Shown here: one piece after another, positions 1 to 64,000 of the stretch
Layout: every line of letters starts with the position of its first letter
Numbering within the stretch: the first letter of the stretch is position 1
Assembly (NCBI GenBank): GCA_965205505.1
Contig: CBDBHB010000008.1
Coordinates: 416,001-480,000 of the forward strand
Length of the DNA stretch: 64,000 bases
Direction of reading: 5' to 3'
Origin: Acidobacteriota bacterium
GTDB taxonomy: Bacteria; Acidobacteriota; UBA890; WLXD01
Notes under the pieces: generated by a model
What the model was told of the DNA's origin: nothing
Database searches by the model: none
What the model saw: the letters and a program-made list of their open reading frames with translations, nothing else
Program-made: the position numbers and the translations under genes

Positions 1-381
1 CGCGGGGTGGGGTGCTTCAGGCGGCTGGTCGAAGCGGCCAAGGCTCGTGGCGATCAACAGGTGTGCCCCGTCGGTCAGACGGGAGTCGCCAAAGCGTGGC
101 GCAAGGAGCGGGAACGGCTGGCGTTAGCGAGCGACATCACGTTGAACACGTTCCGCCATGACTTCGCCACGTATGTAGCCAACCTGCCAGCGGTGCCGAT
201 CACCGAGGTACGCGACGTGCTGGGGCACGGGAGCGTGGTGGTGACGGAGATTTACGTGCACAGGGACGAGCGCAAACTACGCCTTGGGATGGCGCAGCGG
301 AGCACAGAATTGAGCAACGAAGCACATGCTAATGGCACTAATCTAGCCCCAGGAGCTGCACGAGCCTTTAGTGACGGGTAG
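1..381 (+). CDS. Tyrosine recombinase/integrase, C-terminal part (runs off the window start)
   Basis: Catalytic box 'NTFRHDFAT...VLGHGSVVVTEIY' (H/N-x-x-R, GH, Tyr nucleophile). Confidence 0.85.
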   Translation, partial: RGVGCFRRLVEAAKARGDQQVCPVGQTGVAKAWRKERERLALASDITLNTFRHDFATYVANLPAVPITEVRDVLGHGSVVVTEIYVHRDERKLRLGMAQRSTELSNEAHANGTNLAPGAARAFSDG

Positions 382-387
382 CAACGC

Positions 388-678
388 TTACCAACGGTTG
401 ACGACCTTGCGCTCGTCCTCTTGCTGTTCTGCTTCGGCAAAGGGCACATCGCCGCCGGCATCGAGGAAGTCCTCGAGAGACGACAGACGGAACCGCCATT
501 GACGGCCGACGCGCGTTGCCGGGATACGTCCCGCCTTCGCCATCCGATACACCGTCGACTTGTTGATGCGGAGCATGTCCGCAACATCTTCGACGGTCAT
601 GAACTCACCAAGAACACTCCGCGACCGTGTTCTCGGCCGTGACTGCTCGTCGTGTTGGCTGTCTCTTGCTCGTTTCAT
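388..678 (-). CDS. Probable separately initiated HTH_17 (excisionase-family) DNA-binding protein, 96 aa
   Basis: AGGAGG at 690-685 lies 6 nt before an in-frame ATG at 678 (MKRARDSQ...). Confidence 0.6.
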   Translation of the reverse strand: MKRARDSQHDEQSRPRTRSRSVLGEFMTVEDVADMLRINKSTVYRMAKAGRIPATRVGRQWRFRLSSLEDFLDAGGDVPFAEAEQQEDERKVVNRW

Positions 679-3069
679 ATCGTGCCTCCTATCCACTCGC
701 TTTCTGAACGTCCATGCGGTCGGAAGCGTCGCTGTCGTCGACGCCCGGTCGCAGGTACTCTCCTCTCGCGCCACTAGTTCAAGGAACACGCGTGCAACCT
801 GCGGGTTCCAGAGTCGTCCGATCTCCTGTTCGATGAACCCGCTGGCGCGGCGCTTATCCATCGCCGGGCGCTGGGCACGCGCTGATATCAAGGCGTCGAA
901 GACGTCGCAGATACCGACGATCTGAGCACCGAGCGGGATAGCGTGGCCCACCAGACCGCGCGGGTAGCCGCTACCGTCCCAGCGTTCCTGGTGCGCATGT
1001 ACGATCCCCGCAACTTGGTTGAGTCCCGGTAGGGCTGCCCAGATGGCGCCGCCCTCCTCGGGCACCCGCTGTACAACGGTGCGCTCGTCGGCGCTGAGCT
1101 CGCCTTCCTTGGTGAGAACGCCGGATGGCAACTTGATCTTGCCAACATCGTGCAGATGTCCGCCGATCTCCACCAGCAGCCTGTCGTCTGCAGATAGCCG
1201 CAGCTCGCGGGCCAGCAGACCGCAGAGCCGAGATACCTGCGCCGAGTGCTCCTTGCTGTGCGGGTCGATGAGCTCCACCGACTCCATCAGCGCGGTGATC
1301 GATTCGCGCACCACCGGCGCCTGAAGCCGGAGCATGGACCGGCGCTTCAGCTCCCCGAGCTGCTCGTTGAAGATCTCGATGGCGTTTGGAACGATGCGAC
1401 GGGTCTGCACCTGGACGACCGCTTCGTAGAGCTCAGTCTCGTCCTGATCGATCTCGGCCATGCGGATGCGATGACCGCCGCTGCCCTTGGCGAGATACAT
1501 GGCCTGATCGGCTGCCTCGAGCAGCGCTTCCACCGTGTCTCCGTTGCCGGGAAACTCGGCGATACCGATCGACGCCCGAACGTTGAACGGCACGTCCCAT
1601 TTGAGCCCCGACAGCTCATTGAGCATGTGCGTGAGGTTCTTCTTGGCATCGGCACGCGAACCGTGTACCAGCGCCACAAACTCGTCACCGCCATAGCGAC
1701 ACATCGCGATCGCCTCCGGGAAGGCGGCGCGTAGACGGTCGCCCATCTCGACGATGGCACGGTTGCCGGCCATATGGCCGTGCTGATCGTTGACCTCTTT
1801 GAGGTTGTCCATATCGATCACCGTGACGGTAAGCGGTGCCCACGTCCGCGCGTTCGGAGCCGACAGGGTGTTCTCCGCCTCCTCGGTGAACGCCTGGAAG
1901 TTGAGCAGGCTGGTCAACCCGTCGATACGACTCTGCTGTCGAAGCTGTTGCAACAAGCCGCGGCCGCGGATGAACGACGCAGTCATCAATGCCGACGCCC
2001 AGCAGAAGTCGCGCTCCTCTTCGTCGAAGACCCGGTCTGCCTTGCGATCACGCAGATAGAAGGCGCCGAACACCTGCTCGTTGGCCTTGATCGGCACCAC
2101 CAGGAAGCTGTTGAAGGCGCTCGCGTTTGGCAGGAAGGTGGTAACCCGCGACCACAGCTCCTTGGGCTCGCCGCGACGAAACTCGGTGATCTCGCCATGC
2201 GCCAGGGTTTCCTGAAGCTCGGGGTATTCGCAGATCTTGATGGGGCGAACCTCTACGGAGGAGTCATCGCTGCTGGCGGCCACGTAACCGGTCGTGTCGT
2301 CGCCGCTGAATACCACCAATGAGCAGCGGTCCACACCCACGCCCTTTTGCACACGCTTGCTGATCTCGAACAACACGTCGCTGTCAGACGCGGCGGCACC
2401 CACCAGACCAAGGCGTCCGATCTCTGATAGTGCGCGCAGCCGGTACTTGTCGCGCGCCAGCGAACGCGCATGCACGGCCACCGATTGCATCTTGGTGGCG
2501 ATCGTCTGGGCGCGACGCTTGTGACGCTTGGCCTCGTCGCCAATCAAGGCGAAGACGAACCCCAGCCCGCACAGGAAACCGAGGCGCACCAGGTATTGCG
2601 GATCGGTGAACGCCTGGTTGCCGACCTCGCGAAACAGCAGCGCACCGTAGATGGCCGCCACCAGTAGGCTGTGAGCGCCGGCGGCAACCGGACCCAGGCT
2701 CTGAGCGGCGAACGTCACCACTACCAGGTAGACGAGAAAGAACTCCGTGGAGGCGTTGTCCACGAGAACGGTCGCCCCCGAAACGATACCGATGTCGATC
2801 AGCACCACCAGGGTACGCAGCGCTCTGCTGCGGCTCTTTTGAAGCGCCCAGCTCGCCAGCAATGTAAAGCCCAACACCCCGCCCACGAAATTCTGCTTGA
2901 GCGCCGGCACCATCGTGTCGGAGGTGTAGAACAAGACGGCGTAGCAAACCGCGAGAGCGAGCATCCAACGCGCTATCAACACCGGATTGCTGACCACCCG
3001 GGGTGCCTCGGGCTCGGCGTCTAGAATCTCGCCGAATGCCAGCGTCTCTTCGGATTGCTTCCTGTTCAT
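388..3069 (-). CDS. Membrane-anchored GAF + GGDEF + HD-GYP c-di-GMP signalling protein, in frame with a C-terminal excisionase-type HTH
   Basis: Several N-terminal TM helices; GAF-like 'GVDRCSLVV...FLVVPI'; 'DMDNLKEVNDQHGH...RYGGDEF'; 'HLHDVGK...ERWDGSGYP'; C-terminal 'MTVEDVADMLRINKSTVYRMAKAGRIPATRVGRQWRF'. Confidence 0.88.
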   Translation of the reverse strand: MNRKQSEETLAFGEILDAEPEAPRVVSNPVLIARWMLALAVCYAVLFYTSDTMVPALKQNFVGGVLGFTLLASWALQKSRSRALRTLVVLIDIGIVSGATVLVDNASTEFFLVYLVVVTFAAQSLGPVAAGAHSLLVAAIYGALLFREVGNQAFTDPQYLVRLGFLCGLGFVFALIGDEAKRHKRRAQTIATKMQSVAVHARSLARDKYRLRALSEIGRLGLVGAAASDSDVLFEISKRVQKGVGVDRCSLVVFSGDDTTGYVAASSDDSSVEVRPIKICEYPELQETLAHGEITEFRRGEPKELWSRVTTFLPNASAFNSFLVVPIKANEQVFGAFYLRDRKADRVFDEEERDFCWASALMTASFIRGRGLLQQLRQQSRIDGLTSLLNFQAFTEEAENTLSAPNARTWAPLTVTVIDMDNLKEVNDQHGHMAGNRAIVEMGDRLRAAFPEAIAMCRYGGDEFVALVHGSRADAKKNLTHMLNELSGLKWDVPFNVRASIGIAEFPGNGDTVEALLEAADQAMYLAKGSGGHRIRMAEIDQDETELYEAVVQVQTRRIVPNAIEIFNEQLGELKRRSMLRLQAPVVRESITALMESVELIDPHSKEHSAQVSRLCGLLARELRLSADDRLLVEIGGHLHDVGKIKLPSGVLTKEGELSADERTVVQRVPEEGGAIWAALPGLNQVAGIVHAHQERWDGSGYPRGLVGHAIPLGAQIVGICDVFDALISARAQRPAMDKRRASGFIEQEIGRLWNPQVARVFLELVAREESTCDRASTTATLPTAWTFRKRVDRRHDMKRARDSQHDEQSRPRTRSRSVLGEFMTVEDVADMLRINKSTVYRMAKAGRIPATRVGRQWRFRLSSLEDFLDAGGDVPFAEAEQQEDERKVVNRW

Positions 3070-3107
3070 CGGGGCTGGCCCTGCTGGAGCCTGGGGTGCT
3101 GAGGGGA

Positions 3108-3235
3108 GTTAACTTCGTTCATTAGACAGGAAGATAGTTTAAAAGCCTTTCTCAGCTCAAGTCTATTCTTTAGTTGTTTATATTAGTTTTTAATAGTTAA
3201 TTTTAACTTCTAATTACTTTACATAATCAAAACAG
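3108..3235. promoter_or_regulatory. AT-rich upstream region of the GGDEF/HD-GYP gene
   Basis: About 24% GC over 3121-3230 (hand count) in a GC-rich background; dyad AGTTAA-tt-TTAACT at 3195-3208. Confidence 0.55.
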
Positions 3236-3360
3236 GGCATCTCGGTCGCCAAACGGCCGCACTGGTGGCCGCATAAGTCGCGGCAGGCCCGTTCTTGGCC
3301 GCTTCTGACCGGCGATACCGCACCATCGGCGCGGCCAGCGTCAGAAGGCCTTCAGATAGG

Positions 3361-4513
3361 TCAGCTTGACCACGCCGGTGCGGCGAAGCGCGTCAGGTTG
3401 ATGCGCACGTTGTCGGCCTCGACCTGCGCAAAGTCGGTGTTGTAGGTCAGGTCGAGGGTGAGGCTCGAGGTCAGCCCGATCTTCATGTCCACGCCGGCAT
3501 CACGCAGAAAGTCCGAGCCCTCCTCGGCCGTGTTCTGCCCGCCGATCACGCCGTAGGGCTTGATCTCCACGTTGCGCCCGCGCTGCAGATTGCGCAGCCC
3601 CAGCAGCGCGCCGTACTGCGACACCTGGAAGATACCGCCGCTGTACCGCTGCGCAATATGCGGCCAGGTGAGCTCCTCGTTCTTGCGCCGGATCGAGCGG
3701 TAAAACGCCACCCCCATGCGGGGTGCCTGCGCACGGTTGAAGCGGATGGTGGTGAACGGCACCGCCACCTCCAACACCACCCCTCGTCGGTAATGCTGCC
3801 CTCGCTGCGGTAGACCCCCTCCCAGTTCCAGTCGGAGAACACGATGCGCTCGTCGGTGATCAGCGCGTCGCCCTGGGTGCCGAGGGCGTTGAGCTCGAGA
3901 TGTAGGCCGAGCGATCGTCGTCGTAGCTGTCGAGCGCGATGATGACGCGATCGTCCAGATCGATGCGGCCCTCACGCTGCAGGATCTGCGCGATGATCTG
4001 GTCGGGCTCCGAGTGGTGCAGCATGAGCCCGAAGTAGATGTTGTTGGCATCGAACGCCATGCGCACCTCGGTGGCCTCCGAGGGCGCGGCGCCGTCCACC
4101 GGGTTGCGCTGGCGAAAGTCGGTGACCGGCTCGGCGACCCGCCACACCTCGTCGTCGAGCAACCCGTCGATGACGGGTGGCACTGTGGCATACACCGCCA
4201 CGATGGCTGCCTCGTCGCCGGCCACCTCGTCGCCGGCCACCTCGTCGCCGGCTGCCTGGTCGCTGGCTGCCTGTTCGCGAGCTGCTGGGTCGCGGAGTGC
4301 CTGGTCGCCAGCAGCTTGGTCACCGGCGGACCGCGAATCCGCCGGCCCGCCGGCCAGCGCCGCGGTCGGGATAACGATCAAGCCGAGGCAAGCGACGGCC
4401 AGGAGCGAGCCAGTGGCGGCGGCTGTGCTGAGCGCCCCCCGGGGCAACGCACGCCGGTCGCCCGGCCGGCGATGACGCATCCGCTTTCTTAGCCTGACGT
4501 CAGGGATCGACAT
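3361..4513 (-). pseudogene. DUF5916 / CBM9-like protein, frameshifted and 3'-truncated
   Basis: 'PPVIDGLLDDEVW...FRQRNPVDGAAPSEATEV', 'DWNWEGVY' and 'LTLDLTYNTDFAQVEAD..RINLTRF' lie in three frames; homology stops near 3390. Confidence 0.8.
4205..4330 (-). repeat. 15-bp tandem repeat encoding DQAAG/DEVAG pentapeptides
   Basis: ctcgtcgccgg recurs with a 15-nt period, followed by degenerate copies. Confidence 0.8.
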
Positions 4514-4591
4514 GGAAGGCCACGCGGCAGTATCGGGCGGCGCGGGAGCCGCCGGCTCGCCTACCGACGCCGGCGATCTACGGCAACGCGC

Positions 4592-5803
4592 TCAGTCGTA
4601 GCGCAGCGCCTCGATCGGGTCGAGCCGCGAGGCCCGACGCGCCGGGTAGAAGCCGAAGACAATGCCGATGAGGGCCGAGAAGCCGAAGGCCAGGCCCACG
4701 GAGTTGGCCGACACCAGCATCTGCCAGCCGGCCGACTCGGCCATTTGCTGCGAGGCGAAGTAGCCCAGGGCGATGCCCATGGCACCGCCGAGACACGACA
4801 GCGCGATGGCCTCGATGAGGAACTGCAGTTGGATGCTGCTGCGGCGCGCCCCGATCGCCTTGCGGATACCGATCTCGCGGGTGCGCTCGGTGACCGACAC
4901 CAGCATGATGTTCATGATGCCGATGCCACCCACAATCAGGCTCACCCCGGCGATGCCGGCGAGCAAGAAGGTGAAGCTCTGGGTGGCCGACTGCATGACG
5001 TCGAGAAACTCGGTTTGTCGGGTAATCGAGAAGTCGTTCTCGGCGCCCGGGCGCAGCCGATGCTGGCGACGCAGGATGCTCTCGATCTCGGCCATCGCCA
5101 TGGTGATGTGCCCTTCCGACAGCGCCTCCACGGTCATCGAGCTGATCAGCTCGGTGCCGAACAGCCGCCGCTGGGCGGTGGACATGGGAATGACGATGAC
5201 GTTGTCGCGCGAGAAGAACGAGCTGCCACCCTTCTCGCCCAACACCCCGATCACCTCGAAGGCGATGCTCTGGATGCGCAGCTCCTCACCGATCGGGTCG
5301 ATGTTGGCGGGGAAGATGGTGGTAGCCGCCTCGGCGCCCAGCACCGCCACCCGTCGATGGCCCTCCTGCTCGGTGGGGGTGAAGAAGCGCCCCGAGGCCA
5401 GGGGCCAGTTCTCCATGCGCAGGTAGTCGGCCCAGGTGCCGGTGATCGAGCTGGTGCCCTGGGTGTTCTTCCACTCCACTTGAATCGTATTGCGCGACAG
5501 CGACGGCACCACCGCCTCGATCGAGGTGGCCCTCTCCATCACCGCGTAGGCGTCTTCGACCTTCATCTGCGCGCCACGGTGCGAGAAGCCGCGGCGGAAG
5601 CCGGAGCCGGCGCGCACCGTCAGACGGTTGGCACCCAGGCCAGAGAGCTGGTCTTGCACCGACGCCTGCGCCCCCTCGCCCAGCGCCACCATGGTGATCA
5701 CCGCCGCCACACCGATGATCACGCCCAGCATGGTGAGCATCGAGCGCATCAGGTTGGTGCGCAGCGAGGTGAGCGCCACGATCAGGATCTCGAAGCCGAG
5801 CAT
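4592..5803 (-). CDS. MacB/FtsX-family ABC transporter permease
   Basis: 'RSMLTMLGVIIGVAAVI', 'GGIGIMNIMLVSVTERTREIGIRKAIGA', 'ASRLDPIEALRYD'. Confidence 0.95.
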   Translation of the reverse strand: MLGFEILIVALTSLRTNLMRSMLTMLGVIIGVAAVITMVALGEGAQASVQDQLSGLGANRLTVRAGSGFRRGFSHRGAQMKVEDAYAVMERATSIEAVVPSLSRNTIQVEWKNTQGTSSITGTWADYLRMENWPLASGRFFTPTEQEGHRRVAVLGAEAATTIFPANIDPIGEELRIQSIAFEVIGVLGEKGGSSFFSRDNVIVIPMSTAQRRLFGTELISSMTVEALSEGHITMAMAEIESILRRQHRLRPGAENDFSITRQTEFLDVMQSATQSFTFLLAGIAGVSLIVGGIGIMNIMLVSVTERTREIGIRKAIGARRSSIQLQFLIEAIALSCLGGAMGIALGYFASQQMAESAGWQMLVSANSVGLAFGFSALIGIVFGFYPARRASRLDPIEALRYD

Positions 5804-5822
5804 TACCCGGTCTCCTGGACCA

Positions 5823-7553
5823 TCAGCGGCGGCTCGTGCCGGGGATCGAGCTGAAGCGCGAGAAGCGGTCGCGCAACGCCTGCTGCGACATCAGCAGCGA
5901 CGTGGAGGGCAACAGCACCACCTCGTCGCCAGGCTGCAGCCCGGAGACGATCTCGGTGAACTCCCAGTCCTGCACACCCATCATTACCTGGCGGGGCGAG
6001 ATCTGCTCGTCGGCCATCACGAACACCACCGCCTGCTGCGGCGCGCGACCAATACCGAAGGCGTCCATCGACACGGTGTTTCCGGCCCGATCGTTATCCC
6101 CTGCCCCACCGCCAAACCCGCCGGCGCTGTGGTCATCACCGCCGGAGCCTCCAACGCCGAAGCCTCCACCGCCGGGCCCGCCGCCTGAGCCGCCGCCGGG
6201 GCGAGCGTTGCCGCCGCCGCGGTTGCCGAAGCGCGACGCCATCTGCTCGCGCATCTGGGTGCGCTGCTTGTCGGTGAGGTTGTCCATATACTTGCGGCGC
6301 TCTTCCTGGCTCATCGAGCGCATCTTGCTGAAGTCGAAGTCTTCCGCCTCGCCGTCGTCGGCATCGCCGCCCTTCGACTCGCCGACGTCCGTGTCGGCAC
6401 CCTCACGACCGGAGCCCGTCCTGTCAGCCGGCCCATCGCCACGACGGTCCCCATGCTCGCCCGGCCCAGCCTCGTCGGCGTACGCGGCGCGCCCCAACAC
6501 ACCGCCGGCCTGTGAGCCGCCCTCGCCAGAGGCCAGCATCGTGCCGCCCGAGCGCAGCTGATCCTCATCGAACGGAATGCTCAGCAACTCGGCCACGGTG
6601 CCCGCATCGCGCATCGTCTTCACCGACTCGTTGGGCACCGCGATCACCTGATTGCGCCGGTGAATTACCACCTCCACATCGGCGTTCATGCCGGGCAGCA
6701 GCAACCCCTCGCGGTTGGACACGCGCGACAGCACCGGAAACGTCGTCACCTGGTTCTGCACCACCGCCAGCGGCTCGATCTTGATCACCTCGCCCAGGAA
6801 CGTGCGCTCCGGATACGCCTCCACCGTCATCTCCACCGGCAATCCCGGCTTCACCCGGCCGATGTCGATCTCGTCGACCAGCGTGCGCACCTCCAGCACC
6901 GACAGGTCGGCCATCTCCACCAGCGTGGTGCCGCCCTGCACGCTGTTGACCGACGACTGGATGATCACGCCCTGCTCCACCGTCTTGCTGATAATCGTGC
7001 CGGCGCTGGGCGCCCGCACCGTGGCGTCGTCGAGGCGCTCCTCGCGCAGCTTGATCTCCGCCTGGGCGCGCAGCAGGCTGCCCTTGGAGGTGGTGTAGTT
7101 CTGCTCCGAGGTATCCAGGTCCTGCATCGAAACCAGGTCCTGCTCCGACAGCGCCTGGGCGCGGTTGTACTGGCGCTCCGACACATCCAGGCGAACCTGC
7201 GCCGACTCCAGGTCGGCCTGCGCCTGCGCCAGCTCCTGATCGAGCGTCTCGGTATCGATCTGGGCAATCAGCGCGCCAGCTTCAATCCGATCGCCGAGCT
7301 CCGCCGGCATGCGGAGAATCTCCCCCGCCGCCTTGCTCTTCACCTGCACGATGCGCACCGGCCGCAGCGTGCCGGTGGCCGACACGCTCACCGTGATATT
7401 GCGTATCTCTGCAGCTTGAGTAGGAACCTCACCCAGCCCCTGCTCTTCCTCGGCAGCCTGGCGCTCCTGCCAGTACATCCAGCCGAAGTAGCCCGCCCCG
7501 GCCACGATGGCCAGCGTGACTACCCGCTTGAGTAGCTTGATGACAGTCTTCAC
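5823..7553 (-). CDS. MacA-like efflux periplasmic adaptor with a long Gly-rich disordered insert
   Basis: N-terminal TM, 'VSATGTLRP..VQVKSKAAG', 'VRAPSAGTI', 'VDEIDIGRVKPG', 'LLPGMNADV'; GTG start at 7553 after GAGGTG. Confidence 0.9.
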   Translation of the reverse strand: MKTVIKLLKRVVTLAIVAGAGYFGWMYWQERQAAEEEQGLGEVPTQAAEIRNITVSVSATGTLRPVRIVQVKSKAAGEILRMPAELGDRIEAGALIAQIDTETLDQELAQAQADLESAQVRLDVSERQYNRAQALSEQDLVSMQDLDTSEQNYTTSKGSLLRAQAEIKLREERLDDATVRAPSAGTIISKTVEQGVIIQSSVNSVQGGTTLVEMADLSVLEVRTLVDEIDIGRVKPGLPVEMTVEAYPERTFLGEVIKIEPLAVVQNQVTTFPVLSRVSNREGLLLPGMNADVEVVIHRRNQVIAVPNESVKTMRDAGTVAELLSIPFDEDQLRSGGTMLASGEGGSQAGGVLGRAAYADEAGPGEHGDRRGDGPADRTGSGREGADTDVGESKGGDADDGEAEDFDFSKMRSMSQEERRKYMDNLTDKQRTQMREQMASRFGNRGGGNARPGGGSGGGPGGGGFGVGGSGGDDHSAGGFGGGAGDNDRAGNTVSMDAFGIGRAPQQAVVFVMADEQISPRQVMMGVQDWEFTEIVSGLQPGDEVVLLPSTSLLMSQQALRDRFSRFSSIPGTSRR

Positions 7554-7649
7554 CGCCCCACCTCGAGGAAAGGAGATTGTGCGTCGGGAGAGGAAACCCC
7601 GATGAGAATAGCGTGCCTGCTGGGGTGGTGGGGGCACAAGTTGAAGGGT

Positions 7650-7664
7650 GTAAAGAGTTGTAAA
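7650..7664. promoter_or_regulatory. GTAAA-N5-GTAAA direct repeat (OmpR/CpxR-type box) upstream of the macA-like gene
   Basis: GTAAA gagtt GTAAA, ~100 bp upstream of the start codon. Confidence 0.45.
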
Positions 7665-7720
7665 GACAACCACAAGCCCCGACAGCTTCCCGGCCACAAT
7701 GATGGGCTGGTCAGTCTCTC

Positions 7721-10441
7721 CTACTCGAGCCCTTGCGGAGCTCCTTGCCAAACGGCCCCGGCCCAACGGAAAGGCTCACCAGGATATCGTTCTCGCAGCG
7801 CCTTCTTTGCCGCCGCGAGACTGGCCGCCCCCGATTCTGGTCCACCAGCGGAATAGAAGAACTGTCCGAGCTCGCCAGCAGTGCGCTCGTCCAGTGGCCA
7901 CAGACTACCGACGACGTTGCGGCTCCCCGCGGCCATGAAAGCATCGGCGAGGCTAGTCGGGAGCCCGCCCCAGTCGCCAGCGCCGAGAATTGTCGCCCGC
8001 GCCGTGTCGCAGCCGAGAAGCACCACGGTCGCCCCTTCAAGATCGAGCGCGGCGATCTCAGCGAAGCTCAGGAAACCGTTGTGCGAAATGGATGGGCGCA
8101 ACGTTAGCCCGCCTGCATCCTTTCCGGCGCTCGGCGGACGTGAATGTCCGCCGAAATGGATCAGGCTGCTCTTGGCTGCTTGGTCTACGAAGGCTGCTTC
8201 GGTGGCGTCGGCTCCCAGGAATGCGCGACCCGAGCTGCGCGCGAGAATACCTTCCACCTCAGGCAGGGCAGTTGCCCTCCCGCTGGGTATGAACGCCACG
8301 GCCAAATGTCCGCGCGGCCGGCGATGCATCGAACGATCCAAGTCAGAGATTGTACGCGCGCGGGCGAATACGATCCTATCCCCGTAAAAGCCGTTGAGCG
8401 GCACCATGGAAGGCAGCGAGTCCAAAGGGAGCGTTGCCAACCCTCCACCCGGGAGAACGATAAGAGTCTGTAGCCCATCGAGCCAACCTACAGCCTCGAC
8501 TCGATGCATCGTCAATCGAGCAAGTTGCCATCCGAGCTGTCTCCAGGCGCTGTTCGGACGGGCGGTGCTTACGCTCTCAACCCAAAGATCGGCGGCACCC
8601 TGAATCTCAGCGGCCGACGCGGCCAACCGCATCGCATGAACTTCCGACGACCGTACTAGCCACACCCAAGCCTCAGTATCCAGGAACCGAAACGTCACTA
8701 TTGCTTCGTCTGCCTCCAGGTGGGTTTGGAGGTGAGCCAATCGGATCGACCGTTCGTCGCGCAGGCTACTTCGGGATCGATCAAGAGCCTCTAGTCCCGC
8801 CGCCCACCTCCCGGCGTCAAGCTCGAGGCGCGCCCGACGCCTTCCGAGGCCTTCCCATGCAGACAAGGCACTCAGCCGGGTCGCAAAGTCACCTACCTCG
8901 GCGATCCATTTCCCGAGTTCTACCTCCGCCCTGGCGTAGGCCTGGACTGCGAACTCCGGGCGCCCCGCTTTCTCGGCTAACACAGCATCCGCCGTCGCTT
9001 GCGCCAAGGGGAAGGGGGCGCCGCTCGCCGGGAGATTGGAGACAAGATCCGGCGAGTCGAGCTTCCACAAACCGAAGTCGGCGTGACCGATCTCCAGATT
9101 GGTAAGTATGACCAGCGTGCGCGCAGAATCCGACGCACGCATAGCGCTCAAGTGCGCTTTGCGCAGATGATCAACTACCTCTACTGACCGAGAGGATGCC
9201 GACGCCAAGCGGGCGCGTTCGAGCCAGATCCGCGTTTCGAGTTCCGCCGAAGACTCGGTCTCGCCGATTGCCGCGAGCCGCGCGCGCGCTTCGGCGGTTC
9301 TGCCGAAAGCACGCAAAGCCGCGACCCTCATGAGTTCAATACGAGTCGCGGCGTCGTGGCGCCCCAATCGGTTCGCAGCCCATGCGCCGCGATCGAGTGT
9401 CTCCTCCAACGCGTGCCAGCGACCGAGAAAAAGGAGCAACGGTGCTGCAACATCAGCGAACCGCGCAATCAGAATAGGGGAGCTATCTTGTCGTGGGATC
9501 GTGGCAAGCCGCTCGTAGACAGCGATCGCTGGCTCCAATTCGCCCTTGCTCCAGAGTTCGGCAAGGCGCTGGAGCCGACAGTCGACAGCTAGCTGCGGGG
9601 CAGTTCCATCGAGCGCATCGCACACCGTCGGGAAGCTATCGCGATCCGCTGGGGACTGAAATGACTGAACGAGGCTCAAGTACACTCCCCGCCGATCGCC
9701 GGCGCGGGTCGATCGGCGTCTCGCCTCGCGTGCAAGTACCGACGCACGTTGTGTCCAACCTTTCGCGGAATCGATTGCGGCAACGACGGTCAAGTAGTCG
9801 GCGAGCCCAGAGACGGACCCCGACGCAACAGCTTCTCGCAATCCCTCCCAGGCGAGCTGGGCGCCGCGCTGCGGTAGCGCCGCCGCCACTAACCGGACGA
9901 ACCGATAGGAATGGGCGTGCTGCTCCGGGTACCCGAGATGAATCGACTCGGGCAGAGCGTCCCCGAGCTTCGCGAACGCATCAACAACACCGGCGGGGCC
10001 GCTTCTAAGGAGTCCGGCCACCGCAGTCAGCACTACGGCGTGGCGGCGCGCGCGCCCGTGCGATCCGGGACGCAGAGCAAGCATCGATACTTCCTGCGCT
10101 TGTCCGAGCTCCAGCGACAGTTCGGCCAGCGCTGCGCGAACGGCAATGCCGGGGCGTCGCCTGTTCATCGCCAACGCAACCTGATGCGCTTCCGCAAGCA
10201 GTCCGATATCCGATGCCACCGACGCAAACCCGAGGCCTGCTCGCAGATTCCGCGGCTCCCGGATCATGGTGTGTGCGTACTTCGACAACGCTCTCCGCGA
10301 CTGGCCGCGCTGCCGAGCCCGAGTCGCCTCCTCGAGGGCTGCGCTTCCGGGCAAGGCCGGTAGTGCGCTGCCCCACAACACCGGAAGATCGGCTCGCGCG
10401 CCGCCGCCGTCGGACGCTCCTGCGACGAAGAGGAAGAGCAC
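7721..10441 (-). CDS. TPR/helical-repeat CHAT-domain (caspase-like) protease
   Basis: 'LIVLPGGGLATLP', 'LIHFGGH' (His), 'VVLLGCDT' (Cys), 'AFMAAGSRNVVGSLWPL', 'PFRWAG'; start uncertain. Confidence 0.88.
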   Translation of the reverse strand: MLFLFVAGASDGGGARADLPVLWGSALPALPGSAALEEATRARQRGQSRRALSKYAHTMIREPRNLRAGLGFASVASDIGLLAEAHQVALAMNRRRPGIAVRAALAELSLELGQAQEVSMLALRPGSHGRARRHAVVLTAVAGLLRSGPAGVVDAFAKLGDALPESIHLGYPEQHAHSYRFVRLVAAALPQRGAQLAWEGLREAVASGSVSGLADYLTVVAAIDSAKGWTQRASVLAREARRRSTRAGDRRGVYLSLVQSFQSPADRDSFPTVCDALDGTAPQLAVDCRLQRLAELWSKGELEPAIAVYERLATIPRQDSSPILIARFADVAAPLLLFLGRWHALEETLDRGAWAANRLGRHDAATRIELMRVAALRAFGRTAEARARLAAIGETESSAELETRIWLERARLASASSRSVEVVDHLRKAHLSAMRASDSARTLVILTNLEIGHADFGLWKLDSPDLVSNLPASGAPFPLAQATADAVLAEKAGRPEFAVQAYARAEVELGKWIAEVGDFATRLSALSAWEGLGRRRARLELDAGRWAAGLEALDRSRSSLRDERSIRLAHLQTHLEADEAIVTFRFLDTEAWVWLVRSSEVHAMRLAASAAEIQGAADLWVESVSTARPNSAWRQLGWQLARLTMHRVEAVGWLDGLQTLIVLPGGGLATLPLDSLPSMVPLNGFYGDRIVFARARTISDLDRSMHRRPRGHLAVAFIPSGRATALPEVEGILARSSGRAFLGADATEAAFVDQAAKSSLIHFGGHSRPPSAGKDAGGLTLRPSISHNGFLSFAEIAALDLEGATVVLLGCDTARATILGAGDWGGLPTSLADAFMAAGSRNVVGSLWPLDERTAGELGQFFYSAGGPESGAASLAAAKKALRERYPGEPFRWAGAVWQGAPQGLE

Positions 10442-10481
10442 GGCGAGGTACAGATTGCCGGCCGTTGAGGGACTCCTCCAG

Positions 10482-11174
10482 CTACTGATGGCTCATTTCC
10501 ATTTCCCCCATTCCCGATCGGCCGACGCGCGAGTGACCAGCCCAAGCATCGATCGCCCAGTACACTCGCCGCGTTTCCTGACGAATCGATAGATCAATTG
10601 CGGTGGCCCGTGCCGTGAGCGTTCGCTCTGCCAACAGCCGACCTTCGCTGTTCCAGGCGCGCACGGTATAGCGATCTACGCCTGGCACTTCGCGCCACAC
10701 TAGCCTCAAGGTCTCGGTCGCGGGCTCGAAAGTCGCGGTAGCTATCAACATTATGGTTTGCCCACGCAGTTCACCACCCTGAGGTAGCTGCACCGGTGTT
10801 GCCAGGAAGGCCCCGATACACACGCCAAGTCCGGCGAGGAGCGCTGCCACGACTCGACGAGGCCGGTCCCGAATGAACGAGGGTAGATGAGCTTGCGACA
10901 CTCCGCGCCGTCTGTGTGAAGAGCGGCGAGTTTGCCTGATCGCTGGTGGGCCGCCGCGGCCGAGCAGTCCAACACTCGGCTCTGCCGTCGGGTCGAAGAT
11001 CTCCTCGGCACATGCCCCGAGCAGCGTCGCAACGGCGTCGAGTTCGCCGGCAATCCGGGCGCATTTTCCACACTGACTCAGGTGGCGTAGACCAACCGGA
11101 TCGGAGGACAGAACCCATTCGGCCAACATCTGGGGCTCTGGGCACGCCGGGGTCCGCGATGCGGTCGAACTCAT
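10482..11174 (-). CDS. Zinc-finger (HxxxCxxC) anti-sigma-like membrane protein with an Ig/FN3-like C-terminus
   Basis: 'CPEPQML...HLSQCGKC', one TM, beta-rich C-terminus; ATGA overlap with the sigma gene. Confidence 0.75.
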   Translation of the reverse strand: MSSTASRTPACPEPQMLAEWVLSSDPVGLRHLSQCGKCARIAGELDAVATLLGACAEEIFDPTAEPSVGLLGRGGPPAIRQTRRSSHRRRGVSQAHLPSFIRDRPRRVVAALLAGLGVCIGAFLATPVQLPQGGELRGQTIMLIATATFEPATETLRLVWREVPGVDRYTVRAWNSEGRLLAERTLTARATAIDLSIRQETRRVYWAIDAWAGHSRVGRSGMGEMEMSHQ

Positions 11175-12070
11175 CTGAGCGCCTCCATCAGTATCGGCCG
11201 GGTGCCAAAATCGCCAAGTCGGAGACCCGCAGCAAGCAGGTCTTCGCGAAGCGCCGCCAAGCCCCTTGCCTGAAGCTCATACACCTGTTTGTAGTTCTCT
11301 ATCTCGAGAAACACGGCTATCTTTCGTGCCGACATGCCGTGGCGAAATCGCAGACTCACAGCGGTCCGCTCGGCCTTCGTCAGTCTCCCTATCGCTTCGC
11401 GGAGCACAACCACAGCACGCTCCTGTGTAACCAACTCCTCCGGGGCAACCGTGGAGGCGGCCAGTTCGCGAACTCTCTTGGGTTCTCCGTCCCGCGATTC
11501 CGCGTCCAGCGACACCATGCTGCCGCGTCCGGGACCAGCGAGGGTCAACCGCCAGTGATGATCACGGCTGAGCGCCTCGCGGATAACCGCCAGGCTCTCC
11601 TCTACCTCCGTTTCCGTGCACTTGATCCCGTGATTGGTCCTCAGCATCTGCGCAACCTCATGGGCCGAGTACCCTTCCCAGTAGTAGTACCGAAACACCA
11701 TGCGGCGCACCCGCGGCAAGGCCTGGACACCGAGGTACATGCGTCGTCGACCACGCGAAGTTCGAATCCACTCGCGACCGAGATTGAACGTCACGGCGGC
11801 CAACCACGTCGTGAACTTGCAAGCGCCGCTAGGACCGCTTCCCCTGAACTGCTTCACTCGCCTGCAATCCTCGGCCCTCAGTCGTTCGCAGACATGAGCG
11901 TATGATCTCCATTCGCTCGTCGTAGTGCCGTGTCAAGCGCCGGATACAAGCGAACAGAAACGGTGAGAACTCCTCGATGAATGGTTTCCATGCCTCCGCG
12001 CCGTGACGGAAAACCTCCGCAACCGCATCAGGCAGGGCGGCCGCTGGAGACGTGCCTCGTAACGATTCCG
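11171..12070 (-). CDS. ECF-type sigma-70 factor with a 1-nt frameshift near 11903; start approximate
   Basis: 'AWKPFIEEFSPFL...ERMEI' joins 'YAHVCERLRAEDCRRVKQFRG..KFTTWL' in another frame; region 4 'LTKAERTAVSLRFRHGMSARKIA'. Confidence 0.8.
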
Positions 12071-12423
12071 CTATCGCATCGCCGACAGGCTCGCTCGCAT
12101 TCGCCCTCTTCGGACTGGCACGCGACACGCCCCGGCAGGGTGCGGTGGGATCTGGATCTTCAGCCAGAGGTTCAGTCGGCACCGAGTAACTCGCTTTTAG
12201 CCTTGGGTGCGTCACGCCCGTCGTGACCCTCAACAGAGGTGGACGGCCGTCAAGCCAGTGGTTCCCTGTAGAAACCCGCCAGCGCCACGGATTCCGACCG
12301 ATTCGGGCGCCATCACATGCAACCCTTCGAAGCGCCGGCGCCACTCACACTCGAATCGTCGGGCTGCGGCACCACGACGCGCCGCGCCCGCTCACCAGAC
12401 TCTCTCCGGACAAGGTGGCGACC

Positions 12424-12954
12424 ATGCGACTTCGTAGACCTAGGCGGCTCCTGCAAATCGCTCTGATCCTCGGCCTGTTGACAGCCCCGACAGTGGCACC
12501 GGCAGCAGAGCCCGACGCTGCCGGCCAGCTGTTCGGGCAGTTCAAGTCGCTCGAGGGCTCCTGGCAGGCCGAGAGCACCGCCGGTTGGAACGAGGTGAGC
12601 ACCTTCGAGCTCATCGCGCGCGGCTCGGTGGTGATGTCCTCCGTGTCGTTCCGCGATGCTCCCGACCGCAAAATGGTGACGATGTACTACCTCGACGGCA
12701 CCGAGCTGGTGGCAGTCCACTACTGCGAGGCCCGCAACCAGCCGGCGCTACGGGCCACCGAGCTCGATGCCGAGGCCGGCACGGTTACCTTCACGTTTGC
12801 CGGTGGTGGCAACATTCCGACGCGCGATCACGGGCACATGGACAGCGCGGTCTACCGCTTCATCGACGAGGACAGCTTCACATCGCGCTGGACCTGGTTT
12901 CAGGACGGCGAGGAACAGTGGCTCGAAGATGTCCAGTATCGGCGCATCGACTAA
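12424..12954 (+). CDS. Secreted hypothetical beta-barrel protein
   Basis: Signal peptide, 'FKSLEGSW', 'MVTMYYLDGTELVAVHYCEARNQP'. Confidence 0.7.
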   Translation: MRLRRPRRLLQIALILGLLTAPTVAPAAEPDAAGQLFGQFKSLEGSWQAESTAGWNEVSTFELIARGSVVMSSVSFRDAPDRKMVTMYYLDGTELVAVHYCEARNQPALRATELDAEAGTVTFTFAGGGNIPTRDHGHMDSAVYRFIDEDSFTSRWTWFQDGEEQWLEDVQYRRID

Positions 12955-12970
12955 ACGCCACCCGCGGCAA

Positions 12971-13519
12971 GTGAGCACCGACCAGGCGCCCGACCGCTTA
13001 CTCGTGGAGGCCTATCTGCGCGACCGCTCGGAGCGCGCCTTCAGGCAGCTGTACCGGCGGCACGCGAGCTCGCTGTATAGGTTCGCGCTGCTGCGAGTGG
13101 GTGCTGACGGCGCCGAGGACGTCGTGCAGGAAACCTGGATTCGGGCGGCGCAGCAGCTGCACCGGTTCCAGTGGCAGGCCTCGTTGCGTAGCTGGCTCAC
13201 CGGCATCGCGCTCAACTGCTGCCGCGAGGTCTGGCGGAAACAGCAGCGTTCACCTCCGCCAGCGGACGCGAGCCAAACTCTGGCGCGCGGCGAGGGTCTG
13301 CGCCTCGATCTGGCGCGTGCGGTGGAGGAGCTGCCGGAGCGCGCTCGCGAGGTGCTGATGCTGCACGACGTTTAGGGCTTCACGCATCTGGAGATCGGCG
13401 CCACTCTCGGCATCGAGGCGGGCACCTCCAAGAGCCAACTGTCGCGGGCCCGGGCCGCGTTGCGGGCGCTCCTCGACACCAGCCCCCTTGACCAGAAAGG
13501 AACACCCCGACATGGATGA
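12971..13519 (+). pseudogene. ECF sigma factor (RpoE/SigW-like) with an in-frame TAG at 13373-13375
   Basis: 'AFRQLYRRH', 'AEDVVQETW', 'LRSWLTGIALN', 'LMLHDV*GFTHLEIGATLGIEAGTSKSQLSRAR'. Confidence 0.85.
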
Positions 13520-14078
13520 TCAGCTGAGTAGCGAGGAGCGTGAGCAGCTCGCGGCGCTGGGCAAGCACTTGCAGCCGCCGGCCGGGTTGGAAGACCGAGT
13601 GGCGGCAGCGCTGCGCCAGCGCAAGCTGATTGCGGCGCCACCGGGATGGTCGCTACTTTGGCGCCTCACCGCCGCGGCGGCAGCGGCGACCGTGGTATTC
13701 GCGGCGTTCGCCCTCGGCGTGCGATACGAACGCTCCGCACCGGCGCCGGCGCCCGAAGGCCGCCGCTTCCTGCTCATGCTGCTGGAGCCGGCCGACGCAC
13801 CGTTGCCCGCCGCCGAGGAGGCAGCGCGGGGTGTCGAGTACCGCGACTGGGCCGGTGAGCTGGCACGCAACGGCCTGCTGGATGCCGGCGAGAAGCTCGC
13901 CTGGGATGGCAACGTGGTGAGTGGCACCGGAATCCCGGTGGCGCCCGTTGCGGAGCGCGTCACCGGCTTCTTCATCGTCCGCGCCGCCTCGCTCGATGAG
14001 GCCCTGGGACTGGCGCGCGAGTGCCCCCATGTGGTGCACGGCGGCCGCGTCGAGGTGCGCGAGATCGAGCCCACCTGA
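13512..14078 (+). CDS. Anti-sigma-like TM protein with a C-terminal YciI domain
   Basis: TM segment, then 'RFLLML...VTGFFIVRAASLDEALGLARECPH...VEVREIE'. Confidence 0.8.
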   Translation: MDDQLSSEEREQLAALGKHLQPPAGLEDRVAAALRQRKLIAAPPGWSLLWRLTAAAAAATVVFAAFALGVRYERSAPAPAPEGRRFLLMLLEPADAPLPAAEEAARGVEYRDWAGELARNGLLDAGEKLAWDGNVVSGTGIPVAPVAERVTGFFIVRAASLDEALGLARECPHVVHGGRVEVREIEPT

Positions 14079-14271
14079 GCGTCGACGCCGGTACTGTCGA
14101 GTCAAGGACGCGACACTCGGATTCGGGCGAGTCGCGGCCCGCCGCCAGGCTGCGTGGCAGCAGAGTCGGATCGGCGCGGCGCGCGACAACGTGGAGGAGT
14201 TACAACAGCGCCCCGGCTGAGCGCGGGCCGCGTTGGATGGTCCAGAGACAGCAAGGGATAGACTGACCCGG

Positions 14272-15061
14272 ATGAGCCCCAAGACACTACGGGCAGTCTT
14301 TCATCCCGAGGAATTCGAGCCCTTTCCCGGTCTGACCGACGCCGCCGAGTTCGGCCGTATGTGGGCTGAGAACCGAGCGTGTGTGCTAGCGAACCTGGCA
14401 CACGCTGCCTACCTCGACAAAGCGCCGCTCACAGAGGTAATTCGCAAGATCGGAGCGCCGTGCCCCGAGCTCTACAATCGCCACGGTGCCCAGGCCTTCC
14501 TGGTCGTTTGGCATGACATGGCGGTCCTTTCGTTTCGAGGCTCGGAGCCTTCAGAGGGTTCGCCAGCTGAGGACGGCGGCAGCGGCCGCAAGGGGCTCAA
14601 CCTCTGGGCCTGCCTGTCGGGCGCCTTCCACAACGACGTCGTGGCCGATCTCAGATTCCGCAAAAGTAGCGCTCGAAGGAACGCCTGGCGCCAAGATTCA
14701 CAGAGGCTTCCTGAGAGAGATCGACAAGCTATGGGAACCGCTGATTCTGAAAGATCTAGGGCAAATCGCCGGGATCCCCGTTTGGGTTACCGGGCACAGC
14801 CTGGGCGCGGCGATGGCAACCCTAGCGGCCATGCGTCACCCTTTCGAGGGCGTCGTGACCTTCGGGTCACCGCGCGTTGGTCGCGGTCTTGATGGCGCCT
14901 TTCAGGCAAGCGGTCATCGTCGCTTCGTCAACGGCAGCGACCCGGTGCCACGGCTGCCGCCCAAGCTGTTCGGCTATCGACATCACGCGCCGGCTACACG
15001 AATCGGTGACCCCGATGGCGGCTCCGACTTTCGATACGAACCCCGTCACGATCCGACATGA
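14272..15061 (+). pseudogene. Class 3 lipase, frameshifted near 14665 and truncated at the 3' end
   Basis: 'VLSFRGSE', 'IHRGF', 'VWVTGHSLGAAMA', 'VTFGSPRVG', 'RFVNGSDPVPRLP'. Confidence 0.8.
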
Positions 15062-16040
15062 AGGCGATGCGCGACTCGTCTGGTGAGAAAGAGGCATAGC
15101 CGTCGTCGGCGGTGTTGTCGGTCAGCCTCCAGCTACGTGCGCCGTCGAGATCGACGAGCAACAACTCGTACTTGCCGGCGCCGTGCAGCCCGAAGTCGGT
15201 GTCGTGGATGATCCGGGTGCCCTCGGGCGACCACTTCGGGTAACCGTCGGGGGCACTGCGCTGCGTGATGCGGCGCGCATCCGAGCCGTCGGCGCGCATG
15301 ACCCAGATGTCGGTGTTGCCGCCGCGACTCGACTCGAACAGGATCCGGGTGCCGTCGGGAGAGAAGGAAGGAAACGCCTCGGTCTCCGGCGTATGGGTCA
15401 GCCGGCGCTTGTCGGCACCATCGGCGCGCATTACGTAGATCTCCGGATTGCCGTGGCGTTCCGACTCGAAGGTGATCTGCCGACCGTCCGGCGACCAGGA
15501 GGGCCAGTCGTCCACGGCCGCGTGGCTGGTGAGGCGCAAAGGCGCCGAGCCGTCTACCTCGACCAGGTAAAGCTCCGGATTACCATCCCCGTCTGCCGCG
15601 AAGGCGATCATCGCGTCGTCCGGTGACCACTGCGGGAAGCCGGCGCGCACCTGCAGAGCGCTCAGCCGGCGCGGGCTCGAGCCGTCCCCCGCCATCACCC
15701 AGAGCTCCGATGTACCATCGCGGTCCGACACGAAGGCGATGTGGTCGCCGTGGTTGGACCAGGAGGGCCAAGCGTCGTGGCCCGGGTGGCGGGTGAGGTT
15801 CCTCTGGCCGGAGCCGTCGGCCTCCATCAGGTAGATCTCGCTGTTGCCGTCACGTTCGGAGCGGAACACGATCCTCGAGCCGTCGCCCTGGCCGGCGAGC
15901 CTCACCGAGACCATGAGCACCCCGGGTCGGAAGGCACCCTCCAGCACGGCGGGCGCCCCCGGGACGGTCGCTGCGAGGACGGCGACGAGAGCGAACGTCG
16001 CAACCACGATCATCGACGCATCGGATTCTTCGTTCACCAC
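14994..16040 (-). CDS. TolB-like PD40 beta-propeller protein; C-terminus probably truncated
   Basis: Repeated 'PSWSPDG..I.F.S.R.GN.EIY.M.ADG' units. Confidence 0.9.
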   Translation of the reverse strand: MVNEESDASMIVVATFALVAVLAATVPGAPAVLEGAFRPGVLMVSVRLAGQGDGSRIVFRSERDGNSEIYLMEADGSGQRNLTRHPGHDAWPSWSNHGDHIAFVSDRDGTSELWVMAGDGSSPRRLSALQVRAGFPQWSPDDAMIAFAADGDGNPELYLVEVDGSAPLRLTSHAAVDDWPSWSPDGRQITFESERHGNPEIYVMRADGADKRRLTHTPETEAFPSFSPDGTRILFESSRGGNTDIWVMRADGSDARRITQRSAPDGYPKWSPEGTRIIHDTDFGLHGAGKYELLLVDLDGARSWRLTDNTADDGYASFSPDESRIAFMSDRDGVRIESRSRHRGHRFV

Positions 16041-16189
16041 GCGACACTCAACGGCCGCGCGGCGGCGATGTCAACAGTCGCGCAACGATCTCACCGGGTC
16101 GGTGGGGCTGAGCTCGAAGAGCAGCGCTCCCAGCCAGCCCGCCGTGGCCCAGTAGGCGGACCTCGTGCAGCTTTGCGCGGTCGCCTGTC

Positions 16190-16240
16190 ATGCGTTTCAT
16201 GCATGGAAGACGTTCCTTATATGCATTTTATAAATGCGTT
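16190..16240. promoter_or_regulatory. LysR-type T-N11-A dyad plus an AT-rich dyad upstream of the ADOP gene
   Basis: ATGCGTTTCATGCAT at 16190-16204; ATGCATTTTATAAATGCGT from 16221. Confidence 0.5.
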
Positions 16241-16300
16241 GCGCCTTGTTAGGTTCGTCCCTCCGGCCTTGATCTCAGCAATCCTCTGGCGAGTACGCCC

Positions 16301-18721
16301 ATGTTGAACTGGCTCACGGAGCTGCGTCGCAGCTCCCGTACCCTGGTGCACGACACAGCGTTCTCGCTGCCGGTGTTCGTCTGCCTGGCTCTCACCATCG
16401 GGTCGGCGACCGCGGTGTTCAGCGTCGTCGACACCGTACTGCTAAAGCCGCTCCCCTTTCCCGAAGCGGGCCGCATACGATCGCTCTTCGGCACCATGCC
16501 AGGCTCGGGCGACACCCGCTTCAACCTGTCGGCCACGAGAACCGCCGCATTGGTGGCCGATACAGAAGCCTTCGAGTCGGTCGCCTGGTGGCGGCCGAGC
16601 GTCGTCGGCCTCACTGGCGAGGGCGATCCGCGTCAGCTCAGCAGCGCCGAGGCCGCACCGACCTTCTTCGATACGCTGGGTATCCAACCGGTGGTGGGCG
16701 GGGGATTCGCCGAGACGGCGCGGGCGGGCGAGCGCGTCGCCTACCTGAGCGAAGCGCTCTGGTTGCAGGACTTCGATGGCGACCCGAATGTGGTCGGCCG
16801 GCGCATGAGCATCGACGACCTGCCGACAACGGTCGCCGGAATCGTCCCGGCCAGCCAGGTGCTGCCCCCGGGGACCGACATCTGGCTGCCGCTGCTGCTC
16901 GAGAACACTCCCGACGACCGGCTCCACAGCGGCAACCTGAACGTCATCGCGAGGCTTGCCGACGGCGTTAACGACCAGGAGCTCAGTGAGCGGCTCGAGC
17001 GCATCGCTGCCGACATGGAGGCGCGTTATCCGGCCCACTACCGCGACGTGGCCCTCGGCGTGCAGTCGCTTCGCACCCAGATCATCGACGACGCCGGCCA
17101 GTTGCTGGTGGTGCTGCTGGTGGCGGTCGGCCTGCTCCTGGTGCTGGGCTCGGCCAACGTTGCCAACCTGGTGATGGTGCGCAACCGGCGCCAGCGGCTG
17201 ATGGTGGCGACACGGGCCGCGCTCGGGGGCTCCCGAGCGACGATCGTCAGATGGCTCCTGAGCGAGCTGCTGCTGCTCGGCGGGCTCGCTGCCGCCGCCG
17301 GCAGTGGACTGGCAGCCATGCTGGCGCCGTCACTGCTGCGAATCACACAAATCGTTGGGCCGGGGATGGATGCCAGCGTCGTGGATCCTCGAACGTTGGC
17401 GTTCACCACACTGATCACGCTGGTGGCGAGCCTGACGGTGGGCATCGTCCCGGCGCTGCGCGCCGCGCGCCTGGATCTGGCTAGTGTGCTGCGCGTTGGC
17501 GGCGCCCGCACCTCGGACGGCGCCGCAGCGAGGCGCTCGCAGGGGCTGTTAATCGCCAGTCAGGCCGCCATGGGTGTAGTGCTCGTGGTCACCGCCGGCC
17601 AGACCCTCGGCGAGCTACACCGCCTGAGTGTGGTGGATGAGGGCTACCGAACCGACGGGCTGGTGACCATCCAGACACGAGCACCGGAAAGCCGCTACCC
17701 CGAGACGGCGCATTTCCGGCAACTGTTCACGGGGATTCGCGAGACGCTCGAGACCGTGCCCGGTGTCGAACAGGTCGGGGCATCTTCGATCCTGCCCGTC
17801 GGCGATTGGGGCGCGACGTTCTCGATGTCGATCCAGGACCGCCCGCCAGAGGAGCCCAACCAGGTGGAGCTCGCACAGGGGTACCTGGTGCTCCCGAACT
17901 ACCTCGAAACCATGGGCATTCGACTCCTGGCCGGCCGCACGATCGGGCCTGCCGACAACGCCGACGGGGCGCCCGTGGTGGTGGTCAGCCAGTCGTTCGC
18001 GGCGCGCTACTGGCCGGGCGAAGTGGCGGTAGGCAAGCGGCTGAAACGGCGCACGTACACGTCGAGCTTTCCGTGGACCACCGTGGTCGGCGTGGTCGAG
18101 GACGTGAGCAGCGATGGCGTCGACAACGCCGAGGGTGTCGCCATGTACCTGCCGCACGGGCAGACCACCACGGCCTTCAACCACTGGATGACCTTCGTCG
18201 TGCGCTCCGACCGGCCACTCGACCAGCTAGTGGCCGAGCTCCGTGGCCGTATCGCCGCGGTCGATGCAGACCTCCCGCTGGCCCGCGTCGCCACCATCGA
18301 GCAGCTCGTCAGTGACTCGCTCGCCACCCGCCGCCTGGCGAGCGGTATGCTCGGCGTCTTCGCCCTCATCGGACTGACGCTCCTGGCCACGGGCACCTAC
18401 GGGGTCGTGGCGTTCGCCGTGGCACAGCGCCGCGCGGAGCTCGGGTTGCGTCGCGCCCTCGGGGCCGAGGGATCGGGGCTGATCCTGCTGGTGCTGCGGG
18501 GCAACGTCGGTTCGCTGGCGGGCGGAACGATTACCGGTCTGGTGACGGCAGCGAGCCTATCGCGCCTCGTCGATCCCACCTTGTTGCCGCCGGCGGCGCC
18601 GACTCTGTATGTCCTTGCGGCGGTGATGTTGGTCGTCGTGGGATTGGTGGCCTCATTACCCCCGGCGCTGCGCGCGGCGCGCCTCGACCCCACCCTTAGC
18701 CTGCGCGGCGGATTGAGCTAG
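16301..18721 (+). CDS. ADOP (Acidobacterial duplicated orphan) ABC permease
   Basis: 'LALTIGSATAVFSVVDTVLLKPLPF', two MacB/FtsX halves, 'YGVVAFAVAQRRAELGLRRALGA'. Confidence 0.92.
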   Translation: MLNWLTELRRSSRTLVHDTAFSLPVFVCLALTIGSATAVFSVVDTVLLKPLPFPEAGRIRSLFGTMPGSGDTRFNLSATRTAALVADTEAFESVAWWRPSVVGLTGEGDPRQLSSAEAAPTFFDTLGIQPVVGGGFAETARAGERVAYLSEALWLQDFDGDPNVVGRRMSIDDLPTTVAGIVPASQVLPPGTDIWLPLLLENTPDDRLHSGNLNVIARLADGVNDQELSERLERIAADMEARYPAHYRDVALGVQSLRTQIIDDAGQLLVVLLVAVGLLLVLGSANVANLVMVRNRRQRLMVATRAALGGSRATIVRWLLSELLLLGGLAAAAGSGLAAMLAPSLLRITQIVGPGMDASVVDPRTLAFTTLITLVASLTVGIVPALRAARLDLASVLRVGGARTSDGAAARRSQGLLIASQAAMGVVLVVTAGQTLGELHRLSVVDEGYRTDGLVTIQTRAPESRYPETAHFRQLFTGIRETLETVPGVEQVGASSILPVGDWGATFSMSIQDRPPEEPNQVELAQGYLVLPNYLETMGIRLLAGRTIGPADNADGAPVVVVSQSFAARYWPGEVAVGKRLKRRTYTSSFPWTTVVGVVEDVSSDGVDNAEGVAMYLPHGQTTTAFNHWMTFVVRSDRPLDQLVAELRGRIAAVDADLPLARVATIEQLVSDSLATRRLASGMLGVFALIGLTLLATGTYGVVAFAVAQRRAELGLRRALGAEGSGLILLVLRGNVGSLAGGTITGLVTAASLSRLVDPTLLPPAAPTLYVLAAVMLVVVGLVASLPPALRAARLDPTLSLRGGLS

Positions 18722-18733
18722 ATTGGTGGCCAC

Positions 18734-19648
18734 ATGATCGAAATCCGTCACCTCCGCATTATCGACGCCATCGCCCGCGCCGGCACGCTGACCGAGGCGG
18801 CCCGCCGTGTGCATCTGAGCCAGCCGGCGGTGAGCCGGGCCCTGGCGGAGATCGAGACCCGCCTCGGCTTCGCGCTGTTTTATAGGGAACCTCGCGGCAT
18901 GACACCGACGCCGGAATGCGAGCGCCTCTTGCCCACCGCCGCAAAGACCCTCGACATGATCGCCGAGGTCGAACGCGACATGGCCAAGATGCACGACGCC
19001 GCCGACGTCATCGTCCGCATTACGACCGAGTGCTACACCTGCTACCACTGGCTGCCAGCGGCGCTCATGGCGTTCAGCGATGCGTACCCGCAAGTGGAAG
19101 TGCAGGTCAACGCCGACTCCTATCGCGCGCCGTTGCAAGCGTTGATCGAGGAGACGGTCGATCTGGCCATCGTGCACCAGTGCTCCGACGACGACGCGAT
19201 CTTCTACGTGCCCCTGTTCGACGACGAGATCGTCGCCATCATGGCTCCCGACCACCCGCTGGCGGCCAAATCGGTTCTGCAAGCGGAAGACTTCGCCGAC
19301 GAAATGTTGTTCCTGCACTCCGACCCGGAGCACACCGACCTGCTGACCCTGGTGCTCGAGCCGGCCGGAGTCCGTCCGTGCCGCGTCACCACGCTGCAGC
19401 TGAGCGAGGCCGTTCTGGGGATGGTGGCGGCCGGCATGGGAATAAGCGCCGTGGCCACCTGGGTGGCCGAGCCGCAGGTGCGCGCCGGCAAGCTGGTCAC
19501 TCGACCGGTGGCCGGCGACAGCTTGCGCCGCTCGTGGTTCGCCGCCTACCGCGCCCGCGACTCCCGACGCGTCGCGCTCAACGCCCTGGTGGATGCGATC
19601 CGCGGACAGCTGACGCAATTGCGCCTGGTTGCCGCCTCCCGCGCCTGA
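18734..19648 (+). CDS. LysR-family transcriptional regulator
   Basis: 'GTLTEAARRVHLSQPAVSRALAEIE', 'ITTECYTCYHWLP'. Confidence 0.95.
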   Translation: MIEIRHLRIIDAIARAGTLTEAARRVHLSQPAVSRALAEIETRLGFALFYREPRGMTPTPECERLLPTAAKTLDMIAEVERDMAKMHDAADVIVRITTECYTCYHWLPAALMAFSDAYPQVEVQVNADSYRAPLQALIEETVDLAIVHQCSDDDAIFYVPLFDDEIVAIMAPDHPLAAKSVLQAEDFADEMLFLHSDPEHTDLLTLVLEPAGVRPCRVTTLQLSEAVLGMVAAGMGISAVATWVAEPQVRAGKLVTRPVAGDSLRRSWFAAYRARDSRRVALNALVDAIRGQLTQLRLVAASRA

Positions 19649-19710
19649 GAGCGCAGAGACGCAACGGGAAGCCAAACGGCGATCCGCGCCGCTGCAGCAA
19701 GGCGGACGGC

Positions 19711-19989
19711 CTAGCAGGCCGTGGTGAAAGTGTGGTGGGTCTGGCGACAGGGACTTGCGAAGTGGAGGCAAGGAGAGAGGAGGAGGCGATGGTTACCCCA
19801 TCGTTGACGAGGAACGACGCAGCATACGCGCGCAACCCCCTGTCGCCCGAAGGGTTACGGCGAGTTGGGGCAATTTGCGGCGTTGGCCTTCCTCGACGAT
19901 GGCTAGGGCATCGCCTGTGTCAGGCCGCCTTGCATCTGGCCCCAACTCGCCGTAACCAGACCCACCACACTTTCACCACGGCCTGCTAG
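19711..19989. mobile_element. 279-bp MITE with perfect 34-bp terminal inverted repeats ending in CTAG
   Basis: CTAGCAGGCCGTGGTGAAAGTGTGGTGGGTCTGG (19711-19744) is the exact reverse complement of 19956-19989; no transposase. Confidence 0.88.
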
Positions 19990-19990
19990 A

Positions 19991-21853
19991 TCAGCTCGAT
20001 GGCACCTCTAGCTTGCTGGCCAGCCAGACGGCGATACGCTCGGCCAGGCTCGGATGCGTTGCGAGAAGGCGGCTGGCGTGCTCTGTCCCCGGAACCATCA
20101 ACAGCTCGACGCTGTGACTCTTTTCCCGCAGCGACGCCACGATGTCGTGGAGGTGACGCTCGTCTCTTGACGCGATGAACAGCCAGGGAATGCCGCTGGA
20201 GTCGATCGCGTCGATGGACTCGTCGCTGAACGACCCGGGCGACAGCGCCACGTAGGCCTGCGCGTTTCCATACAGCCTGCCGGCCTCTGCCATTTCCTCG
20301 CCGCTGTAGCTGGCACCCAGGACCGCAATTCTGTCGCCATCGATTTGCGGATGCGCTCTCAGGTACCGCTGCGCGGCGGCGACATCGACCTCTGAATCCC
20401 AGATCAACGGATCGGGTGAGCGTTCGTAGGGTACAAAGCGACCGAGATTGATGCTCTCGCCGTGCCCCCGCAGATCCAGCCGCAACGACGCCACACCCTT
20501 GTTGGCCAGATGAACTGCCAGGGCTTCGTAGACCGTCCGGTCGTCTGCTGCCTTGTTGAGCATTAGAACGGCGGGGGCGGCCTGCTGCGACGCCGGGAGT
20601 CGGAGGTCGCCGACCAGCTCCCAACCATCGTTGGGCACCACGACCCGCACTTCAGTAGCGGTTGTCTGGGCGGGGAGCTCTTCGAACGGGAAGACGCGGC
20701 ACTGCACACCCCAACCACCGAAGGCTTCGGAGATGGCGAACCAGAGCTCGTTGTCTCCCGTCTTCAACGGCAACCACAGCTCGTCGAAGAGTCCGATGGT
20801 GCCCAGGTAGCGGTAGTCGCGGGTGCGATAGGTATTGTCGCCGCCGTAGAGCAGCTGACCGTTGAGATAGACGTTGACGCGGTCGCTGTAGCCGAAGCTG
20901 GTCTTGACGACCCTTTCCTGCTCGGAATGGATCGTGAGGCGCGTGATCGCCGTATCACGACCATCCGCGATCCCTTGAACCTCCGCCAGGTTGGCAATAC
21001 CGGTGCGGTCTGATTGCAGCGCCGTCCAGCTGAGCTCCGCCGAGAGCTCATCGGGAAAGCTCGTCGATCCCTCTAGCCGGCTGCCCTCGAAGGCGCTCGA
21101 AACCTGCCACTCCGTGACTGTCCCTGCCGGCGTCGGCGCTGCACTCCGTGGTGCGCCACGCAACGGCGGATCCTGGATCTTCCGATAGCTGAAATCGGCG
21201 AAGTGCGTCGCCACCACCTCGGAGGAAACCCGCAGACCAATGAGGCCTGGCCGCACGGGCCGCTTGAGCTCGTTGATCACCAACACAGGCTCATCGGAGT
21301 CGACGTAGACCTCGCCTCGGCTGCCGGAGATGACGATCTTGACGTGCGTCCACTCGTCGAACCGATAGTCGATCTGGGCGCTGTAGCCCTCTCCGTGGTA
21401 CAGCTGCCACGACGACAGTCCGTAAAACGCCGGGTTGTACTGGCTGGCGTCGGGGTTGCCGCTCTGGTGCGGACGCATGTAGAACTCTTCGTACTCTCCG
21501 GGCTCCTGCATACGCCAGACGGCGCCCGCGAAGACGCGCTCTGGCGGCAGGGCGACATCGAACTCGAGGATGCCATCGACAAACTCGTCGTCGGCTATCC
21601 ACGCGTAGCCGCCTAGCAAGTAGAGGCTGCTCTTGCCCAGGTGCTCCTCTACGCGCGCTTCGATGGCAGAAAACTCCCATCGATCGGAATCGAACGGCAC
21701 CGGGAGCGATTGCTGGGCGAATAGCGCTGCCGGGCTGGCCACCAGCACTCCGAACACGACAATGAGCACGGCACTGGGCACGCCACGGAACACGCCATTG
21801 GGCAGGTATCGGCCTGGTGTTGAATCAGAGACCCTCGAAAAGCTCTCGAACAT
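19991..21853 (-). CDS. Secreted beta-sandwich (DUF1080-like) protein fused to an alpha/beta hydrolase
   Basis: Signal peptide; 'DGILEFDV...YEEFYMRPH'; C-terminal 'LRLDLRGHGES', 'IAVLGASYSG', 'GTEHA'. Confidence 0.78.
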   Translation of the reverse strand: MFESFSRVSDSTPGRYLPNGVFRGVPSAVLIVVFGVLVASPAALFAQQSLPVPFDSDRWEFSAIEARVEEHLGKSSLYLLGGYAWIADDEFVDGILEFDVALPPERVFAGAVWRMQEPGEYEEFYMRPHQSGNPDASQYNPAFYGLSSWQLYHGEGYSAQIDYRFDEWTHVKIVISGSRGEVYVDSDEPVLVINELKRPVRPGLIGLRVSSEVVATHFADFSYRKIQDPPLRGAPRSAAPTPAGTVTEWQVSSAFEGSRLEGSTSFPDELSAELSWTALQSDRTGIANLAEVQGIADGRDTAITRLTIHSEQERVVKTSFGYSDRVNVYLNGQLLYGGDNTYRTRDYRYLGTIGLFDELWLPLKTGDNELWFAISEAFGGWGVQCRVFPFEELPAQTTATEVRVVVPNDGWELVGDLRLPASQQAAPAVLMLNKAADDRTVYEALAVHLANKGVASLRLDLRGHGESINLGRFVPYERSPDPLIWDSEVDVAAAQRYLRAHPQIDGDRIAVLGASYSGEEMAEAGRLYGNAQAYVALSPGSFSDESIDAIDSSGIPWLFIASRDERHLHDIVASLREKSHSVELLMVPGTEHASRLLATHPSLAERIAVWLASKLEVPSS

Positions 21854-22046
21854 ACAAAAATCCCTCCGGCGGGTGTGTCAAAGCGGCGGAACCAGGCTCG
21901 AATGAGCCGCTTGAAGCCTATCGCCGGAGCACGCAGGGTTCCACGGGACGAGAGTCCTGACCGTAGCGACAACAATCAAGCGTGGTACCAAGCGAGCGGT
22001 ACGCATTGAAGGCACTGCCAACGAACCCACGCGGCGATTCGCCCGG

Positions 22047-24320
22047 CTAGTGGCCTTCCACCACGCGCAGCGGCATCAGCCTGGGCGCCTGGCCATCCGC
22101 GGTCGTATCCACTACTTGCAGCTCGACCAGGTACTCGCCGGGGGCGAGATACGGCAGCGGCAACATCCCGCCGTATACGCCCGGACCCTCGGGCCGCAAT
22201 GCGTAGGCCGGTACCTCCGCGATGGTGTTCCGTGTTGCATGATGGAAGATCGAGGCTGAAACGTGGGGCCGCGTCGCGCCGCTAACTTGAACGCTCGCGA
22301 AGATCTGGATGCCCTCGGATACGCCCTCGTCTAGCAGGGGTCTGAACGCGGCATCGGCCTCCAATACGCCGAGCATCGGATCCGCCATCGTCCACCCGTC
22401 GCTGGACGGAACCTGCACCTGCAGCCTCGACGTGCCGAATCGGTCACCGCCGTCTTCAGCGATCAGCAGCCGGATGTCGTGGATTCCTGGCTCGACGGAC
22501 CACTCCGTCGTGTATCGGAGGTGCTGGAACGGTGCAACCGGTGCGTACCCCGCCAGATCGGTGTGTGGCAGAACCGTCGCGTGAGTCTCGCCGCTGATCT
22601 CGCCCGCACGATCCAACGCGATGGCATGCACTTGGAAGTACGGGATGCCGAGCACGTCGACCAGCTCCTCGCGGTTATCCGCGGCGGGACCGATCCCCTC
22701 GAAGGCGGGCGCCCAGGTACCGGCGATCGTCTCCGCGGGCCGCGGCAACCCGACAACCAGTAGGATCTTGGGCGAGCCGTCGGGCTCAAAGCGGTGGAAC
22801 GCGGCGGCGGGCACCGGGCGTCCCATGACTGAGCCCGGCAGCGCCAAGGCTGCGGCCACCTTGCGCGCCCTGAGCTCCGAATCCGGCAGCTCTCGATAGC
22901 CTGACCGAGCTCGAACCTCCACCTCCGGGTAGCTAACCTGCACCTCGATCTCGTGGTACTCGCCATCCTCGTGTGGCGCCGGTGGCTCATAGAAGATCAA
23001 GTAGAACTGCGTCGCGTCGTTGTACTGCTCCTCGAACGCCCGGTCGAGATCGCTCCAGCCGATGAACGACCGGCCGCCGGTCTTCGCAGCCAGGTCCACG
23101 AGCGGTACGGTGAGATCGCGATAGGCTGGCCGCACGTGGCGTCGCAGAGCCGTGGAGACCACGGCAGTGCCGATGGTGGCGCTGGTGCTGAGGTTGTTGA
23201 GTTCCGAGATCGGGCGCGGATCGACCGTGTAAATGCTCACGTTGCCGGTGTTCGCAGTTTCGTACACCTCGTCCATCAAGTCGACGACGCGCTGGCTCAG
23301 TGCCGATCTTTCAACAGTCGAAGGTCCCGTCGGAGCGTTGACTGCCTGACGCACCGCCGTTGCGAAAGCCGAGTAGGGGCCCCCCTCGGTGATCATCGCA
23401 CCGGAGGAGATCCACACCAGGGCAGTGCGGCCTTCCATTGCCGACAAGGCGTTGATGAAGTGAAGAAGAGTCCGAAGTGTCTGCTCGGCGCGCCGGCGCT
23501 CGCGCTCGCCATCCAACCTGGCCTTTCGCTCGAGGTTGTCGAGAAGCTGGAGCACCATGACCGGGGTCAAAGTGGCGCGACGCAGCGCCCCCGGCGAATT
23601 GGACGCGTCGATCGCCAACTGCATGAATGGCTCATACTCCTGCTCCATGCGGCTAAAGATAGACATGCTCGTCAGCCCCGCCGCCGCCACCGACGCCGCC
23701 GCGTTGCGAAGCACTTCACGATCGGTTGTCAGTGGGGCCATCTCCTGCACTGTGCCGGTGTTGTCGATCAGGAACACGCTGCGCGGCACCTCCAGGTCAC
23801 CCTCCCCTTCGAAGAAACTCCCGAGAGTCTTGATAAGCCGAGGGTTGTTCCTTCGATCCAGGCTCGGCAGGTCGACCAGGTAGACCACAGCCCCGAGACT
23901 TGCAGGGCTTCGCCGGACGGGTGTGGGCTCCGCTGGCACAGCGAGCGATTCGGCGCGCGCAGTGACCGCTTCGTCGTGAGAGGCCACCTTGGTGACCTGT
24001 CCTCTTGTCAGGCTGACGAACTGGACGTTCAAGATCTCCTGCTCGACTCCGTCCTCGAAGACCCGGAAGTCGTCCGCCTTCAAGTCGTGGATGAAGTTGC
24101 CGTCCTTGTCGGCAACGATGGCGTCGACACGCACGCGCCTGACCGCCGACCGGAACATCGGCCTCTGCGCCGGCAGCGCCTCCTGAGCCAGCATCACGGA
24201 AGACGCCGCACTCCAGCTCACGCCGGGCACCGCGACGGCACTCGCAACCGGTAGCCCGGTGACGGTCAACGCCAAGACGAAGCCGAAGAAACGAATTGCG
24301 TGCTCACGCTCTTTCACCAA
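22047..24320 (-). CDS. Acidobacterial VWFA-related domain protein
   Basis: 'VRVDAIVADKDG..IHDLKADDFRVFEDG', 'LAAKTGGR', 'DGEYHEIEVQV...VRARSGY'. Confidence 0.88.
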   Translation of the reverse strand: MVKEREHAIRFFGFVLALTVTGLPVASAVAVPGVSWSAASSVMLAQEALPAQRPMFRSAVRRVRVDAIVADKDGNFIHDLKADDFRVFEDGVEQEILNVQFVSLTRGQVTKVASHDEAVTARAESLAVPAEPTPVRRSPASLGAVVYLVDLPSLDRRNNPRLIKTLGSFFEGEGDLEVPRSVFLIDNTGTVQEMAPLTTDREVLRNAAASVAAAGLTSMSIFSRMEQEYEPFMQLAIDASNSPGALRRATLTPVMVLQLLDNLERKARLDGERERRRAEQTLRTLLHFINALSAMEGRTALVWISSGAMITEGGPYSAFATAVRQAVNAPTGPSTVERSALSQRVVDLMDEVYETANTGNVSIYTVDPRPISELNNLSTSATIGTAVVSTALRRHVRPAYRDLTVPLVDLAAKTGGRSFIGWSDLDRAFEEQYNDATQFYLIFYEPPAPHEDGEYHEIEVQVSYPEVEVRARSGYRELPDSELRARKVAAALALPGSVMGRPVPAAAFHRFEPDGSPKILLVVGLPRPAETIAGTWAPAFEGIGPAADNREELVDVLGIPYFQVHAIALDRAGEISGETHATVLPHTDLAGYAPVAPFQHLRYTTEWSVEPGIHDIRLLIAEDGGDRFGTSRLQVQVPSSDGWTMADPMLGVLEADAAFRPLLDEGVSEGIQIFASVQVSGATRPHVSASIFHHATRNTIAEVPAYALRPEGPGVYGGMLPLPYLAPGEYLVELQVVDTTADGQAPRLMPLRVVEGH

Positions 24321-24351
24321 AGATCTCCTGCGCCCAAGGGCACCTCACACA

Positions 24352-24474
24352 TCACCGCAAACCTACCCGCCGGCGGCCCAGGCGCGTGTCCTGCGCCAGG
24401 TACACCTCACCCATGCCGCCAGCACCGAGCTGCTCGGTGATCTCGTAATGGCCTAGTTTCGTGCCGGGTTCCAT
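24352..24474 (-). pseudogene. Ser/Thr protein kinase, N-terminal fragment
   Basis: '[34 protein letters not shown]' stops before the VAIK lysine. Confidence 0.85.
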
Positions 24475-24542
24475 GGCGCTACCGAGGCAGGGTGGGTGAG
24501 CGCCTGAAGCGTACCGCTGGGGCACGCGTGGGTCCACGGGAG

Positions 24543-24982
24543 GGCACTGTCAAGTTAACGCGCTGCCTGGCACCGTTCGCCGATGAGCAATGATCGGCTG
24601 AGCTATCGTCGGCGCCGCTTCCTGCCCGAGATCATCAGCCACGCCGTTTGGCTGTATCATCGCTTTGGCTTGAGCCTCCGAGACGTCGAAGATCTCCTGG
24701 CGGAGCGAGGTGTCACCGTCTCGTACGAGGCGATCCGGTATTGGTGCGCGAAGTTCGGCCTGGAGTACGCCCGCAGGCTTCGTCAGCGGCAAGGCCGGCT
24801 CGGAGACGCACCGGAGTGTGATGCCCTCGGTGGAGCACGTAACCAGGCGCTACGCGGACTACCGGGTACTTCGCACTAGTGCTTTTGGGACCTGGAGTGC
24901 GGTAGTCACCGCCTGAAGGAACCCAACTCCAGGGCCAGAACTTGCCCCAATCCGAGCGTCGCGCAGTTAACTTGACAGTGCC
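24543..24982 (+). mobile_element. IS6-family element, internally deleted (440 bp)
   Basis: TIRs GGCACTGTCAAGTTAAC at 24543 and its complement ending 24982; transposase N-terminus 'RFLPEIISHAVWLYHRFGLSLRDVEDLLAERG' (24583-) without the DDE core. Confidence 0.92.
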
Positions 24983-25016
24983 CTGGCCGATGACCTCAAG
25001 CACCTCGCCGTAAGCC

Positions 25017-27086
25017 CTAGAAGTTGTTCGGAAAGTCGCCGGGTTCGCCGGCGTGCATACTTTCGGACCACTGCCAATCGAACACCGGCCGAACCACGTT
25101 GCAGATGAGCTCGTTCACGGCGCGGTGGCTTTGCTGCCACGCCGCGTTCGTGAGCGAAACCCACGCGGCATCCGAGTTCGAGATCGTAATCCGACCGAAT
25201 TGCTGACGACCGACCACCCATGGGGCATCCATCCGGTGTGACCAGTCGGGATCGTACAGCTCATTCGACCCGGGTGCGTATGCATGACTCCAGCGGTTGA
25301 TGATGATACCCGCGACATCACGCTGTGAGTCGAAGCCGCCAGGTCCCAGCACACGATCGAGCTGTGAGCGGATGTTGCGCTCGAAGGTCTCGAAGGTGAT
25401 CTCCTGCAGCTCGGTACGGCTGGCCTTCCATTGTTCGCGCGGCGGGAGCCCGGAGCCCGCCTTCTCCAGGATGCGAGCGGTGAGGGACATCCGGACGACA
25501 ATCGGCTCGTCCGGCGTGGACGCGTTCTGATACCCGCCGATGGCCGTTGGGACGGAGAGCCCGATCGACGTATAGAACATGCCTGGGCAGTTGATCGACG
25601 AGACGCCCAGCTTCTGGAACGCGCGCCAGTTGCGGATGGCCACACTGGTCGTGACGAGCGGCTTGCGCACCGCCATGTGCAAGGCGGCCTTCTGCGCCTC
25701 AGGCAGGTCCGGCACCAGGTAGGGAATGATGGCGTTGAAGCAGGCCATCACGACGCCGCGCGCGCGAACGGTGTGGGGTCTGCCGTCACGCAGATAGGTC
25801 ACCTCGACTTCCTTGGCCGTCACAGGGTCGCCCAGGTGCCTGGCGCGGATCGCCGTACTGGACAGACGAATGCGCACATCGTTCGTCGGACGGTCCAAGG
25901 CGGCGTAATCGATATTCTGCAAGACCGAATCATCCGCCGTGCGGCCTGGCAACGCGTCCGGTATCAGCCACCGGACCAAGAGCCGCGCCGCGGTGGTCGC
26001 GTTGTCGGGCCAGGCGATGTTCCGCCCCGGGTCTTTGACCAGGTTCGACAACTGCGAGGCGGGCGGGAGAGCCATCCCGTTAAAGCCGGGCGCGCTTTTG
26101 CGCCAGGCATACCAGGCGCTATAGGTATCCGGACCGGCGGTCTGGTTGGTCCCACCCGTGCCGCCCACCGAGAGGACATGGGCTACCGCGTCGGGATGGA
26201 TCTTGACGACGTTGCTCACAAAGTCGATGTAGCTCATCTTCTTGAGTTGCTCGACTTTCTCCGCGGTCGGGACCCCGGGCATCCAGTCACGGTGCTCGGT
26301 GAACAGCTTCAACAAGCCCTCTCGGGTGCCGGCTGAGTACGGCGTCTGGGCAAAGAATTCGGCGAACTGAGCATTCGTCGTCCCTTCCTCGCCCCTGCGG
26401 CCCCGGAGGCCCAATTCGGGCGGTGGGTCCATAACGAGCCGGTCCTCACCAGAGGACTCCTTGCCGAAGAACACCGCTCGCCGGAGACCCAACTCTCGCG
26501 GGGCGTTCGGGTTTTTGGCCACTTCTCTATCGTGGTGAGCGCGGTCAATCCCGATATCGCGCATCAACTCCTGTGCCTCGGGCGTAAACGTATTCGGACG
26601 CCAGAGGGCGGCGGTGCCGCCGCCCGCAATCAGGCGCTTGCCGTCCACCATGAATTCGTTGCGCACGGCGTGGCCCCCGAAATCTTCGCACGCATCGATC
26701 AGCAAGACCTTCGAGTGCGGGATCTGCTTCCGATAAAAATAGGCGGCGCCAAGTCCGGCCATGCCGGCACCCACAACAACCAGGTCGTAGAACTCGCCGG
26801 TATCGACCGGGGCGCTGAACGCTGTCCCGTCGCGGACGGCATGCCCCGCATTCATGGCCGCGTCAGTTTGCCCGCGGAGCCCTGTGATCATCGGTGGATA
26901 ATCCGAAGGCGGCGCTGACGGCAGCGGCAGTTGCGAGGATGCCGTCTGCGCGTGCGCGGGGGTGCCGCCTGCCAGAGTGGGGACCATCATCGTCCCCCCG
27001 ACGGTTATGGCCACGCCGTCCAGGAAATCCCGCCGTGAGATTCCTTCATCCATGCCGAGTGCGCGATCACGCTTCTTCTTGTTCAT
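25017..27086 (-). CDS. Tat-exported FAD-dependent oxidoreductase (spermidine dehydrogenase-like)
   Basis: 'ISRRDFLDG', 'YDLVVVGAGMAGL', 'DFGGHAVRNEF', 'INRWSHAY', 'RITISNSDA'. Confidence 0.85.
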   Translation of the reverse strand: MNKKKRDRALGMDEGISRRDFLDGVAITVGGTMMVPTLAGGTPAHAQTASSQLPLPSAPPSDYPPMITGLRGQTDAAMNAGHAVRDGTAFSAPVDTGEFYDLVVVGAGMAGLGAAYFYRKQIPHSKVLLIDACEDFGGHAVRNEFMVDGKRLIAGGGTAALWRPNTFTPEAQELMRDIGIDRAHHDREVAKNPNAPRELGLRRAVFFGKESSGEDRLVMDPPPELGLRGRRGEEGTTNAQFAEFFAQTPYSAGTREGLLKLFTEHRDWMPGVPTAEKVEQLKKMSYIDFVSNVVKIHPDAVAHVLSVGGTGGTNQTAGPDTYSAWYAWRKSAPGFNGMALPPASQLSNLVKDPGRNIAWPDNATTAARLLVRWLIPDALPGRTADDSVLQNIDYAALDRPTNDVRIRLSSTAIRARHLGDPVTAKEVEVTYLRDGRPHTVRARGVVMACFNAIIPYLVPDLPEAQKAALHMAVRKPLVTTSVAIRNWRAFQKLGVSSINCPGMFYTSIGLSVPTAIGGYQNASTPDEPIVVRMSLTARILEKAGSGLPPREQWKASRTELQEITFETFERNIRSQLDRVLGPGGFDSQRDVAGIIINRWSHAYAPGSNELYDPDWSHRMDAPWVVGRQQFGRITISNSDAAWVSLTNAAWQQSHRAVNELICNVVRPVFDWQWSESMHAGEPGDFPNNF

Positions 27087-27241
27087 GACACATCTCCTGT
27101 CAGCAAGATGACGAAGGCCCCAAGTCGCTTGCCCGGGGAGGCCAACCGCCCGAGGTTCGGATCCAGTACGTTGGTGTGACAGATGCCACACCAACGAAAG
27201 CCCACTGCAACCTCTGCGTTGCATGATGAGCAGTTCGCCAT
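27083..27241 (-). pseudogene. Zinc-ribbon / RDD-family N-terminal fragment
   Basis: 'CSSC...WCGIC' then 'LASPGKRLGAFV', ending abruptly. Confidence 0.55.
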
Positions 27242-27439
27242 GACCCGTCTCCTTCTGGCCGGAAGAGCGTTCCAACAAGTTGATCCGATGTTGGCAAACA
27301 CGCCCTTGTAGATAGCGCTCGGATGCAAGCACGGCGTCGCCACTATGTCCAGCCCGAGCGCTGAGGCCGCACCCCGCATGGTGGTGATGCCGAGATGCTG
27401 CGTAGCGTGCAGTTCTGGACCATGTAACGCAGATCCACG

Positions 27440-27492
27440 GTCGCTCTCAACTGGTTCGACGAGCTGAAGCGGCTCGTGCCGACGGACCCGTA
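27440..27492 (+). pseudogene. C-terminal remnant of an Acidobacterial Ser/Thr kinase-TolB protein
   Basis: Translates as 'VALNWFDELKRLVPTDP*', the typical ending of this family. Confidence 0.6.
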
Positions 27493-27620
27493 GCGTCCTG
27501 GGCCAAGTCTCGCGAGCCGAGCCACCCGCCCATTGCTCTGTCGAGGGCGCGCAGCGGGTTCTCCGGTAAACAAATGGCCCCGAAAGTGGCCCCAAGCCCG
27601 GATGGCCGGAGCCAGAAAAA

Positions 27621-27688
27621 TGGCGGAAGCGCCTGGGAATCGAACCCAGCAAGGACGCCTTCCGACGCCCCCCAACGGATTTGACGTC
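27621..27688 (-). tRNA. selC: 3' half of tRNA-Sec (att-site remnant, not a full gene)
   Basis: Minus strand: TCAAATCC, long variable arm, GGTTCGATTCCC, GCGCTTCCGCCA; no matching GGAAGCG 5' acceptor strand upstream. Confidence 0.8.
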
Positions 27689-27846
27689 TGTGAAGGTCGA
27701 GGCAGCGCAGCGCGACAGTGTTGACCATCGGCAAGGCCATTTTCCCGTGACCATCCGTTACCCGGCCGTTACCGTAGCCCCAGACGCAGTAAATCCCGGT
27801 GACCAGCACGGGGAAGTAAGTTGCTGAGCCACCGGGACTTACTGGA

Positions 27847-27889
27847 GTAGTGGGGGTAGGATTCGAGCCTACGACCTTCGGGTTATGAG
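27847..27889 (-). tRNA. Degenerate 3' half of initiator tRNA-Met (att-site remnant)
   Basis: Minus strand: CTCATAACCCGAAGGTCGTAGGCTCGAATCCTACCCCCACTAC; 5' half absent. Confidence 0.8.
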
Positions 27890-28208
27890 ATTGACGAGGG
27901 CCGATTCTAAGTCCCTTAGACCCTTACAGATAGGGCTTTTGCCGCATCTCTCCAAGGCAAAACGCGGCAACATGAGTTACTCGTCGGTTACACTTTCGCC
28001 ACCGCCTTCGAGCTCCTCCAGGAGCCGTTTCGCGTCCGGCATCAGGTGACCGTAAACATCCACGGTCACCTGGAACGAGGAGTGGCCCGCCGCTCGTGAA
28101 ACGCGGAACGGGTTGGCACCTCCGACCAGCATGTTCGACACCCATGTGTGTCGCAGACCGTGGAACCCGTGGTAGCGGCAGACTGAAAAGGGACTGTGAG
28201 ACTCAGGC

Positions 28209-28427
28209 CTAGCCGCGAAGGGTCCGCACCGGCAGCTGGAAGATAGCGTAGCCCCAGACGAACGCGCTGAACACGCCGCCCATCTGCACGGCGGAGATCC
28301 CCAGCTCCGAGGTTACGAACGGGGCGGCGATCGACAGGTTCAGCCGCACGACGTAGGAGACAAAGCTCAGGCCAAGCAACAACCCGAGGATCCGCCAGCG
28401 GACCATCGTTGGTCGGTCGGTGCTCAT
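28209..28427 (-). pseudogene. MFS (ACS-type) transporter, N-terminal fragment
   Basis: 'VRWRILGLL...RLNLSIAAP...MGGVFSAFVWGYAIFQLP' then truncation. Confidence 0.8.
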
Positions 28428-28749
28428 CGGTACCTGCGTCATGGACCCGCCGGGGAGCCCGACGGGCAAGAAACCGCGCTCTTTGCCGCTTACCGTCCGG
28501 CGCTCGGGCTCGATCTTGCGGTGACCCCCCACGGACGCCGCCACGCCGACGCCGCTTCTCCGAGGCCGAGCCTGGCCTCGTGGGACCATACCTGAAGTCT
28601 CCCCCCGACACTATGGCTCCGTCAGCGCGGGGTGAGCCAGTTAACCTGCGTTTGGCGCGTTATGGGCATGGAGCGAGATCCTCTCGTTCCAGCGCCTGGC
28701 TCGCGGATGTTGGCCGGCATGACATCGACCAGAAACGGTGACAGCCCGA

Positions 28750-30015
28750 TGCTAGCCGCCATGTCGACCGTACCGAACGCCGGGCGAGCTCCCGCAGCGG
28801 CGCCGATCGCGACACGAGCCCGTCTCGGGGCAAGGCTAGCTCGACTGGTCTGGTGCGCCGTGCTGTTCATGGCGGCGTCTTGGCTGGTAGTTCCGAGCGC
28901 CGAGGCCCAGTTGAACAGCGGACAGCGCATGAGGGTCCCGGGTGAGGTCTACGCCGGCGAACCCCTCCGCGAGATCGCGGCACAGTCCGCCGCGTTGCTC
29001 CGTGGCCAGTTCGACGATGCGACGAGCTCGTTCCTTGTCGAGCTGGCACCCCTCCCCGAGTCGCAGCGCCGTGGGCTGACGAACGCCAACGAAAAGCCCG
29101 GAGCTCCTCTGCAGATCGGCGTTGAACGCACCGTGCCGCCACGGTTCCGAGGAGCCATGCGCAGCAGCAACCTGGACTGGATCGTTACCCCTGACGGGGG
29201 CATGGCGGCGACGTTCACCGTGAGGTCACCCGGGGCCGTCGCCACGCGCGTGGCGCTGCGAATGGCGCAGGTTCCAGCGGGGGTGCAGGTCCGGTTCTTC
29301 AATGCGGCGCAGCCGGGGCAGAGCTTCGGGCCTTATGGGCGCGACGAATTCCGGGCCCAGGCGCACGCGGCGATGGATGCTGGCGGCGCGCCGGGTCCGT
29401 ATTGGTCGCCTGTGGTCGGCGGCGACACGCTCGGCGTCGAGATCTATGTGCGGCGTCGGGCGCAGCGCGACCGCCTCGAGTTCTCGATCGAGGGCGTCGC
29501 CCACCTGCTTTACTCGCCGAAGTACTCCGACCCGGAAGATATCGTCGGGGTCAAGGCCTCGCAAAGCTGCGAGATCGATCTTGCCTGCAAGTCCAGTTGG
29601 CAATCGGCAGGCAACGCTGTGGCGCGGATCGTTTTTCAGGACGGCGGCACCTTCCTGTGCACGGGCCAGCTCATGAGCGATGCCGATCCGAACAGCACAA
29701 TCCCCTACTTCAGCACCGCGACCCATTGCGTCGGCAACCAAGGAGCTGCGGGCTCGATCAACTTCTTCTGGTTTGACCAGCGGACCGGCTGCGGCGGAGG
29801 CGGCACGACCACTCAGCAGACCTCCGGTGGCGCCACCTTGCTGTCCGCCTCGGGCACCAACAGCGGCACTGACTTCTCGTTCATGCGTCTGAACCAGTCT
29901 CCGCCAGGCGGCGTCAGCTTCTTGGGATGGGACACCGGCACGGTGGGTCTGGGCGCGGCGATCACCGGCATCCATCATCCGGCTGGTGACGTCAAAAAGA
30001 TCAGCCAGGGCACCC
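28750..30015 (+). pseudogene. Lysyl-endopeptidase-like trypsin-fold protease, truncated before the catalytic Ser
   Basis: 'YWSPVVGGD', 'CEIDLAC', 'FLCTGQLM', 'TATHCV', 'GTDFSFMRL', 'GIHHPAGDVKKIS'; no GSSG. Confidence 0.8.
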
Positions 30016-30985
30016 TTTCGGTGACGAGTGGTACTACGGCATGGAAACGGCCGACGGATACACGATCCTCCGCAACCCCGACAGCGGCTGGTGGTCGTAT
30101 GCCGAGGCCACGCCGAGCGGGGCGCTGGTGGACTCGAGCCAGCGCGTCAGAATGCTCCCTCCGGTCGGTATTCCGCTGCACCTGCGCGACACCCGAAGTG
30201 TGGCACGGGCCGAGCAGATGCGTGCGCAGCGGAACCGGCATGCGCGCTCCGCTACGGGGTTTGCCTTGCCGGATTGGTACGAATCGACGGGCACCCTGCA
30301 CTGTGCTCGTCATTCTGGTCCAGTTCGCAGACCTGAAGCTCGTCGGCTCCAACGCGGCCGACTGGAATAAGCGCATCTTCAAGGGCAAGAGCAGCCTCGC
30401 GGGTTATTAGAAAGAGGTCTCGTACAGGACACTGAAGCTTCAGCCGGCCAAGGAGACCCACGGCAAGAGCAATGACGGCGTGGTCACGGTGAGCTTGAAC
30501 GATAACCACCTGGGCACGAGCGGCAGCCATGACTTTTTTCGTGACATCGCAGCCTTTTCGCATGACATCGCAGCGAAGGCGATTCGGGCCGTCGATCCTT
30601 TCGTCGATTTCACCGCGCCCGAGAAGAGATTCGGCGGTTCGCTACAGGCCGACGAGTTGTCGATCATCATTGTGCTGGCTGGCTATGAGAACTCGTACGG
30701 CGGCAGCGCCTCGAAGCTGGCCCTCGGTGTGGGGTCATGCCTGGAGCCTTCCAGACGAGGCGGCACCGACGCTCGACGGCACCATTGTTGGCACTGGCTC
30801 CCAATGGCACGGATACCAGATGTTCGGTGAACACCACGCGATCGTGCTCCAGGCCCAGCGACCACACCGCCACGATCGGCCTCGTGGCCCACGAGATGGG
30901 TCACGCCTTCGGGTTTCTACCTGACTTGTACGACACCGACGGTACCTCGGACGGGATCGGACGATGGGGCGTGATGGGCTTCGGC
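30016..30985 (+). pseudogene. M6 (immune inhibitor A) metalloprotease, fragmented
   Basis: 'ETADGYTI...WWSYAE', 'VLVILVQFAD', 'GY*KEVSY', 'DPFVDF', 'VAHEMGHAFGFLPDLYD...IGRWGVMG' across several frames. Confidence 0.8.
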
Positions 30986-31140
30986 GCCGCCGCGCGCCTC
31001 GATCTGCGCCGCGTCGGGCGCGAGTGGCACGGCCCCTGTCCGCGGCGCGGCGGCGCCGACCGTTCTGGGTTCGACCCGCGGACGAGATCATCTCCGAGCG
31101 CACGCGCGACAAGATGGCGGTGGTGCGCCACAAGGGCACC
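30986..31140 (+). pseudogene. Adjacent fragments of a primase Zn-binding domain and a serine recombinase
   Basis: 'LRRVGREWHGPCPRRGGADR' followed by 'EIISERTRDKMAVVRHKG'. Confidence 0.55.
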
Positions 31141-31564
31141 GGGTCACGTCAGTCTCATCGACGGCCCTCGTGCGTGTAGTTCAGATGGCTGTCGAAAATG
31201 TCAAAAACACTGCCGCCGCCAACGGTGCGCGAAGTTGGACGATCTGGCCGGCGAACTCGTGGACCAAAAGCGCGTGCTCAAGGGCATCCTCATCGAGGGC
31301 TACAACTGGCTCCTGAAACAGATCGAGGACAAGGGGCAGTGCAAGGAGATGCGGAAGTTCGAGGTCGACGCGCAGGGGCACCCTGTGGGCGACGTCACGG
31401 TGCGCCGGACGTTATAGAGACTGCCAGACGTGCGCCCGCGCGACGTCGTGGCCGCCGGCGCGAACTCGGCACGCTCTTGGCGACCCCGACAAGAGCGTGG
31501 AACTCCGCATGCAATCGTACGTGAACGTGGGGTTCACTAACCTGAACTCAGTATATGTCGACGC

Positions 31565-32428
31565 CTACTTTTGGAAGTGCCCGCATCCAAAGAGGCCCGG
31601 AATCTCAAACGGCAGAGGGCCAAAGTCTTCAGCATACCGGTGACCGAGGTCCATCATGGTGATTCCCTCGATGGTTCGGAAGCCCTCTTCAGCCATCAAC
31701 GCACTCATCTGAGCCAGACTGAAGTCGCTTCGCACCGGCTCTCCTCGCTTGGCAACGTACGCTTCTATCTGTGCCCGTTTTTCCCGGTGCTCGGGCCACG
31801 CGGAGCCGGCGTCGAGCATGTAATCGACAACCAGCTGCGAACCGGCGGCCACGCCGCCCACAATAGAGCGGACTGTCGAGGCAAGGACATCCCGCGGCAA
31901 ATAGTAGATAACCCCCAGGAGGGACAGGAACGCTCTTCTTGCTGGTTCGAACCCCGATTCGGACAAAGCGTTCATCACCGGAATTCGCTCAAGATCCGCA
32001 GGTACAAAATGCAATCCACGCGGCATATCCAGGCCGGCTCGCTGGAGACGCTTTTGTTTGATCTTCTGCATGGCTGGCCGGTCGATCTCAAACACTTGAA
32101 GGCGTGGCATGAGATCGGACCGGCGAAGGGCAAACGAATCCATGCCCGCCCCGATGATCACATACTGGGTGATGCCAGCCACGACTGCGGCCTCTAGCGC
32201 CTGTTCGGCGTAACGCGCCCGGATCAGTGTCCCGAGCGCGGCCGGTTGGAGGGCGCGCAGCACGCAGTGCGCCATGAGCCAGCTGGCGGGACGAATGCGC
32301 ACAATCCAGCGCATGTATCGACCGCAAAGCAGAATGGCGTACGGGTCGTCGAGGAGCCGTACGCGGTCCCGCTGGTGCAGGGCACGGACTGCGGCCACGA
32401 GGTCAGCAGTCGAGGCGCGTGTCTTCAT
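31565..32428 (-). CDS. SAM-dependent methyltransferase (LCM/YktD family)
   Basis: 'LLDDPYA', 'RARYAE', 'QYVIIGAGMDSFA', 'VFEIDRP', 'FVPADLE', 'LGVIYYL'. Confidence 0.92.
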   Translation of the reverse strand: MKTRASTADLVAAVRALHQRDRVRLLDDPYAILLCGRYMRWIVRIRPASWLMAHCVLRALQPAALGTLIRARYAEQALEAAVVAGITQYVIIGAGMDSFALRRSDLMPRLQVFEIDRPAMQKIKQKRLQRAGLDMPRGLHFVPADLERIPVMNALSESGFEPARRAFLSLLGVIYYLPRDVLASTVRSIVGGVAAGSQLVVDYMLDAGSAWPEHREKRAQIEAYVAKRGEPVRSDFSLAQMSALMAEEGFRTIEGITMMDLGHRYAEDFGPLPFEIPGLFGCGHFQK

Positions 32429-32496
32429 GTGTGTGATCATATAGAGAAGATTCACGCCGAACGAGAAGGTCACGATGCGCATCGGGGAGGGAAGCC

Positions 32497-33456
32497 ATGC
32501 ACAAACGGTCTTTCAGAGCACTGATCCTACGGACCTGCGTACTGCTGGTCGCGTTTATCGGCGTTAGTGTTGGCCCGGCCTGGGCACAGGCGAGCAGTGG
32601 CTTTTATCTGAGCAGCGAGCGGGGCGCTAGCTTTGCCTCGGGGATGGATCTAATCGGAGACAGCGACGACCGGGAAAGCGCGTGCGACGAGTTCCTCAAC
32701 CCGTGGTACTTGCTGGGCGGAGAGCGGTGCACGACGGCCGCTCGCGGAGAGGGGGATACCTGGAAGAGCGTGTTTGACAAGGCCAAGGGCATTGCGGCCG
32801 GCGGGGCGCTCGGCTATCGTCTGGGGGGGCGGTTTCGGCTCGAGTTGGAGTACTTCTTCTACAACTCGGAGTACGATCAGACATCGCCGGTTGCGAGCGC
32901 TGCGGGGGTTAACTTCGCCAAGCTCGGTCAAGAGATCGAACGGGCCGAGGAACGTCTCGGTAACCTGACCTCACACAACCTGTTCGGGAACCTGTATTTC
33001 GATTTCGTCAACAGCAGCCGGCTCACCCCCTATGTCGGGGTTGGTGCCGGAGTCGGGTTTACCGATGTGGACTTCGGGAGCGTTTGGGCGAGGAACCCCG
33101 ACCCGAGCAAGATCATCACGGGCGCAGACTTCCCGTTTGAATCCGAAGCCCAGCTAGCTGTGTTCCGCCGGAACCTGGCTGGCACCGTAAGCAGTGCGCA
33201 AAGCGAACTCAGCGACACGCTGTTCGGCTATCAGGTGCTGCTCGGTGCTGACTATGCCCTCACCGAGCGAGTATCGCTGGGCGTCCGGGGCCGCTGGGTC
33301 AACTACTCGTCCCTCACCGATGCCACTGTTTGGGACCCGTTACGCAGTCACGAGCCTAACGTGCGACGTGATGGAAGCGAGCCAGTGCAAGGCTGGATGA
33401 CGAGCCACGATATCGCCATGTTCGACCTCAGCATGAGCCTAAAGTACGCCTTCTAA
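32497..33456 (+). CDS. Outer-membrane beta-barrel protein (opacity/P44-like)
   Basis: Signal peptide, 'FRLELEY', 'NLYFDF...LTPYVGVGAG', 'FGYQVLLGADY', C-terminal YAF. Confidence 0.85.
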   Translation: MHKRSFRALILRTCVLLVAFIGVSVGPAWAQASSGFYLSSERGASFASGMDLIGDSDDRESACDEFLNPWYLLGGERCTTAARGEGDTWKSVFDKAKGIAAGGALGYRLGGRFRLELEYFFYNSEYDQTSPVASAAGVNFAKLGQEIERAEERLGNLTSHNLFGNLYFDFVNSSRLTPYVGVGAGVGFTDVDFGSVWARNPDPSKIITGADFPFESEAQLAVFRRNLAGTVSSAQSELSDTLFGYQVLLGADYALTERVSLGVRGRWVNYSSLTDATVWDPLRSHEPNVRRDGSEPVQGWMTSHDIAMFDLSMSLKYAF

Positions 33457-33680
33457 TAACTGCCTGATCGGTCATGGACAGCACACGCAGCAATGCGGCG
33501 CGCCCCAATCGCACTTGCGAATTTCTCCTTGTAAGTTCCATTTCAGTACTCCCGGTGGTCCTAGTAGTTGGCGGATTCCCTTGCCGGACGGGCCAGCTGG
33601 TTTTGTGCCGCATGGCGGAGGTGACTACTCTCAACTTTAGCCCCTCGCCCCAAATCGCCCCCCAAGAAGGATTAAGGACG

Positions 33681-33854
33681 ATGGTCTCCCCGCTGATGTT
33701 CGCGTTCTTCTTGTTCTTGGTCATTGCGTTTCTGTTCGCGGTGTCTCGGAGCGCCCGCAACAGCACCATGACTACCGCAGCCGACCTGCGGGACGAGGAC
33801 CGATCCTCGGACGTCACCGCAGAGGAAGCGTTCTATCAGGACGAACAGAGCTAG
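33681..33854 (+). CDS. Small single-TM hypothetical protein (57 aa)
   Basis: AAGGA before ATG; hydrophobic N-terminus, acidic tail. Confidence 0.45.
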   Translation: MVSPLMFAFFLFLVIAFLFAVSRSARNSTMTTAADLRDEDRSSDVTAEEAFYQDEQS

Positions 33855-33989
33855 TAGGACTTGCCCTCTGACGTGATCGTGCCATCAGAGGCAAGCGGCG
33901 ACGGGGGTTCGAGTGGGTTTATCGACCTCTCCCACTCACGGTGGTGCCGAGAACGGGTGCGAGGGCACTGCGCTCTCATGTTGCTCACA

Positions 33990-34228
33990 CTGGCGGGCCT
34001 GGCGATCTCGGCAGCCTTCCCGGCGCCCGGTGGTAGGATCGTCGCCTCAGGAGCCGGACGGCGCGCACGCACCCGATAGCGCCGCTCCCAGCATGGACGT
34101 CGTCCGCGCCGTCGAGCCGCCCGTGAAGGACGGCATCTTGGACGAATCCAGCTGGGCGCTGGCCGATGTCGCCACCAACTTTCCTGCAACGCGAGCCGCA
34201 AGAAGGTCAGCCGGCAACCGAGCGTACC
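33990..34228 (+). pseudogene. Second DUF5916/CBM9-like N-terminal fragment, cut by an IS end
   Basis: 'EPPVKDGILDESSWALA..TNF' then 'QREPQEGQPATERT' in another frame. Confidence 0.65.
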
Positions 34229-34278
34229 TGACCTGACCCCACGGTTAGTACCACGTCTAATCTCAGTAACTCGGTGCT
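34229..34278 (+). mobile_element. Solo IS3-family left end
   Basis: TGACCTGACCCC...TAATCTCA matches the IS end at 63235. Confidence 0.7.
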
Positions 34279-34304
34279 TGACCCCACCCCGAAATCAGTA
34301 CCAG

Positions 34305-35135
34305 TCAGAGGTTTAGGATTCGGTGTTCCGAAGCCTCCGGTTGCCAGCCCCTGGCGAACTCCGTAGGAGTTCGATCGTTCAGTGAGCTGTGTGGTCTGTG
34401 GGTATTGTAATCAAGCCTCCAAGCCTCCAGTTTTCGGCGCGCGTCATCGATCGAGAAGAACAGGTTGGCGTTGAGGCATTCGTCGCGAAGCCGTCCGTTG
34501 AAACTCTCGATGAACGCATTCTCCACGGGCTTTCCCGGCCGAATGAACTCCAACTGCACGCCTCTTCGGTACGCCCAGGAGTCCATCGCCTGGGAGTAGA
34601 ATTCTGAGCCATTGTCGACGGTGATGACCCGTGGCAACGGCCCGGCAAACGACAGCCGCTCGAGTGCTCCAGCCACCGCCTTGCCGGTCATCGACACGCC
34701 CGGCTCAAGTAACGGACATTCACGGCTAAACTGATCGACCACCGTCAGCACCCGAAACGGCCGGCCACTCTCGAGCCGATCGGTCACGAAGTCCATGCTC
34801 CAGCGCTCGTTGGGCCGCTCTGCGGGCGGCAGCACAAGCCGTATGTGACTCGCCCGCTTGCGCCGTCGCTTTTTGGTCCGTACCTCCAGCCCCTCCTCTC
34901 GATAGATCCGATACACGCGCTTCTGGTTCACTACCCATCCCTCGCGGCGTAGCAACACGCACAACCTCCGATACCCGAACCGCGGACGCGCCGCGGCGAG
35001 CTCGCCAAGACGACGCCGCAGCACGGGGTCGTCCGTCCTTGTGCTCTGATACCGATGGCTGGTGCGCGACAACTCGATCAGCCGACACGCTCGACGCTCA
35101 CTGACACGGAACCCGTCCTGCAGGTACCGCACCAC
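34305..35135 (-). CDS. IS3 transposase OrfB (DDE)
   Basis: 'WSMDFVTD', 'VDNGSEF', '[23 protein letters not shown]'. Confidence 0.95.
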
Positions 35136-35155
35136 CTCGCGCTTGCGCGCCGGCT

Positions 35156-35422
35156 TTACACCTTTTTTGACAGCACCTCCTGGAGCATGTGCTTGTCCAA
35201 GCTCAGATCTGCCACCAGCTGCTTCAACTTCCGGTTCTCATGGCGGAGTTGTCGTAGCTCCCGAAGTTCGGCCACGCCCATCCCGGCGAACTTGCGGCGC
35301 CACGTGTACAACGTCTGCTCGCTGACGCCCAGCTTGCGACACACCTCCTTGATCGGCGTGCCCGCCTCAGCCTGCCGCAGCGCGTAGGCGATCTGCTCGT
35401 CCGTGTACCTCTTCCGCTTCAT
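35156..35422 (-). CDS. IS3 transposase OrfA
   Basis: 'RYTDEQI..LRQAEAG...[18 protein letters not shown]'. Confidence 0.95.
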
Positions 35423-35496
35423 CTGTCCTCCTGCTTGGAGGACGACGGTACACCGATTTCCTAAACATCAACCTGGCACCGTTTTCGGGGTTTGGG

Positions 35497-38400
35497 TCAC
35501 AGGCATGTTGCATCCGGTGCGGGGACGCCATATTGGTCCAAGAGCACCGACCAGCCGCGCTCGCCTTCCGCGCCTGTCGATGCTGCCACCGGCACGACTT
35601 GTCCGCGCGCCACATCGATCAGCAATTGCTGTACCTGGTGGCTGGCACGGTCGATCAACTCGTGATCCGGCTGGTTGAAATAGGACAGTAGGCAACGGTA
35701 ACAACCCCGCACACAAGCCTCTTGTTCACGTTCCTCTAGAAGGTCGGGGTCGCCTGCATCAACGGCCTCTTCGACGTTGTCGAAATGCATCAGTTCGAGC
35801 GCTTGTTTCGCGACCCGGTTCAGTGCATCCGGATCCTCAATCAGACGGCTCAGCACGCCAGCGCCACCCTCAGCCGCCTCGTAGGCCAGGACAGCGCGCC
35901 GGTCATCCCTGCCGGGTAGCGGCTCGCCCAGGATTTCGCCTTCCTCCAGCTGGAACACCACCGTGATGCCCCGCATCAAGGCATGCTGGAGCGTGGCGAT
36001 TGTCTTTGGGTCAAAGCGATCGGGATCTTCGAACCGAAGCAGGAGGGCGTTCTTGCGATCCCGGACGATCGGGACGATCCGCACCGGCCGCACCGCATCC
36101 GGTGGGATCTCCACTTCCGGGTCTTCGTCCTCGCTCTTGGCCCAGTATCCGGTACGGGGATCGATCATGAATCCGAGTACCGTCTTGTCGCGGCGCCGCT
36201 TCAGCCCCTTGTTGATCCGACTGATCTGCGCGCTGTTGGCGTATTGCAGCCTGATCAGGGGCGCGTCCGCGACCTGGAACTCAGCCTCGATGACCTCGAC
36301 ACGGCCGTGCTTTCGCGGCCAGGCAAAAACCGTCTGAATCTCGAAGCCCTGACGAATGCGTTCCTCGTTATTGGCTGTTATCCGCTCGGCCGGCGCCGCC
36401 TCCACATTATTGATCCTGAGTGTGCGTTTGACCGGCAGCGCGTCAGCCATCGCCTCGTTGCAAGCGTGACAGCGTTCGACCTCGCCGTCGTGCGCTGCCC
36501 CGCAGTTCGGGCAGATGGTGATCTCCCGCGTCGCTAGTTCCTGACCGTCGTCGGTCCGGGTCTCGGGAGGTAGCTTCGCCTTGACGACCCGGAACGCACG
36601 CCCTTCGTGATAAATGAGGCTGCGAGGACCGAACTCGGAGATGGCGAGAAACCGGGCGCGCTGCAGGAAAGAACCGGACGTACCCTCACCGGGAACGAAG
36701 GCGTATAGGGGCAGCCGCGGGAAATTGTAGCCGGGTAGAAAACCTTCCGTCGCCAGGTAACGGTACGAGTAAAAGTCCGATCCGTTGGTTGCACGGCCTT
36801 GTTCAAGAAGGGCGATCTGATCCGTGGCCCGCATCTGCGCGGCCTTGATCTTGCGCCGATCGGCTCCCGACAGCCCCGGTACTTGTGACTGGCTGTTGGC
36901 CTCGATCAGTTGTGTGCGGGCGGAGTGATAGAGTTCACGCCATCGGTCGAAGGCCCTGTCGAATTCCTCCGGCGACTGGGTGGCAACCTCCCTCACATAC
37001 TCGTCCGGATCCGCCATCCAGCCAGGTTTGCGACCGTCCAGCGACGCAAGAATTTGCTCCAGGACACGGCGCAGTGGTCCGCATGCCTTGTCGACCAGAC
37101 CGGGAGCCTGGATAACCTCGAGGATCTCGTCTTTCAGGGGGTATCCGTTCTTCTGTAGGTCGAGGATCTCGGGAATGTCGGCAGACAGGGGTAACTGCGC
37201 CGAGGCAAGCCAGATCGCCTGCAGATGAGAAGCGACCAGGTTCTTGTTGGTGATCTCGAGTGCCGGCGGGCGTACCACACCGGCCACCATGTCGATGCGC
37301 CGATCGAAGAAATACTGATCATGCGGCGACTGGGCCGCACAGTACGTGAAGATGACCGCGGCCTGCCCTGACCGCCCCGCACGTCCAGCTCGTTGCGCGT
37401 AGTTCGCAGGCGTCGGCGGCACATTGCGAAGATAAATCGCATTCAGCGCCGAGATGTCGACCCCTAGCTCCATCGTGGGCGTGCAGAACAGGGCCGGCAA
37501 TAGGTGTGCCGACTCGCCGCCGGCCTTGATTTCCGTCTCGCACTCGGCAATCCGCGCTTGATCGTCGGCTTCGAAGCGGAAGCGCCATTCCCGCCATTCC
37601 CGCTGCCTCTGGGTCACCTGGGCCGTATGCTCGCGGCTCTCTATCCCGAACAACGAACTGGTCCTCACCCCGTCCAGATCGGCCGCAATCCGCGTATACA
37701 GGTCGTGAAAGTAACGGTTCCCTACAGCGGCTTGCTCTCGAGCGGCCGGTCCTGGAATGAGTCGGACAGCCGAGGGCGATAGACACCACCCTGGAAAATC
37801 GCCCTCACTCGAAGCCAGCGTCACAAGCCCTTCATCGGCCAGAATGGCAAGGAGTTCGGAGACAAAGACGAGGTAGTCGCCCCTCCCGAGCTTCGTGCCG
37901 ATGACGCTCTCGCGGTTAAGCAGGCGCGCTATGCGTGACTGCGGGCCCGCGCGAAGGACCAGCTGTTCTTCACGCAGACTCGTGACTCTCTTGCCGGGGG
38001 CCTTCAGAAACAGGGTTGTACGCCCTCGCGGTCTTTCCTTGCTGTCGATCGCCCACGGAACCTGCAGGAGCGACCGTGATCTCTGTGCAACGGTGTCCAG
38101 AACGGCAAGATCGAGTGCCTCGGTACCGACGGCCAAGCCTTCGAGCATGGCCCCTAGCAGGATCCGGAGGACCTTTCTGCGAGCATCATGATCCAGGGAT
38201 CCGAGCTCAGGCAGAATGGCTGGGAACCTGTTTCCGTCCGCGGCCACGTCGCCGAGTCCCACGAAATCCACTTCGATCAACTTCAACCTCGACAGGCTCG
38301 GATTCGTGAAACGCCAACCCCGACGCAAATCGGTCCAGACCCGGTGCGCGAGCACCTTGGCCAACGACCGCTCTGCATCGCTGCGAACCACCGCCCCGGC

Positions 38401-40497
38401 CTCGGGGTTCAGCATCCAGTGCATCCGCAGCGCTGCGTTCGAGCCGACAAAACCCAAGGCCCGTTGAACACGGAAGCCGAACTCCTCTTCCCGCAGGCCT
38501 TCCTCGCCAGCGTCGACAACGGCGCGCAGCATTGCTCCGCGCAGCAGGCTCACGAACACAAAATCGTTGAAATGCCCCGCTTGAAGTGCAGCGTCCTGGC
38601 GATTGTCCGTGAAGCCAAGGAGTTTGCGCTTCTCCTGTGCAACGGCATGGGCAGGCTCGTTCAGCCATTCAAGAGCGCTCGATACGAGAAGCGTCGTCGC
38701 TGAGCTCCGACCTTCAGCGGTCAGGCCCGCAAGCTTGCTGCGCTCGCGCATGGCCGCTTGTGGCTCATCGAGACAGCAGGTGCAGAAGGCGAATTTGCCC
38801 GGAATGAACCAGAATGGCTCACCGTCTTCGGCAGCACGGCCGCTGCCCGCGACCGTCACCATCTTCGGCACACGGCTCTTGCGGTACGACCGGAGCTTGG
38901 GCTGGCCGTTGCTTTCTTGTGTCCAGCCTTCCGGAAACTTCTCGAGCTCCCCATCGAAGCGGTAGTCCGGATCACCAACTCCGGATGGCGTTAGGTACCC
39001 GGCGACGTCGGTTTCGTCGTCGCTGCCGATCGGGGTGTCGTCGATATTGCGCGGCACGAACAACGGGCGATCCTCGTGCTGCCTTCTCGTCACCACGTAG
39101 TACTCCTGACCGCAACGGCGGCAGAAGCGAATCGGATACAGCCGGGTCCCCGGAGAGTCGGGATCCTCGAGTTGTCCCTCCAGCAGAACGGTTCGCGGCT
39201 TCAACCGCAATGTTGCGAAAATGTCGCCCGCTCCTGCGATGAAGCGGTGCAGCTTGAAGGCCAGGAACGATTGGTCGCCGGTACCGCCTCGGTCCTTGTC
39301 AGGAAGGCTGACGCGGGTCAGGAAGCTCTCCAACACGGCACCACAGCGCTCTGGGTCGATACCGCTCGCCTGCGCCAGCGATTCGGTGGCCTCGCCAAAG
39401 GGCATCGGCCGTCGGCGCTTCAGGATCTGCGCGTCTTCCAGACCGAGCTCGAGCTCCGCCCAGACCGCAAGCGGGTGGGTGAACAGCTCGTCATCGGTCA
39501 GCCGCTCGGGAACGTCCCCCTCGAGCACGCCCGCAAGCTTCGGGGCAACATCCGCGAGTGCGAGGCGATCGTCCGTGGCCCGGCGCAGGGACTCATCGAT
39601 CACCGCATCCGGGCCGATCGGGACTCCGAACAGACGTGAAGCCACTTCCGAGACCGCCAAGGCCCTGCTGCCATCGCTTCCTTCGCTGGCCATCGTCGCT
39701 GAGGTCCCGATACAGATCGGAGCCTTGTCGGGCGTGCAGCGGTCACGCATACGCCGAACCAGAATGGCGACATCAGCACCTTGGCGGCCACGATATGTAT
39801 GCAGTTCGTCCAGGACGATGAACTCAAGGCCGTTGGCGTTCGCGATGACTTGAGAATCGACGGGAGCCTGCCGGGTCAGCAACAGCTCGGCCATCATGAA
39901 GTTGGTCAGCAGAACATCCGGCGGATGATCCGCGATCCACTGCCTTTCCTCCTGACCCTCCTGCCCGGTGTATCGCCGTACCACCGGCTTGAGGTTGTCC
40001 GGAAGGCCTGACTGATCAACGAATTTCTCGATTTCCTTCACCTGGCTGTTAGCCAAGGCGTTCATCGGATACACGATGATCGCGCGTGTCCTCGGCGCAT
40101 GCCCGGCCTTCCGCGCCCGGATGATCGCGTCCACGATCGGCACAAAGAAGCAAAGGGACTTCCCCGATCCAGTCCCCGTCGTCACAACGTAACTGTGTCC
40201 GGCGCACGCTTTGGCGATCGCCTGTCCCTGATGCTTGTGAAGCGTGATCGGCCTCGACCCAAACCGGAAGATCTGGGCCGTCTCCGGGCAAATGTCGCCG
40301 GAATCGACGAGATCGTCGGTCGTTGGTCCCGCTTCGTAATGAGGGTTCAGGGAAAGGAGGACATCCGGCCAGAAACGGCCCTCCTCATACTCGCGTGCAA
40401 TCGCCTCACGCAGGTCGGCTGCCCGAATCGTGCTGAAAGACCGCGAGAATGAAGCGTAGCTATTGACGATGTGGTGATCGAATTCGAAGGCTTTCAT
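35497..40497 (-). CDS. Large YprA-like DEAD/DEAH helicase with DUF1998 (anti-phage defence type); C-terminus clipped by IS3
   Basis: 'TGTGSGKS', 'YPMNALANSQ', 'DELH', 'SAT', 'TPTMELGVDI', 'QRAGRAGR', 'CVRGCYRCLLSYFNQ'; stop codon supplied by the IS IR. Confidence 0.92.
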   Translation of the reverse strand: MKAFEFDHHIVNSYASFSRSFSTIRAADLREAIAREYEEGRFWPDVLLSLNPHYEAGPTTDDLVDSGDICPETAQIFRFGSRPITLHKHQGQAIAKACAGHSYVVTTGTGSGKSLCFFVPIVDAIIRARKAGHAPRTRAIIVYPMNALANSQVKEIEKFVDQSGLPDNLKPVVRRYTGQEGQEERQWIADHPPDVLLTNFMMAELLLTRQAPVDSQVIANANGLEFIVLDELHTYRGRQGADVAILVRRMRDRCTPDKAPICIGTSATMASEGSDGSRALAVSEVASRLFGVPIGPDAVIDESLRRATDDRLALADVAPKLAGVLEGDVPERLTDDELFTHPLAVWAELELGLEDAQILKRRRPMPFGEATESLAQASGIDPERCGAVLESFLTRVSLPDKDRGGTGDQSFLAFKLHRFIAGAGDIFATLRLKPRTVLLEGQLEDPDSPGTRLYPIRFCRRCGQEYYVVTRRQHEDRPLFVPRNIDDTPIGSDDETDVAGYLTPSGVGDPDYRFDGELEKFPEGWTQESNGQPKLRSYRKSRVPKMVTVAGSGRAAEDGEPFWFIPGKFAFCTCCLDEPQAAMRERSKLAGLTAEGRSSATTLLVSSALEWLNEPAHAVAQEKRKLLGFTDNRQDAALQAGHFNDFVFVSLLRGAMLRAVVDAGEEGLREEEFGFRVQRALGFVGSNAALRMHWMLNPEAGAVVRSDAERSLAKVLAHRVWTDLRRGWRFTNPSLSRLKLIEVDFVGLGDVAADGNRFPAILPELGSLDHDARRKVLRILLGAMLEGLAVGTEALDLAVLDTVAQRSRSLLQVPWAIDSKERPRGRTTLFLKAPGKRVTSLREEQLVLRAGPQSRIARLLNRESVIGTKLGRGDYLVFVSELLAILADEGLVTLASSEGDFPGWCLSPSAVRLIPGPAAREQAAVGNRYFHDLYTRIAADLDGVRTSSLFGIESREHTAQVTQRQREWREWRFRFEADDQARIAECETEIKAGGESAHLLPALFCTPTMELGVDISALNAIYLRNVPPTPANYAQRAGRAGRSGQAAVIFTYCAAQSPHDQYFFDRRIDMVAGVVRPPALEITNKNLVASHLQAIWLASAQLPLSADIPEILDLQKNGYPLKDEILEVIQAPGLVDKACGPLRRVLEQILASLDGRKPGWMADPDEYVREVATQSPEEFDRAFDRWRELYHSARTQLIEANSQSQVPGLSGADRRKIKAAQMRATDQIALLEQGRATNGSDFYSYRYLATEGFLPGYNFPRLPLYAFVPGEGTSGSFLQRARFLAISEFGPRSLIYHEGRAFRVVKAKLPPETRTDDGQELATREITICPNCGAAHDGEVERCHACNEAMADALPVKRTLRINNVEAAPAERITANNEERIRQGFEIQTVFAWPRKHGRVEVIEAEFQVADAPLIRLQYANSAQISRINKGLKRRRDKTVLGFMIDPRTGYWAKSEDEDPEVEIPPDAVRPVRIVPIVRDRKNALLLRFEDPDRFDPKTIATLQHALMRGITVVFQLEEGEILGEPLPGRDDRRAVLAYEAAEGGAGVLSRLIEDPDALNRVAKQALELMHFDNVEEAVDAGDPDLLEEREQEACVRGCYRCLLSYFNQPDHELIDRASHQVQQLLIDVARGQVVPVAASTGAEGERGWSVLLDQYGVPAPDATCL

Positions 40498-40800
40498 GCA
40501 TCGTCCTGCAAATTGCGTCCTTCAATAGCGAGTAGGACGGTCATGAATCCTCAACGTTTTCGGCCGCCACACCTGACGCCGATACCAGTGTCAGACGCCG
40601 GCGCAGCACCCAACATTACCGGTTCCATCCCGCCGGCATGACCCACGGACATACGGAGCGCCTGACGCGATCGCAGCAGCCTCTTCAGGGGCGCAGCTAG
40701 AGCTTGTGCCGTTAGTGGACTCCGGTCGTTCGGTACCTTGTGGATTTCCCGGCCACTGGTTCGCCGAGACTGCCCGGTATCTCACGCGTCCCTTCGTCTT

Positions 40801-41070
40801 CTATCTCCTGGACCTGCCTGCATCTACGAGCTTCTCCAGCCCGTACACGATCGTCTGGTGGGCGAACTCCTGACCCTGTTTGCTGAGGCTACGCTGGATT
40901 TCGGCCACCGTCATCGACTCGCTGCTGCTGCTTAACAACTCCAGCGCAAGCTCGTAGCTCCGTCCCCGTTTCGGTTGCTGACGCGTCTTGCGTGTCTTCT
41001 TCTTGGCCGGCGACATCGCCTTGGCCGCCGTGCCCGGGTGCTGCAGCGTCGCCTGTTTCATGGATCCCAC
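40801..41070 (-). CDS. Small winged-helix-like protein
   Basis: 'LELLSSSSESMTVAEIQRSL...HQTIVYGLEKLVDAG'. Confidence 0.5.
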   Translation of the reverse strand: MGSMKQATLQHPGTAAKAMSPAKKKTRKTRQQPKRGRSYELALELLSSSSESMTVAEIQRSLSKQGQEFAHQTIVYGLEKLVDAGRSRR

Positions 41071-41277
41071 GGCGGCTTCCAGTGAACGCAGCTAACCTGG
41101 AATCAGGCCCCCCGAGAGCCACCACGATTCTCTTCCCCTTCCGGGGAACCTCGAACTATTTCTCGGATACTTCGGTTTTCATGGCCACGCTTCCGAGTTT
41201 GGCCAAGGAGGAGGTCAGTCAAGTCGTGGAGCTCGCGTGACGTGTTGAGAAGGGTCTTCGAAGAGGGTAGGAAGTGG

Positions 41278-43462
41278 ATGCGCCGCCTATTGTGCCGCCT
41301 GCTCTTCCGAGGGACCTCTCACAGTGAGGGCAATGAGGGCGGGACAGAGCCCGACGAGCCCCCAGTACCGTCGACGAAGCTCGACAGTCCATCGGCGACA
41401 TCGCATACAGCACCGCCGGAAAGCCCACACGGAAGGCGAGCTGCGCCTTCTCGTCCCCACGCGGCGATGGCGGATCCACTGACGGCAAGGGCGATACCGA
41501 CGGGCGTGATCCCGAAGACCGATGGCGGGATCTCGGCTCCCTCGAAGGGGCGGAAGAAAGTCGAGGAGCCAGAGCCTCGACCTCCCCGACGTATTCCAGG
41601 AAGACGAGACGGACCGACGCAGACTAGAACCGCAACTAAGAACGGGAGCGGAGGAAATCGTGTAGGACGTCCAACGTCCAAGCCCCGTCCGGAGCTGATC
41701 TGCCGCAGACCTTCGGGTTCAGTGCAATGGGAAGTACTGCTCTCCGCAGATGAAGAATCCCGAATTGCACTAGTGAAGCAGAACGGCGAGCCGCTCAGCC
41801 TGGGGGACGGGGGGGTGGTCTCTCACGTCGTTCGACGGTCGCCTGTCCATCGACTTCGAGCAAGGCCCATCGATCCACGTCTCGCTGTTCGACAAGAGCC
41901 CACTGATCTTCAAGCTGAACAAAGCTTGGACCGGGGATGGCCGAAACATCACCCACCTGACGAAGGGCCACTTCATCGTGATCGCGCCGGTGGAGTGGGT
42001 CCGTTCGGGCCATGTGCCCGTTGAACCGGATTGCTGCTCTGACTCGGCGTTCATGGCGCACTATTTCTTCCAGGGCGGCAGTGAGTCCACGGAAGAGCCC
42101 GGCGGCTTTTCGGGGCATGAGATCGACTCAAGCGCACCCGGATTCAAGTTGAGCGGAAAGCGCGTCTTCGACGATTCCGAGGAGGGTGACCTGTTCGTGG
42201 GAACTCCTCCGCAACTGAGTGATACGGACCGAGTGGTTTGGGCGCGGGTCGGAGAGGAAAGAGCACACGGCTGGAAGGGCCATAACTTCAAACCGTCCGA
42301 GCGCACCCTTGCCGAAGTCATGAATGCTCGGCAGGGTCGCTTCTTCGTTCGCGTTTACGATGAGCAAGGGGCAATGCTGGATGGTGCCCAGTTCCGATAC
42401 CTGCGCGGTCTCCGAGAGATTCGGGTGAACGGAGAGCCTTACGCCGAAGACACGCTGCTCGTGCCGAGCGCGACAGGCCATCCGCCGACAAGGGTGCGGT
42501 TCATCGGCGCCGATGGCTTACCTTTGCACGCCGCCTTGCCGCCAGGCGCAATGCCTATGGAGGACGGGACGGGTACTCTGATCGCCGAGCCGCACCCCGA
42601 CGCGGACGAGATTTCGTGTGCGCTGGAAGCCGATGGCGGCCGCGTGGAAATCGCTTTGCATTTGCCGCGCATCTGGTGGCGGATGGAGCGAGAAGGCGCC
42701 GAATGGGATGGCGAGTGGTGCAGCACACCGTTCAAGATGACGCGCCATGATTTCCGTGACCACGCCGACTCGAACGCGATACTGCGGTTGCGATCACCGA
42801 AGCGAATCAGGTCGGTTGTCGTGGGCTTCGGTGACGAGCCGTGCCTCAAGTACACGAGGAGGGACGATGAGTTCGTATTGCCTCTAGCCCACTTCGTCGA
42901 TCATGTCCAGGTCGACCATCGCCTGACCGAGGATGCCCTGTTCAACGTCCGATTTGATCAGGCCAACGACCGACGCGATCAGAGGCTGCTGACCTTGATC
43001 CGGATTCCCGCCGACCCGCCACCGGCAATTGTGTCGCTCACCTGTGAACCCGGGGCCCTCGCCGCCGGAGAGAAGTCGCTACTGTCTTGGGTGACCCGCA
43101 ATACTGACGATGTCCACGTCGTGATCGATCCCGACATCGGTGCGGTTGCGCCTACCGGAAGCCGTGAGATCGCACCCTTGGAGACAACGACCTACACGCT
43201 GCGGCTCACCGCGCCCGGGATGGAAGGCGTCACAAGGCGCGTCACCGTGCGAGTGTCACGCATGCAGCCAAGAAAGGTCCTCGCCAAGGTTCTGCGAGGG
43301 GGCGGCGGCTGGCGACGCGGCAGGGGCTTTAGCTGCGGAGAGTTGCGCACAGTCGACTTGACCGCGACTGAGGCGGCGCGGAGGTCGATCAGCATCGACA
43401 GACGTCGACGCAGCGTGCATCCGGCCAACATCAAGACCCTTCGGAAAGTGGCCCATGGCTGA
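41278..43462 (+). CDS. Helicase-partner protein (~728 aa once the frameshift near 41810 is corrected): beta-rich core, Ig-like domain, C-terminal eL13-like domain
   Basis: ORFs 41242-42024 and 41978-43462 join at a G homopolymer; 'PAIVSL...SLLSW...TTTYTLRLT'; 'GRGFSCGELR...ISIDRRRRSVHPANIKTL'. Confidence 0.8.
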
Positions 43463-46400
43463 CGTGCACGACATGGGCTCGTGGCCCGAAAGAATTCGCC
43501 AACGCTACGAGAGCTATCTGAAGACCTCGTTCTTCTTCAAGGATCCCGGCCTTCGCGCCTCGTTCCAGACCGCTCTGCAAGAGGAAGAAAGTCTGCTGAA
43601 GGGCAACTATCCGGAACCGGCTCGGCGCTTCCGCACGGGATTGAACGCGCGGGCGCTGGCGCGGGGGTGCTTTCCCGAGACCGCCACCGACCTGCTTCCA
43701 GCGCTGATCGACGCTCCGCTGTATGTGCACCAGGAACGAGCCGTCCGAGCCGTCCATCAGAAGCAGCGCAACATCGTGGTCGCCAGCAGCACCGCGAGCG
43801 GCAAGACCGAGAGTTTCCTGTACCCGATCCTGTTCGAGCTGTATCGCCAGCATCTAGCTGGCCAACTGCGCCAGCCTGGAGTCCGGGCCATGATCCTGTA
43901 CCCGATGAACGCGCTCGCCAACGACCAACGCGACCGTCTGGGCAACATCGGCCGGGATCTACACGAGGCGGGGTCGGGCTTCCGGCCCACTTTCGGGCAG
44001 TACATCGGCCAGACACCCCAGAACAGCCGAGACCGGTGGCGCAATACCGATTGGTGGGCCGAGAACCGCCTTCCGGGCGAAATGATCTTCCGCGACGAGA
44101 TGCGCGAGGCTCCGCCCCACATTCTGCTCACCAACTACTCGATGTTGGAGTACCTGCTCATCCGCCCTGACGACAGCCCACTGTTTGACAATGGCCGGGG
44201 CGAGCGCTGGCAGTTCATCGTGCTCGACGAAGCGCACCAGTACCGGGGTGCCAAGGGCATGGAGATGGGCATGCTGATCCGGCGTCTTAAGCAGCGGCTA
44301 CGCGACGGGGGTCGGCGGGATCCATTTCGCTGCATCGCCACGAGCGCGACTCTCTCCTCAGGCAAGAGCGAAGCCGACAGACACGCGGTCGTCGAGTTCG
44401 CCAACGAGCTCTTCGGGGAGTCCTTTTCGGCGCCCAGCATCGTCTTCAGCGAGTCGCAAGAAGCGGCGGCCGACGGGCCTCCGCGCCGATACCACGCCTT
44501 TCTGCGCGCTCTCGAGGGGGCGTTTCTAGTGCACAGAGACGGCACGGACGCTGTGGTGCTGAACCGTAAGGGCCAAGCCGGGGATGGCACCGCCGCAGAG
44601 CCGTTGGAAATCGCCTTGTGCAAGGAGTGCGGCCAGCACTATTACGTCGGTCGAAATCAGGGTGGCATGCTCCAGGAGGCCATTCGCGATCCCAGCCACT
44701 CGGACTTCGGCGTGGACTACTACCTGCCAACTGAGGATGGGGACCAACTTCTGTGTCGGCGTTGCGGTGCGCTGTCGGGCTCGACGCCGGCATGCGAATG
44801 CGGAGCGACGGTTCGCGTTAGACGGTGTGAGAACCACAAGGACCACGCCGATCAAATGAAGCGGTGCGAGGCGTGCCAGTATCGGCGCGGCGGCATCGGC
44901 GACCCGGTGCAGGAGATCGTGCACGGCTCCGACGGACCGAACGCTGTTATCGCAACCGCCCTGCACCAACTGCTCCCGGAGGGCCGGCGCAAGGTGCTGG
45001 CATTCGCTGACAGCCGCCAGGAGGCGGCGTTCTTCGCCTGGTATGCGGAGAATTCGTACGAGAAACTGCGCGACCGAAACCTCATATTGCGGGCGATCAA
45101 GGCGGGGCCGGTCGACTGTGGGGGGCTGTCCATCAGCGATCTCCAGAGCCGTTTGCTCGTCCAGTGGGAACGCGCCGGCCTGTTCAAGGCATCCGACACC
45201 GGCGAGAGCAGGAACCGGAAGGTGCTGACCGCCATTCTGCGGGAGGCGGTGACGGACGAAAGGAGGTTGTCCTTGAGCGGCGTCGGCCTCGTGAAGTGGT
45301 TCGTTGCCAGACCGGATTCGTTGCGTTTGCCGCAATCCATGCGACACTCGCCCTGGAGTTTCCAGGAGGAAGAGGCGCGCCGCCTGATCGGCTACCTGCT
45401 GGACGAGTTGCGCCCGCGCCGAGCCATGAATCTGCCGCCACGACCGTCGCTTGCATGGTCCGACGTATCGCTTTGGCCACAGCAGGCGTACTGCAAGGGA
45501 CCGCCGGGTAGGCGGCGGAGCGTTCTGCAATGGGGCGGTCCTCAGTCCGCAGTCGTCAGCCATTTCCTGCACCGGTTGCTCGCGGACTCCGGCTTGTCAG
45601 CGGAACAGAAGCGGTTGGAATCAACCGGGCTCATGGACGAGGTGTGGGAAGCGTTGCGGCATGATCGGGACCATCCAGTTCTCTCCCGCGGAACAGCGAA
45701 CGGAACGTTTCGGATCAATCCGGCTTGGCTGCGCATCAAGCCCGCCGGTCCCGGAGCAGTCTGGGAATGCGGCACATGCGCAACCTTGAGTAACTGCAAC
45801 ATCCGCGGTGTCTGTCCCCGCAATGGTTGCCCCGGCGACCTGACGCCCGCCAACCAAGAGCGTCTCCAGGAGAATCACTATCGGATTCTCTACGACGCCT
45901 TGGACCTTCCCCCGGCGCTGAGCGCGGAAGAGCATACCGCCCAGATTGACAGCGACGAGGCGCGCCGACGGCAGGACCGGTTCAAGAAGGGCAAGATCCA
46001 CCTGCTCAGCTCGTCGACGACGTTCGAGGTCGGCGTCGATCTCGGCGATCTCGATGCGGGGTTTCTGCGCAACGTGCCGCCGGAACCCTTCAACTACACG
46101 CAACGCGTGGGGCGGGCGGGGCGAGCGGCCACGCCAGGCCTGGCTCTGACGTACTGCCGCCGAAATCCCCATGACCTGTATCACTACGAAGATCCGGAAC
46201 ATCGGCTAATCCGTGGCGCGGTGCACCCGCCGCGCCTGCGGTTGACGAACCAGAAGATCGTCTTGCGGCACATGGTGGCCACTGCCCTGTCCGCCTTCTT
46301 CAGATCCGGCAGCAACGCCATGCGATTCAACCGTGTACAGGACTTGGTTGGGGACTGGCATAGCCCACGCGCAACGCTGGACCTGAGGGCGTTCTGCGAG

Positions 46401-46727
46401 AACAACAGCACATTGGCAGCGTCACTGCGCGAGATCGTTCCCGATCTCCTGCACAAGAGCACCGGACTCGCAGCGGACGCATGGACCGAGCAGGTTGCGG
46501 GGTCCGACAGTCGGCTTGCTGCCGTGGAGATTGAAGTGTGCTCGGACTATGTCGACATGGAGCGTAACCGGCAGGATCTGTTCGACCGACGCAAGGGCAC
46601 GGACAGAGTGGAAGACCGCATGAAGACCATTGCCCGCGAGCAGACGCTTAATTTCTTGTCCCGCAAGGCGGTCATCCCGAAGTACGGGTTCCCCGTGGAT
46701 GTCGTCGAACTCGATACTCGTCCCCGG
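43455..46727 (+). pseudogene. YprA/DruE-like DEAD/DEAH helicase truncated before DUF1998 (ORF runs on to 46994 in foreign sequence)
   Basis: 'STASGKTESF', 'YPMNALANDQ', 'LLTNYSMLEYLL', 'DEAHQY', 'STTFEVGVDLGDL', 'QRVGRAGR', 'IPKYGFPVDVVEL'. Confidence 0.88.
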
Positions 46728-47168
46728 GACGTCGTAAACCAGCCGATTGGCGTCGCCGAAGAAGTCGTTGGCCGTGAGCACCTGGGCGGCCGCGTTCAGC
46801 GCCTCGTTGTCGAGCAACACCGCGCCCAGGATCGAGCGCTCCACCTCGACGTTGTGCGGCAGCGCGCGCTCCTCGTGCCGTGTCCGGACTTGACGCAGCC
46901 GCCCCACTACGCGACCTCGCCTCGGTCGCCGACACGGGCGACGGTACCGTTTGAGTCCGTTGGGCTGTCGAATGTCCAGACCCCGGCCCCCTAGGGCCTC
47001 CAGAACCGCCTCCTGCGTGCATCCGGCGTGACAGTGCACCAGCACCTGCCCGTCGCGCTCTGTCGCGCTCAGGCTCGGGTTGCGGTCCTCGTGCGCCGGG
47101 CAGGGGTCCATGCCAGGTCCATTGGATCGACCCTCGAGCGGGCGGACGATCTGCTCCAGGCTGGCCAC
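46728..47168 (-). pseudogene. Satellite replication gene fragment: CHC2 primase Zn finger plus DnaB N-terminal domain
   Basis: 'CPAHEDRNPSLS...LVHCHAGC'; 'LPHNVEVERSILGAVLLDN...LTANDFF..ANRLVY'. Confidence 0.78.
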
Positions 47169-47169
47169 G

Positions 47170-47394
47170 TCACGTTGACTGCTGGGGAGGGGCAGGTTGA
47201 TCGCCCCCCGGCAGGGCGGTCGGACGGCTCGCTAACCACGCCTCGATGTCCGCCATCCGCCAGGCTACGGCACGGCGGCCGATGCGCACCGGACGGGGAA
47301 ACTCCCCCGCATCCATCGCAGCGTAGATCGCTGACCTGGAAAGTAGCGTGATCCGCTCGACTTCAGGACGCTTGATGAGGACTTGCTGCTCCAT
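47170..47394 (-). CDS. alpA: AlpA-family phage regulator
   Basis: 'LIKRPEVERITLLSRSAIYAAMDAGEFPRPVRIGRRAVAWRMADIEAW'; AGGAGG RBS. Confidence 0.92.
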   Translation of the reverse strand: MEQQVLIKRPEVERITLLSRSAIYAAMDAGEFPRPVRIGRRAVAWRMADIEAWLASRPTALPGGDQPAPPQQST

Positions 47395-47508
47395 GAGGAA
47401 CCTCCTTGGTTTTGGTGGTTCCTCCCACTGTGCAGGGGTACCTCTGGCCTGTCATGAGGTGCGAGTTTCCGAAAACTCGCCCCCACGGCCCGGGGGTGGC
47501 GCAGCCGA

Positions 47509-48168
47509 CTACCGTTTACCCTGCCATATGTCGCGCATGGTGTCGTACGTGCTCACACTGTGATTTCTCTCCTTGAGCACCCCGAGCACGATGTCGCAGG
47601 CGGACGGACGCTCCATCGCGTCGGTAGCCTCATTGCGCTCCGCATGCATGCCACACTCTGTCAGGACGTGGATCGCCCATCGGAGCACGTTATTTCGCTC
47701 GGCCATCTTGGGGGCCGGCCCCTGGCTGCCTTTGCCGCCTTTCGGAGGCGCACGCCGGCCATGCATCACGTCGCCCACCCAACGGTGCAGGGCTTGCCCG
47801 AGTGGACGTTTGCCTTCGGTGCGCGCGAACGTCCACGCCAGTGCGTCCCAATGTACGGGGTTAGTACGTGATCCTTCGGTAGTGGATTCGATATCCTCGC
47901 GCGGGGTGTTGTCTTCGCCCCGAAGAAACAACGCAGCGTACATCCATACGTTGTAGTTGTGGGCGATCTCTGGGTTTCTCCACGACGGGTCCAGGTCGAG
48001 CCACAAGCCCACGAGAGCGCGCGCATCGTCGTTGGAAATGCGCTCTTTCTGCTCAATGAATCGTGTCCGGTGCTTATGGTGCAGCTTGGCGAACTCATCG
48101 TTCCGGGATTTGTCCAGGACGGCACGCACAGGCAACACTGGTTGCCTCGCGCGCTCTTTTTCACCCAT
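47509..48168 (-). CDS. Hypothetical protein between integrase and alpA
   Basis: Open frame in the variable slot of P4-like elements; no recognised motif. Confidence 0.55.
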   Translation of the reverse strand: MGEKERARQPVLPVRAVLDKSRNDEFAKLHHKHRTRFIEQKERISNDDARALVGLWLDLDPSWRNPEIAHNYNVWMYAALFLRGEDNTPREDIESTTEGSRTNPVHWDALAWTFARTEGKRPLGQALHRWVGDVMHGRRAPPKGGKGSQGPAPKMAERNNVLRWAIHVLTECGMHAERNEATDAMERPSACDIVLGVLKERNHSVSTYDTMRDIWQGKR

Positions 48169-48472
48169 GAGGCAGCACCGGCACGATGGTCTGGATCGGG
48201 GCGGGCAACCTGGAGTGCGGCCCGGGCCCACTGATCGATGGGGACAGCAGCATCAGGCCCAGGATGACGGCCGGAATCAGCGTCAGTGCACGGCCCGAAA
48301 GGTTGATCCTGGGCGAGCGGAGATCGCCCATCCGCACGTTGCCGAGCTCACCTCTGTCCATATCATCTCTCCGTAGGCACGGGGGCGGTGGGGTAGACAC
48401 GTCTTCAGGGTAGCGTGCGTGGCCGTGTGCCAACCCACTTCAGCAGGCAGGGAACCGACCCGGTACTGCTCC

Positions 48473-49510
48473 CTAGACAGGGCGCAGCATCGGCACCACC
48501 TTGCCGCCCTCAGCACTCAGGTAAGCGGCCCAGTCTTCCATCAGCTTCCGGCGCCGCTCCAGCAGGTCCGAGCGCGCATAGGCCGCCTCGGTCGGGTCGC
48601 GCACCGCATGCGCCAGCGCCGCCTCCATGACCGCCCGCGGTGCGTTGGTGCACTCCGCCGCCCAGTCCCGGAACGATGAGCGAAACCCGTGCGGTACCGC
48701 TTCAATACCCAGCTGCCGCAGCACCCGGGAAAGCGTTGCGTCCGCCAGCGGCCTGCCGGCCCGTGCGCCGGGAAACACCAGCCCCTCGCCATCCCTGAGC
48801 CCCCGCGCCTGGCGCAGGATCTCCATTGCCCGGCCCGATAGCGGTACCCGGCGCCGCTTGCGGTGCCGTGGCAGCGCCTGGGTGATCGCCTCACCAGCCG
48901 GGTTGTCGCCACGGTACCCCTGCGCCATGGCCCACTTCATCACCGCACCGATGCGCGCCCGCACCCGCCGTGCGGTCTCGGCCTTGTCATGCCAGATCGG
49001 ACCCAGTACCTCCAACACCTCGGCCGTCGTCACCTCCGACACCGGCATCTCACCGATGCGCCCGTACGCATAGGTGCGCAACTCCGTTTTCCATTGCGCC
49101 GCATACTTGGCGTTGCGCCACCCGGGGCGGTGCATCTCATACACCTTGGCCGCTGCTTGCGCGAACGTCGGCATGCCCTCGGCCCGGCGCTTGTCTGTCA
49201 GCGGGTCACCGCCGGCACGGGCCAGCTTGCGGTTGGCAAATGCCACCTCGCGCGCCTCCGACAGCGACACCAAGGGGTAGCCTCCGAGACCCAGTTCCCG
49301 GCGACGGCCCTGGATCACGATCCGCTGTACCCAGCTGCGCGCTCCGCTCGGGATCACGTTCAGGTACAGGCCGTGTCCATCGCAGTACCGGCCCGGCTTC
49401 ATTACCGTGCGTACGAACGCCGCCGACAGGGCCCGCTCCGGGTGCTTGCCGCTCTTGCGCCGAGGGCTGGGTTTCGGTGCAGTTGCCTGCGCATCGGACA
49501 TATTATGCAT
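48473..49510 (-). CDS. P4-like (IntA) tyrosine integrase with an in-frame internal deletion
   Basis: Arm-binding 'GRYCDGHGLYL...RRELGLGGYP.VSL', 'PHGFRSSFRDWAAE', 'ALAH...AAYARSDL'; segment with the first catalytic Arg missing at 'HRKR|RRVPLS'. Confidence 0.9.
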   Translation of the reverse strand: MHNMSDAQATAPKPSPRRKSGKHPERALSAAFVRTVMKPGRYCDGHGLYLNVIPSGARSWVQRIVIQGRRRELGLGGYPLVSLSEAREVAFANRKLARAGGDPLTDKRRAEGMPTFAQAAAKVYEMHRPGWRNAKYAAQWKTELRTYAYGRIGEMPVSEVTTAEVLEVLGPIWHDKAETARRVRARIGAVMKWAMAQGYRGDNPAGEAITQALPRHRKRRRVPLSGRAMEILRQARGLRDGEGLVFPGARAGRPLADATLSRVLRQLGIEAVPHGFRSSFRDWAAECTNAPRAVMEAALAHAVRDPTEAAYARSDLLERRRKLMEDWAAYLSAEGGKVVPMLRPV

Positions 49511-49614
49511 CCCCCTCTCATTCCGCCATTAAAGGCGGGAATGTAGCGGATTGTCCGGGAACACGCAAGATGGACGAATACTCGTAACTGTCTGACTCTA
49601 CTGATGCTTAGGGA

Positions 49615-50067
49615 CTAATAGGTCAACTCAGGAATGCACCGGATCTGAACGATGGCAGAGATGCCGAGGGCCAGCGACACGATCGCCGTGAGCGAGAACC
49701 CGGGGCTCTGGCGCAGTCGCCGGAGCGCGTATCGCAGATCGCGCGCCAGCACGTAGACAATCGCTTCGCCGGTACGGCCCGAGCGTTCGTCCATGGCGCG
49801 CGACCGGCGGGCGGAGCGCTTGGCGCGGCGGATCAGGTCGGCGGCAATATCGTCGCTGCCGAAGTCCTCCAGCAGATCGTCGACGCTGCGCCCGGACGCC
49901 AGCCCGTCGTCGAAGTGGGCGATCAGCTCGCGCGCCACGTCGACACGCTCGACAGGACGGAGGCCCGGTGACGAAACGGCATTGCGCACGCGTTCGCGCA
50001 GCAGCTCTGGCAACCCGGATGACTCCAGTAGGCGCGCTACATCGCCCAGTTTTTGTTGCATGATCAT
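49615..50067 (-). pseudogene. ADOP permease N-terminal fragment
   Basis: 'ELIAHFDDG', 'RDLRYALRRLRQSPGFSLTAIVSLALGI' cut near 49655. Confidence 0.82.
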
Positions 50068-50090
50068 CGCTCCCCTTCGATGCTGCGCCG

Positions 50091-50435
50091 TCAGCGCTTG
50101 CCTGCCGTATCGACGAGACCGAGCCCTTCCATGGCCTGCACGAGCTGCTGCCACTGCGCCCGATGTGCCTCGAGGTGTTTCCGCCCGGCAGCCGTCAGCC
50201 GGTAGTACTTGCGACGGCGTCCCGACGTGGCGGTCTTCCAGCGGCCCACGATGAGTTTCTTGGCCTCGAGGTTGTAGAGCAGCGGATACAGCGTCGACTG
50301 GCCCATGGCTAGCACTCCATCGGTGCGCGCCTCGAGTGCCTCGACGAGCTCGTATCCGTAGCGTTCCCGCTGCTCGAGCAACGACAGCACCGCCACCGGA
50401 CCGGCGCCACGCATGAGCTCACGTCCTATTCGCAT
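50091..50435 (-). CDS. PadR-family regulator
   Basis: 'YGYELV', 'STLYPLLYNLE', 'RRRKYYRLTAAG'. Confidence 0.93.
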   Translation of the reverse strand: MRIGRELMRGAGPVAVLSLLEQRERYGYELVEALEARTDGVLAMGQSTLYPLLYNLEAKKLIVGRWKTATSGRRRKYYRLTAAGRKHLEAHRAQWQQLVQAMEGLGLVDTAGKR

Positions 50436-50560
50436 GTCTTTCTCCGACTCGGAAGACGGGCCCACGCCGCCCCTGACTCTGACAGACATACTGTGTTACG
50501 CGAGGTATACGTGAAAAGTTTCAGCGTGCGGCGCGCCAAGCTCGCGCCCAATCGAAACCG

Positions 50561-51559
50561 CTAGCGACCGATCGCAAGCACGATCTTTCCGAAGTGGCGG
50601 CTCTGCTCCATGGTCTCGTGCGCCTCGCCGACCTTCTCCAGCGGAAACACCTCGTGGATCAACGGTTCGATGGTGCGATCGGCCAATCGCGGCACCACGG
50701 CTTGGGTGAGCTCGGCGACGATCCGGGCCTTCTCCTGCACCGGGCGCGAACGTAGCACCGACCCGATGATGCGCTGACGCTTGACCATCATGCGCACCAG
50801 GTTGAGCTCGGCTTTGATACCGCCCATCACGCCGATGATGATGAGGCTGCCACCCAGGGCCAAGGCTTTCATGTTGGCCGCCAGGTATTTCGCGCCGATG
50901 TGATCGAGGATCAGGTCGGCGCCCTTACCGTCGGTGTATTCACTCACCTCGGTGGCAAAGTCGTGCTCCGTATAATCGATGACCCGATGCGCTCCGAGCG
51001 CTTCGACGCGCTCGAGCTTCCCCGGCGAGGCGGTCACGATGATCTTGGCGTTCGGTGTGAGCATGCGGCAAAGCTGAATCGCGGCCGTGTTGACGCCGCC
51101 ACCACCACCGTGCAGCAGCGCGGTGCGACCGACTTCGAAGCCGCCGATCAGGAAGATATTGAGAAACGCGGTGATGTACGTCTCGCAGACACAGGCTGCC
51201 TCCTCGAAGCTCATGGTCTCGGGGATGGCGATCAGGTGATCGGCATACGCGGTGGCGTGCTCGGCGTAACCGCCGCCGCCAACCAGGCACATCACCCGGT
51301 CGCCGAGCTTCCAGCCGTCGACCTCGGCACCGACCTCCGGACCGAGCTCCGCGATCGTCCCCGCCACCTCGAGCCCGAGGATCTCCGACTCGCCCGGCGG
51401 CGGCGGATAGTTGCCCTGGCGCTGGGTGATATCGGCGCGGTTGACCGAGCTTGCCATCACCCTGATCAGCACCTGCCCGGGACCGGGAACGGGCCGCTCG
51501 ACCTCACCGACGCGAAGCACATCGGCACCACCGAATCCGTCGAGGAGCACGGCCTTCAT
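50561..51559 (-). CDS. NAD(P)H-quinone oxidoreductase, PIG3 family
   Basis: 'VNRADITQRQGNYPPPPGESEILGLEVAG', 'LHGGGGGV', 'HFGKIVL'. Confidence 0.92.
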   Translation of the reverse strand: MKAVLLDGFGGADVLRVGEVERPVPGPGQVLIRVMASSVNRADITQRQGNYPPPPGESEILGLEVAGTIAELGPEVGAEVDGWKLGDRVMCLVGGGGYAEHATAYADHLIAIPETMSFEEAACVCETYITAFLNIFLIGGFEVGRTALLHGGGGGVNTAAIQLCRMLTPNAKIIVTASPGKLERVEALGAHRVIDYTEHDFATEVSEYTDGKGADLILDHIGAKYLAANMKALALGGSLIIIGVMGGIKAELNLVRMMVKRQRIIGSVLRSRPVQEKARIVAELTQAVVPRLADRTIEPLIHEVFPLEKVGEAHETMEQSRHFGKIVLAIGR

Positions 51560-51647
51560 GGCGCCTGGTCTGCGCCCGGTGCGTTGACGACCCTCTGCGG
51601 CGTCATTCGACGGGTCACTGTGCGCACTCTGCGGGTCGGTGTTCGTG

Positions 51648-52712
51648 TCACTGTGCCGTGCGGTTGGCTTCCAGACGCTGGTCGACGAGCTCGACGATCT
51701 CGTCGACCGTGTCCGACTGCAGACTTTGCTGCTGCGCGATCTGACGAACCAGGCAGTCCACCCGTTCGATGTTCTTGGCGCCGGCGAACAGCGCCCGCGC
51801 CGCCGAAGACGGCTTGCGCAGCCCCTCCGCCGCCTTGGCGTATTTCTCGAACGGAACCATGTCGGCATCGGCCGCGCCCAGCCTGACGCACAGCTGTCGG
51901 GTCCAATCGTAGGTCTGGCGCGACAGCTCGAGGTCGGCGTGCACCGCCTCGCGAATCGGGATCATGTCGTCGCTCCGGATACACCGGTAGTTGCCGGCCA
52001 TCAACATCGACCATTTCGCCAGCGGCACGAATAGGGAATCGTGCACCCTGAGCTTCACCGGCAGCTCGATGGCACCATCGCCTGGGTCGTGGCGGGTGGC
52101 AATGATGTCGGCCTCGATGTTGCGCAACATCGCGGTGTGCTCGTGGGCCTCGAATCGAGTGCTCTTGAAATTGGTCGGCAGACCCACCTGGAGAACGTTC
52201 TTCGGTTCCTCCGGTGGGCGAAACGCCTGCGGGTCGGGGCTGGCGAGCGTCACCAGCCCGGGGTCGAAACCCTCCCAGACACTGGCGTCGGTGTAGCACT
52301 GGATGAGCGGAGCAGTCTCGAGCCCGGGAATCCGCTCCAGGTACGGCAGCGGCGGCATGTTCATGATCGCCAGGCTCGGCACCTTGGCCGCGGCGACGCG
52401 CCCCATCAGCTCGCGAACGCCCGGTGCTCCGTACTGCGCCTCCTGCATGGCAAGCACGACCAGGTCGAACAACCCGGGGTCGGCTTCGTCCGGTGTACAT
52501 GCCCAAAGCTCACCGCCGCATCCCTGCGAGGTGATCTCCACCGGGGTCTCTCGACCCCGGATCGGCAGCCGGACCGTGGTTCCACTGTCGTTGATGAGCT
52601 CGGCGGTCGGCTTGGTACACACCAGTGTCACCGAGTGCCCGGCGAGCAACGCCTTGGTGCCCAGCAACGAGCCGTAGGAAGCGCCCAGAATCAATACGTT
52701 GTATTTCGCCAC
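51648..52712 (-). CDS. Ketopantoate-reductase-like Rossmann-fold protein
   Basis: 'VLILGASYGSLLG', 'DLVVLAMQE'. Confidence 0.7.
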   Translation of the reverse strand: MAKYNVLILGASYGSLLGTKALLAGHSVTLVCTKPTAELINDSGTTVRLPIRGRETPVEITSQGCGGELWACTPDEADPGLFDLVVLAMQEAQYGAPGVRELMGRVAAAKVPSLAIMNMPPLPYLERIPGLETAPLIQCYTDASVWEGFDPGLVTLASPDPQAFRPPEEPKNVLQVGLPTNFKSTRFEAHEHTAMLRNIEADIIATRHDPGDGAIELPVKLRVHDSLFVPLAKWSMLMAGNYRCIRSDDMIPIREAVHADLELSRQTYDWTRQLCVRLGAADADMVPFEKYAKAAEGLRKPSSAARALFAGAKNIERVDCLVRQIAQQQSLQSDTVDEIVELVDQRLEANRTAQ

Positions 52713-52718
52713 AGCTTG

Positions 52719-53966
52719 CTAGATTGCCCCCTGCTCGCGCGCCGCCTCGATTTCGTTGTCATCGAGTCCGACGACGGTCTTGAGAATGTCTTCGGTGTGC
52801 TCGCCCAGCAGCGGCGCGCGTTCGACCTCTGTGGGCGAATCCGACAGCTTTATCGGGTTGCCCACGGTTAGATACGGGCCGCGTTCCGGGTGGTCGACCT
52901 CGACAACGGTTCCCGTCTGCCGCAGGGAAGGCTCGTCGGCCAGCTCCTTCATGGACAGCACCGGGCCACATGGCACGTTCAGCGGGTTGAGCGTGTTCAT
53001 GACCTCCATCTTGTCCTTGGTCATCGTCCATTTCTCGATTTCCGCGAACATCTCGTCGAGCTTGGGCAGGCGCGCGGCCGGAGTGTTCCACTCCGGATCG
53101 TCGAGCCACTCCTCCCGGCCGATCGCCTTGGCAAGCGCCGGGAACGCCGCCGCCTGGGTGATCAGATAGGTATACGCGTCGGGATCAGTCTCCCAGCCCT
53201 TGCATTTGAGAATCCAGCCTGGCTGGCCTCCACCCGAGGCATTACCGGCACGCGGTACGGCGTCGCCGAAGGTGCCGGCCGGATACTGCGGATACTCCGT
53301 TAGCGGCCCATGCGCCAGGCGCTGTTGATCGCGCAGCTTGACGCGACACAGATTCAGCACGGCATCCTGCATGGCACACGAGACCCGCTGCCCCCTGCCG
53401 CTCTTCTCCCGATGCAACAGCGCCGCCAGGATGCCTGCCACCAGGTGCATGCCGGTGCCGGAGTCGCCGATCTGGGCACCGGTTACCGTCGGCACGCGAT
53501 CGATCTCTCCGCTCGTCGACGCCGAGCCACCGGTGCACTGGGCGACGTTCTCGTAGACTTTGCATTCCTCGAACGGACCAGGGCCGAATCCCTTCACCGA
53601 GGCGTAGATCATGCGCGGATTGAGCTCCTGGAGCTTCTCCCACGGGAAGCCCATGCGATCGATTGCACCGGGTGCGAAGTTCTCCACCAGCACGTCGCAT
53701 TCCTCGATCAGCCTGGCGAAGATCTTGTTGCCCGCTTCGGTCTTGGGATTCAACGTGATGCTGCGCTTGTTGGCGTTGAGCATGGTGAAGTACAGGCTGT
53801 CCACGTCGGGAATATCGCGCAGCTGTCCGCGCGTCGCGTCACCGGAGCCCGGCCGCTCCACCTTGATGACGTCGGCGCCGAACCACGCCAGGATCTGGGT
53901 GCACGTCGGTCCTGACTGCACATGGGTCATATCGAGGATACGAACACCATCCAGAGCTCTTCCCAC
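52719..53966 (-). CDS. frc: Formyl-CoA transferase (class III CoA transferase)
   Basis: '[14 protein letters not shown]', 'DSLYFTMLN', 'KVYENVAQC', 'AQIGDSGTG', '[12 protein letters not shown]'. Confidence 0.92.
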
Positions 53967-54267
53967 GGGTGCCTCTTTTCGTCGGGTTCTGGGGTCGCCT
54001 GTCGTGCGTCGAGTGCTGCGAGCGCAGCGTGCCGCTCGGCCGCGGCCACGTCAAGCACCGACCTGAGCTAGGTCACGTCGTCCGTCCGGAGCACGTAATC
54101 GACGCGAGGGTCCCGTTCCTTGACAAGTACCTGGGGCCGGTGAAGTAGCGGAGCTATCGCGGCCCCGGGCCGCGCCGCCAGCCCAGGTTGCATCCTCGGC
54201 GGCCCACAGCCGTCGTGAATACAAACGGCTTCCCGTACATTTGACATCGTGACCGCGCAGTCCGATC

Positions 54268-56519
54268 ATGCCGGGCTCAATGTCGGGAAGCCGAAGAGAC
54301 AGTTGGAGGGGGGACTCGAGCCGGCAGCGCTGGCTTGCCGGGACCTGCGCGCTTACAGCGGCGCTGGGGCTTCTGGTCGCGCTGAATCCCGCATCCCCGG
54401 TAACGGCCCAGGGGTTACCCGTTGTACGCATCGGCTTGGTGCTCGACGCGCCGACCGACATCGAGGGCATTGCCGATCTCATGCGCGGCGAGATCATCGC
54501 GCTGAACCGTCGTGACTTCGACATACGCTTCCCGGAGGACAAGACCCTCGACGGTAACTGGACGGCTTCGGGGGCGGTGGCGGCGCTCGATCGGCTGTTG
54601 GCCGACCCCGAGGTCGACATCGTGCTCACCATGGGAGTGCTGGCCGCCAGCGAGCTGGCTCGCCGGGAGGACTTCCCCAAGCCGGTCATTGCGCCGTTCG
54701 TGATCGATCAGGAGCTGCAGGGTTTCCACCCGCAGGTGGGACGCCGACCGGACGGCCGCACGATCCGGGTGAGCGGTATCGATAACCTCAACTACCTGAT
54801 TCCGCCGTGGAACACCGACCGTGACCTGTTCGAGCTGCGTCGTATCACGGGCGTTCGATCGCGTCGCGCTGCTCATCGATGAGCGCTTGGTCGCCGGTCT
54901 GCCAGCGCTACAGGAACACGTGCGGCTAGCGGCTGAGGCCCGCAGCTACGATCTGCAGGTGGTTCCGGTGACCGACGACATCCCGGCCACGGTGGCCGCC
55001 ATTCCGGATGACGTCCAGGCGGTCATGGTCGGCTTCATGGGGTACCTGTCGGACGAACAGTTCGCCGCGCTGTCGGGCGGCCTGATCTCGCGTCGGCTGC
55101 CGAGCTACGCGGTCTTCGGGCGCCCCGACGTGGAGCGCGGGTTGATGCTCGGCGTAGCGCCCGGGTCGGACTTCCAGCGCATCGGGCGACGTGTGGCGAT
55201 CAACATCCAGCGAATCTTGCTGGGCGAGAACGCCAGCGAGCTATCGATCGACCTGGCACAAAACAACGACGTGACGTTCAACATGGCCACGGCGCGGGCG
55301 ATCGGCTATTCGCCCACGTTCGAGCTGCTCACCGAGGCTACCGTGCTGTTCGAGGAGCGCCTCGATCTGGCACGCGAGATCACGCTGGCGCAGGCGGTGC
55401 AAGAGGCGCTCGAGCACCAACGCGAGCAGCTGCGGCTCGATGTGATCGCCGAGGCCGCCATAGCTTTTCTCGACGTACTCCGCGCCGGAACGGGCGAGGG
55501 CGTGCGCAAGCAGAACCTGTCGCTCACCCGCACCAACCTCGACCTGTCGCGGGTTCGCCAGAGCATCGGCACTGCCAACCCGGCCGAGGTGTTCCGCTGG
55601 GAAAGCCAGGTGGCCACCGAGCGCAGCCAGGTGATCAGCGCCAGCGCCCTGCGCAACCAGGCCGAGATCGCCCTCAACCGCATTCTCAACCGGCCGCTCG
55701 AGGAGAGCTTCCGCGCCGTAGACCAGGGCATCGGCTACCAACCCGTTGGAAAGCGACGAGTCGGCGGCGCTGCGAACGCAGCTCGACCCCTATCTCAACG
55801 ACCAGACCAGCTTCAGCATCTTCCGTGACTTCATGGCCCTGGAGGCCCTGCGCGACTCCCCAGAGCTAGCCCAGCTCGACGCCTTCATCGCCGCCCAACA
55901 GCGCGTGCTGCGCGGTGCCCGCCGGGCTTTCTGGGCGCCGACGGTTGGCCTGTCGGGGCAGCTGTCACAGGTGCTCGGCCGGGGCGGCGCCGGTGATCCG
56001 GCGTCGAGCGGTGTCGAGTTACCCTTCACTTTCCCGGTGCCGGGAAACAACAGCTGGAGCCTCGGTATTTCCGCGAGCCTGCCGCTGGTGACCGGCGGAT
56101 TTCGTATCAGCGAACGGCAGCGCGCCTTGTACGAGCTCGATCGACTCAATCTCGAGCGCCGTGCCACCTCAGAGCGCATCGAGCAACGTGTTCGGTCGGC
56201 CATGCACGCTACCCGCGCTTCGTTCGCCGCCCTCGAGCTAACCCAGCAAGCGGCCCTCGCCGCGGGACGTAATTTCGATCTCGTACAAGACGGCTACTCA
56301 CAGGGTGTGGCCGACATTATCGACCTGCTCGACGCACAGAACGCCGCTCTGGTGGCTGACCTGGGCGCGGCCACCGCCGTCTACGACTACCTGATCGACT
56401 TGGTGAGCGTCGAGCGCGCGGTGGCTAAGTTCAACCTGTTCTCGAGCCATCAAGAGGCGCGTGACTTCCTACGACGCTTGAACGATTTCTACGACCAGAG
56501 CACGGAGTCCCAACGATGA
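54268..56519 (+). CDS. TolC-family outer-membrane factor with an N-terminal ABC substrate-binding-like domain; frameshifts near 54850 and 55745
   Basis: 'RILLGENASEL...FNMATARAIG', 'QNLSLTRTNLDLSRVR', 'YSQGVADIIDLLDAQN' over three frames. Confidence 0.8.
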
Positions 56520-57616
56520 GCCGAACGCTCCTGACGGTGATCACAACGCTATGCGTGGCCGGCTGCGCCGCCGAGGAGCCGCCGGCCGAGGCGGTATTGC
56601 GACCGGTACGCTCGCAAGCGGTCGAGCCGGCCGGGACAGCACGCGAGCGCATCTTCTCGGGCGTGGCCGTCGCGAGCATCGAATCGCAGCTCAGCTTTCG
56701 GGTAGGCGGCACCGTGACACGCGTCGCCGTCGAGGTGGGCGACCGTGTACGGGCCGGTCAGATAATCGCCGAGCTCGACCCCACCGACCTGCAGCTGGAG
56801 CTGGAGAGCTCGCAGGCGGCACTCGATCAGGCGCAGGCGAGCCGGCGCAACGCCGACGCGAACTTCGACCGCGCCCGTGAGCTATACGAAAACAACAACG
56901 CCTCGCAGAACGAGTACGACGCCGCACGCGCGCAGGCCGAATCGGCGACGGCCGGCGTAGATTCGGCGCAGAAACAGCTGCAGCTGGCAAGGCTGCGGCT
57001 CGGCTACGCGACGTTGCGCGCGTCGATTGCCGGGGCGATCGCCGCGGTCGACGTCGACGCGAACGAGAACGTCAGTGCCGGCTCGGTAGTGGCAATGCTG
57101 ACCTCCGGATCGCAGCCGGAGGTACGCGTCGCCATTCCGGAGAACCTAATCAGTCGCGTCGAGCGCGGCAGCCGTGTGGACGTGGAGTTCGACGCGCTCC
57201 CCGGGCGCCGCCTCACCGCCACGGTGACCGAGGTCGGAGTAGCTGCCTTGGGCACGGCGACCACCTTCCCGGTAACTGCGCGCCTCGACGTCGACGTACC
57301 GGAGGTGCGCTCGGGGATGGCTGCCGAGGTGCGCTTCCGCTTTGGTGAGGACGGCAGCGCAGACACCCTCCTGGTGCCGCTGGTGGCGGTCGGCGAGGAC
57401 CGTCAGGGTCGCTTCGTGTTCGTGCTGGAGGCCAGCGGCGAGGGACGCGGCTTGGTGCGGCGGCGCCAGGTAACCCTCGGCGAGATTCGTGGCACCGGCG
57501 TGGAGGTCTTGTCGGGTCTGCGCGCCGGCGAGCGCATCGTCACCGCCGGCCTGCGGCGGCTCACCGACGGCCAAGAAGTGCGGCTCGCCGACACCCGACT
57601 CGGAGAGGCAGGGTAG
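56516..57616 (+). CDS. RND efflux periplasmic adaptor (lipoprotein)
   Basis: 'VAGC' lipobox, 'LSFRVGGTV', 'LRASIAG', 'RSGMAAEV'. Confidence 0.93.
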   Translation: MSRTLLTVITTLCVAGCAAEEPPAEAVLRPVRSQAVEPAGTARERIFSGVAVASIESQLSFRVGGTVTRVAVEVGDRVRAGQIIAELDPTDLQLELESSQAALDQAQASRRNADANFDRARELYENNNASQNEYDAARAQAESATAGVDSAQKQLQLARLRLGYATLRASIAGAIAAVDVDANENVSAGSVVAMLTSGSQPEVRVAIPENLISRVERGSRVDVEFDALPGRRLTATVTEVGVAALGTATTFPVTARLDVDVPEVRSGMAAEVRFRFGEDGSADTLLVPLVAVGEDRQGRFVFVLEASGEGRGLVRRRQVTLGEIRGTGVEVLSGLRAGERIVTAGLRRLTDGQEVRLADTRLGEAG

Positions 57617-57622
57617 ATCACC

Positions 57623-60600
57623 GTGGGACTCACCGCCTGGGCCATCGACAAGTCGCGCGTCACGCTCGTTACAGCGCTGGTGGTTGCCGGCGCTGGCTAC
57701 CAGTCCTACGTGAACATGCCGCGTGCCGAGGACCCCGGCTTCGTTATCCGCGTCGCGCTGGTGATCACACGCTTTCCTGGCGCCAGCCCGGAGCGGGTTG
57801 AGCAGCTGATCACCGACAAGCTCGAGAAAGCGGTGCAGGAGATGCCCGAGCTCGACTACATCACGAGCAACTCCAAGACCGGCGTATCGGAGCTCATGGT
57901 CAATTTCAAGGAGAGCTACCGTGATATGCGGCCGATCTTCGACTCGCTGCGGCGCAAGATCGACTCGGCGCGCGGTGATCTACCCGACGGTGTCATCGGG
58001 CCGTTCGTCAACGACGAGTTCGGCGACGTATTCGGAACCATCGTCACGATCACCGGAAGCGACTTCGAGTATGCCGAGCTCAAGCTGATCGCCGACGAGG
58101 TGCGCGACGGGCTGCTGCTCGTCACCGATGTTGCGAAGGTGGAGATTTACGGCGCCCAGGACGAGCGCGTGTTCGTGGAGTACAACAACGCCCGCCTGTC
58201 GGAGATAGGCCTGTCGCCGGAACAGCTGCGCAATATTCTGGCGGCGCGCAACATCGTCTCACCGGGCGGCAACATCGACACCGGCGATGAGATCCTCGTG
58301 CTCGAGCCGTCGGGCAACTTCGAGACGATCGACGAGCTGGGTCAGACAGTGATCAACCTCCCGGGCAGTCGCGACCTGCTGCTGCTGCGCGACGTGGCGG
58401 AGATCTACCGTGGCTACGTCGACCCGCCGGAGAGCAAGGTGCGCGCATCGGGTGTGCAGGGTTTGGCGCTGGCGATCTCGATGCGTGAGGGCGGCAACAT
58501 CCTGCTGCTCGGCGAGGGCGTGCGCGCCAAGATCGACGAGCTGACGGCGTTCTACCCGATCGGCGTCGACTTCGACTACGTGCAGTTTCAGGCCGCCGAG
58601 GTGCAGACCCTGGTCGACGATTTCATCGGCAACCTGCTGCAGGCAGTGGGCATCGTCGCTGCGATAATGCTGCTGTTCCTGGGCGTGCGCACCGGGCTGG
58701 TGGTGGCCAGCCTGATTCCGGCCGCCATCCTGGCGTCGCTCACGCTGATGGGATTCTTCGCCATCGGCCTGGATCAGATGTCGATCGCTGCGCTGATCAT
58801 CTCGCTCGGTCTGCTGGTCGACAACGCCATCGTCATGTCGGAGTCGATCATGGTGGCGATGGCCGAGGGTAAGCCTCGGGTGCGGGCAGCGGTGGATTCG
58901 GCCAACGAGCTGCGCATTCCGCTGCTTACCTCGTCGCTCACCACGGCGGCAGCCTTCCTGCCGATCTACCTGGCGGAGAACGCCACCGGCGAGTACACCG
59001 CGCCACTGTTCAAGGTGGTTTCGCTCACGCTGCTGTCGTCGTGGCTCATCTCGATGACCTTGATTCCGCTGCTGTGCGTGCTCTTCCTGAAGGTCAAGCC
59101 GGCCGTCAAGGCGGCATCGCCGGATGGTTCCGGAGGGATATTCGACACGGCGTTCTATCGCTTCTACCGCCGCGCGCTGGTGCGCTCGATCCGCTGGCGC
59201 TGGGCGTCACTGGCCGCTGTGGCGGCCGTCTTCGTCGCCACGATGAGCCTCTTCGGGCTGATCCCCAACATCTTCTTCCCGCCGGGGTCACGAGCCACGC
59301 TGACCGTCGAGCTGGAGCTTCCCGCCGGCACGCCGATCGCCCGCACCGAGCAAATGGCGGAGCGCTTCGATGCGTTCATCGCCGAGGAGCTGGTCGTCGG
59401 TGCCGACCGTCCCGAAGGGGTGACCACCTGGGCGTCGTTCATCGGACGGGGAGCGCCGCGCTACGTGCTGCCGTATGGGCCCGAACAGCCGAACCCGTCG
59501 TACGCCTACTTGCTGGTCAACACGACGTCCCGACGACTGGTAGACGAGATCATGCCGCGTGTGGAGCGCTTCGGTGCCGATCACTTCCCCGACCTCAAGA
59601 TCACGGCGCGACCGATCCCGCTCGGGCCGCCGGCCTGGCCGCCGGTTGCGGTGCGGATCTCGGGCCGCAACAGCGAGGTGCTGTTCGACATCGTCGAGCA
59701 AGTCAAGGCGCGGTTGCACGAGATTCCCGGCACGAAGCTGATCGACGATGACTGGGGCGCACGCTCCAAGAAGCTCGTCGTGCAGGTCGACCAGCCGCGG
59801 GCGTTGCGCGCCGGGGTGTCGAGTCAGGACATCGCCGTCTCACTGCAGTCATTTCTGAGCGGCATCGTGACCACGGAATACCGCGAGGGCGACAAGATCA
59901 TTCCGGTCACGCTGCGCTCCGTGGCCGCGCAGCGCAACAACCTCGACCGGCTCGAGAGCCTCAATGTGTACTCGCAGAGCAGTGGGCTGTCGGTGCCGCT
60001 CAAGCAGGTCGCCGATGTGCGACTCGAATGGCAGCCGAGTACCATCCGACGGCGATCGCGGCTGCGCACCGTGACGGTGGAGGCCGGGACCGAGCCCGGC
60101 GTTACGGCCGCCGACATCAACGCGCAGCTGCAGCCCTGGCTCGACGAGCTGCAGGCCGATTGGGGGCCTGGTTACTCCTTCGAGCTCGGTGGCGAGCAGG
60201 AAAACTCCGGCGACGCCAACGCCGCCATCGGCGCCAAGCTGCCCATCGCGGCGATGATCATCGTGCTGTTGCTGGTCGGGCAGTTCAACTCGGTGCGCAA
60301 ACCCCTGATCGTGCTCATCACGATCCCCCTGGGCCTCATCGGCGTCGTGCTCGGCCTGCTTGCCACGCAGCTGTACTTCGGCTTCATGACCCTGCTCGGC
60401 ATCATCTCGCTGTCGGAAATCGTCATCAACAACGCCATCGTGCTGATCGACCGTATCAACATCGAGATCGAGACCAATGGCCTGCAGCCCGCAGCGGCGA
60501 TCATCGAGTCGGCACAGCGGCGCTTGCGACCGATCGTCATGACAACGTGCACCACCGTCGGCGGACTGCTGCCGCTGTACCTCGGCGGCGGCCCGATGTG

Positions 60601-60721
60601 GGAGCCGCTGGCGGTGGCCATCATGGGCGGGCTGATCTTCGCCACGCTCTTGACGCTGGGTGTGGTACCGATCCTCTACGCGGTGTTCTTCCGCGTGAGC
60701 CTCGCCGACTACACGGGATAA
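57623..60721 (+). CDS. RND efflux permease (AcrB/AcrD/AcrF family)
   Basis: 'PGASPERVEQLIT', 'GLLVDNAIV', 'INNAIVLID', 'RLRPIVMT'. Confidence 0.95.
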   Translation: MGLTAWAIDKSRVTLVTALVVAGAGYQSYVNMPRAEDPGFVIRVALVITRFPGASPERVEQLITDKLEKAVQEMPELDYITSNSKTGVSELMVNFKESYRDMRPIFDSLRRKIDSARGDLPDGVIGPFVNDEFGDVFGTIVTITGSDFEYAELKLIADEVRDGLLLVTDVAKVEIYGAQDERVFVEYNNARLSEIGLSPEQLRNILAARNIVSPGGNIDTGDEILVLEPSGNFETIDELGQTVINLPGSRDLLLLRDVAEIYRGYVDPPESKVRASGVQGLALAISMREGGNILLLGEGVRAKIDELTAFYPIGVDFDYVQFQAAEVQTLVDDFIGNLLQAVGIVAAIMLLFLGVRTGLVVASLIPAAILASLTLMGFFAIGLDQMSIAALIISLGLLVDNAIVMSESIMVAMAEGKPRVRAAVDSANELRIPLLTSSLTTAAAFLPIYLAENATGEYTAPLFKVVSLTLLSSWLISMTLIPLLCVLFLKVKPAVKAASPDGSGGIFDTAFYRFYRRALVRSIRWRWASLAAVAAVFVATMSLFGLIPNIFFPPGSRATLTVELELPAGTPIARTEQMAERFDAFIAEELVVGADRPEGVTTWASFIGRGAPRYVLPYGPEQPNPSYAYLLVNTTSRRLVDEIMPRVERFGADHFPDLKITARPIPLGPPAWPPVAVRISGRNSEVLFDIVEQVKARLHEIPGTKLIDDDWGARSKKLVVQVDQPRALRAGVSSQDIAVSLQSFLSGIVTTEYREGDKIIPVTLRSVAAQRNNLDRLESLNVYSQSSGLSVPLKQVADVRLEWQPSTIRRRSRLRTVTVEAGTEPGVTAADINAQLQPWLDELQADWGPGYSFELGGEQENSGDANAAIGAKLPIAAMIIVLLLVGQFNSVRKPLIVLITIPLGLIGVVLGLLATQLYFGFMTLLGIISLSEIVINNAIVLIDRINIEIETNGLQPAAAIIESAQRRLRPIVMTTCTTVGGLLPLYLGGGPMWEPLAVAIMGGLIFATLLTLGVVPILYAVFFRVSLADYTG

Positions 60722-60801
60722 CGCTCGGCGGAATCCCCAGGCACGGGGTCGTCAGAGAGACGTAGGGGGCCGCCCAACACTTGTTGTGCCGAGCATCAAA
60801 G

Positions 60802-60839
60802 ACTACAGTGTGTTGATTGATCAATAACCACACTGTAGT
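60802..60839. promoter_or_regulatory. 38-bp near-palindrome upstream of padR (candidate operator)
   Basis: ACTACAGTGTG-ttg-ATTGATCAAT-aac-CACACTGTAGT. Confidence 0.65.
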
Positions 60840-60856
60840 TGTCGTGGAGAATCCCC

Positions 60857-61213
60857 GTGCCCAGCCATCTTGGTGAGTTCGAGCAGTTGATTCTTTTTGC
60901 CCTGCTGCGACTGGGCGAGAGCGCCTACGGTGTATCGGTGCGACAGGAGATCGAGGAGCGTGCCGGGCGACCGGTAAGCTCCGGAGCCGTATACACGGCG
61001 CTGGGTCGCCTGGAGGCGAGGAGCTTCGTCACCTCGAGACTCGGCGAGACGGCGCCGCAACGCGGCGGGCGGCGGCGCAAGTACTACAGGCTCGAGCCGG
61101 CCGGAGCAGCGGCGCTGCAACGCGCCTTCGTCAACGTGCGTGACATGTCACGCGGGCTGACTGGCCGCCTGGCAATGCTGGCGGCCACCTCCGATTCGAC
61201 CGCGGAGGACTAG
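60857..61213 (+). CDS. PadR-family regulator (Acidobacterial type)
   Basis: 'LGEFEQLIL', 'AYGVSVRQEI', 'GAVYTALGRLE', 'RGGRRRKYY'. Confidence 0.93.
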   Translation: MPSHLGEFEQLILFALLRLGESAYGVSVRQEIEERAGRPVSSGAVYTALGRLEARSFVTSRLGETAPQRGGRRRKYYRLEPAGAAALQRAFVNVRDMSRGLTGRLAMLAATSDSTAED

Positions 61214-63234
61214 TGTCCCGTAACCGAGGTTCGTTGCGTCGCACGAGACCAGCGTCGCGGCTGGTACGACTGTTGTTCCGACTCCTGGTGCGTGCTGACG
61301 CCAGAGAGTTCATCCTCGGCGATATCGAGGAGGAGTTCCACACACTGCACCTACCGCGCCTGGGCTACCGGGCAGCGCGACGCCGCTACTGGCGCAACGC
61401 ACTGGGCTCGCTGCGCGAGGCGCACAGCCCCTACTCTCTGCCGCCCCAAAATCCCCGACGCGGAGACCTGATGGACAGCGCTACTCTGAACCTACGTTTC
61501 ACGGTGCGCTCCTGGTTCAAGCAACCAGCGGTGACGCTCACCGCGCTGCTGGCGCTGGCACTCGGGATCGGCGCCAACGCGGCGATCTTCAGCGTCGTCT
61601 ACGGGGTGTTGCTGAACCCTTTGGGCTATCCGCGGCCCAGCGAGCTGATGACCGTCTGGCTCGACAACAATCTGCAGGGTTGGCACCAGGATGTGACCTC
61701 CTGGGACAACTTCGCCGACTGGCGCGACATGAATACTACGTTCGTCGACATGGCGGCCGTTCTGCCGACCTCCGATAGCCTCACGGGCACGGGGGATCCG
61801 GAGCGGCTGAGCTCACAAGCGGTCTCGCCGACGTTCTTCGACATCCTCGCTGTGGAGCCTCGACTCGGGCGCGGCTTCGACGCCACCGACTGGGACACCG
61901 ACGAGCGCGTCGTGGTGCTCAGCGACGGTTCCTGGCGGCGGCGCTTCGCCGCCGATCCCGCGGTGCTAGGGACCTCGATCGTGCTCAATGGCATCCCCCA
62001 CACGATCGTCGGCGTGATGCCTCCAGCCTTTCAGTACATGGCCGAGAACACCGAGCACTGGCGGCTTTTGGGGCGTGACATTCAGGAAAGCGGTCGCGGC
62101 CAGCTGTTTCTGCAGGTCGTCGGGCGGCTTAAGGCCGGAGTGACTCCTGCCCAGGCCCAAGCCGACGTCGACCGAGTGGGCGCCCGGCTGGAGCAGGAGT
62201 ACCCGGAAACGAACGCCGGCTACGGTTCGAACTGCACCTACCAGTGCTCGCCGCAACGCTGGCGGCGTCTGCCGTCACCGGGTTGGTCTTCGGATTGGCG
62301 CCGGCGCTACACGCCGCTGGCACCGATCTCGGTCGGGCGCTCGGCGAGCGTGGCGGCGGCGAGGGCGGCCGCTCGGTGGGACGAGTGCGAACTGGTCTGG
62401 CGGTCGCGGAGATTGCCGTGGCACTGATATTGGTGACCGGGGCCGGGCTGCTGCTGCGCAGCTATTCGGCCCTGGTTGACAACGGCCCCGGGTTCGACGC
62501 CGAGGGAGCACTCACCTTCCGCGTCTCCTTGACCGGCCCCAACTATGAGTCGGGCGACGACGCCCGCGGCTACTTCGAGGAGGCGCTACGGCGGTTGGGA
62601 TCGCTACCTGGAGTGGACTCGGTGGCCGGCGTCAGCAGCCTGCCGCTCGGGGTCAACTACAGCTCGGGCACCTTCACCGTCGAGGGCCGCCCGCCGCAGG
62701 AGCGCTCGCAGCTGCGCGAGGTGAAGATGAACGTCGTTACCCCGGGCTACTTCCGCACCATGGGCATTCCGCTAGTGGCCGGCCGCATCTTCGATCACAA
62801 CGACACGCGCGATGCGGAGTTCGTCGTGGTGATCAACGATGCCCTCGCGCAGGCCCACTTCCCCGGAGAGGATCCGATCGGGCAGGGCTTCCTGTACGGC
62901 ATCCCGGAGTCCTATCGCTCCGACAATGATCTGGATCCCGAGCTGCCTTGGGGACGCATCATCGGCGTGGTGCGCGGCAACCGCCACCGCGGTCTGGATC
63001 AGCCGATCGAGCCGGAGGTGTTCTCGGTGTTCGATCAGGGGCCGCGGGGGGCGCTGTCGTTGGTGTTGAGGACCGAAGGCGACCCGCTGGCATTGGCTCC
63101 TGCAGCACGAAGCGAGATCTGGGCCATCGATGCCAACCAGCCGATCGCCGCCCTCGGCCCCCTCGACGAGCATGTGCAGGGCACCACTCGAGCCCGACGA
63201 TTCAACCTGATGCTGCTCGGCCTGTTCGCCGCGG
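61213..63234 (+). pseudogene. ADOP permease with an internal deletion near 62225, truncated by IS3
   Basis: 'LALGIGANAAIFSVV'; jump from 'YPETNAGYG' to 'VLAATLAAS..GLAPAL' in another frame; ends at 'LLGLFAAV'. Confidence 0.85.
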
Positions 63235-64000
63235 TGACCTGACCCCCCAAAACGGATCCAGAGGTAATCTCACGATCTGGGTCGAAAAGGGGAGGTCAGA
63301 ATGCCGACGAAGAGGCACAGCGCCGAGCAGATCGTACGCAAGCTCCGGGAGGCTGAAGTGGAGCTGGCGCAAGGCGGGACGGTCAAGGATGCCTGCCGCA
63401 AGCTAGCGATCACCGAGCACACCTACTATCGGTGGCGGCGGGAGTACGGGGGGCTGAAGGTCAACCAGGCCAGAAGGCTCAAGCAGCTGGAGAAAGAAAA
63501 CGCCCGGCTCAAGAAACTGGTGGCGGAGAAAGAGCTCGACCTGTCGATCCTGAAGGAAGTCGCGGAGGGAAACTTCTGAGCCCAGCTCGACGGCGCGAGG
63601 CGGTGGCGCATGTACGGGGGCGGCTGGGCGTCTCCGAGAGGCGGGCGTGCCGGGTACTGAAACAACCACGCACGACACACAGGTACATGCCAAGAGAACC
63701 GGGCGATGAGCAGATGTTGACGGAGCGGATCGTGGATCTAGCCCGACAATACGGGCGCTACGGGTATCGGCGAGTGACGGCGTTGTTGCGTATGGAGGGC
63801 TGGTGGGTGAACCACAAACGAGTGCAGCGTATCTGGAGGCGTGAGGGGCTGAAAGTACCGACAAAGCAGCCCAAACGAGCCCGGCTGTGGCTCAGCGATG
63901 GCTCGTGCATCCGGCTGCGACCACAGCGCAAAGATCACGTCTGGGCGTATGACTTCGTTCATCACCGGACGCACGAGGGTCGGGCTATGAGGCTGCTGAC
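63235..64000 (+). mobile_element. IS3-family element (IS407-like), partial at the window edge
   Basis: Left IR TGACCTGACCCCCC; orfA 63301-63579; GGGAAAC slippery site 63567-63573; orfB '...YGRYGYRRVT...VWAYDF'. Confidence 0.93.
63301..63579 (+). CDS. IS3 transposase OrfA
   Basis: 'HSAEQIVRKLREAE...YYRWRREYGG...LEKENARLKKLVA'. Confidence 0.93.
   Translation: MPTKRHSAEQIVRKLREAEVELAQGGTVKDACRKLAITEHTYYRWRREYGGLKVNQARRLKQLEKENARLKKLVAEKELDLSILKEVAEGNF

Follow-up and report, generated by a model that had tools for sequence, protein, structure and literature searches.

An archaeal-type eL13-like tail on a bacterial Ig-like protein encoded beside a compact DruE/YprA-family helicase

The window analysed here is a 64,000-nucleotide stretch of an Acidobacteriota genome, and it holds two adjoining forward-strand genes, the first of which ends in a small domain like the ribosomal protein eL13. 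This first gene, here called the carrier, occupies 41278..43462 (+) and comprises about 730 codons. It was delimited by tblastn with a homologue, P0004 (711 aa, 83% identical), and its start was placed by alignment with the N-terminus of that protein. The match runs in frame +1 at 41314-41814 and in frame +2 at 41804-43459; a run of seven G residues (41809..41815, +) carries the +1 frameshift that breaks the gene. A contig assembled from sequencing run X1 spans 41200-43579 with zero differences from the window, the G7 run included, and in run X5 the contig from a related organism has one base fewer at 41809. Structurally, the carrier opens with a disordered N-terminus, continues with tandem Ig-like domains of the beta-sandwich kind and ends in the eL13-like tail. 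The AlphaFold model of its 494-aa part (pLDDT 84) has generic multi-Ig chains as best PDB matches, with contactin, titin, GhpA and complement among the fold matches and nothing specific. The body (P0004 residues 140-650) gave a best score of 0.81 against the ESM Atlas, with unnamed clusters only, and PADLOC and NCBIfam scans of the carrier returned no match except L13e.

The second gene begins within the end of the first, its start overlapping the carrier stop by 8 nt (ATGGCTGA). It lies at 43455..46731 (+) and is the 5' part of a gene for a compact DruE/YprA-type helicase, encoding residues 1 to about 1092 out of about 1400, as recognized by PADLOC (DruE3 1.1e-115, DruE1 6e-111), by Pfam, which finds DEAD and Helicase_C and no MZB, and by alignment with the 1400-aa helicase of a related locus, L013, to whose residues 1-1092 it is 85% identical. 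The reading frame continues beyond the homology, to 46994. The last 651 bp of the homologous part (46081..46731, +) recur without a mismatch (100% identity) at the start of a second, 3' helicase fragment, which covers amino acids 877-1400 with the MZB domain and lies on another contig of the genome, beside an integrase gene. Contigs assembled from the sequencing runs end at this 651-bp repeat. The window's own cassette is inactivated, with a frameshifted carrier and a split helicase, and therefore says nothing on activity.

The break in the helicase is abutted by remnants of a mobile element at 46422..49510 (-). These include a DnaB N-terminal fragment (46422-47168, -; NCBIfam), a 74-aa ORF (47170-47394, -) with no NCBIfam match, which by eye we take to be an AlpA-like regulator, a 240-aa ORF on the same strand taken from the ORF list, and an integrase-domain ORF (48473-49510, -; NCBIfam). 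On the other side of the carrier stands a second, separate DruE/YprA-like helicase of 1666 aa with an MZB domain (35497..40497, -; Pfam and PADLOC), flanked by an IS3 transposase (34305-35135; NCBIfam). When it is used as a query in the related loci, its sole match is a weak one, to the downstream helicase gene; this second helicase is outside the conserved pair. No tRNA that might mark the borders of an island was found between 30000 and 52000.

The tail itself covers 43271..43459 (+) and counts 63 aa; 43271-43462 (+) translates as RKVLAKVLRGGGGWRRGRGFSCGELRTVDLTATEAARRSISIDRRRRSVHPANIKTLRKVAHG, followed by a stop, and the motif to which the earlier note had drawn attention is therefore placed at about 43313-43450, at the C-terminus of the ORF 41978..43462. 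Its conserved core there reads W-R-x-G-[KR]-G-F-S...E-L...I-x-I-D-x-R-R-R-S-x-H-x-x-N. Searched alone against Pfam, as that note had proposed, the tail matches Ribosomal_L13e (PF01294) at E 3.8e-6 and 27.3 bits, above the cut-off of 24.9, over profile positions 63-97 of 180. The NCBIfam model NF008914 ('50S ribosomal protein L13e'), which describes the archaeal short form in 83 positions, is matched at E 1.7e-14 over positions 28-74; the 53.2 bits of this match are below the equivalog cut-off of 96, so the tail does not have the status of a free-standing equivalog. The best phmmer match in the PDB is eL13 as well, chain AH of 9e6q (E 2.2e-9), and a profile built from 32 tails improves this to 9.7e-15 and, among the PDB chains listed, matches eukaryotic eL13 chains at about 7e-10 to 6e-6. 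Against the same profile, archaeal L13e of 55-180 aa score 70-79 bits, Pyrobaculum eL13 scores 57 and eukaryotic eL13 chains about 29-41. Seven positions (G19, S21, E24, D43, R45, R46 and H50) are invariant in the 32 tails, whose mean net charge is +7.6 per 63 residues.

The predicted structure agrees with the profiles. AlphaFold models the tail at pLDDT 92, and when the model is searched with Foldseek against the PDB, the best 50 matches are all eL13 chains, at TM 0.61-0.82. The top match, 9e6q_AH, is reached at E 4.9e-5 with 40% identity, and superposition on this chain, another check that the earlier note had called for, gives TM 0.79 and an rmsd of 2.7 A; in the model, the tail has the fold of the eL13 core. 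That note had read an eL13 motif in the C-terminus of a bacterial protein and assigned it to the short archaeal form, and both readings are borne out by the Pfam, NCBIfam and PDB matches, the archaeal scores and the predicted fold. The bacterial tail is truly homologous to the core of eL13 and belongs to the short archaeal type. We know of no bacterial ribosome with an eL13. A chance or convergent likeness, in which a basic low-complexity stretch merely resembles eL13, would have in its favour that the GFSxxELxxAG[LF]T part also fits short repeats in DotG/IcmE, none of which is significant singly, and that the full 494-aa ORF scores 22.8 bits against PF01294, slightly below the cut-off of 24.9. 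Three independent profile libraries and the fold search nevertheless point to eL13 only, and the named archaeal L13e align with the bacterial tail profile over the whole core. With the tail-profile matches, the archaeal L13e scores and the Foldseek result, chance similarity is effectively refuted, and we give it almost no weight.

Compared with archaeal eL13, as seen in the P. calidifontis 50S subunit (PDB 9E6Q, chain AH), the tail has the same motif and spacing, is predicted to share two short strands and three helices, and covers nearly the whole globular core (28-74 of 83). It differs in forming the C-terminus of a larger protein, about 730 aa long, whereas the archaeal eL13 is a free-standing ribosomal protein, and in lacking the Lys-rich C-terminal extension of archaeal L13e. 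In a FastTree phylogeny of 71 tail sequences, the bacterial tails form a single clade (0.80) separate from the archaeal short L13e (0.97); this tree, midpoint-rooted, was computed on 63 columns with the best-scoring archaeal sequences and without eukaryotic ones. An archaeal donor of the tail seems probable on these sequence comparisons.

The eL13-like tail is a family feature of the carrier. The earlier note had held that its reading would suffer if homologous partners were devoid of the motif, and among the 120 homologues listed, 101 carry both strict tail motifs, 89 of these with the 26-residue spacing, while 12 of the other 19 show one-residue variants by eye. At the level of genomes, a tail HMM matches the family gene in 38 of 55 related loci, 31 of them being seeds of the HMM and 7 non-seeds. 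More widely, the tail profile finds 466 representative proteins at E <= 1e-10, a count that includes archaeal L13e and fragments. A domain of the archaeal and eukaryotic ribosomal protein set persists in bacteria, is widespread, and would there have a role outside the ribosome.

The pairing of carrier and helicase is equally a property of the family. A homologue of the window helicase starts just downstream of the carrier, on the same strand, in 50 of the 55 related loci, and in 36 of the 55 a coordinate filter returns a helicase ORF of 1387-1466 aa. The flanking genes outside the pair vary among the 12 loci listed. The intact helicase of one locus, L010, is assigned by PADLOC to DruE1 (6.5e-160) and DruE3 (5.9e-150), and in Pfam at E <= 0.001 it gave DEAD, Helicase_C and MZB only, with no nuclease domain. 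The carrier family was found in none (0/25) of the other genomes of the order, the four from the genus among them (0/4). The view that the tail sits on an accessory protein, also advanced by the earlier note, has held up in this tight pairing with a DruE/YprA helicase and in the family's absence from these 25 relatives. The metagenome-assembled genomes (MAGs) in which the family occurs are titled as Acidobacteriota lineages, Gemmatimonadota, Latescibacterota, Poribacteria, Dehalococcoidia/SAR202, Binatia, Rhodothermales, Alpha- and Gammaproteobacteria and Spirochaetia. This broad spread over phyla, mostly in uncultured MAGs, points to a cassette that is exchanged actively within particular microbial communities.

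Such an arrangement recalls Druantia type III (DruH-DruE), likewise a two-gene operon with the accessory gene upstream, as in those 50 loci, and with a DruE/YprA helicase of DEAD, Helicase_C and MZB (DUF1998) domains, all found in the orthologous loci. Subtype III-B is the closest in that the paired helicase is compact, at about 1400 aa; III-B helicases are described as compact and mostly without a nuclease domain in the available parts of two studies (10.64898/2026.05.13.724758; 10.1101/2025.09.15.676423). The III-B helicases have GIH50614.1 as their named representative. DruH, in the available part of another report, consists of Ig-like domains in an array and a small module at the C-terminus (10.64898/2026.05.12.722862), and the carrier is built in the same manner. 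The carrier is shorter, however, at about 700-930 aa against the 1119 aa of DruH, and unlike DruH it bears an eL13-like or other swappable module. That the carrier is DruH itself was considered and rejected: PADLOC DruH models match none of four carriers scanned (E up to 0.01 or up to 1), whereas in a control 10 of these models match E. coli DruH, and hhalign of the carrier family against E. coli DruH returns a probability of 0.1%. At the level of sequence, the carrier has no detectable relation to E. coli DruH or to the PADLOC DruH models. Our literature search found no paper describing the eL13 tail, the carrier family or the pairing, and the main text of the YprA-family study (10.1101/2025.09.15.676423) contains no mention of L13, ribosomal, immunoglobulin, Ig-like or DruH, while its supplementary tables may list the branch. 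With the carrier, DruE-type helicases would gain a previously undescribed family of partners, while work on what DruH does is still under way.

Taken as a whole, the reading that we favour, and to which we give somewhat better than an even chance, is a domesticated eL13 core on a DruH-like partner, within a Druantia type III-like cassette, acting as a nucleic-acid-binding tail. The globular core of an archaeal eL13 would have been domesticated by fusion to the C-terminus of a DruH-like accessory protein, whose gene would share a transcript with that of a compact DruE/YprA-family helicase and is probably coupled to it in translation. Together, the two genes may constitute a horizontally moving, Druantia type III-like anti-phage cassette; this putative defence role is suggested by helicase homology and gene order. 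The strongly basic tail is a putative nucleic-acid-binding or targeting module, and its ligand might be single-stranded DNA or RNA that the helicase exposes on invading DNA or produces from it. Such binding would parallel, by analogy, that of E. coli DruH, in which the interface of the C-terminal domain with the last Ig-like subdomain holds single-stranded DNA.

Within the carrier family the eL13 tail belongs to a set of interchangeable modules; some relatives have other domains in its place or beside it. The locus L043 encodes a uS17 module (2.7e-27), scoring 95.1 bits with Pfam and, with NCBIfam, 101.3 bits where the cut-off is 74, that is only 53% identical to the S17 of its own genome; uS17 has an OB fold. 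A NusB module occurs in P0013 and P0119 (1.4e-20), and sigma-70 regions occur in three relatives, with regions 2-4 in L056 and L058. One relative, L025, carries RNA polymerase omega in place of the tail. This module is the host's whole rpoZ ORF, with 7 differences over 311 bp (about 98% DNA identity), and the four differences that fall in the coding part are all synonymous, so the omega protein is 100% identical to that of the host. Among the relatives there is also a zinc-ribbon match, weak and below threshold (Zn_ribbon_IS1595, E 0.0071, 16.7 bits with the cut-off at 25.4), and Lys/Arg-rich C-terminal tails are seen by eye in some relatives. The alternative C-terminal modules are mostly nucleic-acid binders. 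Omega is not a nucleic-acid binder, and with such a module in L025, generic nucleic-acid binding does not cover every module.

The same modules bear on a possible, though rather unlikely, alternative, in which the C-terminal slot (N-terminal in some members) holds copies of the gene-expression machinery for docking or as decoys. As a docking device, the module would anchor the sensor on RNA polymerase, on ribosomes or on nascent RNA; as a decoy, it would be bait for phage proteins that attack this machinery, and engagement of the bait would set the helicase to work. All named accessory domains (eL13, uS17, NusB, omega and sigma-70) do come from transcription or translation, and the exact identity of the L025 omega with the host protein is as a decoy would have it. 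The commonest module, eL13, however, cannot mimic a host protein or find a native site on the bacterial ribosome, because bacteria, as far as we know, are without eL13. The divergence of the L043 uS17 from its genomic counterpart also speaks against mimicry, and the omega fusion is a single recent event, which may be a functionless accident, four synonymous changes being few. We consider it unlikely that the carrier is a modular immune sensor whose end-slot modules, as docking devices or integrated decoys, report phage interference with transcription or translation to a DruE-type helicase. If true, bacteria would have here an equivalent of the integrated decoys known from plant immune receptors. 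With its swappable modules, the family lends itself as a natural experiment for asking what is recognised by the accessory protein of Druantia-like systems.

The tail is also found in a second bacterial architecture of 300-480 aa, in which it follows acidic repeats. All five metagenome loci found with this architecture (5/5) are without a helicase neighbour, and the tail therefore does not need DruE. A search of five family-holding genomes for the second architecture showed only the carrier family's own tails. These proteins weigh against the idea that the tail is a protein-protein interface, which would contact the helicase or keep the carrier inactive and bind no nucleic acid, for they bear the same tail with no adjoining helicase. 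The idea draws on the probable translational coupling of the two genes and on a type III Druantia of M. smegmatis, in which, according to the available part of the study, defence depends on a DruH-DruE interaction (PMC13316683). Elsewhere no direct interaction of DruH with DruE was seen during purification, as stated in the available part of that report (10.64898/2026.05.12.722862), and the conserved basic residues of the tail are the same as in rRNA-bound eL13; we regard an interface function as improbable. Within the second architecture, P0174 (342 aa, from a Rhodospirillaceae MAG, named 'ribosomal protein L13e' at NCBI) has the same C-terminal tail (NF008914, 5.1e-14). Unlike the carrier, proteins of its type have no Ig-like body; ahead of the tail they have an N-terminal motif, short and basic, and long acidic repeats, and their tails nest inside those of the carrier family in the FastTree phylogeny.

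The 63 residues encoded at 43271-43462 (+) form the C-terminal end of an open reading frame of 494 aa (41978..43462), and at the level of the domain they are the ribosomal protein eL13. The earlier note had claimed such a tail from the sequence alone, and translation returns exactly the residues it quoted, followed by a stop. The Pfam profile Ribosomal_L13e recognizes the tail alone at E 3.8e-6, its 27.3 bits clearing the cut-off of 24.9; the whole 494-aa ORF stays below it with 22.8 bits. NF008914, the 83-position NCBIfam model of the archaeal "50S ribosomal protein L13e", matches at E 1.7e-14 over its positions 28-74, which lies under its equivalog cut-off. Among PDB chains, the top phmmer match is eL13 in 9e6q chain AH (2.2e-9), an entry described as the 50S subunit of Pyrobaculum calidifontis (10.1101/2024.11.12.623245); behind it come dozens of eukaryotic eL13 chains with E values around 0.01-0.6. 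A profile built from 32 aligned tails improves the archaeal chain to 9.7e-15, with eukaryotic eL13 chains at about 7e-10 to 6e-6 among the matches listed. A caveat is the sub-motif GFSxxELxxAG[LF]T, to which the short DotG/IcmE repeats are similar too; no single repeat reaches significance.

Structurally, the AlphaFold model of the tail (pLDDT 92) contains three helices and two short strands, and the best 50 PDB matches listed by Foldseek are all eL13. The best is 9e6q_AH (TM 0.79, rmsd 2.7 Å, 40% identity), and eL13 of the yeast pre-60S particle reaches TM 0.82. Only 3 matches have E <= 0.001, as expected because the domain is so short. Databases already flag this domain, through precomputed PF01294 matches among the homologues and one NCBI protein name.

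The gene that carries the tail is longer than the 494-aa ORF. The closest full-length homologue among the matches listed, P0004 (711 aa, 83% identical), aligns to the window in frame +1 at 41314-41814 and in frame +2 at 41804-43459. Because the frame switches inside a stretch of seven consecutive G (41809-41815, +), the carrier gene is placed from about 41278 to 43462 (+), as some 730 codons split by a +1 frameshift. The frameshifted run was found again in contigs of two sequencing runs, X1 and X2; the contig from X1, which may be the window's own source sample, is identical to the window over 41200-43579. In run X5, a contig from a related organism is one G shorter at 41809, which leaves the frame intact. 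From the X1 and X5 contigs, therefore, the frameshift is specific to the data of this strain and is no trait of the family. The 494-aa part is modelled (pLDDT 84) as beta-sandwich domains in a string followed by the tail, and its fold matches in the PDB are generic multi-Ig chains.

A word-based search, in which 8000 candidates were scored, yielded 246 homologues of the carrier at E <= 0.001, of which 120 were listed. The tail is well kept among them: both strict motifs occur in 101 of the 120, and the other 19 comprise 12 one-residue variants, read by eye, and 7 with other or out-of-frame ends. The motifs stand 26 residues apart in 89 of the 101 and 91-92 apart in 8, since the eL13 core of the latter is interrupted midway by a domain of some 66 residues. 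In members with this insertion (L013, L015, P0009, P0010, P0024, P0026, P0037 and P0061) it is beta-rich and separates the GFS...E helix from the I-x-I-D-R-R-R-R-S segment; a small domain similar to it forms the end of P0033 and P0038, both of which lack an eL13 part. Seven residues are invariant in the 32 aligned tails (G19, S21, E24, D43, R45, R46 and H50), whose mean net charge is +7.6.

The stop codon of the carrier overlaps by 8 nt the start of the next gene, a DruE/YprA-type helicase with the Pfam domains DEAD and Helicase_C, which matches the PADLOC models DruE3 (1.1e-115) and DruE1 (6e-111). Among 55 family loci, taken from contigs of one genome per species, 50 have a same-strand homologue of the window helicase beginning just downstream, and by a coordinate filter 36 of the 55 have a helicase ORF of 1387-1466 aa. 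At locus L010 the helicase is intact (1404 aa, DEAD, Helicase_C and MZB; DruE1 6.5e-160). The genes flanking the pair vary among the 12 loci inspected. Record titles of the 55 loci name many phyla, nearly all as MAGs, and several host lineages, such as Poribacteria and "Spongiihabitans", are typical symbionts of marine invertebrates. Within the order of the window's organism the family occurs in 1 of 26 genomes, the window's own, and in none of the 4 others of the genus; the carrier-helicase pair thus behaves like a mobile accessory cassette.

In position and general build the carrier resembles DruH, the partner of DruE in Druantia. E. coli DruH (1119 aa) is described as Ig-like subdomains with a C-terminal domain, binding ssDNA where the fifth Ig-like subdomain meets that domain (10.64898/2026.05.12.722862). 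DruH has been called the likely infection sensor (10.64898/2026.05.12.724681). By sequence the carrier is no DruH: PADLOC DruH models match none of four carriers scanned, whereas 10 of them match E. coli DruH, and a comparison of the family alignment with that protein by hhalign yields a probability of 0.1%. We therefore class the pair as Druantia III-like, with a partner family that is new, and keep it outside type III itself. Within type III, subtype III-B is reported to have a compact DruE that in most cases lacks a nuclease domain (10.64898/2026.05.13.724758; 10.1101/2025.09.15.676423). We found no description of an eL13 tail on such a partner in the literature searched, and the main text of a broad YprA survey does not mention one (10.1101/2025.09.15.676423).

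The tail HMM matches the family gene at 38 of the 55 loci, 31 of which were its seeds (the non-seeds are L013, L015, L023, L038, L056, L058 and L059); the other loci have other C-terminal ends. The carrier at L043 (8762-11731) ends in a complete bacterial-type S17 (uS17, residues 895-962; Pfam 2.7e-27, NCBIfam 101.3 bits, cut-off 74), 53% identical to the S17 of the same genome. At L025 the C-terminus is RNA polymerase omega (Pfam 6.5e-8, NCBIfam 3.2e-11), namely the entire rpoZ ORF of the host, joined on in frame by way of its 5' leader (L025:11307-11617 versus L155:1489-1799); the 311 bp differ at 7 positions (~98% DNA identity), 4 of them coding and all of these synonymous. Full NusB domains occur in P0013 (1.4e-20, residues 518-641, immediately before the tail) and P0119 (8.7e-20). 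The ORFs of L056 and L058 are unbroken, about 1400 aa long, and include an extended N-terminal part that holds sigma-70 regions 2, 3 and 4; L059 looks similar in length. The sigma-70 stretch of L058 also matches PADLOC MzaA (4.1e-63). Further ends are Lys/Arg-rich tails and small beta-rich or helix-rich domains without a Pfam name; at L055 the end matches a zinc ribbon weakly, below threshold (E 0.0071; 16.7 bits, cut-off 25.4).

Most of these modules are RNA or DNA binders, the basic residues conserved in ribosome-bound eL13 are exactly retained in the tail, and DruH reportedly binds ssDNA through its C-terminal part. Taken together, these points incline us to regard the tail as a module for nucleic-acid binding or targeting, within a sensor or clamp that would act together with the helicase. 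All the named modules derive from the gene-expression machinery, which keeps alive a bolder reading, that they dock the carrier to this machinery or serve as bait for phage factors. Omega and sigma-70 speak for it, as they do not fit a purely generic nucleic-acid binder, but eL13 is foreign to bacterial ribosomes, and we consider docking or bait rather unlikely.

The tail also exists outside the family. Searched against 1.84 billion representative proteins, its profile matches 1295 at E <= 0.001, a number that falls to 466 when E <= 1e-10 is required. Of the 150 listed, 135 were sorted: 90 have the family body and 45 have none. Of the latter, 27 are short proteins (55-180 aa) that match close to their N-terminus and have ends rich in Lys; among 8 short clusters checked, the source records give the name L13e to 5, one of them from Bathyarchaeota. 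Archaeal short L13e proteins score 70-79 bits, almost equal to family members. Four short L13e proteins, presumably archaeal (P0239, P0244, P0253 and P0255), have by eye an extra C-terminal helix-hairpin-helix-like region. Another 16 represent a second bacterial architecture (the P0167-P0238 group, 300-480 aa), in which a short basic motif at the N-terminus is followed by long acidic repeats (EEYGLxLE) and then the tail, and 2 are DotG-like repeat proteins. NCBI names one acidic-repeat member, from a MAG, "ribosomal protein L13e [Rhodospirillaceae bacterium]", and none of five acidic-repeat loci (L071-L075) has a helicase neighbour.

A midpoint-rooted FastTree phylogeny was built from 71 tails (the first 35 of the 90 family rows, 15 acidic-repeat and 21 short rows), after removal of 7 of 133 rows with at least 12 gaps. 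In it, the bacterial tails form a single clade (support 0.80), the short archaeal proteins a separate one (0.97), and the acidic-repeat tails (1.0) are nested within the family tails. The tree is compatible with a single acquisition from archaea. As the alignment spans only 63 columns and contains neither eukaryotic rows nor an outgroup, we only infer donor and direction, the latter mainly because eL13 is universal in eukaryotes and present in many archaea.

In the window's own genome the cassette is dead or dying. The window helicase matches an 85%-identical relative over residues 1-1092 of 1400 only, and residues 877-1400, with MZB, lie on another contig (L152, G000:C9:1266000-1284000, at 7933-9506), directly following a 441-aa integrase gene. 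The two pieces, which are not contiguous in the assembly, share 651 bp (46081-46731 in the window) at 100% identity, a pattern expected from single-crossover insertion of an element carrying an internal gene fragment. A DnaB N-terminal fragment, a 74-aa ORF and an integrase-domain ORF abut the break in the window; the 74-aa ORF, without a family match in the NCBIfam scan, we take by eye to be AlpA-like. Upstream of the cassette lies another, unrelated DruE/YprA-like helicase (35497-40497, -; 1666 aa, MZB), which has an 89-aa ORF upstream of it and an IS3 transposase downstream. Outside ~34-49.5 kb, 9 ORFs were scanned with Pfam; apart from 2 without a match, they resemble ordinary metabolic, transport, hydrolase or outer-membrane genes.
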